Shown: positions 1 to 64,000 of the stretch, in pieces | Numbering within the stretch: position 1 is the stretch's first letter | Layout of the letters: each line of letters begins with the position of its first letter | DNA from: an uncultured SAR86 cluster bacterium | GTDB lineage: Bacteria; Pseudomonadota; Gammaproteobacteria; Magnimaribacterales; D2472 | Length of the DNA stretch: 64,000 nucleotides | Direction of reading: 5' to 3' | Assembly: GCA_902558095.1 (NCBI GenBank) | Contig: CACECP010000003.1 | Location: 80,308-144,307 of the forward strand | Translations under genes and position numbers: made by a program | Notes under the pieces: generated by a model | The model's database searches: none | What the model was told of the DNA's origin: nothing | The model's input: only the letters and a program-made list of their open reading frames with translations

Positions 1-1322
<1,322 letters not shown>

Positions 1323-1343
1323 TTATCTCCCTATATAAATTAT

Positions 1344-1631
1344 TTATTCAACAACACCAAAAATATCTTTTTCACTTAGAATAAGATAGTCTTCACCGTT
1401 AACTTTTATTTCATTTCCGCCATACTGACCAAAAATCACTGTATCACCAACAGATACATTCATAGATGATACGTTGCCTGATTCTGATACTTTTCCAGGC
1501 CCAACTGCTACTACTTCACCTTGTGAAGGTTTTTCCTTAGCAGAGCCTGAAAGAATAATACCCCCAGACGAGGTTTCCTCTTCTTCAGTTCTTTTAACAA
1601 GAACATTGTCATGTAAAGGTCTTAATTTCAT
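1344..1631 (-). CDS. groES: Co-chaperonin GroES
   Basis: MKLRPLHDNVLVKR...SGGIIL...GEVVAVGPG signature. Confidence 0.98.
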   Translation of the reverse strand: MKLRPLHDNVLVKRTEEEETSSGGIILSGSAKEKPSQGEVVAVGPGKVSESGNVSSMNVSVGDTVIFGQYGGNEIKVNGEDYLILSEKDIFGVVE

Positions 1632-1675
1632 TTATCTCTCCATATAAATAACTAAAATTTTTCTTAAAAAGTAAT

Positions 1676-1699
1676 TATGGGCTAAAAAATATAAATCAA
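1676..1699 (-). promoter_or_regulatory. Possible sigma32 (heat-shock) promoter of groESL
   Basis: Minus strand TTGAT-N12-GCCCATAA resembles TTGAA-N13/14-CCCCATNT; imperfect match, but expected position. Confidence 0.4.
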
Positions 1700-2043
1700 T
1701 AGCTTATATTATTTTTTATTTTAAAAATTAAAAGCGCAATTGTAACCCCAATAAGATTGGCAAGTAAGTCTAAATATTCAAAAAATCTATATGGGTGATA
1801 GTAATGAATAATTTCTATTATTAGTCCAAATATAAAAATTAAAACAATAATCATTGTTCTCGATATGTTAAACCTGCACAACAAACCTGTATATGCTAGA
1901 TAAAAATATATTAAAGCATGAACTAATTTATCTGATAAGAAAGATAAAGATGCAAAATTAGGTATTTCAAAAGACGGAACAATACTTAAATACAGCACCC
2001 CAAAAAGTGAAGCAAAAAATATAGGCCTCATTAAATGTATCAT
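1696..2043 (-). CDS. VanZ-like family membrane protein
   Basis: DKLVHALIYFYL, GLIIEIIH, DLLANLIG motifs typical of VanZ-like proteins. Confidence 0.8.
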   Translation of the reverse strand: MIHLMRPIFFASLFGVLYLSIVPSFEIPNFASLSFLSDKLVHALIYFYLAYTGLLCRFNISRTMIIVLIFIFGLIIEIIHYYHPYRFFEYLDLLANLIGVTIALLIFKIKNNISY

Positions 2044-2046
2044 GCT

Positions 2047-3405
2047 TTAAACTTTATATTTCTTTGAATAAAACAATAAAAGTAAAATAGAAGGTATTGT
2101 CATTAATGAGGTACAGACATAAAACAACATCCATGAGCTATCATTAACTCTCTCAATAATTGCCAGTGCTGAAACAACAACTGATTGAATAGTTACTGAA
2201 TTCATTTCAAATGATTGATTAATATTGTTCAAAATATTTGAATCATTAAAAATATACTTTCTAAAGCCTTCTATTACAACGCCTGAGAAACCAGATAATA
2301 TCTTACCTACTAACGTCATGATTGATGTTAATAATGCATATTGCACTGCAGTGTATTTCTTAGATACTAAGCTTGTTAAAAAAGTTATATTAATAGTACC
2401 AACAACGCCAGCAGCAATACTATCTAATGCGACAATACTCGATAAAGTTAAAAGGTTCTTCTCGGAGATTGCGATGTAGGCAAAAAAGATATTGGTAAAC
2501 ATCACCAAAAATGCACCAATTAAAAGAGCGTTATATATATTGAATCTTTTTAAAAGAAAAGTACCTAAATAAAATCCAAAGATTGCAGCCGCCAAAGCAA
2601 CAAATTTTACTACTAAAGCTATTTCATCTAGAGTAAATCCCATTTTTACATAAAAAACATTAGTGATTTGTCCAGTTACAATGTCTGTCAATCTGTATGT
2701 AGCAATAATTAGAAAAAGTATTGATATGGCATAAATTCCAAACCTTTTATAAAAATCTTTAAGCGGATTTATCAAAGAATTAATCAAATTTGAACTTACA
2801 AGTTTAATATTCTTTTTCTCTTGAACTACAAAACAACCAAGAATTCCAAATACCATCATGAATGCCATCAACTGATATACAAATTCCCAACTTGTTCTTG
2901 AAGCAATAACCAATGCACCAGAGGTTGCCAGCAAGATTGCAATTCTATAACCGAGTTGATAGCCGGCAGCTAATTTCCCCTGTTCTTCTATTTTGGATAA
3001 CTCTATTCTGAAAGCATCAACAGCGATATCATTGAACGATCCACATAAAGCAATTAAAAATGCAAAAAATGCAAATAAATTTAGATTTTCTTTTGGATTT
3101 ATTAACGATAACATTAGGAGACCAAAAATAATTATTAATTGCATTAAGATAATCCAGCTTTTTCTTTTTCCATATTTGTTTAATATGGGTATTGAAAAAT
3201 TATCAATTAAAGGTGCCCAAAAAACTTTTAGCGAATAAGTTAAAACTACCCAAGCAAAGAAACCTATTGTCTTAATATCAACATTAATAAATGCTAGCCA
3301 AGTTGCTAGAGTAGAAAAAATTAACATATATGGAAGGCCAGAAGCAAAGCCTAACAAGGTTATGCTCAAATATTTTTTATATGGTTTATTTAATGCAGTA
3401 CTCAT
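2047..3405 (-). CDS. ampG: AmpG-family muropeptide MFS permease
   Basis: LGFASGLPY, KVFWAPLID, DIAVDAFRIE, GYQLGYRIA motifs; next to ampD. Confidence 0.88.
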   Translation of the reverse strand: MSTALNKPYKKYLSITLLGFASGLPYMLIFSTLATWLAFINVDIKTIGFFAWVVLTYSLKVFWAPLIDNFSIPILNKYGKRKSWIILMQLIIIFGLLMLSLINPKENLNLFAFFAFLIALCGSFNDIAVDAFRIELSKIEEQGKLAAGYQLGYRIAILLATSGALVIASRTSWEFVYQLMAFMMVFGILGCFVVQEKKNIKLVSSNLINSLINPLKDFYKRFGIYAISILFLIIATYRLTDIVTGQITNVFYVKMGFTLDEIALVVKFVALAAAIFGFYLGTFLLKRFNIYNALLIGAFLVMFTNIFFAYIAISEKNLLTLSSIVALDSIAAGVVGTINITFLTSLVSKKYTAVQYALLTSIMTLVGKILSGFSGVVIEGFRKYIFNDSNILNNINQSFEMNSVTIQSVVVSALAIIERVNDSSWMLFYVCTSLMTIPSILLLLFYSKKYKV

Positions 3406-3941
3406 AATGATTCAAGATATCTATTCCATTCAAAAAATCTTCCTGGATCAGTTTTTCTTCCTGGTGATATATCTGAATGACCTATAATATTTTCCTTGTT
3501 TGTTGAAGGATATCTTTCAATAATTGCCTTAGTTGCAATTATTAATGAACTATATTGCTCTTTTGAAAAAAAATCATCTTCTGATCCTTCAAGTTCGATG
3601 CCAATTGAATAATCATTGCAATCTGGAACTCCTCTAAAGATTGACTTTCCTGCATGCCATGCTCTTTTATTAAAAGGAACAAACTGAATTATTTCGCCAT
3701 CTCGTTTTACGTAAAGATGAGAGGACACCTTAAGATCCTTGATACTCTCAAAATATTTATTATCTGAATTACGAAGTTTATTTAAAAAAAATTTTTCTAC
3801 GTAATTACCGCCATATTTTTTTGGAGGTAAACTTATGCAATGAATAACAATTAAGCTGATGTTTTCTTCATTTGGTCTTTCGTTAAAATTTGGAGATTTT
3901 AGAAATTTTATATTCTTAAAAAGATGGTCTTCTATATCCAT
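3402..3941 (-). CDS. ampD: 1,6-anhydro-N-acetylmuramyl-L-alanine amidase AmpD
   Basis: SPNFNERP, VIHCISLPP, RAWHAG, GIELEG, GHSDISPGRKTDPG. Confidence 0.95.
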   Translation of the reverse strand: MDIEDHLFKNIKFLKSPNFNERPNEENISLIVIHCISLPPKKYGGNYVEKFFLNKLRNSDNKYFESIKDLKVSSHLYVKRDGEIIQFVPFNKRAWHAGKSIFRGVPDCNDYSIGIELEGSEDDFFSKEQYSSLIIATKAIIERYPSTNKENIIGHSDISPGRKTDPGRFFEWNRYLESL

Positions 3942-4880
3942 TTATCTTAATTCTGCAGGGAGTTTAAAGTAAATATTTTCTTTATCTTCTCCATGTTCCA
4001 TTATTTTTGCACCAATATGGGCTTCAAGAGATTTTGCAATTTCAACAACTCTTGATTCAGGAGCAGATGCTCCTGCTGTAATCGAAATATTTGAACATGA
4101 CGAAAGCTCTTCAAGATCCAAATCAGCAAATTCATCTATTAAGGCAGACTTACATCCACAATTTTCAGCTAATTCTTTTAATCGATTTGAGTTTGAGCTA
4201 TTTTTTGAACCAACAACAATAATATAATCAGATTCTAAAGCCAATTGTTTAACAGCATCTTGTCTATTTTGTGTTGCATAACAAATGTCATCTTTTTTAG
4301 GAAGATTAATATTAGGAAATTTGCTTTTTAAAATATCAATAATAGCTACGGTCTCATCAACACTTAAAGTGGTCTGTGTTACCAATGCTATTTCTCTTGT
4401 GTTTTCAATTTGCAAATTTCTAGCATCTTTTTCATCCTGAACTAAATATATATTGCTGTTTTTTGAATTAACATGTCGCCCCATAGTACCTTCCACTTCT
4501 GGATGACCCTCATGACCAATTAATATAATGTCTCTATTGGCTTTTGCATGTTTGATGACTTCCATATGGACTTTTGTTACCAGAGGACAAGTTGCATCAA
4601 AATAATTTAAATTTCTAGATTTTGTAGTTTCTTCAACTTCACTTGAAACACCATGAGCACTAAATATTACAAGAGAGTTATCAGGTATTTCATCAATGTT
4701 TTCAACAAAAATTGCCCCTTTCTTTTTTAAATCATTTACAACAACTTTATTATGGACAACTTCATGTTTTACATATACTGGTGCTCCGTAAATATCTAAT
4801 GCTTTATTAACAATATCTATTGCTCTATCAACGCCAGCACAAAAACCTCTTGGATTAGCTAGTTTTATCTCTTTGTTCAT
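3942..4880 (-). CDS. ispH: 4-hydroxy-3-methylbut-2-enyl diphosphate reductase
   Basis: LANPRGFCAGVDRAI, DATCPLVTKVH, DICYATQNRQ, SSNS. Confidence 0.97.
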   Translation of the reverse strand: MNKEIKLANPRGFCAGVDRAIDIVNKALDIYGAPVYVKHEVVHNKVVVNDLKKKGAIFVENIDEIPDNSLVIFSAHGVSSEVEETTKSRNLNYFDATCPLVTKVHMEVIKHAKANRDIILIGHEGHPEVEGTMGRHVNSKNSNIYLVQDEKDARNLQIENTREIALVTQTTLSVDETVAIIDILKSKFPNINLPKKDDICYATQNRQDAVKQLALESDYIIVVGSKNSSNSNRLKELAENCGCKSALIDEFADLDLEELSSCSNISITAGASAPESRVVEIAKSLEAHIGAKIMEHGEDKENIYFKLPAELR

Positions 4881-5370
4881 CTTTTATCTTATAAATAATT
4901 TCAAAGTATATAATTAAAATTGCACCTATTGTTATAAATAAATCTGCTAAATTAAAAACAAAAAATGAAAAATTCATTATTTCTAAATGCAAAAAGTCTG
5001 TAACTTGTCCATCATTTATTCGATCAAGTATGTTTCCTAAAGCGCCACCAGTTATAAAAGACAGCGCAATCTTTTTTTTAAAATTTTCTTCTTTATAAAT
5101 TAACCATACAAGATAAATACTTATCAAAAGAGTTAATATTAATAAAGCATAGGACACATAAATTCCTTCATCGTCTAACATGCCAAAAGCAATTCCAGAG
5201 TTATAAATTAATAAAAGATCTATGAATGGAAAAAATGTTTCATTTAATTGTCCCTGTTCAAGATTATTCAAAGCCAGTTCTTTTGAAGAAAAATCTAGAA
5301 CTATAAGAAATATAATAAATAAAATAATTTTAATTTTAGACAAAACTTCTTTGTTCACCCTCTTCATCAA
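4855..5370 (-). CDS. lspA: Lipoprotein signal peptidase II (start uncertain)
   Basis: YNSGIAFG, GGALGNILDR, VTDF, FNLAD motifs; ileS-lspA order. Confidence 0.93.
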   Translation of the reverse strand: MMKRVNKEVLSKIKIILFIIFLIVLDFSSKELALNNLEQGQLNETFFPFIDLLLIYNSGIAFGMLDDEGIYVSYALLILTLLISIYLVWLIYKEENFKKKIALSFITGGALGNILDRINDGQVTDFLHLEIMNFSFFVFNLADLFITIGAILIIYFEIIYKIKDEQRDKTS

Positions 5371-8107
5371 TATTAGTAATACATCTGTGACAAATTTCTT
5401 TATGAATACTGCTCTTTCCTACTGAAATGTCTCTATGCCAACACCGAGTGCATTTGTCATGTTCTGAATTTGTAATAACAATATTTAAAGAAGATTCTTT
5501 TTTTATATTTGCTTCTGAACATATAAAAAGAAAATGAAGTTCATTACCTAATTTTTCTAAAATTTTAAAATCTTCATCATTTGCTCCAATATTTACAATC
5601 GCATCAAGTGATCCTTTAAGTTTATTATCATTTCTAAGTTTTTCTATGGATTGATTAACAGAATCTTTTATTTCAAAAAGCCTTTTCCATTCATCGGAAT
5701 CAATCTTTGAATTGCTATTATTGTTGTTACTAAGATAATTTGAGAGGAATACTGACTCCTCTTGATTAATAAGATCTGAACACGATTGCCATATTTCTTC
5801 AGCAGTATATGAAAGAATTGGTGCTATTAGTCTAATTAAAATATTTAATAATTCTTCTAAGCTTGTTTGGCATGACCTTCTTGCCAATGAATCAGTTTTA
5901 CATGTATATAATCTATCTTTAACGATATCTAAGTAAATGCCTCCAAGCTCATTTACGCAGAAATTATGAATGTTTTGAACAACTTTATGATATGAATATG
6001 AGTTATATAAATCCAATACTTTTTCTTGAAGTTTGCTTGCTTCAATAATTATCCATTTATCTAACTCGACTCGATTTTCGAAATCAATTTTATTTTTAGT
6101 AGAAAAATCATTTATATTTCCAAGAATAAATCTAAAAGTATTTCGTATTCTTCTATATTGATCAGATGCTTGTTTTAGAATTTCATCTGAAGCGACCATC
6201 TCACTCCTAAAATCAGTAGATGCAACCCATAATCTTAATATGTCTGCGCCTAAGTTGTCCCAAACCTTCTGAGGTGAAACAACATTACCCAGTGATTTTG
6301 ATTGTTTTCTTCCATTCTCATCAACTACAAATCCGTGAGTTAATACTGACTTATATGGCGCATCTCCATTTATAGCAATACTAGTTAATAAAGATGACTG
6401 GAACCACCCCCTGTGCTGATCCGATCCTTCTAAATATAGATCAGCTACAATGTCTTCATCAAAATGCTTTGAGGATACTGCATAATGAGTTACACCTGAG
6501 TCAAACCAAACATCTAAAGAATCCTTAATTTTTATGTAATTATCAGCATCGGATATAAAATCTTTTAGATCTAATTTGTCCCAAATTGAGATGCCATTCT
6601 TTTCAATTTCATTTGCAAATAAGTGAAATAGTTTTGATTGATCTGGATGAATTTCACCAGTTTCTTTATGAACAACCAGGGTTATTGGAACTCCCCAGTT
6701 CCTTTGTCTTGAAATACACCAGTCAGGTCTATCTTCTAACATGGATTCAATCCTTTGAAGCCCCCATGAAGGTTCCCAGCTTACAGTGTCAATTGTTTTT
6801 TTTGCATCATTTAGTAAATTATTTTTATCCATTGAAATGAACCATTGAGGAGTAGAGGTAAAAATAAGTGGAGTTTTATGTCTCCAACAATGAGGATATG
6901 AATGGCTATATTCCTCAAGACTGACAAGAGAATTTGTTTCTTTTAATTTTTCTATAACTAATGGATCTGCTTTCACAGCAGGCAAACCTTTCAAAAAATC
7001 AATTTCATCTTTAAAAAGCCCTAAGCTATTCATCGCTTTTATTGGCCTAATATTATTTTTCTTACATATTAGATGATCATCAACGCCGTGAGCAGGTGCA
7101 GTATGCACGCATCCTGTTCCAGTCTCTGTCGTGACATGATCACCATGAAGTAATACTGATTTTCTATCTAAAAAAGGATGTAGGAGTTGAATATCTGAAA
7201 TTAATTTACCAGGTACCTTGGATATTTCTGTGCCAACCTTTCCCCATCTTTCCATGCATTCATCAATCATTTCAGAAGCAATAACTACGTGCGTATCATC
7301 AACATTTATCAATGAATAATCTAACTCTGCATTAATACAAACCGCAACATTTGATGGGATAGTCCATGGTGTGGTCGTCCAAATTACAAAAGAAATTGAT
7401 TCTGGTTTATTTGTATTAAAAATATCTTTCAACTTGGATATTGATTCTTTGTCAGCTTCAAATGAAACATCAATAGATTTTGAAGTTTTATCCTTATACT
7501 CAACTTCTGCTTCAGCCAAAGCAGAACCACAGTCCTGACACCAATGAACTGGTTTTTCACCTTTTTCAATGTGTCCAGCATCATAGATCTTTCCTAATGC
7601 CCTTACAACATCTGCCTCAAAATTTGAATCAAGGGATTTATATGGATTGTCCCAATCACCTAATATTCCTAGTCTTTTAAAATCATTTAATTGATTATTT
7701 ATTTGTGATTCTGCATATTCTTTGCAGGCATTTTGAAAAGTTTCTTTATTCTTAACTAAATCGCTATTTTTACCATGCTTCTTTTCAACATTTAACTCAA
7801 TCGGTAGTCCATGACAGTCCCAACCAGGAATGAATGGTGCGTTTAAGCCCTGAAGTGTCTTATTCTTGATAGTTATATCTTTTAAAACTTTGTTTACTGA
7901 ATGACCAAGATGGATTGATCCATTGGCATACGGAGGCCCATCATGAAGTAAAAACAATTTTCTATCTTCGTATTTTTGTCTAATTTTTTTGTAAAGATTT
8001 TTTTTCTCCCATAAATCAAGAATTTCAGGCTCCTTTTTTGGTAAACCAGCTTTCATTGAAAAATCTGTTTCAGGTAGATTTAATGTATCTCTATAATTAA
8101 TAGTCAT
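5336..8107 (-). CDS. ileS: Isoleucine--tRNA ligase (type 1)
   Basis: LHDGPPYANGSIHLGH, GWDCHGLPIE, WCISRQR, EGSDQHRGWFQSS, C-terminal Zn finger CTRC..CHRC. Confidence 0.98.
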   Translation of the reverse strand: MTINYRDTLNLPETDFSMKAGLPKKEPEILDLWEKKNLYKKIRQKYEDRKLFLLHDGPPYANGSIHLGHSVNKVLKDITIKNKTLQGLNAPFIPGWDCHGLPIELNVEKKHGKNSDLVKNKETFQNACKEYAESQINNQLNDFKRLGILGDWDNPYKSLDSNFEADVVRALGKIYDAGHIEKGEKPVHWCQDCGSALAEAEVEYKDKTSKSIDVSFEADKESISKLKDIFNTNKPESISFVIWTTTPWTIPSNVAVCINAELDYSLINVDDTHVVIASEMIDECMERWGKVGTEISKVPGKLISDIQLLHPFLDRKSVLLHGDHVTTETGTGCVHTAPAHGVDDHLICKKNNIRPIKAMNSLGLFKDEIDFLKGLPAVKADPLVIEKLKETNSLVSLEEYSHSYPHCWRHKTPLIFTSTPQWFISMDKNNLLNDAKKTIDTVSWEPSWGLQRIESMLEDRPDWCISRQRNWGVPITLVVHKETGEIHPDQSKLFHLFANEIEKNGISIWDKLDLKDFISDADNYIKIKDSLDVWFDSGVTHYAVSSKHFDEDIVADLYLEGSDQHRGWFQSSLLTSIAINGDAPYKSVLTHGFVVDENGRKQSKSLGNVVSPQKVWDNLGADILRLWVASTDFRSEMVASDEILKQASDQYRRIRNTFRFILGNINDFSTKNKIDFENRVELDKWIIIEASKLQEKVLDLYNSYSYHKVVQNIHNFCVNELGGIYLDIVKDRLYTCKTDSLARRSCQTSLEELLNILIRLIAPILSYTAEEIWQSCSDLINQEESVFLSNYLSNNNNSNSKIDSDEWKRLFEIKDSVNQSIEKLRNDNKLKGSLDAIVNIGANDEDFKILEKLGNELHFLFICSEANIKKESSLNIVITNSEHDKCTRCWHRDISVGKSSIHKEICHRCITNIDEEGEQRSFV

Positions 8108-9059
8108 TTGAATTATTTAAAAATTTTTTAGCAATTAAGATATCCTGTTGAATTTGCAATTTTAACATGTCTAAATTATCAAATTTCTTTTCATCTCTTA
8201 TTTTTTTTATAAATTTAATTGTTACTCTCTGAGAGTAGATATCATCATTAAAATCAAATAAATGAACCTCTAGAACAGGGTGTTTTCCACCAACAGTCGG
8301 CCTTAAACCCATATTAGCTATTCCTTTGAAATCATTATTTTCAAGACTGCACTCAACTGCATAAACTCCTTTTATAGGAAGCTTTTGTTTTGGTAGCCAT
8401 AAATTTGCAGTTGGTACATCAATTGTTCTACCTAAATGTTGGCCGTGTACAACTTTGCCAGAGAAAGTATATGGCCTACCAAGAAGTTCTTCTGCAAGCT
8501 TAAAATCATCATTTGCAAGTGCTTTCCTTATTCTAGTACTACTTACACGCTCACCTTTGTAAATTATTGTATCTGTATTTTCAACTAGGATCTTTTTTTC
8601 TTTTCCCCATTCTCTCAATTGATTTGTATCTCCTGCTCTATTAGTACCAAATCTGAAGTCATCTCCAACAGTAAAGCTAGCAAGGTTTATCGAATCCAAT
8701 ATTTCAGAAATAAAAACTTCTGGTGACATATTTCTAAGTGAGTTATTAAATTTAAGGAAAAAAGCAAAATCAATACCATTTTTATTTAACTGATTGAACT
8801 TTTCTCTCCATGAACAGATTCTGGGAGGAATCTTATTTTTGATATTGTTTTTTGTTGCAAAATATTCTGAAGCGTGTGGTTCAGTAAAGAATACAATTGT
8901 TTTAGAGTTGAATATTTTTGAATTATCTTTTATTTTTTTTATGACAGCTTGGTGGCCTAAATGTAATCCATCAAAATTTCCAATAGTTCCAGAAAGTTTC
9001 ACATCTTTAAATCTTAATTTAAATAAATCAAGATTTTGTTGTCCTCTAATTAAATACAT
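8097..9059 (-). CDS. ribF: Riboflavin kinase / FAD synthetase
   Basis: IGNFDGLHLGHQ, GDDFRFG, VSSTRIR, PTAN, EVHLFDF. Confidence 0.96.
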   Translation of the reverse strand: MYLIRGQQNLDLFKLRFKDVKLSGTIGNFDGLHLGHQAVIKKIKDNSKIFNSKTIVFFTEPHASEYFATKNNIKNKIPPRICSWREKFNQLNKNGIDFAFFLKFNNSLRNMSPEVFISEILDSINLASFTVGDDFRFGTNRAGDTNQLREWGKEKKILVENTDTIIYKGERVSSTRIRKALANDDFKLAEELLGRPYTFSGKVVHGQHLGRTIDVPTANLWLPKQKLPIKGVYAVECSLENNDFKGIANMGLRPTVGGKHPVLEVHLFDFNDDIYSQRVTIKFIKKIRDEKKFDNLDMLKLQIQQDILIAKKFLNNSNDY

Positions 9060-9060
9060 A

Positions 9061-10626
9061 TCAATCTAATATTTCCTTAAGTGGCTGTTTATATATAAAT
9101 CTAGCAACAGAAAAATATACGATTATTGAGATTATTATTTCAGCTAATAGATAAAGTATTCTTTCTATTTGACTTAATTCTATAAAGTTAACCCATGAGG
9201 TAAAGAAATATAGAAAGATAATAAGAGATGTACTTGATAGTAAAACCATACAATTAAATCTGTTAAATATACTTTTAATCTCTATAAAACCATCTTTATA
9301 CAAAATTATTTCAAGAATAAAGACGCTTATTAATGCAGATATTGAACTCCCAATAGCTATTCCGACATGACCAAAACCATAAACAAAAGCTAAAATATAA
9401 TTTAAAGCAGCATTCAACAACAAGGATAAAATTGCAACATACATAGGTGTTTTTGTATTTTTTTGTGCAAAAAATGCTGGAGTCAGAACCTTCATAAGCA
9501 TGAAGAATGGAAGCCCAATAGAAAATGCTATTAAGCTATAGGAAGATTTAAAAACATCTAATTGAGTGAACTCTCCCCTATAAAAGATTGCACTAATTAT
9601 ATCTTCAGCACAAAACATCAAACCTATTAGAGAAGGAATACCGATAAACAAAACAAATCTTTGTCCCTTTTGTAAGGTATTAATAAAAATTTTTCTCTCA
9701 CTAATCACATCTAATTTAGATAATGTTGGTAAAAGAACTGTTCCGATACCAATTGCAAATATCCCCATCGGAAACTGAACAAGCCTATCAGAAACATATA
9801 ACCAAGTTGGGCTTCCTGTTTCAAGCAATGATGCGAAAATAGTATCTATCAACAAATTAATTTGTATTATGCCTCCAGCTAAAATTGCTGGAAAAATTAC
9901 AATAAAAAACTTTTTAACTCCCTCATTCTTAAAATTTAATTTTGGTACAGGCAATCTATTTATGCTTCTTAGGGGCGCTATTTGTATTAATAGTTGTACA
10001 AAACCAGCAAGTAATACCCCCCAAGCTAGTACAAAAATTTCAATTTCATATTTTGGGGCAATAAATACAGCTGCAATAATTAAAGATAAATTAAAAACTA
10101 CTGGAGTAAATGCTGGAATTGAAAATTTTTGATGAGTGTTTTGAATTCCACCAGCGAAAGCTACTAATGAAATCAATGCTAAATACGGAAACATTATTCT
10201 TAAAACTTTTACAGATATATCTTGTTTGATTGGATCAAAATAGAAACCTGGAGCAAACAAAAAGATAAAAATTGGTGCAAAAACTAAAACCAATAATGTG
10301 AAAACAAATAAGCAAAGCAACAATGTACCTGCGATAGAATTTAAAAACTCATTTGTTTTAAAATGGTTATTTTCTTTTTCATACTCTGCATATATTGGAA
10401 CAAAAGCTTGATTGAAAGCTCCTTCAGCAAAAAAACGTCTAAATAAATTTGGAATTCTCAAGCAAATTACAAAAATATCATGAAGAAATGATGCTCCAAG
10501 TAGATTGGTTGTAAAGACATCTCTTAACAGCCCAAAGAATCTTGAAAAACTTGTGCCAGTAATAACTTTCTTCAAATTACTAAGAATGTTAAGAGGTCTA
10601 CCCCGATTATTATGTATCTTGTTCAA
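9061..10626 (-). CDS. murJ: Lipid II flippase MurJ (start uncertain)
   Basis: [39 protein letters not shown]; murJ-ribF-ileS synteny. Confidence 0.95.
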
Positions 10627-11005
10627 AATCTAAGGATGCCGAATTTATGCAATATCTTAGTCCGGTAGGCATTGGACCATCATTAAATACATGACCTAGA
10701 TGTGCATCACATTTTGCGCACTTAACCTCTATTCTTTTCATACCAAATGAATTGTCCTCAAATTCGTTAATAAAATTTTCATCTTTAGGCAAGAAAAAAC
10801 TTGGCCAACCACAACCTGAATCAAATTTAGTATCTGACTGAAATAACTCTTGACCGCAACAGATACATTTATAATTTCCTTGACCCTTGAAGTCCCAATA
10901 TTTTCCAGTATAAGGTCTTTCCGTTCCAGATTGTCTAGTAACTCTATAACTCTCATCATTAAGCAAAGTTTTCCACTCATCATCAGTTTTGACAATTTTT
11001 GACAT
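10610..11005 (-). CDS. msrB: Peptide-methionine (R)-S-oxide reductase
   Basis: [38 protein letters not shown]. Confidence 0.97.
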
Positions 11006-11047
11006 GTACTAATTGTAAATAAAAAGAAGTTATATAGGTAGGTATTA

Positions 11048-11437
11048 TTAAACGGCTTTTGAATTGATATAAATATTATCTGTGTATGTAAAAAAATCAT
11101 TAAGAAGATTTTCAGTTGGCTTATAGATCCTTCTTCTCTTATCAACTTGAGAGCTAGTTTCGCTTATATAATTAAGCTTAACTGCCTGTTTAAGAACTTG
11201 TAAACGTTTTATTCTGGATGCATATTTTTTTGGGACAAGAGAAATAGCATATTCTTGAGATATTTCATTCCCTTCTAAATATTCCCACATAAAACTCATT
11301 AAAAAATAAAATCTATAGGTATCTGCATGAAAAAAATTTAGGAAATCTGGATTTTTTGGGTTATCAATGACTTGAGTAAGAACGTTTTTAATTAATTTTC
11401 TTGCTCTATAAATAGATCTGTTATTATCTTTGTCCAC
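11048..11437 (-). CDS. Hypothetical protein, probable MarR-like winged-helix DNA-binding protein
   Basis: 129 aa, GTG start with GAGG upstream; helix ASRIKRLQVLKQAVKLNYI followed by wing-like DKRRRIYKPT. Confidence 0.6.
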   Translation of the reverse strand: MDKDNNRSIYRARKLIKNVLTQVIDNPKNPDFLNFFHADTYRFYFLMSFMWEYLEGNEISQEYAISLVPKKYASRIKRLQVLKQAVKLNYISETSSQVDKRRRIYKPTENLLNDFFTYTDNIYINSKAV

Positions 11438-11475
11438 ACTTGCCTCATTTTATTAAAGTCGCATACCTTATTTAA

Positions 11476-11492
11476 TGCAATTTGTGTGCCAA
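11476..11492 (-). promoter_or_regulatory. Sigma54 (-24/-12) promoter
   Basis: Minus strand TTGGCAC-ACAAA-TTGCA is an exact match to TGGCAC-N5-TTGC(A/T), 38 nt upstream of the GTG at 11437. Confidence 0.75.
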
Positions 11493-11549
11493 ATTATTAA
11501 TAAATAATATATATAAATAATATAAATGATAATAACATTTATCTAATAA

Positions 11550-12269
11550 TTAATGAGAATTATCCGGATTAAATTTGCTTTTTATCCAGTTTAAAAAAGA
11601 ATTTTCCTTTAAAGTATATCTGTCTAGCATATCAAAGTCATGTGCAAGTTTTTTGGGATCGTTGAAAAAATCTTTTCTAGTATTAAATTCTTTTTCATCA
11701 AGGCTTCTTATAAACTTAGCTGGGTTTCCAGCATAAATACAATTTTCGGGAACATCTTTTGTTACAACAGAACCTGCTCCAATGATACTATTTTTACCAA
11801 TCGTTACTCCTTTGCAAATTATTGCACTATCACCAATCCAAACATTTTCTTTAATGTTTATTGGTTTTGTTTTTCCTACAGGCTCTGCTCTGTCATATAT
11901 ACCATGCCAATCTGCATCAGAAATATATGCACCGTGAGCAATCATACAGGCATCACCTATTTCAATTTTTTCAGCAGCCATAATACGTACTCCCGGAGTA
12001 ATTAAAGAATATTTACCAATAATTATTTCGCCCTGGTTATCACCTATATTCCAAGATGTAAATTGAATATTTGCATCACTTGCTCCTATCAATGTTGGAT
12101 AGTCATCTATATGAACGCTGTTACCAAAAACTTTGATATATCTGGGTTTAAAGTAAGCTCCACCTTTACCCAAATATTTAAATTGTGGTTTTAAAAAATG
12201 ATTAACGTATATTTTATTAACTTTTGTGCTAAATTTTTTTAGCCAATATGGTCTATTATCTTTTCTGAT
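11550..12269 (-). CDS. Hexapeptide-repeat (left-handed beta-helix) acyltransferase
   Basis: IEIGDACMIA..ISDADWH, IKENVWIG..AIICKGVTIGKNSIIGAGSVVTKDVP..GNPAK; frame stays open upstream of the track's TTG (12173) to an ATC at 12269 preceded by AGGAGA. Confidence 0.85.
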   Translation of the reverse strand: MRKDNRPYWLKKFSTKVNKIYVNHFLKPQFKYLGKGGAYFKPRYIKVFGNSVHIDDYPTLIGASDANIQFTSWNIGDNQGEIIIGKYSLITPGVRIMAAEKIEIGDACMIAHGAYISDADWHGIYDRAEPVGKTKPINIKENVWIGDSAIICKGVTIGKNSIIGAGSVVTKDVPENCIYAGNPAKFIRSLDEKEFNTRKDFFNDPKKLAHDFDMLDRYTLKENSFLNWIKSKFNPDNSH

Positions 12270-12330
12270 ATAAATCTCCTAATAAATATTTTTCTTATGC
12301 TAAAGTAGCAAAAAATATTTCCAATTTAAA

Positions 12331-13704
12331 TTGAATAACAAGTACATTATAGAGTTTAAAAGCATAGTCAAGATAGGCATTCCTATCTTTGGCTCCCAAA
12401 TGTCATATATGCTAATGGGTGCAACGGATACTATCATTGCTGGTAGAGCTAGTGCAACAGACTTAGCCGGCCTTGCTGTTGGTACCGCATTTGCAAATAC
12501 CTTATGGTTTTTTGTAACTGGAGTAATTTTCTCTGTAACTCCAATAGTTGCTCAATTATTTGGTGCTAAAAAATTCAAAGAAATTGGTAGAAAACTCAGA
12601 GAGATCCTTTGGATAGCTGGATTTTTAGGTTTTTTATTAGCATGCATTATTTTTAACTTAGATCTCTTACTGGCCTTTTTACCAATAGAAGACTCTATAA
12701 CAAATGTAACAACGGGCTATCTTAAAGCTGTAGCCCCTGGTATTGCTTTTATAACTATATTTACCTGTATGAGATGTTATAGCGAGGGAATGACCTTAAC
12801 AAAACCTATATTTATTATCGCCTTCAGTGGAATGCTATTAAACATACCGCTAGATTTAATTTTTGTATATGGTTGGTTTGGATTCCCTAAACTTGGTGGT
12901 ATGGGATGCGGCGTAGCTACTTCAATAGTTTCATTAATAATGATGGTTGTTCTTTTTATGTATATAGCTTTATCAAAGAATTACAAAAAAACAGCTCCAT
13001 TTATAGCTTTTACCCTGCCCTCAATTAAGACAACTAAAGAAGTTTTTAAATTAGGGTTGCCAATTGGTATTGGAATATTTATTGAATTAAGTATGTTTTC
13101 GGGAGCAGCAATAATATTAAGTGTTCTGGGTGAAGTTGTTGTTGCCAGTCATACTGTCGCAATAAATATTGCTAGTTTGTTTTTTATGGTTCCTCTAGCA
13201 ATTGGTTTAGCTGCTGCAACTAGAGTTGGTAACCTGATTGGAGAGAAGAATCCTTATCAGGCAAAAATAGCCTCTCATTCAACCATATTTTTATGCATAG
13301 TTGGTGCTCTTATGAATGTACTTATTATTCTTATTTTTGGTTCAAATATTGTAAGTTTATATACAACTGAGCTACCAGTTTTTGAATTGGCCCTAAGTTT
13401 AATTATTTTTGCTGCAATATTTCAAATACCTGATGGTATACAAATGGGTGCTTTAGGAAGTTTAAGGGGTTATAAAGATACATTTATACCAATGATTCTC
13501 CTTTTAATATCTTATTGGGTTTTTGCTATGCCTATTGGTTTTTATTTGACGAACTATGGTTTTGTAAGTCCTTTAGGTGCCAAGGGTATGTGGTACGGCA
13601 TGATTATTGGATTAAGTATTTTTTCAATATTATCAATATTTAGATTAAGGTGGATTATTAAAAAAACTTTACAGTTTAAGAGTTTAGAACCTCAGAAACT
13701 TTAG
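12331..13704 (+). CDS. MATE-family efflux transporter (NorM/MdtK-like)
   Basis: About 12 TM segments; [39 protein letters not shown]...LRGYKDT. Confidence 0.92.
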
Positions 13705-14548
13705 ATCCAATAGAAACCAAATTATCTGCAATATGCACCCCACATTCTCTTAGTTTTTTTATTTTTTCTTTGGCGGTACCTTTGCCACCGGCTATAATAG
13801 CTCCAGCATGACCCATTCTCTTCCCAGCTGGTGCTGTTTGTCCTGCTATGTATGATATTACCGGTTTTGAAATGTTATTTTGAATATATTCTGCAGCAGA
13901 TTCCTCGGCATTTCCTCCAATTTCTCCAACCATTACAATAGCTTCTGTTTGGTCATCATTTTCAAAGAGTTTTAATATATCAATAAAAGAGGATCCTGGA
14001 ATCGGATCACCTCCAATACCAACACAGCTACTTTGACCAAAGCCTAAATCAGTTGTTTGTTTTACTGCTTCATATGTAAGCGTTCCAGATCTAGATATTA
14101 TTCCAATAGATCCAGGTTTGTGAATATTACCAGGCATTATTCCCAATTTAGCTTCTCCAGGCGTAATAACGCCGGGACAATTTGGCCCAATAAGTCTAAC
14201 TCCTAGTGCGTCAACTCTTTTTTTAACATGCAGCATATCTAAGGTTGGAACGCCCTCTGTAATACAGATTATTAACTTTATACCTGCTTCAGCAGATTCT
14301 AAGATAGAGTCTTTGCAAAATTTAGCAGGCACAAAGATTATTGATGCGTTTGGCTCAAGCTGCTTAACAGCATCTTGTACTGAGTCAAATACAGGTTTAT
14401 TAAGATGAATTTGGCCACCTTTACCTGGAGTAACTCCACCAACTATATTTGTTCCATATTCAATAGATTGTTCAGAGTGAAGAGTTCCTTGAGAGCCTGT
14501 AAAACCTTGTACTAGTAACCTAGTATCTTTGTTAACTAAAATGCTCAT
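13676..14548 (-). CDS. sucD: Succinyl-CoA synthetase alpha subunit
   Basis: [31 protein letters not shown]. Confidence 0.98.
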
Positions 14549-15705
14549 TTTGCTAGCTCTACTGCTTTGTTTGCAGCATCGGATAAATTATTTATGCTAT
14601 GTATTGCTATATTTGCCTCAGATAGAATTTGTGCACCTAAATCAGCATTATTACCTTCAAGCCTTACAACAACTGGAATATTAATATTGACTTCTTTCAT
14701 TGCCGCTACAACACCTTCAGCAATTAAATCGCATCTAACAATTCCACCAAATATATTAACTAAAACAACCTTAACTTCTTTATCTTTAAGTATTATTTTA
14801 AATGCTTTTGCTACTCTTTGTTGAGTAGCAGTACCACCAACATCTAAGAAATTAGCTGGATTACCCCCAAAAAATTTAATAGTATCCATGGTTCCCATAG
14901 CCAATCCTGCTCCATTGACCATACAGCCAATATTCCCATCTAAAGAAACATAACTTAAGTCACTTTTTGCTGCTTCTGCCTCTTGGGGATCCTCTTGAGT
15001 CTCATCATACATTTCTTGAAGCTCAGGCTGTCTGAATAAAGCATTAGAGTCAATATTTATTTTTGCATCTAAACAATGTAAATCACCATTGTCATTAATA
15101 ACTAAAGGATTTATCTCAAGAAGGCTAAGATCTTTTTCAATGAATAACCTTAAAAGGTTTTCAATCATAGGAATGAATTGCTTTGTTTGAATATCATTAA
15201 GCCCAAGAACTCTAGAAATACTTAAAGCTTCTTCTTTTGCATTTGAATTTTCAATATCTATGCCTTGATAAATTATTTTTTCTGGTGAATTTTTTGCAAC
15301 ATCTTCAATATTTACTCCTCCTTCACTTGATCCAATGAAGACAATTTTTTGAGAATCTCTATCAACCACAGCACTTAAGTAGAGCTCTTTTGAAATACTT
15401 GTGCACTCCTCTATTAATATTGAGTTAACAAGTTGGCCTTTTTTATCAGTTTGATATGTAACTAATCTCTTACCTAACCACCTTTCAGCAAATCTAGTAG
15501 CTGATTTAACTGAATCAATTAATTCAACTCCTCCAGACTTACCTCGTCCTCCTGCATGTACTTGAGCTTTTACAACCCACTTAGATCCGCCAATTTCATT
15601 ACATGCATCTTCAGCATCGCTGGCATCAAATATAACTTTTCCTTTTGAGACAGGAAGATTATATTGGGCAAATAATAATTTGCCTTGATACTCATGAAGA
15701 TTCAT
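14545..15705 (-). CDS. sucC: Succinyl-CoA synthetase beta subunit
   Basis: [37 protein letters not shown]. Confidence 0.98.
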
Positions 15706-17120
15706 TTAACCTTATTTCCTATATGGATGGCTTGATTGTTAGAAGCCAATGCAGCTTCATGAAAGGCTTCTGAAACTGTGGGATGACTAAACATTGTTAA
15801 TGCTATATCTTCAGAACTTGCACCAAACTCCATTGAAATTAATGCTTGTTGAACAATTTCAGCAGCAGCAGGTCCAAATACATGAACACCAAGAATAGTA
15901 TCAGTTTTCTTATCAGATAGTACTTTTACAAAACCAACAGATTGATCTACAGCAAGAGCTCTTCCGGAAGCTGAAAAAGGAAATTTTCCAACTTTATAAT
16001 TAATATTCTTAGATTTTAATTCACCTTCATTACTTCCAACCCAAGCAATTTCAGGATGAGAATATATAACAGAAGGCACAAGATCATAGTTCACCTGAGC
16101 ATGTTTTTCAGCAATTCTTTCTGCTACCATTATTCCCTCTTCACTGCCTTTGTGGGCAAGCATAGGCCCTCTAACAACATCTCCAACAGCCCATATGTTA
16201 GAGACAGCTGTTTGACAAAATTCATTAACTTCAATAAATCCTTTATTTATGGAAATATTAAGTCCTTCATCAATTACTCCTTCAGAGTTTGGAGACCTTC
16301 CTACAGCAACAATCAATTTATCAAACTTTTTTTCAATCTCTTTACCTTGATTCTCATAAGTAACAGTAACGCAATCTTTTTCTTGAGAAGACTTTGTTAC
16401 TTTTGAGCCTAATTGAATATCTAAACCTTGTTTCTTAAATTCTTTAAGTGATTCTTTTGAAATATCTTTATCAGCTATTGGAAGAAAATCATCAAGAGCC
16501 TCAATCACAGTAACCTCTGAACCAAGTCTTGACCATACACTTCCAAGTTCTAGACCAATAATACCAGCCCCAACAACCCCCAGAGTTTTTGGCACCTTGT
16601 CAAAAGAAAGTGCTCCGGTGCTATCAACAATATTTTTACTAAATTTAGCTGAAGGAATTTCAATTGGTTTTGAGCCGGTTGCTATGATTATATTTTTTGC
16701 TTCAATATTTTCTATCGAGCCATCAGCTTTTGTTACCTCTATCGTATTAGGAGAAATAACTTTACCTCTTCCTGATAAAGATTTAACTTTATTGGCTGAA
16801 AAAAGTCCGCTAATCCCACCAGTTAGTTTATTTACAATATCATCCTTTCTTTTCATCATCGAACTAAGATCTAAACCCAATTTTTCAATTTTGATGCCAT
16901 GTTCACTAAGATTTTTATGTGCTTCATAATATCTATGAGATGAATCTAAAAGAGCCTTAGATGGAATGCATCCTACGTTTAAACATGTGCCTCCAAGATT
17001 AGCCTTACCTTTTTTATCAATCGATTCTTCAATGCAAAGAGTTTTTAGGCCTAATTGAGAAGCTTTTATGGCAGCAACATATCCTGCTGGTCCACTTCCT
17101 ATAACTACCACATCAAACAT
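15702..17120 (-). CDS. lpdA: Dihydrolipoamide dehydrogenase (E3)
   Basis: [26 protein letters not shown]. Confidence 0.97.
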
Positions 17121-17132
17121 ATTTTTTCCTTA

Positions 17133-18323
17133 TTATAAATTTAATAAAAGTCTTTCTGGTGATTCAAGCTGCTCCTTAATGGATACTAAAAAGGTGACTG
17201 CCTCTTTACCATCTAACAATCTATGGTCATAACTCATTGCAAGATACATCATTGGTCTAATAACAACCTCACCATTAATCGCAACAGGCCTATCTTGAAT
17301 AGCATGCATTCCTAAAATCGCCGTTTGAGGTGCATTCAAGATCGGCGTCGATAACAAGGACCCAAAAATACCTCCATTAGAAATTGTAAAAGTTCCACCT
17401 TGCATTTCTTCGATTGATAATTTTCCATTTCTGGCTTTCTCAGAGTAACTTAATATAGATTTTTCTATTTCAGGTAATGATTTTGTATCAGCATCCTTGA
17501 TTATTGGGACAACTAGCCCCCTATCAGTTGATACAGCGACACCAATATCTTGGAAGCCATGATAAACAATGTCATCACCATCGATAGAAGCATTAACAAC
17601 TGGAAATTTTTTTAAAGCCTGTACGGCTGCGATTACAAAGAACCCCATAAAGCCTAATTTAACTTCATGTTCTTTTTCAAATTCAGCGCCATATTTTGAT
17701 CTAAGATCTTTAATAGGCAACATATCAACCTCATTAAAAGTTGTAAGCATTGCCGTATTTTGTTTTACAGAAACAAGTCTTTTTGCAATAGTTGACCTCA
17801 AACGAGACATTGGAACCCTTTTTTCAAGCCTATCAGAAGCTGACGAAACTTGCTCCAAAGGGATGTTTTTAGATTCTTTCTGATCAGATTCTAAATGATT
17901 GATAACATCAGCTTTTGTTATACGATCATCCTTACCCGATGCCATGATATCTTTTGGGTTTATGTTTTCTTCAGAAATTATTTTCTTAGCCGCAGGACCT
18001 ATTTTCTTAACAGCAGGTTTGCTAATTTTCTTTTCAGTTTTTATCTGTTTTTCTTTAATATCTGAAGAAGTTTTAGATGAATTATCAGATTCTGAGAATT
18101 CTCCAATTACTTCAGCACTTGAAACAGTGTCACCTTCAGATTTAATAATCTTTGTTATTACTCCATCAGCTTGAGCTAGAACTTCCAGAACCACTTTATC
18201 TGTTTCAATTTCTGCAATGACTTCATCTTGGTTTACATTCTCTCCCTCCTTTTTTAACCAATTTGCAACTGTTCCGTCTGCAACAGACTCAGGAAAAGTG
18301 GGTGATTTGATTTTTATGCTCAT
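17133..18323 (-). CDS. sucB: 2-oxoglutarate dehydrogenase E2
   Basis: Lipoyl motif [25 protein letters not shown]. Confidence 0.97.
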
Positions 18324-21127
18324 TCAAATATTGCCTTATTAATTAAGTCTTGTTGTTGCTGAAGATGAAGCTTCATTAAACCAACTGCTGGAGCTGCTGC
18401 TGCTGGTCGACTTATTAAACTTACTTCATATCCTTTACTAAATCTGTCTAATACTCTTTGAATTCTGTGTCTGTGGCTAAACCAAGCTCCTTGGTTTAAG
18501 GGTTCTTCCTGACACCATATATATTCCTTTACATTTTCGTACTTTGTTAGTATTTCTTCAAGGTCATCATATGGAAAAGGATATAATTGTTCTATCCTTA
18601 TTATTGCAGTATTTCTTATCTTTTTATTATTTCTTTTTTTCATAAGATCATAAAAAACTTTTCCAGAACACATAATAAGTCTTTTGACATTCTTTTTATT
18701 TTTTAAATTATCATCTATAACACATGAAAAATTTCCATCAACTAATTCATTTAAGTTTGAAATTGCATCTGGGTTTCTAAGCAAGCTTTTAGGAGAGATT
18801 ACTACCAACGGCGTTCTCATTTTTCTAATTGCCTGTCTTCTAAGTAAATGAAAAATTTGTTTTGGTGTACTTGGAACACAGACTTGAATATTTTCTGATG
18901 CGCATAATTGTAAAAATCTTTCAATTCTTGCACTACTATGCTCTGGTCCTTGTCCTTCGTAACCATGAGGAAGTAGCATAACAAGACCAGATAATCTTTC
19001 CCACTTATGTTGAGCAGACACTATAAATTGATCTATAACAACCTGTGCTCCATTTGCAAAATCACCAAATTGAGCTTCCCAAATAGCTAAACCAGATGGC
19101 CAGGTAGCAGAATAGCCATACTCAAAGCCCAGAACTGCTTCTTCAGATAATAAAGAATCATATATATCAAATCTGGTATCACTTTGTTCTGCGATCTCAG
19201 AGAGAGGAATAAATCCCATACCAGATCTGGAATCAAATACACACGCATGTCGATGAGAAAATGTTCCTCTTCTAACATCCTGACCAGAAATTCTTATTGG
19301 GTAGCCCTCCTTTAATAGTGTTGCATAAGCCATGCTTTCAGCATAGCCCCAGTTAATAGGAGTTTTTTCATCTGTCATGCTTAATCTATCTTCAAAAATC
19401 TTTCTTGCTTGATTTCCTAAATTAAAAGATTTTGGGACTTTACAAATATCTTTACCAAGTTTAATAAATTCTTTTTTATCAAAAGTCGTATCTACTTTTG
19501 GCCACCATTTAATATCCATAAATGGCTGCCAATCAAACCATAAGCTATCATTTGGTTTTTTTGCCAAATTCTTAGCTACTGATTTTCCACCCTCTAAAGA
19601 CTTTCTATATGAGACCTTGATATCTTTTGCTTTCTCTTTTGATAAAATTCCTTTGGAAATCAAATTTTCTTCATATTGTTTAAGTACGCTTGGATGTTCA
19701 GATATTTTTTTATACATCAAAGGTTGAGTTGCAGATGGATCATCTGCTTCATTATGCCCTCTTCTTCTGTAACAAAATAAGTCAATTACAATATCTTTTT
19801 TAAATTTGTTTCTATATTTGCATGCAATTTTTGTAGCATTAACTACCATTTCTGGATCATCTCCATTTACATGAATGACAGGAGCTTGAATCATCTTGGC
19901 CACGTCTGATGAATAATCAGTTGATCTTGAGTCATTAACATTGCTAGTTGTAAAACCAATTTGATTATTAACAATGACATGAATAGTTCCGCCCACATAG
20001 AAACCTCTCGTTTGTGACATTTGAAGAGATTCCATTACGACACCTTGACCAGAAAACGAAGCATCGCCATGAAGCAGCACTGGTATAACTTTTGATCTAT
20101 CCTTGTCTTTTATTCTGTCCTGTCTAGCTCGAACTGAACCTATAACAACAGGATCTACAATTTCTAAGTGAGATGGATTATTAAATAATGAAACATGAAC
20201 TTCTCCTCCTTTAGTATCAAAGTTAGAAGAAAAACCTAAGTGATATTTAACATCTCCTGTGCTGGCACCTTCAAGCGTGGAATCTTCATCAAAAGCAGCA
20301 AATAAATCTGATGGCAACTTACCAAGAACATTTACAAGAAGATTTAATCTACCTCTATGCGCCATACCAAAACAAATTTGATTTGCGCCCATAGATCCAC
20401 AATTTTGTATTATGCTTTCAACTAGTGGGACCAACGATTCAGCGCCATCAATGCCAAAACGTTTCATTCCAGGATATTTTGCAGATAAGTATTTTGCTAG
20501 TCCTTCAGCAGAATTTAACCTCTCAAAAATATTTAGTTTTTCTTCATCGTCAAATGAATATTCTTGGAGTTTTGATTCAAATTTTCTTTGAAACCATCTT
20601 CTTTCTTCTGATTCCATGATGTGATTGCATTCAATGCCAATATTTCCACAATAAATTTCTTCTAATCGATTTATTATTTCCCTAAGAGTTGATTTATCTG
20701 AACCGGTATCTAAAGTATCGGTATAAAATACTTGATCGAGATCTTCATTAGACAAACCATGAAATTCAATATCTAAATCTTCTACAAAACGACGTTCCAT
20801 CATTCCTAAAGGGTCGAGCTTTGCTTTAAGATGACCTCGATTTCTGTATGATTGTATAAGCCTTATTACCTTTCCTTGTCTTTCATCAACAGACACTTCG
20901 GAAGTAATATTATTTCTAGATATATTTTTAAAATCTTTAATTATTTCTAAATGAGAAATTTCTCCATTAGATTTTGGATGGCTTGGAAGATTAGTAAAAA
21001 AATCAAACCATTCTTTTGATAAATCTTCTGGATTATTAATGAATATTTCGTATAGGCTTTCTAAGTAGGCAGCATGTCCCGCAGAGATGTGTGAGCTCCC
21101 CCAAAGCTCTTTCATTCTTAAACTCAT
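18320..21127 (-). CDS. sucA: 2-oxoglutarate dehydrogenase E1
   Basis: [48 protein letters not shown]. Confidence 0.98.
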
Positions 21128-21140
21128 TAGTGCCTTCTAT

Positions 21141-21881
21141 TTATACTCCATCAGAGACAATTATATCCTTTTTATTTTTATGTAACATTGATTTTATTTC
21201 ACCAATTGCCTTATTTGGATTGAGTCCTTTAGGGCAAACATTTACACAATTCATAATTCCATGACATCTGTATACACTAAATGGATCTGATAAAGACTCT
21301 AGCCTTTCTTGTGTTTTTAAATCTCGAGAATCTGCTAAAAATCTATATGCTTGAAGTAATGCTGCTGGCCCAACAAATTTATCAGGATTCCACCAAAAAG
21401 AAGGGCAGCTTGTAGAACAGCAAGCACATAAAATGCATTCATATAATCCATCTAGTTTATCTCTTTCTTCGGGTGATTGAAGTCTTTCTTGTTCTGGAGC
21501 AGTTGTTTCATTTTGTAAAAAAGGTTTGATTTTTTCGTATTGAGCATAAAACTCTGTCATATCTACAACTAAATCTCTAATAACAGGCAATCCAGGCAAG
21601 GGTCGAAGTTCAATTTTATTTCTTTTAATTACAGAAGAGATCGGGGTGATGCATGCTAGTCCATTTTTCCCATTGATATTCATACCATCTGAACCACATA
21701 CACCCTCTCTACAGGATCTTCTAAAAGAAATAGATTGGTCATCCTCTTTTAATAAGTGTAATAAGTCTAAAACCATAATATCTCTATCAGGCTTTTCAAT
21801 AGAATATTCTTTCATGTAAGGAAATTTATCCTCCTCAGGATTGTAACGATATAGACTAACTTTTAATTTATTACTAATCAT
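21141..21881 (-). CDS. sdhB: Succinate dehydrogenase Fe-S subunit
   Basis: SCREGVCGSDG, CILCACCSTSCP, CHGIMNCVNVCPKGLNP. Confidence 0.98.
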   Translation of the reverse strand: MISNKLKVSLYRYNPEEDKFPYMKEYSIEKPDRDIMVLDLLHLLKEDDQSISFRRSCREGVCGSDGMNINGKNGLACITPISSVIKRNKIELRPLPGLPVIRDLVVDMTEFYAQYEKIKPFLQNETTAPEQERLQSPEERDKLDGLYECILCACCSTSCPSFWWNPDKFVGPAALLQAYRFLADSRDLKTQERLESLSDPFSVYRCHGIMNCVNVCPKGLNPNKAIGEIKSMLHKNKKDIIVSDGV

Positions 21882-23665
21882 TAATATGACCTAACCTTAG
21901 GCGGAAATGCATCAACCTTTGAGGGATTAAAATTAACCTCTCTTTTGCTTACAGATTTTGAAATTGGATCATATATGGTATGGCATAACCAATTTTTATC
22001 ATCTCTATCTGGATAATCATCTCTTGCATGAGCCCCTCTACTTTCTGTTCTTTGATATGCTGATATGGCTGTAGATTCTGCGACTTCAAAAAGATTTTGA
22101 AGCTCTATTGCCTCAACTCTGCTTGTATTAAAAGCATCGCTTTTATCCTTAAGATGAAGATTTTGTACCTTATGCTTTAATTCGTTTAATTGATCTAAGC
22201 CCTTCTTCATGAATTCACCACGTCTAAAAACCCCAAAATAGTTCTGCATGCACTCCTGAAGTTCTTTTTTAACATCAGCAGGATCAAAACCTTCTCTAGA
22301 CTCATTTAGCTTGTTAAGTCTTTGAAGTGAATTTTCAATATCATCTTTTGAAGCAGAGTCTACTCCACCGCCAGACTTGAGTTCACTTTGTATGTGCTTG
22401 CCTGTAGCTCTTCCAAAAACGACTAAATCAAGCAAAGAATTTCCACCTAGTCTATTTGCACCATGAACAGAAACACATGCCGCTTCTCCAGCAGAAAATA
22501 ATCCTGGTATTAATTTATCTTCATTGTCTTTTCTTGTAAAAGCCTGCCCAGAAACATTAGTGGGTGTTCCTCCCATCATGTAATGACAAGTTGGAACAAC
22601 TGGAATTGGCTCATATATTGGATCAACATGTGCAAACGTTCGAGATAGCTCACAAATTCCCGGAAGTTTTGAATTTAAAACGTCTGCTCCTAAATGATCA
22701 AGTTTTAAGAAAATATGATCATTTTTTTCACCGCAACCTCTTCCTTCAAGAATTTCAAGAACCATTGAACGAGCAACAACATCTCTACCAGCAAGGTCCT
22801 TTACATTTGGAGCATATCTTTCCATAAATCTTTCACCATCTTTATTTATAAGATAGCCGCCCTCACCTCTGCAACCCTCGGTGACTAAAGAGCCAGCTCC
22901 ATATATTCCTGTAGGATGAAATTGCCACATCTCCATATCCTGAGCTGGATAACCAGCTCTTAGTGCCATAGCCAAACCGTCACCGGTATTAATTAAAGCA
23001 TTTGTTGTAGAAGCATAAATTCTACCTGCACCGCCAGTTGCCAAAACAGTAGCCTGAGCTTTGAGATATGCAACCTCTCCGTTTTCAATAGAGAATGCTA
23101 TTACTCCAGTAACTTCATCTTTTGAGTTTTTAACCAAATCTACTGCGAACCATTCATTTAAAAAATTAGTGCCTTCTTTAACATTGTTTTGATAAAGGGT
23201 ATGAAGTAAAGCATGTCCTGTTCTATCTGCAGCTGCGCATGTTCTAGCTGCCTGTCCTCCTTTACCAAAATCTTTTGATTGCCCACCAAATGGACGTTGG
23301 TAAATCCTTCCATTCTCAAATCTTGAAAAAGGAAGTCCCATGTGCTCAAGCTCAAATACAGCTTTTGGTCCTTCAGAACATAAATATTCAATTGCATCTT
23401 GATCACCAATAAAATCAGCACCCTTTACTGTGTCATACATATGCCATCTCCAATCATCATTCGGATCAGCGCTTGCAATAGCACATGTAATCCCACCTTG
23501 AGCTGAAACAGTATGAGATCTTGTGGGAAAAACTTTTGAAACAACTGCAGTTTTTAAGCCTGATTTAGCTAATTCTAATGAAGCTCTCATACCGGATCCG
23601 CCACCTCCAATAATAAGGGCATCAAACTCAATTGTTTTAATATTATTTGTAAAGATATTAATCAT
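21881..23665 (-). CDS. sdhA: Succinate dehydrogenase flavoprotein
   Basis: [35 protein letters not shown]. Confidence 0.98.
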
Positions 23666-23697
23666 TATTAATATTTATAATTATATATCATTATAAT

Positions 23698-24054
23698 TTA
23701 TAACCATATTATATATAAAACTAAAGCTAAATACATCGCTCCCAATAAAACAAACAGAAAATAATAAATTTTTCTATAAATATCTGCATATTTAGATAAA
23801 GATTTGTTCAAAAAGCCCAATGTACGATAAGTTAAATAATCGGTGCCAACAGTCCAAAGCCCTATAAAGGCATGAGTTATAACTAAGATAAATGCTATTG
23901 AGGACAAAATCCTGGTTTGAAATGATAGGAAAAATTCTGACCATGAAAAAAAATTTAAATTGCTAGAATAGACATTTATAAAAATGTAGATTAGATACCC
24001 TAATAAATATATCGAAGAATATCTCTGGAGATTCCATATTATCGAACCTTTCAT
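23698..24054 (-). CDS. sdhD: Succinate dehydrogenase membrane anchor
   Basis: WNLQRYSS, HAFIGLWTVGTDY; position in sdhCDAB. Confidence 0.9.
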   Translation of the reverse strand: MKGSIIWNLQRYSSIYLLGYLIYIFINVYSSNLNFFSWSEFFLSFQTRILSSIAFILVITHAFIGLWTVGTDYLTYRTLGFLNKSLSKYADIYRKIYYFLFVLLGAMYLALVLYIIWL

Positions 24055-24446
24055 AGCAAGCTATAACCTAAGAAAAATGAGTAGCTCAAAGCCCAAAAAA
24101 TAACAACAAATATTGCTGAATAATTTGCTCCTTTAAGTGACTCACCGATGTGAAAGAAGTCCATGATCAGATGTCTCAAACCTGTCAAGATGTGATACCA
24201 AAAAAATGAAAGGCTTACATAAAAAAATAATGAAAAAAAAGAAAAAGAATTTAAACTTGCTAGTAAATCTTCATAACTTGATTTAGATGATGTCGATTCG
24301 CTTATGACATAAAGCAATAATGGCAAAGTTATAAAAAATACATAAATGCCTGCTAATCTGTGAGTTATAGAGGAAAATGCAGACATTGGTAGTCTGATTT
24401 TTGTTAAATCAAGATATACTGGCCTTTCTTGCATTGTGTGCTTCAA
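24051..24446 (-). CDS. sdhC: Succinate dehydrogenase cytochrome b556 subunit (ATG at 24434 is an alternative start)
   Basis: RPVYLDL, SITHRLAG, YHILTGLRHLIMD. Confidence 0.92.
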   Translation of the reverse strand: MKHTMQERPVYLDLTKIRLPMSAFSSITHRLAGIYVFFITLPLLLYVISESTSSKSSYEDLLASLNSFSFFSLFFYVSLSFFWYHILTGLRHLIMDFFHIGESLKGANYSAIFVVIFWALSYSFFLGYSLL

Positions 24447-24521
24447 AAATAAATATAAAAAAATTTATTATAATTGGTTCAAATTATACAGCAGATTCTT
24501 TATATAACTATCTTTAGTAAA

Positions 24522-25907
24522 TTACTTCTTAACTTTTTTATTATGTTTGATTAGTCGTTGTCTTTTTTTAATTTGCCTTTCGGTTAATTTGTTTGTTTTG
24601 TTGTCATAAGGATTATCAGCCTTTCTAAATATCAGCCTTAACTGAATGCTTAATAAACCCAGGCTGGAGCGAAAAGAATTCTCTAGATATTTCTTATAAT
24701 TATTAGGAATTTTTTTGTCTTGGTTGGAATGTATTATCAATGTAGTTGGACAAGTTCCTCCAAAGTGAACGTGTTTAAATTTAAGTTGTCTTCCTCCAAC
24801 TGCTGGTGGAGCGCTCATTGATATAAATTTTCTAAGCAAATTATTTAAATTCGAAGTAGAGAATTTCTTTTGTGAAAGATCAATAAGTTTATTTGTCATA
24901 TTAAAAACTTTATTAAATCCTATTTTTTTTATTGCTGATATTTCTAAAGTGACAAGATTTGACATAAATTCTGATTGCATTTTTTTTGTTTTATAAATTT
25001 CTATAAGTTCTTCCTTTTTTAAGAGATCTATCTTATTAAAAACAAATAAAACAGGCTTTCCGTTATCTATTATCATGTTTAATATTTTAAGGTCTTGATC
25101 AACAAGACCGTCTGTTGCATCGCATATAAAAATAACTATGTCACTCTGCTCTATTGCATGAATAGCCCTAACATAGGAAAAATATTCAATTTTATGATTG
25201 TATTTATAGCCTTTTCTAATTCCAGCAGTATCAATAAATATAAATTTATGATTGTTAAATTCAAATGGAACGCTTATTGCATCAATGGTTGTGCCTGCGA
25301 TATCACTTACAATTAGCCTATCTTCGTTAATAATTTGATTTATAAATGTAGATTTTCCTGCATTTGGTCTCCCAAGAATTGCAACTTTTTTTCCCTCAGG
25401 CAATTCAACCGATACATTGGGAACCTTACTTTCGAGATGTGATTTTAATATATTTAGATTTTTAGAATGTTCGGCGCTGATTTTAATAAATTCAAGAATC
25501 CCGTTTTTAGCAAGATCATCATAAATTGAAGAGTTTGATTTTTTGTCAATTTTATTAATTACTGTTATGAAATCCTTATTTAATTTCCTTAATTTATAAA
25601 TAATATCTAGGTCTTCTTTGTTTAAATCCTCCGAACTATCTAATAAAAGAATAATTAGTGATGACTCTTCAACAGCCAACCAAGCTTGTTGAGAGATTGC
25701 TTCTTTAATGGTTTCTTTCTTATTAGCGATGCCACCAGTATCAACCAACAGAGTATCTCTATTTTTTAACTTTATAAAGCCATAATTTCTATCTTTAGTA
25801 AGACCTGGAAAATCTGAAACTACTGCATCCCTTGACTTAGTTAATTTATTGAAAAGAGAAGATTTTCCGACATTAGGACGTCCTATGATTGCTATTGAGG
25901 TAAACAT
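24522..25907 (-). CDS. der: Ribosome biogenesis GTPase Der (EngA)
   Basis: Two G domains: GRPNVGKS/DTGG/NKID and GRPNAGKS/DTAG/NKID. Confidence 0.97.
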   Translation of the reverse strand: MFTSIAIIGRPNVGKSSLFNKLTKSRDAVVSDFPGLTKDRNYGFIKLKNRDTLLVDTGGIANKKETIKEAISQQAWLAVEESSLIILLLDSSEDLNKEDLDIIYKLRKLNKDFITVINKIDKKSNSSIYDDLAKNGILEFIKISAEHSKNLNILKSHLESKVPNVSVELPEGKKVAILGRPNAGKSTFINQIINEDRLIVSDIAGTTIDAISVPFEFNNHKFIFIDTAGIRKGYKYNHKIEYFSYVRAIHAIEQSDIVIFICDATDGLVDQDLKILNMIIDNGKPVLFVFNKIDLLKKEELIEIYKTKKMQSEFMSNLVTLEISAIKKIGFNKVFNMTNKLIDLSQKKFSTSNLNNLLRKFISMSAPPAVGGRQLKFKHVHFGGTCPTTLIIHSNQDKKIPNNYKKYLENSFRSSLGLLSIQLRLIFRKADNPYDNKTNKLTERQIKKRQRLIKHNKKVKK

Positions 25908-25921
25908 TTTTAAATCTCATT

Positions 25922-27082
25922 TTATATGTTTATAGAGAATAGATTAAATGAGTCATCGATAACATATAAGCTATTACTTCTGCTAAATAATGATTTAATA
26001 GGTTTTTTTGATAATTTTTTTCTACTAATTGTCTTTCCATTTAAAGGATCAATAATATGAATATATCCTTCAAAGTCACCTACAATTAAATTTCCCTTAT
26101 AGCTGACCGCATTTGAAAGATTTCTGTTTATGTAATCCTCATTTATCCATGACTCTTGTAAAGACTTTGATGAAAATGATTTTATTTTTGAATTATCCTC
26201 AACAACTACCAACATCCCTCTCATCAAGACAGGGGAATAGAATGATGATATTTTATATGACCAAACAGATCTTCTTTGGGCAATATCGAAGATATTAAGG
26301 TTTCCTTGATAATTGGTTGTATAAACAAGTCCGCCCTCAATTACTGGACTTGAATCTGCATCTATTAAATTTTCTAATTCAGATGAGCCACTGACATAAG
26401 AAATTGCTCCATCCCATATTGGAAATCCTGAATCTATTTCAAATACTCCCAATCTTCCATTATCAAAAGATGTATATAGCAAACTATCAACCATTACTGG
26501 GCTGCTACTACCCCTTACAGTAAGCGCTGGAAGCTTAGATCTATAAGACCATTCAATTTCACCTGTTTGTTTATTTAGTCCAATTAATTCTCCTGAACCT
26601 GTTTTAACTGCAACTATTTTTGTATCAATAACCGACTTACTTAAGACTTCTCCTTTGACATTTGTACTCCAAAGCTTAGATCCATCTTTTTGATCTAAAG
26701 CTATAACATTTCCATCAACATCTGCAACAATAATAATTCCAAAACCTGCAGCAGTTCCAGAGGCAAGAAAATTTAGTTCTGTTGACCAGTCAATGGTCCC
26801 ATTGCTTATATCAATTGAAGATAAAGTTCCTTGAGAGTCTGCAAAAAAAATACTTTTTGAGCTGAAGGCCGGTTCAAAATTTCCAATCTCATTTTCACCT
26901 TTAAAAGAAATATCCCATATTATTTGAACATCCTTTTTATTTTCAATTTTATATAGCTCCTTCGGCTCATCTGGATCAACTTCATCAGACTTCCAAAACC
27001 TCAAGCCATCAAGAGATGAACAAGAGCTCAAAATAAACATTGTTTGAATAATAAGAAAAAAATATAGTTTTTTATTTATCAA
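25922..27082 (-). CDS. bamB: Outer membrane assembly lipoprotein BamB
   Basis: Lipobox LSSC, PQQ-like beta-propeller repeats, LTVRGSSSP; yfgM-bamB-der synteny. Confidence 0.88.
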   Translation of the reverse strand: MINKKLYFFLIIQTMFILSSCSSLDGLRFWKSDEVDPDEPKELYKIENKKDVQIIWDISFKGENEIGNFEPAFSSKSIFFADSQGTLSSIDISNGTIDWSTELNFLASGTAAGFGIIIVADVDGNVIALDQKDGSKLWSTNVKGEVLSKSVIDTKIVAVKTGSGELIGLNKQTGEIEWSYRSKLPALTVRGSSSPVMVDSLLYTSFDNGRLGVFEIDSGFPIWDGAISYVSGSSELENLIDADSSPVIEGGLVYTTNYQGNLNIFDIAQRRSVWSYKISSFYSPVLMRGMLVVVEDNSKIKSFSSKSLQESWINEDYINRNLSNAVSYKGNLIVGDFEGYIHIIDPLNGKTISRKKLSKKPIKSLFSRSNSLYVIDDSFNLFSINI

Positions 27083-27731
27083 CTTTCTTTCCTATGTTTG
27101 CTATCTTCATCGAGATAATTGATTTGGAAGTTTCATCATTATATTTTTCTAAAGCTTTATTATATTGAGCTAAAGAAAGGTCAATTTTATTTTGTTTAAG
27201 TAAAATATCGCCAGTCAATTCGTGAATGTATCCATTGGTAGATTCTGATGAAAACTTTTCAATCATATCAAGGGCTTCATCATATTTTTTTTCTGATGAA
27301 AGTATTCTCGCGGCACTCACTCTTGCAATTTTATTGTATATTTTATTTCCATTTCTGCCATCTGTGATACTGACTAGCTTCTGAAAATTATTAAGAGATT
27401 TTTCAAAATTATTATTTCTAGCATCAAGGCTAGCTTTATTTAATAAAGCTATCTGTGCATAACCTGAATTGCCATAGCTCTCCAATAAATTGTTTAGGGT
27501 TTGTTCTAATAGTTCATAATCTGGATTTTCTGAAGAAATCTCATTGAAAAAACTTGTATATATTTTGGAAGCCTCTGAGTTATTTTTCTTTGTTAACTGA
27601 TTATTAACAATAGTATAGCCAATGATAAAAACAACTATTAAAAAAATTGAGATTATTATTTTTTTATTTTTTTCGAGAAATTTTAATAAGGGTAAAAACT
27701 TCATATTATTTTCATATACATTATTATTCAT
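27072..27731 (-). CDS. yfgM: YfgM-like membrane-anchored TPR protein
   Basis: Single TM helix then TPR-like helices (ELTGDILL); between hisS and bamB. Confidence 0.8.
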   Translation of the reverse strand: MNNNVYENNMKFLPLLKFLEKNKKIIISIFLIVVFIIGYTIVNNQLTKKNNSEASKIYTSFFNEISSENPDYELLEQTLNNLLESYGNSGYAQIALLNKASLDARNNNFEKSLNNFQKLVSITDGRNGNKIYNKIARVSAARILSSEKKYDEALDMIEKFSSESTNGYIHELTGDILLKQNKIDLSLAQYNKALEKYNDETSKSIISMKIANIGKKVDK

Positions 27732-27742
27732 ATTTTGTTACC

Positions 27743-29011
27743 TTATTTAAGTTTTTTAATAAAGCCATCAATTTCATCCAAGCCTAGTGTAACTTGCTCA
27801 GAACTTTTATCTAAAAGAGGTTTAACAATAATTTTTTTAGCTTTAAGCTCATCCTCTCCAATAATTAATGCATAAGCAGCATTATCTTTATTTGCCCTTC
27901 TTAATTTTGATTTCAAACTTCCATCAGAAAGTTGAACATCTATATTAATTGAGTTATTTATAGATCTTAAATTGTGGGCTATTTTATATGCTTTTGGTTC
28001 AATTTTGTTAGATAAAATTATAAAAGAAACCATTGTCATGTTGTCTTTATATGTTTTTGCTAATGAAGCAAGGCGTTCAATACCAATAGCCATTCCTATA
28101 GCTGGTAGGCTTTTGCCACCAAGTTGTTTGCATAATTCATCGTACCTCCCCCCACCTAAATATGAATCTTGTGCACCAAGACTAGACGAAACAGCCTCAA
28201 AAACAAATCCAGTATAGTAATCTAATCCTCTAACTAGGTTATGATCAATCTCAATTTTACAATCATTAGAATATGTATCTTTTATGGTATTTAAAATACT
28301 TATAGCATCTTCTGAAAGATAATCGATTATTTTAGGGGCATCTTTTAAGATTGCTTGAGTATTTAAATTTTTTGAATCGAGAACTCTTAGTGGATTCTTG
28401 TTAAGACGTTCCAAATCTTTGGCATCAAGTTTTGATGACAGTGGTATTAAAAAATCTTCTAAAGCTTTGCAGTAATTTTGTTTTGTTTCATTATTTCCTA
28501 AATGATTTATTTTTAGTACTGAATCCTCTATTCCTAATGCCCTATTAATTGAACAAATTAATGAAACAATTTCTAGCTCTGCTAATCCTTCTGGGTAACC
28601 TAGAATTTCAACACCGGCTTGATTAAACTGCCTATATCTGCCTTTTTGCGGGCGTTCATATCTCCACATTGGTCCTAAATACCATAGCTTATGAGTATCA
28701 TTATCTATTTTCTTTTCAATAACTGACCTTATTACACTGGCTGTGCCTTCTGGTCTAAGAGTTATACTTTTTTCATTTTTATCAAGAAAAGAATATAGTT
28801 CCTTATTAACAATATCTGAAGCATCTCCAACCGATCTCTTGAATAGGTTTGAACTTTCTAAAGCAGGAGTTCTTATTTCAGAAATCGAATAACTTTCAAA
28901 AATATCTCTAAGAATTTCTTCTGCATAAAATATTCTTTCAGAAATATCTTCTTTGCTCGTCTTATGGCCAATAAGATCGATCATTCCTGTAAGAGAGTGA
29001 ATTTTTTCCAA
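27743..29011 (-). CDS. hisS: Histidine--tRNA ligase
   Basis: LRPEGTA, RYERPQKGRYRQF, LVRGLDYY, GGGRYD; TTG start. Confidence 0.97.
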   Translation of the reverse strand: MEKIHSLTGMIDLIGHKTSKEDISERIFYAEEILRDIFESYSISEIRTPALESSNLFKRSVGDASDIVNKELYSFLDKNEKSITLRPEGTASVIRSVIEKKIDNDTHKLWYLGPMWRYERPQKGRYRQFNQAGVEILGYPEGLAELEIVSLICSINRALGIEDSVLKINHLGNNETKQNYCKALEDFLIPLSSKLDAKDLERLNKNPLRVLDSKNLNTQAILKDAPKIIDYLSEDAISILNTIKDTYSNDCKIEIDHNLVRGLDYYTGFVFEAVSSSLGAQDSYLGGGRYDELCKQLGGKSLPAIGMAIGIERLASLAKTYKDNMTMVSFIILSNKIEPKAYKIAHNLRSINNSINIDVQLSDGSLKSKLRRANKDNAAYALIIGEDELKAKKIIVKPLLDKSSEQVTLGLDEIDGFIKKLK

Positions 29012-29012
29012 C

Positions 29013-30116
29013 TTAACTCCTTAAAATTATCTGTTCAGATTCTGTTTTATTTTTACTAATTTTTTTTCTTACTTGTTTCTCAAGTTCATTAACCAAATCA
29101 TCATTTGAAATTTTTTTGTTAGGCGTTCCATCAATATACAAAAGATTTTTAGGGCTTGCTCCAGTAAGTCCAATACTAGCAGCTTTACTTTCTCCAGGTC
29201 CATTTACATAACATCCAATAATAGCAATTTCTATATCATCTGAAATATCCTCAAGACGCTCTTCGAGCTCATTAACTACATTAATTACATTAAAGTTTTG
29301 TCTAGAACAGCTTGGACAAGCAATAATTTTTACACCCCTGCTTCTAATATTTAAGCTTTTTAGTATGTCCCAACCAATTTTTATCTCATCAACAGGATCT
29401 GAAGCTAAGGAAATCCTAATGGTATCTCCAATACCTTCAGTCAAAAGCATCCCAATTCCTATCGAAGACTTTACAGTTCCAGCTCTGTAACTTCCTGCTT
29501 CAGTTATTCCAAGATGCAACGGCTGATCAATTAATTTTGATATTTTTCGATATGCTTCCACAGTCATTTCTATGTTTGAAGCCTTAAGACTCATTTTATA
29601 ATTGTCAAAATTAAATTTATCTAAAATTTCAACATGCCTTAGAGCTGATTCAACTAAAGCATCAGCATTAGGTTCACCATATTTTTTTTGTAAGTCTTTT
29701 TCTAAAGAGCCAGCATTAACACCAACCCTAATTGGAACATTGTTGTGAAGAGCGGCATTAATAACTTCTCTTATACGTTCTTCTTTTCCAATATTACCTG
29801 GATTAATTCTTAAACAGTCAGCTGTATCAGCAACCTCTAAGGCAATCTTATAATCAAAATGAATGTCAGCAACCAGGGGTATATTCACTGCTTTTTTTAT
29901 TTCTTTGAACGCATTTGCTTCGTCATACCCTGGTACAGAAACTCTTACTATATCGGCACCTGCTGACTCCAAATCTTTAATTTGATTGACAGTTGATACT
30001 ACATCACAAGTATCTGTATTCGTCATCGATTGAATTGAAATAGGATTATTGCCTCCAACAGGAATATTTCCAACCATGATGGTCTTGGTTTTATTTCGCT
30101 TAATCCAGTTGCTCAT
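29013..30116 (-). CDS. ispG: (E)-4-hydroxy-3-methylbut-2-enyl-diphosphate synthase
   Basis: [37 protein letters not shown]. Confidence 0.97.
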
Positions 30117-30852
30117 TTAAAAAATAAATTGTATTCAATCTAGTAAGTCTATTAGCATTAGTAATAAAATCAATGCGTTCATCATTATAAGTCCCTGTCA
30201 CTGAATCGGCATTTTCAATTATGATTTTAAATGGCATAGCTATTTCTTTAATAAACTGGTCATCTTTCTCAAAATTTTGCGCTACCACAAGCTTTTCATT
30301 CATATAAAGCTCAATCCAACATTCGCTAACAAAATCAAGAATAAGCATATTTTTATTAACACTGATATCATTATTGTGCTCAATTGGAGTATCTTCTTTA
30401 AAAGAACTCACTACTAAATCGATATCAACTGGATTAGTAATTTCATCCTCATTAACATCTAAAGCAATTTGTTTGTTGGATAAGTAATAAAGAAAGGTTA
30501 TTCCAGCTAATATTAATAAAAGAGTTAATAAAAACTTTGGGCTCTTTACAAAAGATTTATTTAGCTTAAATTCTGACGGCATTATTGTATTTCTTTTAGG
30601 AATGTCTTGTTCGAAAATATTTGGAAAATCAGAATTTATTCCAAGATAAGCATCGTATTTCTTAAAGTATGCCTTTGCAAATACCTTGCTAGGAAAAATT
30701 GTGTAATCACCTTTTTCTATAGCAATAAGATAATCTTTGTTTATAAAAATCTTCTTTGATACTTGATCAATAGAGTATCCATACTCGAGTCTTTTTTTTG
30801 TAAATCTTTTGCCAATTTTTGCTGAAGAAGCAGACTTTAATTCGTATTTCAT
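30100..30852 (-). CDS. rodZ: RodZ-like cytoskeleton protein (HTH-TM-C-terminal domain)
   Basis: N-terminal HTH ([10 protein letters not shown]...FAKAYFKKY), TM helix, ECWIE; rlmN-rodZ-ispG synteny. Confidence 0.82.
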
Positions 30853-31931
30853 GATATTAATTTATGAGATATTAAATGCTTCCCTTTAATTGAATGAGCA
30901 AGGTTTCCAACCAATTGTCCACAGGCTCCATCAATTTCATCGCCACGGGTAATTCTTAAAGTAGTAATGTATCCTTTGTTCATTAAATAATCTTTAAATA
31001 AATTTATTTTTTTTAAGGTTGGTCTTTTATAATTTGATCCTTTAAAACTGTTAAATGGTATTAAATTAATCTTACATGACATCGTTGATAACAATCTTGT
31101 TAACTTTTTAGCATGCAAAATTGAATCATTTATACCATCAATAAGGATATATTCAACAGTGATACTTCTCTTGTTCTGATATTTATTTAAATAATCTTTA
31201 CATGCATCTATCAAAGAATCTATAGGATACTTATTATTTATAGGAACTATCTCATCTCTTAGATTATCATCTGGCGCGTGAAGAGATATCGCTAATGAAA
31301 CATCTATTTCATCATAAAGTTTTTTTATATTTGGCACTATGCCAGAAGTACTAATGGTAATTCTCTTTCTTGAAAGTCCATAAGCTAACTGATGTTTCAT
31401 TATCTTTGCTGATTCTATTACAGCATCAAAGTTAAGTAATGGCTCTCCCATACCCATAAACACTATATTTGTAATAGGTTGATTATATTTTCTATGAAAA
31501 TTTGAAAGCCATAGCTGTCCAATAATTTCATGACTATCTAGGTTTTGGTCGAACCCCTGGGCACCGGTAGCACAAAAAGTGCATTGAAGAGCGCAACCAG
31601 CTTGAGAAGAGACACATAAAGTTCTTCTATTTTTTTCTGGAATTTCTACCATCTCTATCATTGAACCTGACTCAAGAGCAATGAGATATTTGATTGTACC
31701 CTCCTTGGAAACATGCTCTTCATGAATAATTGGGGGCTTAATGTAGGCAATCGAATTAAGCTTAGCTCGAAGATCTTTATTCAGATCTGTCATTAAATTA
31801 AAATCTAATACGCCTTTTTGGTGTATCCATTTTAGAAGTTGTTTTGCTCTAAACTTCGGTTCATTAATTTTTGAAAAAAAACTTTCTAGCGACTCTAGAG
31901 AGTAGCCTAAAAGATTTTCTTTTGCTTGCAA
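30849..31931 (-). CDS. rlmN: Dual-specificity RNA methyltransferase RlmN
   Basis: CVSSQAGCALQCTFC, FMGMGEPL, SLHAPDD, GACGQL. Confidence 0.97.
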   Translation of the reverse strand: MQAKENLLGYSLESLESFFSKINEPKFRAKQLLKWIHQKGVLDFNLMTDLNKDLRAKLNSIAYIKPPIIHEEHVSKEGTIKYLIALESGSMIEMVEIPEKNRRTLCVSSQAGCALQCTFCATGAQGFDQNLDSHEIIGQLWLSNFHRKYNQPITNIVFMGMGEPLLNFDAVIESAKIMKHQLAYGLSRKRITISTSGIVPNIKKLYDEIDVSLAISLHAPDDNLRDEIVPINNKYPIDSLIDACKDYLNKYQNKRSITVEYILIDGINDSILHAKKLTRLLSTMSCKINLIPFNSFKGSNYKRPTLKKINLFKDYLMNKGYITTLRITRGDEIDGACGQLVGNLAHSIKGKHLISHKLIS

Positions 31932-31932
31932 T

Positions 31933-32358
31933 TTACTTATTCAATATTTCTTTAGTTGAAAAGAAATACTCAATCTCCCTTTTTGCACTAACGAGTGAAT
32001 CTGATCCGTGAACGGCATTTGCATCTATACTTTTAGCAAAATCTGCTCTTATTGTTCCCTCGGCAGCCTCTTGCGGATTTGTTGCACCCATAAGCTCTCT
32101 ATTTTTTTGAATTGCATTGTCACCTTCAAGCACTTGAATAAACACTGGGCCTGATGTCATAAAATTTTTAAGATCATTAAAAAATGGTTTTCCGTCGTGT
32201 TCTGCGTAAAACCCTGATGCCAATTCGTCTGTTAAGTGTATTAACTTTCCAGCAACTAGATGCAAACCATTTTCTTCAAATCTAGTTATAATTTTTCCAA
32301 TTACATTTTTTTTTACTGCATCGGGTTTAATGATTGATAGTGTTTGTTCTATGGCCAT
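31933..32358 (-). CDS. ndk: Nucleoside diphosphate kinase
   Basis: [22 protein letters not shown]. Confidence 0.98.
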
Positions 32359-32394
32359 ATCTAAGTCCTAAATTTATTCGGTATTATATTAAAG

Positions 32395-32598
32395 TTATTG
32401 TGATTCTTCTATCCAATGCATCTGAATAGCTTCAAGTATTTTTTCATTAGACCTTTTAGGATCTCCAACAAAATTTTCCAATCCACATACTTTTTGATGT
32501 AAATCTGGAAAACTTATCCATTGAGGGTCAACTTCTGGAAATTTATCGTAAAGCTCTATGGCTATATCTAAAACATCTATCCAATCTATTTTTTGCAC
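32395..32598 (-). CDS. iscX: Fe-S assembly protein IscX
   Basis: W.DVLDIAIEL, F.DL, NEKILEAIQ..W; follows fdx. Confidence 0.93.
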   Translation of the reverse strand: MQKIDWIDVLDIAIELYDKFPEVDPQWISFPDLHQKVCGLENFVGDPKRSNEKILEAIQMHWIEESQ

Positions 32599-32939
32599 TA
32601 ATGATCCTCAGAAACCATATTAATATTGTATTTCGGTAGTTCGATTTCTATTTCTTCATCATCCGGAGGTATTGCTTGACAGCTTAATCTTGAAGTTTGT
32701 TCTAATCCCCATGCTTTATCTAGTAGATCTTCTTCAATATCACTGGCTTCATCCAAAGATTCAAACCCTTTTCTTACGATACAGTGACATGTAGTGCAGG
32801 CAGCTGACATTTCACAAGCATGTTCTATCTTAATATCATGTCTCAAAGCAGCTTCACAGATCGTTTCTTCTGGAAGAGATTCAATTTGAGCTCCATCAGG
32901 ACATATTTCCTTATGAGGCCATATTTTTATTTTTGCCAT
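32598..32939 (-). CDS. fdx: ISC [2Fe-2S] ferredoxin
   Basis: IEHACEMSAACTTCHC, SRLSCQ; likely start is MAKIKIWPH at 32939 rather than the track's 32972. Confidence 0.95.
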   Translation of the reverse strand: MAKIKIWPHKEICPDGAQIESLPEETICEAALRHDIKIEHACEMSAACTTCHCIVRKGFESLDEASDIEEDLLDKAWGLEQTSRLSCQAIPPDDEEIEIELPKYNINMVSEDH

Positions 32940-32941
32940 TT

Positions 32942-33283
32942 TTAAACTGTGAAACTCTCGCCACATCCACAAACAGCTTTTGCATTTGGATTGACGAACT
33001 TAATACCTTTATTCAGACCATCATCAACATAATCTATTAAGCTTCCTTTTAAAAAATTAAAACTTTCAGTATCTACAAAAATAGTACAATTTTCTTTCTT
33101 AAATCTTAGATAACCATCTTGAATGACATCAACAAAATCAAAAGTATATTCATAGCCAGAACAACCAGCCTCTTTGACACCAATTTTTATACCTTTGCCC
33201 TTACCTCTTAAATCAAGCATTTCTTTGAAATGAGTTAAGGCGCTTTCAGATAAGTTAAGTTCTTCAGGGTTAAAATTGCTCAT
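32942..33283 (-). CDS. iscA: A-type Fe-S carrier IscA
   Basis: GCSGYEY, NPNAKAVCGCGESF. Confidence 0.93.
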   Translation of the reverse strand: MSNFNPEELNLSESALTHFKEMLDLRGKGKGIKIGVKEAGCSGYEYTFDFVDVIQDGYLRFKKENCTIFVDTESFNFLKGSLIDYVDDGLNKGIKFVNPNAKAVCGCGESFTV

Positions 33284-33288
33284 CTCAT

Positions 33289-33693
33289 TTATTGCTTGGC
33301 TTCATAATCCTCAATAGCTTGTCTTATTGAATCTTCAGCTAAAACAGAACAATGAATTTTTATAGGGGGTAATTCAAGCGCTTCCACAATTTCGACATTT
33401 TTAATAGCTTTAGCTTCTTCAAGAGTTTTTCCTATTAACATCTCAACTAACTCACTGGAAGATGCTATTGCGGAACCGCAGCCATAAGTTTTAAATTTCA
33501 CATCCTTTATAACATGTGTATTACCCTTTGCTTCGCACTTAATTTGAAGTTTCATAACATCACCACAAGCTGGCGCTCCAACCATTCCAGTTCCTATATT
33601 TGTTTCTTTAGGATCAAATCTTCCAACCTTGAATGCTTCAGGGTTATTTAATGTATTTTCAAATTTTTCAACAACTTTTTTACTATACGCCAT
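33289..33693 (-). CDS. iscU: Fe-S scaffold IscU (variant)
   Basis: GAPACGDVMKLQI, KTYGCGSAIASS, LPPIKIHCSVLAED. Confidence 0.95.
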   Translation of the reverse strand: MAYSKKVVEKFENTLNNPEAFKVGRFDPKETNIGTGMVGAPACGDVMKLQIKCEAKGNTHVIKDVKFKTYGCGSAIASSSELVEMLIGKTLEEAKAIKNVEIVEALELPPIKIHCSVLAEDSIRQAIEDYEAKQ

Positions 33694-33702
33694 ACAAATC
33701 TC

Positions 33703-34923
33703 CTAGTGCATTTTCCATTCAACTTTATCAAGGTCAATACCATCAAGATGCATCTCCCATAAAGGTGAAAGTTCTCTTAATCTATGCACAACATTGCCTA
33801 AAATATTTAATGTGTCTTTAACATCATCATCGCTTGTAAATCTCCCAAATGAGAACCTGATTGAGCTATGTGCTAATTCATCTTTTCTTCCAAGTGCTCT
33901 TAAAACATATGAAGGTTCTAGGCTTGCAGAAGTACAAGCAGATCCTGACGAAACAGCAATATCTTTTAAACCCATAATTAAAGACTCTCCCTCAACAAAA
34001 TTAAAACTTACATTGAGAATATTTGGTACTTTATTTTTTAGATCACCATTTACATATACGTGATCAATCTCTTTTACTTTTTCAAGAAAATCTTGATGAA
34101 ATTTATTTACTTTTATGTGGTCTTTAGGCATCTCAGCTTTAGCAATTTTAAAAGCTTCGCCCATACCGACAATTTGATGAGTAGCTAATGTTCCTGATCT
34201 CATTCCTCTTTCATGACCTCCCCCGTGGATAAGTGCTTCTAATCTTACTCTTGGTTTACGTCGAACAAACAATGCTCCAATTCCTTTTGGTCCATATGTT
34301 TTATGTGCTGAAAATGACATCAAATCAACAGGTATATTAGATAAATCTATATCTATTTTGCCTGTGCTTTGCGCAGCATCTACATGGAAAAAAGCGCCTT
34401 TCTCTCTAACAATAGAACCGATTTTTTCAAGATTATTTACGGTTCCTAGCTCATTGTTAATATGCATAATAGATACCAAGATTGTTGTATCTTTGATGGC
34501 GTCCTTTACGGATTCAGGACTAATAATACCACCCTCATCAGGATCTAAATATGTAACTTCGAAACCTTCCCTTTCAAGTTGTCGACATGGGTCTAAAACA
34601 GCTTTATGTTCAATTTTAGAAGTTATTATGTGATTTCCTTTATTTTTATAAAATCTAGCAACACCTTTAATAGCAAGATTATCAGCCTCTGTGGCACCAG
34701 ATGTCCAAACTATTTCACGAGGATCGCAATTAACAAGATTTGCCACATGTGATCTTGCTTCTTCAACAGCTTCATCGGCCTTCCATCCAAATTTGTGAGA
34801 TCTAGATGCAGGATTACCAAACTCACCTTCAGGAGTTAAAAATTCCATCATTTTGGAAGCTACCCTTGGATCAACTGGTGTAGTCGATGCGTAGTCCAAA
34901 TAAATTGTAGATTGTGTGCTCAT
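33703..34923 (-). CDS. iscS: Cysteine desulfurase IscS
   Basis: [27 protein letters not shown]. Confidence 0.98.
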
Positions 34924-35358
34924 CTAATTTATCTCTTTAACTTTAATATATGGGTCTTCATACGATTCTACAAGACTATTTATAGTAATTTTTTCTAAAT
35001 AATCTTCGACAATGATATTAAGTTCATGCCACAAATCATGGGTGCTGCATTTTTTTCCATTATGACATGCCGAACTTCCATTGCATTTAGTTGCATCAAG
35101 TATCTCATCAACTGCGTACATAACTTCTTTAATTGAAATAGATGCAGGATCTTTGGCATACAAGTACCCGCCATTTCTTCCTCTAATGCTCTTGACGATA
35201 CCAGCCAAACGCAGTTTTCGAAAAATCTGTTCTAAATATGTAAGCTCTATATTCTGGTTATTAGATATATCACTAAGAGAGACAGGTCCCGAAGACTGTA
35301 AAAAGCTCAATTCAGTAAGTGCACTAACAGCATATCTGCTTTTTGTAGTTAATCTCAC
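34924..35358 (-). CDS. iscR: Fe-S cluster regulator IscR (Rrf2 family)
   Basis: [24 protein letters not shown], three Cys plus His (C-x5-C-x5-C-x2-H); GTG start. Confidence 0.93.
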
Positions 35359-35364
35359 GAGGGA

Positions 35365-35396
35365 ATTATAAATACCTGACTAATTTAGTCAAGTTT
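35365..35396 (-). promoter_or_regulatory. Sigma70 promoter of iscR overlapped by an IscR type-1 operator
   Basis: Minus strand TTGACT-N16-TATAAT; plus strand 35372-35396 ATACCTGACTAATTTAGTCAAGTTT matches ATASYYGACTRWWWYAGTCRRSTAT at 24 of 25 positions. Confidence 0.85.
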
Positions 35397-36105
35397 CAAT
35401 ATTCATACCTAATCTATCTGCAACTTGATGATAGGATTCAACAACATCACCCAAACCTTGTCTGAATCTGTCTTTGTCCATTTTTTTCATGGTTTTTGAA
35501 TCCCATAGTCTGCATCCATCTGGAGTAAATTCATCAGCAAGCACAATCTTATCTTTATAAACTCCATATTCAACTTTGAAATCTACAAGAATAAGACCTG
35601 AGTCCAAAAAAAGCTTTGAAAGTATCTCATTTACTTTATAGGTTTGTTTTTTCATTTCTTTGATTTGCTCTTGGTTAGCCCAGCCAAAAGAAAGAATATG
35701 CTCATCATTAATTAGTGGGTCCCCCAATTCATCATCTTTTAAGAAAAATTCAAATAAAGGATTCTCTAGCACCAGCCCATCTTCAGTTCCAAGTCTTTTA
35801 CATATTGATCCAGAAGCTCTATTTCTGATAACGCATTCAATTGGAAACATGTCGAGTTTATATACAAGCGAGTCAGTGCTATCAATTACTTCAATTAAAT
35901 GTGTTTCAACTCCATTCTCTTTTAAATGATCCATAATAAAAGCATTAAATTGATTGTTTACTGCTCCCTTTCCTAATAAAGCCTCTTTCTTTTTACCATC
36001 AAAGGCTGAGGTATCATCGCTGAAATGCATAATCAAATGATCATCATTTTCAGTGGTGAACATTGATTTTGCTTTACCTTTTGTTATTTCGTTAATTTTT
36101 TTCAT
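35389..36105 (-). CDS. purC: SAICAR synthetase
   Basis: GKAK, ECVIRNRASGS, LVDFKVEYG, DEFTPDGCRLWD, DKDRFR. Confidence 0.96.
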   Translation of the reverse strand: MKKINEITKGKAKSMFTTENDDHLIMHFSDDTSAFDGKKKEALLGKGAVNNQFNAFIMDHLKENGVETHLIEVIDSTDSLVYKLDMFPIECVIRNRASGSICKRLGTEDGLVLENPLFEFFLKDDELGDPLINDEHILSFGWANQEQIKEMKKQTYKVNEILSKLFLDSGLILVDFKVEYGVYKDKIVLADEFTPDGCRLWDSKTMKKMDKDRFRQGLGDVVESYHQVADRLGMNIET

Positions 36106-37088
36106 TAGCTTAAAGATTCGTTTATTTTTGATAAAAGTTGTTCTGAATCTGCAATATTACCATCTTTTGAAATAGCTCTAACAAAACTTTTACCATTCTC
36201 TTCTTTAATTGTTATTTCAAATTGAGATTCTTCACCAAGGACAATATCTTGAGGATTGTTATTACTTCTGCCTCCAAATAGACCAAATAAACCTCTTTCT
36301 TCTTCTTTGGCATAACTTACAAAAAATATGCCGTTACTCCTATCCCTATCATTTGTAATAATATCTGCTGCTATTAAAGCTCTACTAACCGAGGACCAAG
36401 CACGATCAAAATTTAAATCTAAAGCAATTACGGTCTTACCATCCTCTGTGAAAATATTAGCCTTTTTCATTTCATTAAGATTCTGTGCTGCTAAAGATGT
36501 ACCAGAAAAATTTGATACAGATGTGGCAAAATAATCCACTATTTTCTCAAGTTCTTGTTGTACAAATTCTGGATTGCTCTGAATATCTCCACTACTCTTA
36601 TTAATTTGATATAAAAATATTTCTGTAGAGGCTTCTTTTATGCCATGCTCAACTTTCATTTGTAACTTTGTTTCCATATTAAAATCTATTTCAATTTCTC
36701 CAGATATTGGATCAGCGCCAACTACTTCATATTTAGATGTGTCCCAATAATTTTTTGCAATTGGCCATGACGTAGAAGGAAGAGTCTCTATGTAAATCCA
36801 CATTAATTCACCCAGTCTTCTTAGCTGAACTGAACTATTTCCAGATGAAGCAAATATTTGTCTTGGTTTTGGTACTTCAAGGATGTTGTCAATTTCCTCA
36901 AGACCAACAACTGGATAATGATTTTCTGAATTGGGTTCTGATAAAGATCCAGGTAAAGCAATATCTTCTTCAATCTGCTCATCAAGGAAATCATATTTTT
37001 TATCAGGAAAGTATCCATCAGGCCCGCTTATAATTGAACAAGCACTCAAAAAAAAGGTTATCAAAAATAGTGAGCTGATTATTTTCAT
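36105..37088 (-). CDS. bamC: Outer membrane assembly lipoprotein BamC (NlpB)
   Basis: Lipobox LSAC, FDRAW...DRDRSNG motif; dapA-bamC-purC synteny. Confidence 0.82.
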   Translation of the reverse strand: MKIISSLFLITFFLSACSIISGPDGYFPDKKYDFLDEQIEEDIALPGSLSEPNSENHYPVVGLEEIDNILEVPKPRQIFASSGNSSVQLRRLGELMWIYIETLPSTSWPIAKNYWDTSKYEVVGADPISGEIEIDFNMETKLQMKVEHGIKEASTEIFLYQINKSSGDIQSNPEFVQQELEKIVDYFATSVSNFSGTSLAAQNLNEMKKANIFTEDGKTVIALDLNFDRAWSSVSRALIAADIITNDRDRSNGIFFVSYAKEEERGLFGLFGGRSNNNPQDIVLGEESQFEITIKEENGKSFVRAISKDGNIADSEQLLSKINESLS

Positions 37089-37978
37089 AATAATTTTAAT
37101 TTTATCATTTCTGACATTATATTTTCTTCAAATTTCTTATCAAGATTAACAAGAGGTAATCTAAGTGAATTTTGTATAAATCCCATCTTAAATAAGATCC
37201 ACTTTACAGGAATCGGGTTTGATTCAATAAATAATAAATCGTAAAGATTTTGATATTTTTTATTTATCTCATTAGCTTCTTCGATTTTTTCTTCGATTAT
37301 TAATTTGCATATATCAGATATAGATTTTGGTATAACATTTGCCGCAACTGATATTACTCCATGACCACCTGAAGTAATCAAATTAAAAAAAGACTCATCA
37401 TCTCCAGAGAAGATTAGAAAATCTTCTTGAGATTGCTTAGAGATTTTAACTAGCTCATTGATTCTCTTTTGATTATTTACAGCCTCTTTTATTCCTATTA
37501 TATTTTGGTGTTTAGATAATACTTCTAATGTTTCTGGCAAAATATCACATCCTGTTCTAGAGGGAACATTGTAAAGAATTTGTTTTATATTGCACTCATC
37601 AGCAATCTTTATATAGTGTTCTATAAGACCTTTTTGATTTGGTCTGTTGTAATAAGGAGTTACAAGTAATGAAAAATCTGCTCCAATTCTTTGAGATTCA
37701 GTTGTTGTTTCTATTGCCTGAGCAGTTGAGTTTGAACCTGATCCGGCAATAACAGGAATCCTTCCATTAACACATTTAATAGTATGTTCAATAACCTTTA
37801 AATGTTCATCAACTGTTAATGTAGCAGATTCACCAGTTGTTCCTACTGATACAATACCGTTAGTATCATTAGCTATGTGCCACTCAATTAATTTTTCAAG
37901 AGAATTAAAATCAATATCCCCATTTGAATTCATTGGAGTTACTAAAGCTACTAAACTACCATGTAATGCTTGCATCAT
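37085..37978 (-). CDS. dapA: 4-hydroxy-tetrahydrodipicolinate synthase
   Basis: VALVTPM, GTTGES, TPYYN, LYNVPSRTG, GIKEA, SNPIPVK. Confidence 0.97.
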   Translation of the reverse strand: MMQALHGSLVALVTPMNSNGDIDFNSLEKLIEWHIANDTNGIVSVGTTGESATLTVDEHLKVIEHTIKCVNGRIPVIAGSGSNSTAQAIETTTESQRIGADFSLLVTPYYNRPNQKGLIEHYIKIADECNIKQILYNVPSRTGCDILPETLEVLSKHQNIIGIKEAVNNQKRINELVKISKQSQEDFLIFSGDDESFFNLITSGGHGVISVAANVIPKSISDICKLIIEEKIEEANEINKKYQNLYDLLFIESNPIPVKWILFKMGFIQNSLRLPLVNLDKKFEENIMSEMIKLKLL

Positions 37979-38042
37979 TTTTAAAATAAGTAAAAATATG
38001 ACTATACACTATTTTTAAAAATAACTTACATAAGGAGAAGAG

Positions 38043-38510
38043 ATGGCAAAAAAAATGGTAGGCAAAAAATGCCCTAAATTCAAAGGAGAATGTACAAGTG
38101 GATTAACTTTATCCAATGAAGATTTTGATAGTTGCAATCTAGTTATTTATTTTTATCCAAAAGATAGTACTCCGGGATGCACAGCTGAAGGTCAAGAATT
38201 TAGAGATAACTATAAGTCATTCAAAAAACTTAATACTCAGATCCTAGGAGTCTCAAGAGATAGCGTCAAGTCTCATGAAAATTTTAAATTAAAGCAATCA
38301 TTTCCATTTGAGCTATTATCTGACCCTGATGAAAAAATGTGCAAAGCCTTTGACGTCATGAAGATGAAGTCAATGTATGGAAGAGAGTATATGGGTGTTG
38401 ATAGATGTACTTTTTTAATAAATCACGATGGAAAAATTGTTAAAGAATGGAGATCTGTGAAGGTCAAAGGTCATGTTGATGAAGTTCTGTCAGCTGTGAA
38501 AGACCTTTAA
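38043..38510 (+). CDS. bcp: Peroxiredoxin Bcp
   Basis: YFYPKDSTPGCT, GVSRDS, FPFELLSD; AAGGAG SD. Confidence 0.93.
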   Translation: MAKKMVGKKCPKFKGECTSGLTLSNEDFDSCNLVIYFYPKDSTPGCTAEGQEFRDNYKSFKKLNTQILGVSRDSVKSHENFKLKQSFPFELLSDPDEKMCKAFDVMKMKSMYGREYMGVDRCTFLINHDGKIVKEWRSVKVKGHVDEVLSAVKDL

Positions 38511-39466
38511 TATATTGATACATTCAAATCAGATACATTTGTAAGACTTCCTCTGATCATGCCTTCTGTATTGAAAGGCATAGATACATTAGCATCTTTA
38601 TCGATTGCAATTAGTCCTCCAGAGGCTCCAATATCTTTTAGTTCTTTAATTACAGCATGTGAAGAGTCTTGTAGTGATTGATTGAGGTATTCCATTCTTG
38701 TGCAGACTTCTTTTGCAACCTGGAATTTTATAAAAAACTCGCCATGACCTGTTGAAGAAACTCCACAAACTTGATTTTGGGCCCATGTTCCAGAGCCAAT
38801 TATTGGAGTATCTCCTACTCTTCCAGGCATCTTATTAGTCATGCCCCCAGTTGAAGTTGCAGCTGAAATATTTCCTTTCTTATCAATAGCAACTGCGCCA
38901 ACAGTGCCAATTTTGTCTTGTATTGTTTGGCTGTCAGCAATCTTACTCTTTAGCTTTCTCAGTCGTTTTAAATTCTTTTCTGAATGAAAATAAGATGGTT
39001 CCACAATCGTTTCGCCTATAGATTCAGCAAATGACTCAGCCCCGTCTCCAACCAAAATAACATGTTCTGTTTCTTCTAAAACTTTTCGGGCAAGTTTTAT
39101 AGGATTTTTAATTTTTTTTATTGATGCAACCGCACCAGCGCTTCTATCAAAACCATACATAATTGAAGCATCCATTTCTTGTGTTTCGTCTGAAGTATAA
39201 ACTGATCCCCTACCAGCATTAAATAAGAGAGAGTCTTCAAACTCAGAAACTACAAATTCTACAGCATCTAAACTTGAGCCACCTTTTTGTAAAATCTCAT
39301 ATGCTGATAATATTGTTTCTGATACTTTTTGTTCAATAACAAGTTGTTGCTCCTTGGAAAGGTTAGATAAAACACCAGCTCCTCCGTGAACTACTACTCC
39401 AAAATTCTGATTAGCCAAAATAAAATTACAGTTAATTAATATGAGAAGCCAAAGCTTTTTACTCAT
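38507..39466 (-). CDS. Isoaspartyl peptidase / L-asparaginase (Ntn hydrolase), with possible signal peptide
   Basis: VHGGAG, FNAGRGSV, EMDASIM, GTVGAVA (catalytic Thr), STGG..NK.PGRVGD. Confidence 0.92.
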   Translation of the reverse strand: MSKKLWLLILINCNFILANQNFGVVVHGGAGVLSNLSKEQQLVIEQKVSETILSAYEILQKGGSSLDAVEFVVSEFEDSLLFNAGRGSVYTSDETQEMDASIMYGFDRSAGAVASIKKIKNPIKLARKVLEETEHVILVGDGAESFAESIGETIVEPSYFHSEKNLKRLRKLKSKIADSQTIQDKIGTVGAVAIDKKGNISAATSTGGMTNKMPGRVGDTPIIGSGTWAQNQVCGVSSTGHGEFFIKFQVAKEVCTRMEYLNQSLQDSSHAVIKELKDIGASGGLIAIDKDANVSMPFNTEGMIRGSLTNVSDLNVSIY

Positions 39467-40520
39467 TTGTTGATGAAAATGCTGGCCATGAATTCCAAAC
39501 AGCTTTTATAAAAGTTGCCAGAGGAATAGAAAAGAATACTCCCCAAAAGCCAAACATGCTTCCAAAGACAAACACTGCAAGAATTATCACAAGAGGATGA
39601 AGTTTTACTGCTTCAGAAAAAATTATTGGCACTAATAAATTGCCGTCCAGAAACTGAAGAAATAGATATAACCCAATTAATAAATAAAATTGGGTTCCAA
39701 GGCCAAATTGAATTAGTCCTATTATGACTATTGGAATAGTTACTGCAAAAGCTCCTACAAACGGTATTAAAACAGATAACCCAACCAATACTGCTAATAA
39801 AGCTGCATAATTTAAACCAAATGAACCAAATAAAATAGCTGCGGCTGTTCCAACTATCACTATTTCAACAACTTTTCCTCTTATATAGTTACTTAGTTGA
39901 GTATCCATTTCCAACCAAACTTTGGAGAGCATCTTTCTATCTCCAGGTATAATTTTTACACATCCATTTATAATCCTTTTTCTATCAAAAAAGAAAAAAT
40001 AAACCAATATCGGAAAAATCATTACGTACAAAAGCATTGATAGAGAGTTTTGTATTCCAGAAATGGAAGAATTTACCAGGTTAGGCGTAATAGATGATAA
40101 CTCTTGAGATACTGACTGAAGAATAACTTGTAATTGACCAGATTCAACTAAAGCAGGATATGATGCAGATTTCTCTGCAACATACTTCATAAAGGCAGCA
40201 TAAAATCCAGGAATGTCACCAATAAATTTTGTTAGCTGGCCATAAAGTAATGGTAATAGCCATATGACCATTAAAGCCCCAATTATTATAAATATTGAAA
40301 AAGATAATATCTTAGCAATAGTCTCAGAAACGTTATAAGACTCTATTTTTTTTTGCAGGCCAACTAATAAATATGCTGCAACAATGCTAACAATGAATGG
40401 AGTTAATATAGCAGCAAAAAAACTAAAGACAATTAAAGTAAATGCAATTATCAATGTGAAAATTACAGTTTCCTCATTATTGAATATTCGTTTAAAAAAA
40501 TTGTTTAAATGCTTTATCAT
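39459..40520 (-). CDS. AI-2E family transporter (PerM-like)
   Basis: Multi-TM; YIRGK..E, LIPFVGA, QFLDGNLLVP, LHPL; divergent from bepA as in enterobacteria. Confidence 0.87.
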   Translation of the reverse strand: MIKHLNNFFKRIFNNEETVIFTLIIAFTLIVFSFFAAILTPFIVSIVAAYLLVGLQKKIESYNVSETIAKILSFSIFIIIGALMVIWLLPLLYGQLTKFIGDIPGFYAAFMKYVAEKSASYPALVESGQLQVILQSVSQELSSITPNLVNSSISGIQNSLSMLLYVMIFPILVYFFFFDRKRIINGCVKIIPGDRKMLSKVWLEMDTQLSNYIRGKVVEIVIVGTAAAILFGSFGLNYAALLAVLVGLSVLIPFVGAFAVTIPIVIIGLIQFGLGTQFYLLIGLYLFLQFLDGNLLVPIIFSEAVKLHPLVIILAVFVFGSMFGFWGVFFSIPLATFIKAVWNSWPAFSSTNE

Positions 40521-40641
40521 TGTTATTTGTACATTATATATAACATTTTAATAAAAATTACCAATCAGTTATATTGCTAAAAATAATAAACTTTCTTTAT
40601 ATTTAATGTTCTAAGTTAAAATCAAGAAAATTGTTAACAGA

Positions 40642-42078
40642 ATGAAAAATTATCTTTACATTATTTGTACTTTCATTTTAGTACATAATGCATTTTCTCA
40701 AGAAGTATCTTCTAAAGAAATTATATTACCTGAGCTTGGTGATAGGGTTTCTGGTGCTGTTTCAGCAGCCCAAGAGAGAGCTATTGGAGAAATAGTTCTA
40801 GAACAAATATATTCTCAGGCTCCTCTCATATCAGACCCTCTTCTTTTTGATTATACAGAGCATTTGATATATCGACTTTCTGAATACAGTCAAGTAAATG
40901 ATAGATACTTCAATGTTTTATTAATAGATGATAGCTCATTGAATGCTTTTGCTGCTCCAGGTGGAATTATTGGTGTTAATGGAGGACTATTTCTTAATGC
41001 TGATAATGAAGGGCAATTTGCATCGGTTATTGCACATGAGTTAGCACATTTAAGTCAACGGCATTTTGCAAGAAACGTTTTAAAATCTCAAGACAGTAAC
41101 CTTGCATCTGCTTTAGTAATGGTTTCTTCAATAGCAATTGCCCTAATTAGCAATAATCCAAATGCGATATCCGTTGGGCCTGCTTTTCTTCAACAACAAA
41201 ACTTAAGATACAGCCGACTATTTGAGAAGGAAGCAGATAGGGTTGGATTCGCAAATCTTGTAAAAGCTGGCTATAACCCAAAATCCATGGGTGAGATGTT
41301 TGAAAATATGAATGATATAAGAAGGTTATCTGGAGACTTACCGCCTGAATTCCTCTTGACTCACCCACTTTCCTCTTCAAGGATTAGTGATGCATTTAAT
41401 GCAGCAGAGGGTATTTCAGAAGAAGGAAAAAAAAGTGATTCATTAGAGTTTGGTTTAATGAAAGCAAGATTAGAGGTTTATTATGAAAAGATTCCTGCAA
41501 ATGCTTTAAGATCTTTTCAAGCCAAAGTGAATGACAATCCATCTGATGCAAATATTTATGGTTTAGCCTTGGCACACGAAAAAAATAATAATTTTGATGA
41601 GAGTTTGTCTTTGTTAAATAATTTAATACAAAAGTATCCAAAAAATCTCGTCATTAACACAACAAAGGTAGATGTATTATTATCTAATAACGAATTTTCA
41701 AGAGCTCTTATCCTTGTCGATAGGTTTCTAGAAATTTCTCCAAAAAATTATCCACTTTCAATTTCTAAGTCAAAAGTTCTTCTTGCTATGGAGAGATATT
41801 TTGAATCTGAAGAAATCATTAGAGATCAGCTGTTAAGAAGAAATGATGATCCGGAGCTATGGCTCTTATTATCAGAAATACAAAGAACTAGTCAAAATAT
41901 AATTGGTTATCACCAAAGCAGAGCTGAATATTTTCTTTTATTGGGTCAAGATGAACAAGCGCTAAATCAACTTGAATTTGCTCTGCAGCTTACACAAAAT
42001 AATTTTCAGGTATCAGAGAGTATTATGAATAAGATAGTTGAGATTAAAAAAGATTTAAGCAATTCTAGAGGTCTTTAA
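40642..42078 (+). CDS. bepA: M48 metalloprotease/chaperone BepA (YfgC) with TPR domain
   Basis: Signal peptide, NAFAAPGG, AHELAH (HEXXH), EKEADRVG, FLLTHP. Confidence 0.9.
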   Translation: MKNYLYIICTFILVHNAFSQEVSSKEIILPELGDRVSGAVSAAQERAIGEIVLEQIYSQAPLISDPLLFDYTEHLIYRLSEYSQVNDRYFNVLLIDDSSLNAFAAPGGIIGVNGGLFLNADNEGQFASVIAHELAHLSQRHFARNVLKSQDSNLASALVMVSSIAIALISNNPNAISVGPAFLQQQNLRYSRLFEKEADRVGFANLVKAGYNPKSMGEMFENMNDIRRLSGDLPPEFLLTHPLSSSRISDAFNAAEGISEEGKKSDSLEFGLMKARLEVYYEKIPANALRSFQAKVNDNPSDANIYGLALAHEKNNNFDESLSLLNNLIQKYPKNLVINTTKVDVLLSNNEFSRALILVDRFLEISPKNYPLSISKSKVLLAMERYFESEEIIRDQLLRRNDDPELWLLLSEIQRTSQNIIGYHQSRAEYFLLLGQDEQALNQLEFALQLTQNNFQVSESIMNKIVEIKKDLSNSRGL

Positions 42079-43291
42079 ATCTTTCTTTATTAAAGATTTT
42101 AATTCCTACTATGGATAAAACACCTGCGATGGGTATGCTTAATATTGGCATTAAGCCAATTCCAATCCCATAAAGCTTTCCAATTCCAATATAAATACTT
42201 CCAGTTAAGTCACCAAATCTTGTTAAAAAAGTATCAATAAAAACTGAAGATTTGTACCTATCATTTTTTTCTAAACCACTATAGACAATTTCTCTACTGG
42301 GTTTGTTGAATGCATATTCAAAAACTCTAAGAATTGCTTGTGATATTACCACCACACCAACACTTGGATAAAAGCCATATAGTATGAAAACAACTACAAA
42401 TAAGGCTCCATATACAATTAAAATAAACCTTATTCCGATAAAAGAAATAACAAAATATGTTAAAAAAACCTGTGATATCAATGTTAAAGGCGAAACTAAC
42501 TGTTCAATTCTACCAAATAACTCAATTCTTTCTGGAGAAAGATCTGAATATGCTTCGACTATTGGAATTGCGCATATCCATTGTATAGTCATCAAAAGAG
42601 TAAATAGCCAAGAATAGGCTGCAATTAATCTAATTTCGCTTTTTGTAATGATATTCTTTATTGGATCTAGTGCGGTGCCACCAACTTTAGTTATTGAATT
42701 TACAGAATTACTTGTATTAAAAATATATATAGCCAAGAGCATTGCTAAAAAAAGTAATATTGATGATGCTAAAACAAAAAGCTCCAATCCATTATTTACA
42801 AAAGAATCAGATAATCTAATTGCTAATTCAGATCCAAAAATTGCTCCAACAGAACCGCCAGCCATTATAAATCCATAAAATTTTCTAGACTTATAATTTC
42901 TGTATAAATTAATTATTAAAACCCAAAAAATAGACACTACAAAAAAAGAATAAATATTTGCCCAAACATAGAAAATTCTTCCAAGCCAAACTTTTTGATG
43001 AATGTCTTCAGCTGATATGGACCTTGAGTAGAAAAGAAATAAAAATAGATTAATTATTAAAAAAGAATAACAATAAACCACTATCTTTTTAAAATTAGAT
43101 CTTGATGCTATCCAAGAATATATTGGATTAATAAACAACATTACTAATGCTGTAAAAGCTAATAATATTATAAGAAAATTATCACTGTAATTTTCAACAG
43201 CTAATTCATTTCTTACTGCTCTCAATACATACCACGAAGAAAGAACCAAAAAAAATAAAAAGCTGGCAAGAAACAAATCTTTGGGTTTCAT
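42065..43291 (-). CDS. MFS transporter of the ATP/ADP translocase-like (TLC/NTT-related) group
   Basis: WYVLRAVRNE, FYVWANIYSFFVVSIFW, KPSREIVY...RYKSSVFIDT...RFGD motifs; about 12 TM segments. Confidence 0.72.
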   Translation of the reverse strand: MKPKDLFLASFLFFLVLSSWYVLRAVRNELAVENYSDNFLIILLAFTALVMLFINPIYSWIASRSNFKKIVVYCYSFLIINLFLFLFYSRSISAEDIHQKVWLGRIFYVWANIYSFFVVSIFWVLIINLYRNYKSRKFYGFIMAGGSVGAIFGSELAIRLSDSFVNNGLELFVLASSILLFLAMLLAIYIFNTSNSVNSITKVGGTALDPIKNIITKSEIRLIAAYSWLFTLLMTIQWICAIPIVEAYSDLSPERIELFGRIEQLVSPLTLISQVFLTYFVISFIGIRFILIVYGALFVVVFILYGFYPSVGVVVISQAILRVFEYAFNKPSREIVYSGLEKNDRYKSSVFIDTFLTRFGDLTGSIYIGIGKLYGIGIGLMPILSIPIAGVLSIVGIKIFNKERFKDL

Positions 43292-43312
43292 AAAAACATT
43301 ATGCCTTATGAA

Positions 43313-43388
43313 TGGTGGGTCGCACAGGATTCGAACCTGTGACCAATTGGTTAAAAGCCAACTGCTCTACCAGCTGAGCTAGCGACCC
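43313..43388 (-). tRNA. tRNA-Lys(UUU)
   Basis: GGGTCGC TAGCTCAGCTGGTAGAGC AGTTGGCTTTTAACCAAT ... GGTTCGAATCC ... GCGACCC ACCA; 76 nt, anticodon TTT, encoded CCA. Confidence 0.98.
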
Positions 43389-43415
43389 GTGGTAATACAT
43401 ACTAAAAGATGGTGA

Positions 43416-44069
43416 TTATTCCATATTTTTCAATAACTGCAAGGCCAAAGACGATGCAGTATTATTAGGATATTCTCTCACAACGAAATTATACTTATCT
43501 TTTGCTTTATCAACCTCATTAGATTTTAAATAAATGTCTCCAATTTTTTTGTGAGCTAAAGGAACCCTATAATGATTAGGATAAGAGCTTATTAATTCCA
43601 TGAAAAAATCTTTTGATTCGTCTAACTTATTGTTTATCAGAGAAATCTCTCCAAGCCAGAAATATGAAAGAGGTTTTTTTTCATCATCATTGAAACTTTT
43701 AACAAAGAAATTAAACAGCGTAAAAGCTTTGTCATAATCTTGGGCTCTTAATGCCTGATCTGCTGCACTGAATACCTGATCTTTGCTATTGGGGTCCTCT
43801 ATTCCTTTAAATCTAATATCTGTATCTATTCCAAGATCATCAATATTTCCAGACTCTTCATCAGAAGAATTCATAGATTCATCAATTAATTTTTCAATAA
43901 GATAATTTTGCGATTCTATTTTATTCCTAAGTTCAGCTATTTCTAATTCCAATTCTTGAATTTTAAGGAATAAGATGTCTGTTTTTGCAGACACATTTTC
44001 ATTTGCATTGGAAGTGCTTGATAGAAAACTTATTAAAACTATGAATATTGATAAGAATCTACTATTCAT
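43416..44069 (-). CDS. cpoB: Cell division coordinator CpoB (YbgF)
   Basis: Signal peptide, coiled coil, TPRs (YFWLGE...YP); follows pal. Confidence 0.85.
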   Translation of the reverse strand: MNSRFLSIFIVLISFLSSTSNANENVSAKTDILFLKIQELELEIAELRNKIESQNYLIEKLIDESMNSSDEESGNIDDLGIDTDIRFKGIEDPNSKDQVFSAADQALRAQDYDKAFTLFNFFVKSFNDDEKKPLSYFWLGEISLINNKLDESKDFFMELISSYPNHYRVPLAHKKIGDIYLKSNEVDKAKDKYNFVVREYPNNTASSLALQLLKNME

Positions 44070-44557
44070 TAATTGATTTCTACTCTTCTATTCTTTGAAT
44101 AACTAGTCTCATCTTGACCAAATGCAACTGGTTTTTCTTCCCCGAAGCTTTTAACTGTAATTCTGTTTTTGCTTATACCATTTAAAACAAAATAGTCACT
44201 AACAGCTTCAGCTCTTCTTTGACCCAGGGCTAAATTATATTCTCTTGTACCTCTTTCATCTGCATGACCAGATAGAGTGATATTAATTGATGAGTTCTCG
44301 TTTAATGCGTTTACCGCACTTTTTAAAGTTTGTATAGACTTGCTTGTTAAAGATGATTTATCAAATTCAAAATAAACAGTTGCATTTGCAAATACTGCCA
44401 TAGTGTCATAATTGATGTTCTCAGATCTAGCAGATGATGCCTTAACAGTTTTTACTTCATCAGAGCCAACATTTTCTTCTGTTACATTCATACTTGAACA
44501 GGACGACAAAAATATTAATACAACGACAAAATGTAATTTATTTCTTAAAAAAAACAT
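44069..44557 (-). CDS. pal: Peptidoglycan-associated lipoprotein
   Basis: Lipobox LSSC, YFEFDKS, GHADERGTREYNLALGQRRA, NRRVE. Confidence 0.96.
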   Translation of the reverse strand: MFFLRNKLHFVVVLIFLSSCSSMNVTEENVGSDEVKTVKASSARSENINYDTMAVFANATVYFEFDKSSLTSKSIQTLKSAVNALNENSSINITLSGHADERGTREYNLALGQRRAEAVSDYFVLNGISKNRITVKSFGEEKPVAFGQDETSYSKNRRVEIN

Positions 44558-44573
44558 AATTTCTCCCTTTAAA

Positions 44574-45830
44574 TTATCTTAAAAAACCTGACCAGGCTGG
44601 CTCTCTAACAGAGCCCTCTGCAGCAGGAAGTTTAAATTTAGCCCCACTCAAAGTAACTCCCGAAAGCAGTCCCGTACCTTCTTCTTTTATAGAATAAACT
44701 ATAACATTTCCATTGGGCGAAATACTAGGAGATTCATCCATTTGAGATTCAGTAAGTGGTCTAATAAAATTTTCATCAAAATACTTAAGCGCTATTTGAA
44801 AACTTGTATTTGCCCTATGAACAAAAACTATGCCTTCATTATTAGGCAAATAAGCACCTTTTGCATTGTAATTTCCTTCAAAAGTTATTCTTTTCGGTCT
44901 AGCATTAGACTTTCTTAGGTTTATCTCATAGAGTTGAGGCGATCCTGATCTTCCTGATGTAAACATTATTTTTGATCCTTTTTTTGACCAGGTTGATTCA
45001 GTATCAATGGCGTAATGATTTGTAAGTCTGGTTAAATTCTTATTTTTTAAATTTAAGATATAAATTTCTGCATTACCATCCTGGTACATTGTTAAAGATA
45101 AAAACTTACCATCTGGTGACCATGCAGGAGAACTTATTTGAGAAGAATTTTCAATAACAACTTCTCTATTTCCAGAGGCTATATCTTGAATAAATACTTT
45201 TGCAATGCCTGTTTCAAATGAAACATATGCTACTTTTTTTGAGTCAGGAGACCATGATGGTGAAATTATTGGTTCTGAGCTTTCTAATAGTATCTGCTCA
45301 TTCTTACCATCGGCATCTGCAACTACAAGTCTATAATCCTTATTTTGTGTTACGTATAAAATTTTTGTTGATGCAATGCCTTTTATTCCAGTTATTTCTT
45401 CATATATTCCGTCACTTATATAGTGTGCTAGTTGTCTATTCTTGTTTGGAATACCAAAGACAGTTGAAGATCTTACTTTGGATCCTTTTCTAATATCATA
45501 AACCTTGTATTCAGCTTTAATATTTGAAGATTCGTTAATAAGATTACCAATAATTAAATAATCTATGTTCAAAATCCTAAAATCATTAAATACAATTTCA
45601 TCTTCATCTTTTGGAAGTGATAAAAGATCGTCATTGTCAAATATCTTAAACTCACCTGATCTCATAAGATTGTTCTTGATAATTTGATCAATTTCTGAGG
45701 TAGCCTTGTTATCTCCATTAAACTTAATAATTGCCACCCTAAATGGATCTTCAGTTCCCTGGGTTATTTCTAAAATAAGTTCTGAGGAAATAAAACCAGA
45801 AAAGCACACTAATAAAAGAAATTTTTTCAT
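44574..45830 (-). CDS. tolB: Tol-Pal beta-propeller protein TolB
   Basis: SPSWSPD..KVAYVSFE, PAWSPDG repeats, C-terminal EPAWS. Confidence 0.95.
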   Translation of the reverse strand: MKKFLLLVCFSGFISSELILEITQGTEDPFRVAIIKFNGDNKATSEIDQIIKNNLMRSGEFKIFDNDDLLSLPKDEDEIVFNDFRILNIDYLIIGNLINESSNIKAEYKVYDIRKGSKVRSSTVFGIPNKNRQLAHYISDGIYEEITGIKGIASTKILYVTQNKDYRLVVADADGKNEQILLESSEPIISPSWSPDSKKVAYVSFETGIAKVFIQDIASGNREVVIENSSQISSPAWSPDGKFLSLTMYQDGNAEIYILNLKNKNLTRLTNHYAIDTESTWSKKGSKIMFTSGRSGSPQLYEINLRKSNARPKRITFEGNYNAKGAYLPNNEGIVFVHRANTSFQIALKYFDENFIRPLTESQMDESPSISPNGNVIVYSIKEEGTGLLSGVTLSGAKFKLPAAEGSVREPAWSGFLR

Positions 45831-46453
45831 GATGGATTAAAAGTTATTACAATATTTTTAAAATTTGATGAATAAATAGATAAAGGAATCTTATTAAAAA
45901 AATTAAATGTTTCTACTCTTTGAACAGCTTTTAGAGCTGAATTATCAAATCTAATATTTCCACTACTCCTTATAAGATTTGCTTTAATAACTCTTCCATT
46001 ATTATTAATTGTCAGTCTTAAGTCACACACTAGACCATCCTGAATGTTCATTGGTTTTCTCCATGCTGACTGAATGGTTTGAATAATTAATGAGCTATAC
46101 ATCTCTACCTGACTTTGCTCTGACTCTGAAGATATCAAATCATCCTCTTTTAAAAGATCTTCAAAGCTTACAGACTCAATAAGAGAGTCAAATGAAATCG
46201 ATTTTTCTGAAGTATTATTTTGAATTATTGGCTCAGAAGATTTTATTTCTTGAGTTTGAGTCTTCTGAATTATAGGATTCGAATTATTTTTTTTAACTTT
46301 TTCTTCAAAGACTAAATTAACATTTACTGGTTTGCTTAATACCGATCTCTCTTGAGATTCAAAATAAAAAAACCCTAATAAATATAAGATAATCATTCCA
46401 TGAATGATAAATGATATAAAAGAAGCTTCTAAATAAACCTTATTTACTCTCAT
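45827..46453 (-). CDS. tolA: Short TolA / TonB-C-terminal domain protein
   Basis: N-terminal TM helix with S-x3-H (SFIIH), C-terminal SSGNIRFDNSALKAV; between tolR and tolB. Confidence 0.8.
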   Translation of the reverse strand: MRVNKVYLEASFISFIIHGMIILYLLGFFYFESQERSVLSKPVNVNLVFEEKVKKNNSNPIIQKTQTQEIKSSEPIIQNNTSEKSISFDSLIESVSFEDLLKEDDLISSESEQSQVEMYSSLIIQTIQSAWRKPMNIQDGLVCDLRLTINNNGRVIKANLIRSSGNIRFDNSALKAVQRVETFNFFNKIPLSIYSSNFKNIVITFNPS

Positions 46454-46865
46454 AACCAGATGTTACTATTCCAATTTTTGTAATGCCTATGCTTTGAACT
46501 GATGCCATAGCTTTGGCAACAGCATCAAATGAAACATCTTTGTCACTTTGAAAAACAACCTCTATTTCAGGATTAGCATCATAAATAACTTTAGATTTTC
46601 TTTTTAATTCATTTAAATCAATCGATAAAGACTCATCGCCTATGTTAATAAAATAGTCCCCATTCTCATTAATAGATATTACCAATGGTTCACTTTGGAC
46701 GCTCATTTTAGTTGTGTCTGTTTTTGGAAGATTTACTTCAATACCTTGAATTAAGAGTGGAGAAAGCACCATAAAAATAATTAACAAAACTAGCATTACA
46801 TCTATGTAAGGAACTACATTTATCTCAGCCTTAAGATTTTTTTTCTTAGCTAACCTATATATCAT
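46440..46865 (-). CDS. tolR: TolR
   Basis: EINVVPYIDVMLVLLIIFM, VNLP. Confidence 0.95.
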   Translation of the reverse strand: MIYRLAKKKNLKAEINVVPYIDVMLVLLIIFMVLSPLLIQGIEVNLPKTDTTKMSVQSEPLVISINENGDYFINIGDESLSIDLNELKRKSKVIYDANPEIEVVFQSDKDVSFDAVAKAMASVQSIGITKIGIVTSGYESK

Positions 46866-47533
46866 TAATATTTAATAGACTGTTTATAGAAAATACTCGC
46901 TAGCTCTTCAGCAAAGATTAAAGTGCTTTGACTAATATTTTCTGATTCGGAAGTAAATTTATTGAAAGCTACCACAGCAGGTATAGCTGCGAATAACCCC
47001 ATACCAGTTGCTATTAAAGCCTCAGATATACCAGGAGCCACTGCATTTATTGTGGCTTGGGTAGCATCAGACAATCCTTGGAATGATGTCATAATGCCCC
47101 ATACAGTTCCTAATAAACCTACGTATGGACTCACTGAACCAACATTTGCCAAAAATGGTAAATGTTTATTCATCTCCTCTTCATCTGAGGCAATAGATAC
47201 CCTCATTGATCTATTGATACTTTCTAGATCAAGTTCAGATATGTTTTGATCAGACTTTATGCTTTTGTATTCATCAAATGAGTTTTTAAACAAGCTCATA
47301 GCTCCATAAATAGAGCCATCATTTGAGACTTCTTTATATAAATTATCTAAATCTTTACCACTCCAAAATTTCTTAAGAAAATTATCATTTAATTTTTTTA
47401 TTTTTCTAAAAAAAATAGATCTTTCTACAATTACTATCCAAGATAAAATTGAGGCGATAAATAAAATTAACATTACTATCTTTACAACAATACCTGCTTC
47501 TAAAAAAAGGTTTAAAACTGATACATCATCCAT
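46865..47533 (-). CDS. tolQ: TolQ
   Basis: SPYVGLLGTVWGIM, VAPGISEALIAT.MGLFAAIPA. Confidence 0.96.
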   Translation of the reverse strand: MDDVSVLNLFLEAGIVVKIVMLILFIASILSWIVIVERSIFFRKIKKLNDNFLKKFWSGKDLDNLYKEVSNDGSIYGAMSLFKNSFDEYKSIKSDQNISELDLESINRSMRVSIASDEEEMNKHLPFLANVGSVSPYVGLLGTVWGIMTSFQGLSDATQATINAVAPGISEALIATGMGLFAAIPAVVAFNKFTSESENISQSTLIFAEELASIFYKQSIKY

Positions 47534-47541
47534 TATTTTTC

Positions 47542-47958
47542 CTATTTAAATATTAATAATAAATCATCTGAGAACCTTTGTGGTTTTTTTGTCATAAGAT
47601 CTATAAGACATACATCAATTCTTCCACTAACATATTCTTTATTATTTTCATCGACTATTTTTTGATAAAAAATCATTCTAGCATCAGAGCCTTTTTCAAC
47701 TGATGATTTGATTATTAGGTTATCTCCAAGCTCAGCTGCTGCGGTGTATTCCAAGTTAATTTTTTTAATAACAAATGCTAAATTAAGTTTTCTTAATTTA
47801 GTTTGGGAAACATTATTGGTTGATAAAAACTCTGATCTTGCTCTTTCAAAATATTTTAAATAATTAGAGTGATACACAACTCCTTGAAAATCAGTATCTT
47901 CAATATATATTTTTAGCTTAAGATCACTACACTTGATAATTTTGCTCATGCAATTCAA
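47542..47958 (-). CDS. ybgC: Tol-Pal-associated acyl-CoA thioesterase
   Basis: IYIEDTDFQGVVYHSNYLKYFERARSE. Confidence 0.92.
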   Translation of the reverse strand: MNCMSKIIKCSDLKLKIYIEDTDFQGVVYHSNYLKYFERARSEFLSTNNVSQTKLRKLNLAFVIKKINLEYTAAAELGDNLIIKSSVEKGSDARMIFYQKIVDENNKEYVSGRIDVCLIDLMTKKPQRFSDDLLLIFK

Positions 47959-48352
47959 TATCTTCTTGAAAAAGTTCTAAAATTATTTGTATAAAATCTG
48001 GCCATAACAAGTCCACTGTAACAAGGTTATTTTTAATATCTTTGTTAATAGAATTTGCAAGAACTCTAACTTTAATTGGTCTATTATTAAATTTATAGAC
48101 AAGAGCTGGTTTTAGATTTTCAGATTTTGACGATGAAAGTACCTGCTCCCACCAATCAGGTCTTGGTTCTGCTCCAGATCCGTATGCCTTGCACTCTATG
48201 CACCAACGCCCAAGCATAAGATCTGGCAACTCTTTAGTTCTTGTTTGTTCTAGAATTCTTTTAACTGGATTCTTTAAATTTAAATCCTCTATTAATGCAT
48301 TGGCAATTTGTCTTTCAAATGCAGCTCCTTTATTTCTAGAATTAATAGACAT
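47927..48352 (-). CDS. PD-(D/E)XK nuclease, Hjc/phage-type putative Holliday junction resolvase
   Basis: NSRNKGAAFERQIA (N-terminal helix with Glu), LPDL, IECK, followed by W..Q and PALVYK; occupies the ruvCAB slot. Confidence 0.75.
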   Translation of the reverse strand: MSINSRNKGAAFERQIANALIEDLNLKNPVKRILEQTRTKELPDLMLGRWCIECKAYGSGAEPRPDWWEQVLSSSKSENLKPALVYKFNNRPIKVRVLANSINKDIKNNLVTVDLLWPDFIQIILELFQEDIELHEQNYQV

Positions 48353-48354
48353 AG

Positions 48355-49092
48355 CTATGCTTTGGCCTCAAAGTCATCAGGGAATTCAGCATTTGTGTGG
48401 ACCTCTTGGACATCATCTAAGTCATCCATAAACTCCATTATGTTAAGAACCTTTTCAGACATTTCATGATCTATGTTCACAGACGTTTCCGCTCTAAGTG
48501 TTAACTGCGCATTAATATATTTAACCTCATTTTTCTTAAAAATCTCTAAAACATTATTAAAATCATTAGGTTCTGTTGTAACTTCAAAAAAATCTTCCTC
48601 TTCAATGTAATCGTTTGCTCCAGACTCAATTACTAAATCCATCAAATCTTCATCTGAAATTTCTTTTGAAATATGTATTAATCCAAGTTTTTTAAATAAA
48701 TATGCTACAGATCCATCTGTACCAAGATTGCCACCAAATTTAGAGAAAGCATGCCTTACATCTGATACAGTTCTATTTCGGTTATCTGTCATAGTCTCAA
48801 CAAGAATAGCAACCCCTCCTGGTCCGTATCCTTCAAATATTATTTCTTCCAAAGCTCCTGTTTCACCAGTACCAGAGCCTTTTTCTATTGCTCGTTTTAT
48901 TGTATCTTTTGGCATATTTGCTGAATTAGCTTTTTCTAAAGCTAATCTCAGTCTTGGATTGTCATTAGGATCAGGTCCATCTTTTGCAGCAACAGTAATT
49001 TCTCTAATTACTTTAGTCCAAACCTTACCTCTAGAAGCATCTTGTCTAGCTTTTCTGTGTTTTATGTTAGCCCACTTTGAATGACCTGCCAT
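48355..49092 (-). CDS. yebC: YebC/PmpR family protein
   Basis: MAGHSKWANIKHRK, EGYGPGGVA, TDNRNRT, DDVQEV. Confidence 0.97.
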   Translation of the reverse strand: MAGHSKWANIKHRKARQDASRGKVWTKVIREITVAAKDGPDPNDNPRLRLALEKANSANMPKDTIKRAIEKGSGTGETGALEEIIFEGYGPGGVAILVETMTDNRNRTVSDVRHAFSKFGGNLGTDGSVAYLFKKLGLIHISKEISDEDLMDLVIESGANDYIEEEDFFEVTTEPNDFNNVLEIFKKNEVKYINAQLTLRAETSVNIDHEMSEKVLNIMEFMDDLDDVQEVHTNAEFPDDFEAKA

Positions 49093-49095
49093 AAA

Positions 49096-50862
49096 TTATT
49101 CTTCCTTGTGTGTGCTAATAATTTTTAATTCATCGAGTTGATCTTTTTCAACTTTACTTGGTGCATCTGTTAGCAAACAGGCAGCACTCTGTGTTTTAGG
49201 GAAAGCAATTACGTCTCTTATATTAGTAGTATCAGTAACTAGCATAACTATTCTATCTAGACCAAATGCTATTCCTCCATGAGGAGGACAACCAGATGAA
49301 AGAGCTTTTAATAAGAATCCAAATTTACTTTCAGCATCTTCTTTTGAAATATTAAGAACATTAAAAATAATTTTTTGCATTGCATTGTCATATATTCTCA
49401 AGGAGCCTCCTCCTATTTCATATCCGTTTAAAACAACATCATAAGCATGAGCAATTGAATCCTTAGGATTATCTTCTAAATCTTTAGTTGAGCATTTTGG
49501 AAGTGTGAACGGATGATGGAGCGGTGTTAAATCACCTTCTTTATTGGTTTCAAACATTGGAAAATCTACAATCCAACAAGGCGCCCATTTGGTCAAATAT
49601 AAATCTAAATCTTCCCCAAGTTTTTTAATCAAACTGCTCATTGATAGATTTACGACTGATTCAATGCCAGCTCCAAAGAAAATTAAATCGTCAGTTTTGA
49701 TTTCTAAAGATTTAATTATGTTTGCTACCGTTTCTGGTTTTAAAAACTTTAGTATTGGTGATTGAATACCATTTTCTAGATCGCTCACATCATTTATCTT
49801 TATATAAGCCAATCCTTTTGCACCAAGCTTTGAGACAAATTTTGTATAGTCATCAATTTGTCCTCTAGATAATGAATTGCCATTAGGAACTTTTAGAGCA
49901 ACTACTCTTGATCCTTTTTTCTTTGCTGGTTCAGAAAAAACTTTAAATTCTTCATCTTTAACTATTTCAGATATATCAACCAATTTAAGAGGTATTCTTA
50001 AATCAGGTTTATCACATCCATAATCCCGCATAGCATCATGCCAATTAATTACTTCAAACTTTTCTAGTTTGTCACCACAAAACTCTTTAATGATATCTTT
50101 GATCATTTTTTCACTGATCTTCATTATTTCATCTTGATCAATAAATGATGCTTCAATATCTATTTGGGTGAACTCTGGCTGTCTATCAGCCCTTAAATCT
50201 TCATCTCTAAAACATCTTGCTATCTGATAATACTTATCAAGGCCGCCTATCATTAAAAGTTGCTTAAAGAGCTGAGGTGATTGGGGTAAAGCATAAAAAC
50301 TACCAGGTTGAACTCTGCTAGGCAAAATATAGTCTCTGGCCCCTTCTGGAGTAGCTTTTGTCAATATAGGTGTTTCAATTTCATGGAAATCATTTTTATC
50401 TAGATAATTCCTAATTAAGGAAGTAATTTTTGACCTAGTTATTATTCTCTCATTCATTTCTGGTCTTCTTAGATCCAGAACTCTATTTTTTAACCTAACG
50501 TCCTCATTTACTTCTTGATATTCATCAATTGGAAATACTGGAGTGCTTGCTTTACTTAGAATAACTAAATCTTTTACTTCGATTTCAATCTCGCCTGTGT
50601 GCATATTTTTATTAATTGTTCCTTCTAACCTTTTGCGAACACCACCTTTTATTTGGACAACATATTCATTTCTTATTGATTCGGCTAATTTAAAAGATTT
50701 TTCATTATCAGGGTTCACTACAGCTTGGCATATACCTTTTATATCTCTTACATCAAGGAAAATTACGCCACCATGATCTCTTCTTCTATGAATCCAACCA
50801 CAGATTGTTACTTCTTCTTTAAGATTTGAGGATGTTATTTCACCGCAATAATGAGATTTCAT
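49096..50862 (-). CDS. aspS: Aspartate--tRNA ligase (probably non-discriminating)
   Basis: RRDHGGVIFLD, TPEGARDY, LPQSPQLFKQLLM, PPHGGIAFGLDR. Confidence 0.97.
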   Translation of the reverse strand: MKSHYCGEITSSNLKEEVTICGWIHRRRDHGGVIFLDVRDIKGICQAVVNPDNEKSFKLAESIRNEYVVQIKGGVRKRLEGTINKNMHTGEIEIEVKDLVILSKASTPVFPIDEYQEVNEDVRLKNRVLDLRRPEMNERIITRSKITSLIRNYLDKNDFHEIETPILTKATPEGARDYILPSRVQPGSFYALPQSPQLFKQLLMIGGLDKYYQIARCFRDEDLRADRQPEFTQIDIEASFIDQDEIMKISEKMIKDIIKEFCGDKLEKFEVINWHDAMRDYGCDKPDLRIPLKLVDISEIVKDEEFKVFSEPAKKKGSRVVALKVPNGNSLSRGQIDDYTKFVSKLGAKGLAYIKINDVSDLENGIQSPILKFLKPETVANIIKSLEIKTDDLIFFGAGIESVVNLSMSSLIKKLGEDLDLYLTKWAPCWIVDFPMFETNKEGDLTPLHHPFTLPKCSTKDLEDNPKDSIAHAYDVVLNGYEIGGGSLRIYDNAMQKIIFNVLNISKEDAESKFGFLLKALSSGCPPHGGIAFGLDRIVMLVTDTTNIRDVIAFPKTQSAACLLTDAPSKVEKDQLDELKIISTHKEE

Positions 50863-50875
50863 GATAGTTTCCTAT

Positions 50876-51166
50876 TTAATCCTTAATTTTATCTTGTTTA
50901 GAGCCTTTCTTGGAGTTTGTTTTGGAAGTTTCTTTAGATTTATTATCATTTGAGGATTCATTTGTTGAAATATTCTTCTTTTTTCCTGTTTTAAAGTCTG
51001 TTTCATACCAACCACCACCCTTTAGTCTGAAAGATGGTGCAGAAATTAGTTTTTTAAGACTTTTTGAATTGCATTTTGGACAAATTATTTTAGGTTTGTC
51101 ACTTATTTTTTGTATTATTTCTATCTCATGTCCACAATTTGAACATTTGTAATCATAAATAGGCAT
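50876..51166 (-). CDS. FmdB-family zinc-ribbon protein
   Basis: MPIYDYKCSNCG...CPKC...FRLKGGGWYETDF; upstream of aspS as in pseudomonads. Confidence 0.9.
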   Translation of the reverse strand: MPIYDYKCSNCGHEIEIIQKISDKPKIICPKCNSKSLKKLISAPSFRLKGGGWYETDFKTGKKKNISTNESSNDNKSKETSKTNSKKGSKQDKIKD

Positions 51167-51197
51167 AAGTCCCCAAAAAAAGATAAAATTATAAACT

Positions 51198-52481
51198 ATG
51201 TTATTTTCAAAGCTACTAATACCTACTTTAAAAGATGCTCCGCAAGAGGCTGAAGTTATTAGTCATAAATTGATGCTTCGAGCAGGAATGATTCGAAAAG
51301 TAGCATCAGGTATATATACTTGGTTACCTTTAGGATTGAAGGTTCTTAAAAAGATAGAGAATATTGTTCGAGAAGAAATGGATGCATCAGGAGCTCAAGA
51401 AGTTTTCATGCCAATGGTTCAACCGAAAGAATTATGGGATGAGACCAAAAGATGGGAAAAAATGGGTCCAGAATTATTAAGAATTCAGGATAGACACGAG
51501 AGAGATTTTTGTCTTGGCCCTACTCATGAAGAAGTTATAACAGACATAATCAGAGATAATGTAAAAAGTTATAAAGAGCTTCCATTAAACATTTATCAAA
51601 TTCAAACTAAATTTAGAGATGAGGTTAGGCCCAGATATGGAATTATGAGAGGAAGAGAATTTCTTATGAAAGATTCCTATAGCTTCAATATTGATGAAGA
51701 ATCTCTACAAGAAACTTATCTGCTAATGAGAGACACCTATAAGAAAGTATTAGAAAGAATTGGTCTTGAATATAAAATTTCTGCTGCTGATTCTGGAGCA
51801 ATTGGTGGAGATAGTTCTGAAGAATTTCATGTTTTGGCTGAAAATGGAGAAGATACTATTGCTGTTAGTGACTCATCTGAATTTGCAATAAATACTGAAC
51901 TCCTTTTGAAAGAAGGTGAAGATATAAATTCACTTGAAGGAAAACCTTCTCCAGATGGAAATGGAACAATACAAATTAAGAAAGGTATTGAGGTAGGTCA
52001 TATTTTTAAACTTGGCAAGCTTTATGCTGAATCGATGAAAGCTAATGTTTTGAATGCTGAAGGTAAAGCTTCGACATTGCATATGGGTTGTTACGGAATT
52101 GGTGTATCAAGGCTTGTTGCAGCAGCAATAGAACAAAATTTTGATGAAAAAGGAATTATTTGGCCTCATAGCATAGCCCCCTTTGACATTAACATCATTG
52201 CAATAGGTTTTGATAAAGATAAAGATATTGCGTCGGCTTCAATAAAATTACATGAAGAATTAACTGACATGGGTTATGACGTTCTTCTAGATAATAGAAA
52301 GGACGGTTATGGTGCAAAAATGAAGGATTCAGAACTTATAGGAATTCCTTTAAATATTATAATTGGTAAGTCATACCTTGAAAATCAAGAAGTTGAACTA
52401 AAAGGAAGGAATGGTCAAAGTTCATCTAATCCAATTTCAGATATAAAAACAATACTAGATTTCTTTAAAGATAAAAAATAA
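51198..52481 (+). CDS. proS: Proline--tRNA ligase lacking the INS editing domain
   Basis: LGPTHEE, QTKFRDE.RPR.G.MR.REF.MKD.YS, IEVGHIF, MGCYGIGVSR; only 427 aa. Confidence 0.96.
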   Translation: MLFSKLLIPTLKDAPQEAEVISHKLMLRAGMIRKVASGIYTWLPLGLKVLKKIENIVREEMDASGAQEVFMPMVQPKELWDETKRWEKMGPELLRIQDRHERDFCLGPTHEEVITDIIRDNVKSYKELPLNIYQIQTKFRDEVRPRYGIMRGREFLMKDSYSFNIDEESLQETYLLMRDTYKKVLERIGLEYKISAADSGAIGGDSSEEFHVLAENGEDTIAVSDSSEFAINTELLLKEGEDINSLEGKPSPDGNGTIQIKKGIEVGHIFKLGKLYAESMKANVLNAEGKASTLHMGCYGIGVSRLVAAAIEQNFDEKGIIWPHSIAPFDINIIAIGFDKDKDIASASIKLHEELTDMGYDVLLDNRKDGYGAKMKDSELIGIPLNIIIGKSYLENQEVELKGRNGQSSSNPISDIKTILDFFKDKK

Positions 52482-52485
52482 GGAT

Positions 52486-52974
52486 TTAAAAGACATTGGC
52501 CTCTTCTGATTCTTTTAAAGCTTCAGCTTTATCATTCTTGATCTTAATTAATCTAGTTTTATATTCATTTTCAGAGATTGTTTTGCATCTAAGTGATTCA
52601 TAGTTAAGTCCAAACATATGGATAACATAATACATTCTTGAGGGATCTTTTCTAGATATCTGAAAATAATTAGTTGCATATTCAAGTTCAGGATTATTAA
52701 AAAGTACGTAGTACCAGTTTGAATCTTTTTCAACATTTATTTTTTGTTTATATAGAACTTTTCTTGAGTATGATAAATGCGGAGTCATTGAGGTTGTTAT
52801 CTCATATATTTCTTTATCTGGTTCGACCTTAAGAAATAAATATTCGACTTCACGTGCTAGTTCAATGCCTTGATCTCCTTCATGGGCGCCTGGTAAACAA
52901 CTAAAATTTAAAGCATTTAGATTAGTGCTAACTAGAATCAATAATAAATAAAAGGTGTTAGAAAGTTTATTCAC
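52486..52974 (-). CDS. Hypothetical secreted protein
   Basis: 162 aa with a signal-peptide-like N-terminus and two Cys; no family recognised. Confidence 0.55.
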   Translation of the reverse strand: MNKLSNTFYLLLILVSTNLNALNFSCLPGAHEGDQGIELAREVEYLFLKVEPDKEIYEITTSMTPHLSYSRKVLYKQKINVEKDSNWYYVLFNNPELEYATNYFQISRKDPSRMYYVIHMFGLNYESLRCKTISENEYKTRLIKIKNDKAEALKESEEANVF

Positions 52975-54148
52975 TTCTCTTTATAATCGTTGCATTTGCA
53001 GTTCCGCCGCCTTCACATATTGCCTGCAAACCATAAGTGGATTCTCTTCTTTCCATTTCATGTAAAAGGGTTGTCATAAGTTTTGCACCTGTAGCTCCAA
53101 GAGGATGACCAAGCGCCATTGCACCACCATTCACATTAAGCTTTGATCTATCAGCCTTTAAATCTTCAGCCCATGCAAGAGGAACCGGGGCAAAAGCTTC
53201 GTTCACTTCATATAAATCCATATCATCAATTGAAAGATTTGCAGTCTCTAGTGCCTTTATTGAAGCAGGTATTGGGCCTGTAAGCATAAAAACAGGATCA
53301 TCTCCTACAACTGATATAGATACTATTTCAGCTCTTGGATTTGCTTGAATTTTCTTTAACCCAGCATCATTACACACCATAACTGCTGCAGCGCCGTCTG
53401 TTATTTGACTTGCATTACCAGCGGTAATGACTCCACCTTCGGTAACTGGATTTAATCCAGCCAACTTATCTAAACTAGCATCAAATCTAATTCCTTCATC
53501 AGCCATAACCAAATCGTTCATTCCTTCGGCATTTCTTCCTTCTACTGGAAGTATCTCTCTGTCAAAGTATTTTGATTCAGTTGCATGAGCAGCTTTCTTA
53601 TGACTTTCTAATGCAAACTGATCTAGATCTTCACGAGATAAGTTCCACTTATCAGCTACAAGTTCTGCACCTGTAAATTGAGAGAAAAATACTCCGGGAT
53701 ATCTTTCTTTCATTCCTTCAGAATCAAAAGGAAGGCCATGTCCAGCATCATATCCATCTTTAACTGCAGCACCTATTGGAACCATGGACATAACTTCTAC
53801 ACCACCACCAATAACTATATCTTGAGTACCTGACATTACAGCTTGTATTGCAAAATGAATAGCTTGTTGAGATGAACCGCACTGCCTGTCAACAGACGTA
53901 CCAGGAACTGATTCAGGAAAAGACGAGGAAAGAATAGCATTTCTAGCAACATTTCCTGATTGTGCTCCAACTTGATCAACACAACCAAAAACCACGTCAT
54001 CAACAAGAGCTGGATCCATATCCAATCTTGTTACTAACTCATCTAAAACTTTAGCTCCTAAATCTGCTGGATGCCATAAACTAAGTCTTCCATCTCTTTT
54101 ACCACCAGCAGTTCTAACTGCCTCAACTATATACGCTTTTTCTGCCAT
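52967..54148 (-). CDS. Acetyl-CoA C-acyltransferase (thiolase)
   Basis: DRQCGSSQQA, NEAFA, GHPLGATG, CEGGG motifs. Confidence 0.95.
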   Translation of the reverse strand: MAEKAYIVEAVRTAGGKRDGRLSLWHPADLGAKVLDELVTRLDMDPALVDDVVFGCVDQVGAQSGNVARNAILSSSFPESVPGTSVDRQCGSSQQAIHFAIQAVMSGTQDIVIGGGVEVMSMVPIGAAVKDGYDAGHGLPFDSEGMKERYPGVFFSQFTGAELVADKWNLSREDLDQFALESHKKAAHATESKYFDREILPVEGRNAEGMNDLVMADEGIRFDASLDKLAGLNPVTEGGVITAGNASQITDGAAAVMVCNDAGLKKIQANPRAEIVSISVVGDDPVFMLTGPIPASIKALETANLSIDDMDLYEVNEAFAPVPLAWAEDLKADRSKLNVNGGAMALGHPLGATGAKLMTTLLHEMERRESTYGLQAICEGGGTANATIIKRSE

Positions 54149-54185
54149 AAAAAAATCCCTACTAATAAATTAATTAATAGGGATT
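54149..54185 (-). terminator. Inverted repeat plus U-tract between recA and thiolase (terminator or operator)
   Basis: Minus strand AATCCCTATTAAT-taattt-ATTAGTAGGGATT-TTTTT; 13-bp stem with one G-U pair, ending at the thiolase ATG. Confidence 0.6.
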
Positions 54186-54199
54186 ATTGTATCAAAAAA

Positions 54200-55207
54200 T
54201 TATTTTGATTTACTTGTTATGTAAGAAGATCTTATTTCTTTGACAAGTTTATTCTTAACCTTTGCATTTTCTTTTAAGAACAAGCTAGCTTTTGTTTTAC
54301 CTTGTCCGATAGTTTCTCCATCTAATTTATAAAATGCACCAGATTTCTCAACTAATCCAAGTTTATTTCCATAATCTAATATTTCACCTTCTTGGTTAAT
54401 TCCCATTCCATACATAATTTGAAATTCAGCTTGTTTGAATGGTGGAGATACCTTATTTTTGACAACTTTTACTCTCGTCTCATTTCCAATTACCTCATCT
54501 CCTTCTTTCACTGCCCCAATTCTTCTAATATCTAATCTTACTGATGAATAAAATTTAAGAGCATTACCGCCTGTTGTAGTTTCAGGACTTCCAAACATTA
54601 CACCAATCTTCATTCTTATCTGATTAATAAAGACAACGGTAGCACCAGATCTTTGAATGTTTCCAGTAATTTTTCTTAACGCTTGAGACATTAATCTTGC
54701 TTGAAGACCAACATGATGATCTCCCATTTCGCCTTCTATTTCTGCTCTTGGTACTAACGCTGCAACTGAATCAATAATTACTAAATCAACACTTTTTGAT
54801 TTAACTAACATATCTGCAACCTCAAGAGCTTGCTCACCTGTATCAGGCTGAGATAAAAGAAGTTCATCTACATTAACTCCAAGTTTTTCTGCATATTGAG
54901 GATCTAAAGCATGCTCAGCATCTATAAAGGCACATGTTCCACCTTCTTTTTGACATTGAGCAATTATTTGCAGTGTTAAAGTTGTTTTACCAGAGGACTC
55001 AGGTCCATATATTTCTGTTACTCTTCCTTTTGGTATTCCGCCTATACCTAATGCTATGTCGAGACCAATAGATCCGGTTGAAATTGATGGAATGTCAAGA
55101 TTTTCTCTATCGCCCATCCTCATCACTGTTCCTTTACCAAAGTGGCTATCTATATCTGCAATAGTATCCTTTAGAGACTTTGGATTTGTATCTTTTGATT
55201 TAGGCAT
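54200..55207 (-). CDS. recA: Recombinase RecA
   Basis: [45 protein letters not shown]. Confidence 0.99.
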
Positions 55208-55223
55208 AATTAACTCCTTAATG

Positions 55224-55243
55224 TACTGTATATTTATACAGTA
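55224..55243. promoter_or_regulatory. LexA (SOS) box upstream of recA
   Basis: TACTGTATATTTATACAGTA matches the CTGT-N8-ACAG consensus and overlaps a minus-strand TATACT -10 element. Confidence 0.93.
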
Positions 55244-55324
55244 TATAGCATAATTTCAATTTTTTAAACAGTTTTATGTAAATTTAAAATTTAGTAAGCT
55301 AAAATTCAAACTTCTTGGGCAATT

Positions 55325-55642
55325 ATGACATATGTAGTAACAGAATCTTGCATTAAATGTAAATATACAGACTGTGTAGAGATATGCCCTGTTGATTGTT
55401 TTTATGAAGGTCCTGAGTTCTTGGTAATAGATCCTGATGAATGTATTGATTGTGGTTTATGTGAGCCTGAGTGTCCAATTGAAGCAATTTATGCAGACGA
55501 TGAACTACCGCAAGATCAAATCGAATTCATTGAGATCAATTTAAGACTTTCTGAAGTATATGAAAATATTACTGAGGCTAAAGAGCCTCTTCCTGAGGCA
55601 GAAAAGTATAAAGATATAAAAGATAAGAAACATTTCTTATAA
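55325..55642 (+). CDS. fdxA: Ferredoxin FdxA (7Fe-type)
   Basis: [26 protein letters not shown]...[12 protein letters not shown]. Confidence 0.95.
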
Positions 55643-56329
55643 AAAATTATTCACACCTGCAGCAAATATCAATCCACCAAAAAATACTAAGATTGACTTA
55701 CCATATTTTTCATAAGCTTTATTAATCAATCTTGGCATCATGCCTAATGCTAATGCCATACCTATTCCAAAAGGCATTAAAACTTCAAAATTTAAATTCG
55801 AAATACTTGCAATTATTAAGGGGTAGGCCCCTACTGATAATAAAAATGCGCTGCCTGAAATTCCTGGGAAAAGTAAGAAAGAGCATGCAATAAACCCAAA
55901 TAATATTAATAAAATAACTTGTGGTTCTTGATGCACATTAATATGAAGGCTATTTATGAGAAGTCCAATTAAGATTGCAAAAAATATATTCATATAAAAG
56001 TTTATGCCTGTATTAATCTTGTCTTTTAAATAAGTATTAATTATTAAGAATATGCCGTAGCCAATCATCAATATAGCAATTAAAAGATTAAAAATATCCA
56101 AATAATTTTGGTATAAAAAATTTATCAATGAAGAGAATGCGAATACGCTTAATACCATCCCGGCTATCAGAGGAATCATTAAATTTAATCCGTTTAATTT
56201 TCTTAAAAAGTTTAATATTTTCTCGTATACACCAAACATTAAGGCAACTGTAGCACCTGATATGCCAGGCAATAATTCAGATAAACCAATAAAAATACCA
56301 GCAATGAAATATTTAATCTTTTCTTTCAT
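55637..56329 (-). CDS. DUF368 family protein (putative undecaprenyl-phosphate translocase)
   Basis: Repeated PGISG motifs ([17 protein letters not shown] and LFPGISGS); highly hydrophobic; downstream of pcm. Confidence 0.85.
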
Positions 56330-57009
56330 ACATCATTACCGTCTTCTGATTTTCCGGCTAACATAGGTACAAAAGATACATCATCGTGAAAACTTTCCTC
56401 TACTTCATCTTTATCGCATTTTCTTATTACATTAAGTTTCTGTGATGCTCCGCCAACAGGTAATACCAATTTTGCATCCTTTTTCAATATTGAAATCAGA
56501 TCCTTTGGATATTCTCTTGGGGAAGCAGCACACAAAATACCATCATATTTTATTGAGTCGTCCCAATCTTGATATCCATCACCAAACTTAAACATTACAT
56601 TGTTAATCTTAAGTTTAGCCATATTGTCTCTAGACTTCTGTACCAATGGCTTAATTCTCTCAATTGCATCTACTTTTTCGCTAAAAAAAGATAAAACTGC
56701 TGACTGATAGCCACAACCAGAACCAATTTCTAAAACTCTCTCAAAAATCTTACCTCTAGATTTTGTATGTGCAATTAAAAGCTCAGTCATTTTTGCAACT
56801 ATGTAAGGTTGAGAAATTGTTTGTTTGTAACCAATAGTTAAGGACCTATTTTCATATGCTCTTGACCACAAGGCCTCATCCAGAAAAATATGTCTCGGTA
56901 TTTGTGAAATTGCATCAAGCACTCTGAAATCTTTTATACCTAGATCTAAGAGAGTTTCAATCATCTCCTCTCTTACTCTTCTGAAAGTAAAGCCTGAGTT
57001 AGACATCAA
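56326..57009 (-). CDS. pcm: Protein-L-isoaspartate O-methyltransferase
   Basis: PRHIF, QTISQPYIVA.M, VLEIGSGCGYQ, FVPM. Confidence 0.96.
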   Translation of the reverse strand: MMSNSGFTFRRVREEMIETLLDLGIKDFRVLDAISQIPRHIFLDEALWSRAYENRSLTIGYKQTISQPYIVAKMTELLIAHTKSRGKIFERVLEIGSGCGYQSAVLSFFSEKVDAIERIKPLVQKSRDNMAKLKINNVMFKFGDGYQDWDDSIKYDGILCAASPREYPKDLISILKKDAKLVLPVGGASQKLNVIRKCDKDEVEESFHDDVSFVPMLAGKSEDGNDV

Positions 57010-57757
57010 TAAGCTCTGTTACATCATTAATAAAATTTTCTGAATTCAGACTGTAATCAAGCACTGAAAAAGATACAAAACCATTTTTAACTGCTTCTGC
57101 GTCAGTAATAAATGTGTCTTCTTTGAGTGGCTCTCCAGATAGGTTATATCTATATTTATATATTCCATCTTCACTAGAATTAGATTCTAACTTTATTGGC
57201 CTAGCTGGAATATCTCTTTTTGAAATAACAGTGGATTTAATACCCTTGTATTCATCTTCAGTAATATCAGGAAAATTAATATTAATTACTCTTCCCTTTA
57301 ATAATCCATTCGCACTAAAAATCTTATCAACTATTTCACAAGATTTTTTTGCAATAAAGTTGATATCTTTCGCATCATAAGATGCTACTGAAATTGCAAT
57401 TGGTGGATATTTAAGATTTCTTCCGCCAACTGCTGCGCCTACTGTTCCAGAATATAAGACATCATTGCCAATATTTGCACCATGATTTATGCCAGACACA
57501 ACCATATCAAACTCAAAGTCCACGATACTCAATAACCCAAGATATGAACAATCAGCTGGTGTACCATCAACAGAAAAAATTTTTTCATCAATTTTTTTTA
57601 CTTCAATTTCATTTAAATATGAAATAGCAGCACTCATACCGCTACAATTACTTTTTGGAGCAACTATCCATACCTCATGCTCTTCAGATAGTTTTTCATA
57701 AATAGCTTTAATATTTATGGCATCGTATCCATCATCATTTGTTAATAATATTTTCAT
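56999..57757 (-). CDS. surE: 5'/3'-nucleotidase SurE
   Basis: ILLTNDDG, GTPADC, SGINHGANIG.DVLYSGTVGAA. Confidence 0.96.
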   Translation of the reverse strand: MKILLTNDDGYDAINIKAIYEKLSEEHEVWIVAPKSNCSGMSAAISYLNEIEVKKIDEKIFSVDGTPADCSYLGLLSIVDFEFDMVVSGINHGANIGNDVLYSGTVGAAVGGRNLKYPPIAISVASYDAKDINFIAKKSCEIVDKIFSANGLLKGRVININFPDITEDEYKGIKSTVISKRDIPARPIKLESNSSEDGIYKYRYNLSGEPLKEDTFITDAEAVKNGFVSFSVLDYSLNSENFINDVTELIDV

Positions 57758-58890
57758 TATTTATCTCTTAAATTTACAAGGCTTTGAACAGCTATTGCCT
57801 TATTTTTTCCAATAATACCAATTTGTTCTGATGTAGTTGCTTTTAATCCTATTTTGTTAACTGGAATCTTTAGAATGGAGGATAGGCTCTTCAAGATATC
57901 ATCTCTATGTGGGTTTATTTTAGGTTCCTCACAAATAATAGTGGTATCTATGTTATGTATCTCAAGTTTTAATTCATTTAATTTCCTAAGGCAAAAAGTA
58001 ATAATCTCTGAGCTATCTAAATTTTCATTTTTATCATCTTGATCTGAAAAATATTTACCAATATCATCAAGCCCTGCTGCACCCAATATTGAATCAGCTA
58101 TAGAATGAAGTAATACATCTCCATCAGAATGCGCTATTATTTTATAGTCACAATCAATATGATAGCCTCCTAATATCATTCCAGAACCATCTTCGTACTT
58201 ATGAAGATCAAAACCCATGCCAGATCTAGTTAAAAATTTATTTAAAATTTCTAAATCCTCTGGCTCAGTTATCTTAATGTTAGATCTTCTTCCTTTAATC
58301 TTAGATGTTTTTAGATTTGAATACTCAATTGCAAATGACTCGTCTGGGCATTTAATATTTTCATCAATGCATTGCTTTAAAGATAATTTAAGGTCGTTAA
58401 ATTTTGATATTTGAGGTGTCTGAACTAAGTGATATTTATCTTTATCTTTAGTTTTAGATGCTTTTATAGAATCATAGACTGGGGTATAGAGATAAGAGCA
58501 ACTTGTACCAGAATTTTTTATATCCTGTAACAAATTTAAAATATCATCTACAATCACATTTGGTCGAGCAGCATCATGAGTTATAACATATTCGTATTTA
58601 TCATTTGCATGATTTAAGGCATTAAATATCGAGTTTTGTCTGGTATTTCCACCAAAAATAAATTCAACTTTTTCTGAGTTATAAAAGTCTTGATTTTTAA
58701 TTTCTAGATCATCTTTAGATATTGCAATTATAATCTTAGATACATTCTCTGACTCAATAAAAGGCCTAACAGATCTTTCAATAATAGACTTACCATTTAC
58801 TCTGCAATATTGCTTTGGTGTGCTGCCACCAAATCTTTTGCCTACTCCAGCAGCTGCAATGACAACCAACAAATCATTCATCATCATCAT
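57757..58890 (-). CDS. ispDF: Bifunctional IspD/IspF fusion
   Basis: N-terminal AAAGVGKRFG..PKQY, HDAARP, QTPQ, NIKIT (IspD); C-terminal GFDLH, HSDGDVLLH, KATT.E (IspF); one continuous ORF. Confidence 0.92.
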   Translation of the reverse strand: MMMMNDLLVVIAAAGVGKRFGGSTPKQYCRVNGKSIIERSVRPFIESENVSKIIIAISKDDLEIKNQDFYNSEKVEFIFGGNTRQNSIFNALNHANDKYEYVITHDAARPNVIVDDILNLLQDIKNSGTSCSYLYTPVYDSIKASKTKDKDKYHLVQTPQISKFNDLKLSLKQCIDENIKCPDESFAIEYSNLKTSKIKGRRSNIKITEPEDLEILNKFLTRSGMGFDLHKYEDGSGMILGGYHIDCDYKIIAHSDGDVLLHSIADSILGAAGLDDIGKYFSDQDDKNENLDSSEIITFCLRKLNELKLEIHNIDTTIICEEPKINPHRDDILKSLSSILKIPVNKIGLKATTSEQIGIIGKNKAIAVQSLVNLRDK

Positions 58891-59182
58891 CCTTTTTATT
58901 TTCTTCTTTGAAAGAAATAAATTCTTCTTCTTTATATGTGAGATTTAATTTTTCTCTTGCAAAATTTTCAACATGATCATTTGAATTTTGAGCATTTTTA
59001 ATTTCAAATTCAAGAATTTTATTCTGTCTCTTTAATTCCTGATTTTGAATCTCTTGTGTTTTATTATCTTCAATTAATTCAGCTCTCTTAGAATAACTAT
59101 TCTCACCAAAAAAAATACTTTTGGATAGCATGATAATAATTAAAATTAGGGCTGCGATTAGCAGATAATACAGTTTATTCAT
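58874..59182 (-). CDS. ftsB: Cell division protein FtsB
   Basis: TM helix, FGENSY, coiled coil, ENFAREKLNL...E; eno-ftsB-ispD synteny. Confidence 0.85.
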   Translation of the reverse strand: MNKLYYLLIAALILIIIMLSKSIFFGENSYSKRAELIEDNKTQEIQNQELKRQNKILEFEIKNAQNSNDHVENFAREKLNLTYKEEEFISFKEENKKDDDDE

Positions 59183-60453
59183 TTAAGCAAAATATTGCTA
59201 CTTTCTTCTTCTATCCAAAGCAATCTATTGTATTTTGCTACTCTATCAGACCTACAAGGAGCTCCGGTTTTAATTTGTCCAATTCCCAGGCCTACTGCAA
59301 GATCAGCAATTGTAGTATCTTCAGTCTCGCCAGAACGGTGCGAGATGATTGACTTAAAATTATTTTGATTAGCGAAATGAATAGTTTCAATCGTTTCAGT
59401 TATTGAACCAACTTGATTAAACTTAATAAGTATTGAATTGGCCATTTCTTTATTAATGCCATCTTTAAGTATTTTCTTGTTTGTAACAAATAAATCGTCT
59501 CCAACAAGTTGACAAGTTGATCCTAATTTTTCTGTGAGAAGCTTCCATCCCTCAATATCATTTTCATCCATGCCATCTTCAATTGATACAATAGGATATT
59601 TTTTGGTCAAATCATCTAAATAGTCAGTAAATGCTGAAGATGATAATTTTTTACTTTCTCCAGTTAAAATATATTCTTTGCCATCAAAAAACTCACTTGC
59701 TGCACAATCAAGAGCAATATTTACGTCTTTACCGGGGACTAATTCTGTTTCTTTTATAGCATCAACAATTAATTTCAATGCTTCATCATTTGATTCAAGA
59801 CTAGGTGCAAAGCCACCTTCATCACCAACCGCTGTTGAGTGATTATTGATTAGAAGTATTTTCTTTAAATTATGATAAATTTCTGTAGCCCATTGCATCA
59901 CCTCAACAAAATCTTTTGCACCACTTGGAATTATCATAAACTCTTGAATATCTATATTGTTATCAGCATGCTCACCACCATTTAGGATATTAAACATTGG
60001 CAAAGGCATACTATGGTTAACATTTTCACCAGTAATGTCTTTATAGACCCTCGAGAAGTGCTCATATAGTGAGATATTGTTAGCTTTTGCTGCCACATGA
60101 GCTACTGCAAGTGATATTGCTAATATTGCATTGGCTCCAACATTTGATTTATCTTTGGTATCGTCAAATAGTATTAACGATTCATCAATTTCTTTTTGAT
60201 TATTTGGATTTTTGCCTATTACAAGAGATGACAATATATTATTAATATTATTGACAGCCTTTATTACGCTTTTGCCATGATAAGTAATTTCATTATCACG
60301 CAGTTCAACTGCCTCTTTTGAACCAGTAGATGCTCCACTTGGAACCATTGCTGATGCTGATATTCCATCTTCCAAAGTAATCTTACAAGATATGGTAGGA
60401 ATACCTCTTGAATCAAAAACTTGAATGGCGTTTACTGAAGATATTTTTTGCAT
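59179..60453 (-). CDS. eno: Enolase
   Basis: DSRGIPT, VPSGASTG, GDEGGFAP, SHRSGETED. Confidence 0.98.
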   Translation of the reverse strand: MQKISSVNAIQVFDSRGIPTISCKITLEDGISASAMVPSGASTGSKEAVELRDNEITYHGKSVIKAVNNINNILSSLVIGKNPNNQKEIDESLILFDDTKDKSNVGANAILAISLAVAHVAAKANNISLYEHFSRVYKDITGENVNHSMPLPMFNILNGGEHADNNIDIQEFMIIPSGAKDFVEVMQWATEIYHNLKKILLINNHSTAVGDEGGFAPSLESNDEALKLIVDAIKETELVPGKDVNIALDCAASEFFDGKEYILTGESKKLSSSAFTDYLDDLTKKYPIVSIEDGMDENDIEGWKLLTEKLGSTCQLVGDDLFVTNKKILKDGINKEMANSILIKFNQVGSITETIETIHFANQNNFKSIISHRSGETEDTTIADLAVGLGIGQIKTGAPCRSDRVAKYNRLLWIEEESSNILLK

Positions 60454-60456
60454 CTC

Positions 60457-61287
60457 TTAAATTATTTCAAGATCTTTTTGATTTTTCACAAATTCATCTA
60501 ATTCTTTTACTTGTTTTAAAAATTCTTCTAAGACAGATAAAGGTAGTGCGCATGGACCATCACACTTTGCTTCATCTGGATTAGGATGAGCTTCAAGAAA
60601 TAATCCTGCAATAGATTGAGATATTCCAGCTTTGGCAAGGCTTAATACATATTCTCTTCTTCCGCCCGTTGCGCTTCCTAGACCACCTGGCAATTGGAGT
60701 GAATGAGTCACATCGAATATTACTGGCTTAGATAATTTTTTAAGAATTTGAAAATTCAAAGTATCAACGACTAAATTGTTGTAACCAAATGAATTTCCTC
60801 GCTCACATAATATTATTTTATCATTACCAGCTGCTGAACATTTCTCTATAGTATTTGACATTTCTGGAGCTGATAAAAACTGTGGTTTTTTGAATTGAAT
60901 TATTGAATCTGTTTTTGCTGCTGCGCTTACAAGATCAGTCTGTCTTGCTAAAAATGCAGGTATCTGAATAATCTCACAAACTTCAGTTACAGGCTTGGCT
61001 TGATTTGGTTCATGGATATCTGTAATAACAGGGACATCAAAAGTATTTGAAACCTCTTGGAGAATCTTAAGACCCTCTTCAATACCTGGTCCTCTAAATG
61101 AATTAATAGAACTTCTATTCGCTTTGTCATATGATCCTTTAAAAATATAATTAATATTTAGTTTTTGAGTGGTTTCTTTGAATTTTTCAGCAACTTTCAT
61201 TGCCAGGTCTCTAGACTCTAAAACATTCATACCTCCCATAAGAGTCATAGAATCATCGTTATCAATGTTAAAATTTCTTAGTTTCAT
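60457..61287 (-). CDS. kdsA: KDO-8-phosphate synthase
   Basis: [37 protein letters not shown]. Confidence 0.97.
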
Positions 61288-61289
61288 AT

Positions 61290-62927
<1,638 letters not shown>

Positions 62928-62999
62928 TCATGATGGGATATTAGAATAACAGATTAAATTTAATAGTTAAATAATAATTATCCAAATGGTTTGATTATT

Positions 63000-64000
63000 C
63001 TAGATATTTTTATAATATCTTTTGACTCTTGATTTTATTCTTATCATTAAATCATATGATATTAATCCATTTGATGATGCTAATTTGTTTATTGAGTGTG
63101 TGGGTGAAAAAAATTCGCACCAGTCTCCAATTTTACAGTCTTCGATATTTGTAACATCTACAGTGGTTACGTCCATGCTAACCTTTCCAAAAATTTTTGC
63201 ATCTTTATGATTAATCTTTACCACAGTTCCATCTTTAATATGATTAGGTAATCCATCCGCATATCCCATATAAACAGTTGCTATTTTCATATCCTTCATA
63301 GCTTCAGCCCTTCCGTCATAGCCAACTTTTTCACCTCTTTTGATGTTTCTAACATTAATAATTGGAGATCTAAGAGTCATTGCTGTTTTAAGATCATTAT
63401 TTCCAATGTAACCACCGAATATTCCTATGCCAACTCTGACCCAATCATAAGATTTTTCAGGAAAATTAATAATACAACCAGTATTTGCAATACTTTTATG
63501 CACATCTGAATGCAACTTACTAGATAGAGCATCAAACCTATCAAATTGAATTTTATTTGAAGGATCATCAGGTACGTTTGAAGCTGCAAGATGAGACATT
63601 AAAACAAACTTTTTATCACTCAAATTAGTATTATAAATATCCATGAATTCATCTTCTTCAAAACCAAGTCTGTTCATGCCAGTATTTATTTTGAACCATA
63701 AGCTTTTAAAATGATTATCTTCTTTAACAATCCCAAATTGATGAGAGTTATGAATAACAAGATCTAAAGAGTTTGAGATTGATTCTTTGAGATCTTCCTT
63801 GGAATAAACTCCTTGCATTAATAAAATCTTTTTATTTGATATTTTTCTTAATTCTATTGCTTCCTCAAGACGAACTACTCCATATCCATCGACCAAATCA
63901 TCTATATCTTTTACTATATTAGGAAGGATATGGCCATATGCATCTGACTTTATGATTGCCATAAATTTAGATGAAGCATCAATTTTATTCTTTAGTTGGA
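63000..64000 (-). CDS. alr: Alanine racemase (5' end beyond window)
   Basis: AIIKSDAYGH (PLP Lys), TGMNRLG, MSHLA, GYADG, GKVSMD; frame stays open to the window edge. Confidence 0.93.
   Translation of the reverse strand, partial: QLKNKIDASSKFMAIIKSDAYGHILPNIVKDIDDLVDGYGVVRLEEAIELRKISNKKILLMQGVYSKEDLKESISNSLDLVIHNSHQFGIVKEDNHFKSLWFKINTGMNRLGFEEDEFMDIYNTNLSDKKFVLMSHLAASNVPDDPSNKIQFDRFDALSSKLHSDVHKSIANTGCIINFPEKSYDWVRVGIGIFGGYIGNNDLKTAMTLRSPIINVRNIKRGEKVGYDGRAEAMKDMKIATVYMGYADGLPNHIKDGTVVKINHKDAKIFGKVSMDVTTVDVTNIEDCKIGDWCEFFSPTHSINKLASSNGLISYDLMIRIKSRVKRYYKNI

Follow-up and report, generated by a model that had tools for sequence, protein, structure and literature searches.

RuvAB together with a RuvC or RecU resolvase is reckoned to belong to the near-universal core of bacterial recombination. 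SAR86 is a free-living order with small genomes whose members are among the most abundant bacteria of the surface ocean. The window analyzed here, a stretch of 64,000 nucleotides from the genome of an uncultured SAR86 cluster bacterium, carries a reading frame for a small putative nuclease between yebC and ybgC, at the place where ruvC-ruvA-ruvB would be expected. This raises the question of whether a single gene of viral type displaced a three-gene machine in situ, and whether its product performs the same task.

Gene order and composition of the locus

The first-pass annotation described the order aspS-yebC-ORF-ybgC-tolQRAB-pal, which was confirmed by the minus-strand reading frames and their family matches. 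The features are as follows, with coordinates counted from the first letter of the window.

54200-55207, minus strand: recA (TIGR02012, 529.1 bits against a cut-off of 325.3)
49096-50862, minus strand: aspS (aspartate-tRNA ligase), the upstream flank; a 588-aa ORF named from the first-pass annotation and synteny
48355-49092, minus strand: yebC, usually the neighbor ahead of ruvC (YebC/PmpR family; NCBIfam NF001030, 339.6 bits; also Pfam)
47927-48352, minus strand: candidate resolvase ORF, a PDDEXK_15 nuclease of 141 aa with an ATG start, taken from the ORF list
48188-48316, minus strand: codons of the catalytic core within this ORF, namely E13 (48314-48316), D44 (48221-48223), E53 (48194-48196), and K55 (48188-48190), computed from the ORF start
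47542-47958, minus strand: ybgC thioesterase, the first tol-pal gene (TIGR00051, 98.9 bits against a cut-off of 68.7; Pfam 4HBT_2)
46865-47533, minus strand: tolQ (Pfam MotA_ExbB match)
46440-46865, minus strand: tolR, named from gene order and a cluster match in relatives
45827-46453, minus strand: tolA, named in the same way
44574-45830, minus strand: tolB, named in the same way
44069-44557, minus strand: pal, named in the same way
43416-44069, minus strand: cpoB/ybgF, named in the same way

The tolQ-tolR-tolA-tolB-pal-cpoB block (43416-47533, minus strand) lies downstream of the nuclease gene and ybgC, and aspS is conserved upstream of yebC in relatives. The nuclease ORF begins at position 48352, 2 nt downstream of the yebC stop codon (48355-48357), and its 3' end overlaps ybgC by 32 nt when ybgC is read from its TTG start, an overlap that shrinks to 23 nt if ybgC begins at the next in-frame ATG; the coordinates agree with the close spacing and the overlap described earlier. 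The GC content of the ORF is 0.324 against 0.321 for the window, and its GC3 is 0.211 against 0.177-0.234 for the neighboring genes, which corroborates the host-like composition claimed for it. As also claimed, the ORF list and the Pfam and NCBIfam matches disclosed no phage genes flanking it in the operon. The gene occurs as a single copy in the 1.09-Mb assembly of the window's genome.

The scan for promoter-like sites gave 42 where 40.9 were expected by chance, and on the minus strand nothing resembling a terminator lies between yebC, the nuclease ORF, and ybgC, both scans being uninformative in such AT-rich DNA. Positions 47400-49200 were also compared with four marine metatranscriptome runs, each from a different study; the contigs covered yebC, and only one of them entered the nuclease ORF, by 28 nt, a reach that falls below the bridging rule and gives no evidence either way on transcription.

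RuvABC and the nuclease across the SAR86 order

The search of relatives with ruvA, ruvB, and ruvC models, suggested in the first-pass annotation, gave no match over cut-off in 151 sampled genomes of the SAR86 order. RuvC and RuvA_N were each over cut-off in 0/151, with one sub-threshold RuvA_N match at 19.8 bits, and RuvB_C was likewise found in 0/151. In the sample of the family, RuvC, RuvA_N, and the ruvB equivalog were over cut-off in 0/121 genomes. Weak RuvB_N/ruvB matches in the order never exceeded 37 bits, with the cut-off at 299 bits, and come from open frames measuring about 420, 526-551, 636-661, or roughly 800 aa; they were read as other AAA+ proteins and rejected as RuvB.

Most of the sampled order genomes are metagenome bins and the assembly of the window's genome has a completeness score of 80.3%, which would favor the explanation that RuvABC is present and was missed, either in incomplete bins or through divergence beyond model detection. 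This explanation is nevertheless highly improbable. None of the 55 high-quality order genomes gave a match to RuvC, RuvA, or RuvB, including the single-contig genomes G001, G008, G029, G122, G126, and G127, and the same models detected RuvC in 296 of 298 genomes of the class outside the order, some of them no larger than 0.3-0.4 Mb. A tblastn search of the window's genome with the RuvC, RuvA, and RuvB of relatives returned no remnant (best E 0.016), and the contiguous slot beside yebC was free of ruv genes in 22/22 chromosomal loci examined.

The nuclease showed the opposite distribution. It was matched in 138 of the 151 order genomes, covering 21/21 genera and all 4 families, and in 53 of the 55 high-quality genomes; the match was missing in the other 13, two of which are at least 90% complete. 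Outside the order, 2/297 class genomes gave a match, and both keep RuvC. The combination named beforehand as evidence against a replacement, intact ruvABC with a sporadic ORF, was thus not what the order displayed, with RuvC in 0/151 genomes and the ORF in 138/151. No plasmid homologues were found.

The position of the gene was equally constant. At the 22 loci, which represent all 4 families, yebC was directly upstream of the nuclease in every case. Among class relatives, ruvC-ruvA-ruvB occupied the slot at 8 of 12 loci (Pfam-verified in 2) and yebC adjoined RuvC at 11 of 12, in line with the earlier statement that the slot belongs to ruvC-ruvA-ruvB in Pseudomonas-like gammaproteobacteria. Taken by itself, the slot position could reflect a single event of insertion with deletion instead of function.

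Family, descent, and phage relatives of the nuclease

Over residues 4-109, the window nuclease scored 39.9 bits (E 5.1e-10) with the model of Pfam PF24608 (PDDEXK_15), a family of putative phage PD-(D/E)XK endonucleases for which the gathering cut-off is 27. No other Pfam family was matched at E <= 1, including RuvC (PF02075), RusA (PF05866), and RecU (PF03838), and the NCBIfam search gave no match. The motif consists of KGAAFER (E13), LPDL (D44), and IECK (E53, K55). In an alignment of 82 diverse members with 27% mean column identity, all 82 of which also matched PF24608, the residues K8, G9, E13, R32, D44, E53, and K55 were invariant, and E13, D44, E53, and K55 were likewise unchanged in 14/14 sequences of a smaller alignment. 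The PD-(D/E)XK active-site pattern noted in the first-pass annotation therefore holds beyond chance, by the family score as well as by the invariant residues. The nuclease also matched phrog_244 (E 4.5e-14), which PHROGs labels 'RusA-like Holliday junction resolvase'; this name is wrong for a PD-(D/E)XK protein, and the 'resolvase' names of relatives in databases are automatic annotations. To our knowledge, no member of PF24608 has been biochemically tested. COG4636 was set aside as a different PD-(D/E)XK family, going by the part of PMC551604 cited here.

The nuclease is under strong purifying selection. Its dN against six same-family orthologues was 0.067-0.113, no higher than that of yebC (0.076-0.127) or aspS (0.091-0.144), and ybgC gave 0.227-0.354, all with saturated dS. 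The 15 chromosomal copies in the tree formed one clade (SH-aLRT 99), consistent with vertical inheritance. Families f1, f2, and f4 each grouped together and f3 was left unplaced by support. Within f1, the branching of the nuclease tree agreed with that of a host tree from aspS+yebC, with no supported conflict between them.

Relatives of the nuclease are encoded by at least 533 viral contigs, and the family is overwhelmingly phage-borne. Ten viral contigs formed the sister group of the chromosomal copies (joint clade SH-aLRT 99), and the chromosomal clade is nested among phage copies in the family tree, which is unrooted. The comparison with phage homologues by synteny and phylogeny, also suggested at the outset, thus led to a single chromosomal clade with a viral sister group and a fixed slot. 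Two viral contigs, L123 and L135, fall within the SAR86 group in the unrooted family tree. Phage structural and lysis genes are carried by L123 as well as by L128, another viral contig.

The predominance of viruses in the family would suit a phage remnant that is decaying or selfish and does nothing for the host, as would a second, phage-borne copy of the nuclease detected in one genome. Throughout 4 families and 21 genera, however, the chromosomal ORF is intact and keeps its position. Its dN does not exceed the values for aspS or yebC (dS saturated), its composition is host-like, phage genes are absent from its surroundings, and the chromosomal copies make up one clade, as vertical descent would give, all of which makes a remnant scarcely credible. 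Based on the absence of RuvABC, the distribution and slot of the nuclease, and its phage relatives, the in-situ replacement of ruvC-ruvA-ruvB by a nuclease of viral type, as put forward in the first-pass annotation, is well supported; the function assigned to the newcomer is an inferred one.

Candidate role in junction processing

A possible resemblance of the nuclease to archaeal Hjc bears on its predicted function. In the profile search of the PDB, archaeal Hjc made up five of the seven sequences at E <= 1, the Hjc chains being individually non-significant (E 0.041-0.84), and neither restriction enzymes nor chains of Mrr type were listed at this threshold; a search with the shallow profile A1 gave nothing relevant (best E 0.45). 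The catalytic E, D, and ExK residues were in register in all three printed Hjc chain alignments, despite these weak E-values. The Pfam Hjc model (PF01870) gave no match to the window nuclease at E <= 1 and was weakly matched by 6 of the 82 family members (best E 2.4e-4). Language-model neighbors of the nuclease included a viral Hjc cluster (0.87) and a RecU cluster (0.85), which serve as a lead only. Of the Hjc layout claimed in the first-pass annotation, the motif stood, with the residues in register, and membership of the Pfam Hjc family did not; the nuclease is weakly suggested to be Hjc-like.

Archaeal Hjc (PF01870; structures 1gef/1ipi, 1hh1, 2wcz, and 4tkd) is a single PD-(D/E)XK domain of similar size (123-143 aa) and shares with the nuclease an N-terminal KG-x-x-ER helix, a (P)D, and an E-x-K strand at the same spacing. 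Unlike archaeal Hjc, the window nuclease is bacterial and chromosomal and lies within the ruv locus, and two of the three printed alignments leave its conserved WW-x-Q...P-x-L-x-YKF segment and its C-terminal part unaligned to Hjc. According to the cited part of PMC8805305, Hjc_15-6 from Thermus phage Tth15-6 (7bgs, 7bnx) is an 'archaeal-type' PD-(D/E)XK enzyme that cleaves X-shaped DNA, with the motif E10-SD40-E53VK55 comparable to E13-PD44-E53CK55 of the window nuclease. Hjc_15-6 works for the phage that encodes it, whereas the window nuclease is a fixed host gene in the place of RuvABC. Because Hjc_15-6 was not among the PDB profile matches at E <= 10, no sequence relationship between the two is detectable.

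The nuclease may instead be a conserved host enzyme of phage origin other than a junction resolvase, which came to share the slot through the event that deleted ruvCAB. It could be an Mrr-like or a structure- or modification-dependent nuclease acting in defence, fork processing, or DNA uptake, and junctions would then be handled by RecG where present, by RuvX/YqgF, or by helicase-topoisomerase dissolution. The restriction endonuclease domain Mrr_cat (PF04471), unmatched by the window nuclease itself, was found in 6 of the 82 family members, equal to the Hjc count and with a better E-value (2.2e-6 vs 2.4e-4), and the L128 homologue lies among structural and lysis genes, outside any recombination module. 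Such observations speak for this alternative, yet Hjc alone recurred in the PDB profile search, and the protein is a bare catalytic domain of 141 aa lacking a recognition domain. Other phages place the gene beside a RecE-like exonuclease, a Sak-like annealing protein, SSB, and primase/helicase, and the housekeeping-level constraint is seen in exactly the lineage that lacks RuvC. A function other than junction resolution is therefore considered unlikely, albeit the strongest of the competing explanations.

RecR, through which the presynaptic pathway was surveyed, was present in 5/5 genomes and RecA is encoded in the window, so junctions should form. RusA was found in 0/5 genomes and RuvX/YqgF in 5/5, and RecG in 116 of the 151 order genomes; RuvX/YqgF and RecG accordingly provide other junction-handling routes in most of the order, a point in favor of the non-resolvase alternative. 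RecG is missing from the window's genus (0/8 genomes), the window's genome included, and from four sister genera, and the nuclease is kept in the genera that lack RecG, which argues against that alternative. RadA was detected in 0/131 order genomes. The first-pass annotation had suggested RecG or RadA as a helper in branch migration; with RecG missing from the window's genus and RadA from the order genomes searched, both proposed helpers are inapplicable to the window's genome, and this part of the claim fails.

Considering the explanation preferred here, the ancestor of the SAR86 order would have taken a small PD-(D/E)XK endonuclease from a phage, and its gene would have displaced ruvC-ruvA-ruvB from the slot flanked by yebC and ybgC. 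The enzyme would act like archaeal or phage Hjc, with a homodimer binding the four-way junctions made by RecA and the E13/D44/E53/K55 metal site nicking two opposing strands to leave ligatable duplexes, and recombination and fork-repair intermediates would be released without the RuvAB motor. The Hjc-type fold, the dimerisation, and the junction specificity are predictions from sequence. Displacement of ruvC-ruvA-ruvB in situ by a phage-derived nuclease with a resolvase role is fairly probable as a whole; within this reading, the nuclease most likely performs junction cutting in the stead of RuvABC, which presumably makes the loss of RuvABC tolerable.

RuvABC and the nuclease share the slot after yebC and before ybgC-tolQRAB as well as the same presumed cellular task. 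The proteins are unrelated, one 141-aa gene stands against three (about 180, 200, and 350 aa), and the ATP-driven branch-migration motor of the RuvABC type has no counterpart in the nuclease system. RusA, a phage-derived resolvase of lambdoid and cryptic prophages, is able to replace RuvC in E. coli. It differs from the nuclease in fold and family (PF05866) and is an accessory prophage gene in E. coli, not a lineage-wide replacement. Another parallel is RecU, the fold of which we take to be PD-(D/E)XK, as it represents a lineage-wide, non-orthologous displacement of the RNase H-fold RuvC by a PD-(D/E)XK-type resolvase. In the cited parts of PMC3403352 (section 5) and PMC1193525, RecU stands in for RuvC in Firmicutes and Mollicutes, and these lineages keep RuvAB, with recU away from the ruvAB locus. 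Unlike them, the SAR86 order is also without RuvA and RuvB, and its nuclease gene occupies the very position of the lost genes.

How unusual such a gene content would be is indicated by earlier counts. Among the 117 species covered in PMC1193525, just two genomes with RecA lacked RuvAB, and both had kept RecG; section 5 of PMC3403352 puts bacteria without RuvAB at less than 2%, mostly parasites. SAR86 is a free-living order without RuvA, RuvB, RuvC, and RadA in the genomes sampled, and part of it is also without RecG. The window's genus and the four sister genera, in which RuvAB, RecG, and RadA are missing and RecA and RecR are kept, might even end recombination with no branch-migration motor, an Hjc-like nuclease cutting junctions where RecA leaves them, although this proposal is tentative and rather doubtful at present. 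SAR86 now has a cultured isolate (PMC11582366, in the part cited), which makes a direct test of the idea possible; Table S1 of that paper, as cited here, lists 28 markers as missing.

If the nuclease is a resolvase, it would offer a clean natural case of one viral gene standing for a three-gene machine, and PF24608 would gain a testable cellular function. It would also help explain how streamlining may remove 'essential' repair markers, and would matter for the reading of recombination rates and genome completeness estimates in SAR86. Should recombination without a motor prove true, SAR86 would be the first free-living bacterial lineage known with 'resolvase-only' late recombination, a natural minimal system in which a globally abundant organism can do without the RuvAB motor.

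The nuclease and its possible likeness to Hjc

The candidate resolvase is encoded between yebC and ybgC, with aspS preceding yebC upstream and tolQ, tolR, tolA, tolB, pal, and cpoB following the nuclease and ybgC downstream. The features of this part of the window are as follows.

43313-43388, minus strand: tRNA-Lys (anticodon TTT), immediately following cpoB, where the tol-pal cluster ends
47542-47958, minus strand: ybgC (TIGR00051, 98.9 bits)
47927-48352, minus strand: nuclease ORF of 141 aa (ORF call)
48355-49092, minus strand: yebC (NF001030, 339.6 bits)
50876-51166, minus strand: 96-aa ORF upstream of aspS (translation only)

The first-pass annotation described this arrangement correctly: the nuclease starts 2 nt past the stop of yebC and shares 32 nt with the start of ybgC, and its composition (GC 0.324, GC3 0.211) is host-like, in line with the window (0.321) and the neighboring genes. 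The tRNA-Lys gene is the sole tRNA and the sole Rfam match within the 64-kb window. The 96-aa ORF, with two CxxC pairs and a tail rich in lysine and serine, looks like a small zinc-ribbon protein.

The nuclease matched Pfam PF24608 (PDDEXK_15, 'phage putative PDDEXK endonuclease') at 39.9 bits (cut-off 27), and phrog_244 of PHROGs with an E value of 4.5e-14; no NCBIfam model matched it. The label of phrog_244, 'RusA-like Holliday junction resolvase', was rejected for this protein because Pfam RusA does not match it. None of its close homologues in public data has a name other than 'hypothetical protein', and when 1.84 billion representative proteins were searched with a profile, 1600 clusters matched at E ≤ 0.001. 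Alignment of 82 full-length members (27% mean column identity) revealed K8, G9, E13, R32, D44, E53, and K55 as invariant, which is the PD-(D/E)XK signature with the extra glutamate in the N-terminal helix; the active-site pattern first read from the ORF was thus confirmed by the Pfam match and the alignment.

The 82-sequence profile gave seven matches at E ≤ 1 among PDB sequences, five of them archaeal Hjc (1gef, E 0.041; 4tkd, 0.19; 2wcz, 0.8; 1hh1, 0.82; 4tkk, 0.84; individually non-significant) and two ribosomal protein L25. The glutamate of KG-x-x-ER, the D, and E-x-K are in register in each of the three Hjc alignments displayed for these weak matches. A phage Hjc-type enzyme reported to cleave X-shaped DNA carries the motif E10-SD40-E53VK55 (PMC8805305), to be compared with E13-PD44-E53CK55 in the nuclease. 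The Pfam Hjc model does not match the window's nuclease, and Mrr_cat matches 6 of the 82 family members, the same count as Hjc (6/82). The two L25 matches (chains 6yhs and 6v39, E 0.17-0.24) concern the C-terminal half of the profile, corresponding to nuclease residues of about 73-125 (window about 47978-48136), and Pfam Ribosomal_L25p matches 5/82 members. This resemblance may be due to chance or may point to a beta-rich extension that binds nucleic acid.

Absence of RuvABC and the occupant of its slot

Profile search of the window's genome (1.094 Mb, 24 contigs, completeness score 80.3%) yielded no RuvC or RuvA_N match and only weak RuvB_N matches, whose open frames span 526, 808, and 638 aa. 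No remnant was detected there by tblastn with RuvC, RuvA, and RuvB of two gammaproteobacterial relatives (best E 0.016). The completeness score would understate the true value, as implied by PMC11582366, which describes 27 of 28 markers as systematically absent from 732 SAR86 genomes. Since one incomplete genome proves little, relatives were sampled at the level of the family (121 genomes, 10 genera, 26 high-quality) and of the order Magnimaribacterales (151 genomes, 4 families, 21 genera, 55 high-quality), both samples containing single-contig genomes. In the family sample, RuvC and RuvA_N were each found in 0/121 genomes, and the ruvB equivalog exceeded its cut-off in 0/121 (top score 37 bits vs 299). 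Across the order, RuvC and RuvB_C were each found in 0/151 genomes and RuvA_N over its cut-off in 0/151, with one sub-threshold match of 19.8 bits. As a control, 296 of 301 gammaproteobacterial genomes, all at least 90% complete except the window's own, contain RuvC (292/297 when the unpublished-flagged G498, G344, G267, and G488 are left out); the five negatives are three members of the order and two fragmented genomes (180 and 310 contigs). Genomes of the class as small as 0.3-0.4 Mb retain RuvC.

PDDEXK_15 was found in 106/121 genomes of the family sample (24/26 high-quality) and in 138/151 of the order sample (53/55 high-quality), in 21/21 genera and all four families (37/40 in f1, the window's family; 37/40 in f2, 35/40 in f3, 28/30 in f4), so its distribution in the order is not sporadic. 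Outside the order it occurs in 2/297 scored class genomes, once below the cut-off, and both retain RuvC. The 24 fetched loci represent 23 distinct places, of which 22 are chromosomal (f1 15, f2 3, f3 2, f4 2). The nuclease is immediately preceded by yebC in 22/22 of these and immediately followed by ybgC in 19/22. In an f4 locus (L025 of genome G129, 5960-7080), tolQ directly follows the nuclease and no ybgC homologue was detected; ybgC was also undetected in locus L011, which has a shorter nuclease ORF (124 aa). Sporadic distant homologues outside the order include L102 from a Prochlorococcus single-cell genome (130-kb contig, 30% identical), and L103 (G412) and L107 (G388) in class genomes that both retain RuvC.

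The usual occupant of the slot was examined in 12 single-contig genomes of the class, picked as such among the listed RuvC matches. RuvC adjoins yebC in 11/12; seven show yebC-ruvC-ruvA-ruvB-ybgC-tolQRAB-pal-cpoB and an eighth is identical minus ybgC, with ruvA and ruvB verified by Pfam in two loci and assigned elsewhere from size and position. The ruvC-ruvA-ruvB arrangement that the first-pass annotation gave for Pseudomonas-like gammaproteobacteria is therefore found in 8/12 loci. This matches the context analysis in PMC3403352, in which about half of the organisms with RuvC have yebC and ruvC in one operon and the top neighbors of RuvABC include YbgC, TolB, and TolQ. With the nuclease in 138/151 genomes, Ruv proteins in 0/151, and the same slot beside yebC, the proposed in-situ replacement of ruvC-ruvA-ruvB stands, and at the genomic level its support is close to the most that comparative genomics can give.

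Phage connection and descent

A pattern scan of IMG/VR returned at least 598 stretches, of which at least 533 encode a relative of the nuclease; among the best 80 viral loci, none has aspS, yebC, ybgC, or tol neighbors. In an unrooted tree of 135 rows, one clade (SH-aLRT 99, stem 0.55) unites all 15 chromosomal copies, which cover the four families, with nine unlabelled database representatives. Its sister is a group of ten viral contigs (L124-L133; SH-aLRT 96; 53-54% identity, GC 0.34-0.40, up to 42.8 kb), the joint clade being supported at 99. Because a single bacterial clade nests in a viral radiation, the tree would favor transfer from phage to host.

Two IMG/VR contigs, L123 and L135, nest within the chromosomal group with weak node support, which may reflect host-to-phage recapture and may help in identifying SAR86 phages. 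The L123 copy is 57% identical (GC 0.43). Judging from their genes, L123 (tail fibre, holin, endonuclease) and L128 (virion structural protein, endolysin, tail-fibre) are real phages. The remaining fetched place, spanned by two loci, holds the second copy carried by the SAR86-family genome G013 (L030, G013:C4:46000-58400, nuclease at 6017-6436; 38% identity, 72.7-kb contig). Its neighbors, a RecE-like exonuclease, a primase/helicase, and a minor tail protein, mark a phage-type module, which may belong to a prophage or to a phage of this host group that was binned with the genome. Homologues in cultured phages are 29-43% identical; that of Roseobacter phage CRP-406 lies near another PD-(D/E)XK nuclease, an SSB, and a primase/helicase, and that of phage C72C1 near a Sak-like annealing protein and an SSB.

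Family support in the nuclease tree is 99 for f1, 100 for f4, and 89 for f2, with f3 unresolved. The host tree of aspS and yebC from the same loci gives 100 for each family and the same branching within f1; it places f4 with f1 (97), and the short nuclease alignment places f4 otherwise at weak nodes (83-87). The trees thus show no supported conflict with what would be one acquisition and vertical inheritance from then on. The four-family structure fits that published for the order (PMC11582366). Selective constraint on the nuclease (dN 0.067-0.113 against six same-family orthologues) compares with that on yebC (0.076-0.127), aspS (0.091-0.144), and ybgC (0.227-0.354), with dS saturated. The named relatives that the alignment retrieved carry the label 'Gammaproteobacteria bacterium' and are either bins or single-cell genomes; they include SCGC AAA168-P09, AAA076-P13, and TMED112, which we take to be SAR86.

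Function and junction-processing partners

Its position, co-occurrence with RuvABC loss, constraint, and weak but consistent Hjc similarity make it fairly probable that the nuclease acts as a resolvase; that it is conserved in some other role is an unlikely but serious alternative. For the resolvase reading, RecG or RadA had been suggested for branch migration. RadA/Sms was found in 0/131 order genomes at E ≤ 1e-40 (0/55 high-quality), the weak matches being Lon-sized and RecA-sized proteins. RecG is present in 116/151 order genomes at E ≤ 1e-140 (f1 13/40, f2 40/40, f3 36/40, f4 27/30; 103/110 outside f1). Within f1 it was found in 0/8 genomes of the window's genus and in 0/1, 0/10, 0/3, and 0/4 of four others, and in 13/14 genomes of the remaining four genera. 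The window's own genome lacks a RecG match other than a protein of ~1090 aa, probably Mfd by its size and the region matched. With both missing, neither suggested partner is available in this genome. A survey of 117 species listed two RecA-bearing genomes without RuvAB, both with RecG (PMC1193525). RecA is encoded in the window (TIGR02012, 529 bits); RecR and RuvX/YqgF were each found in 5/5 genomes, and RusA in 0/5.

Full-text literature search returned nothing on SAR86 together with Holliday junction, ruvC, or RuvB, and for SAR86 with resolvase only papers that their titles and abstracts show to be unrelated; nothing in the literature searched mentions a replacement for RuvABC in SAR86. The main text of PMC11582366 contains 'ruv', 'resolvase', and 'recG' 0 times each, and Ruv loss is probably listed in its supplement. 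RecU is a known PD-(D/E)XK resolvase that displaces RuvC. SAR86 would extend this kind of displacement in three ways: the RuvAB motor is gone too, the newcomer appears phage-derived, and the slot that it fills is the one left empty.
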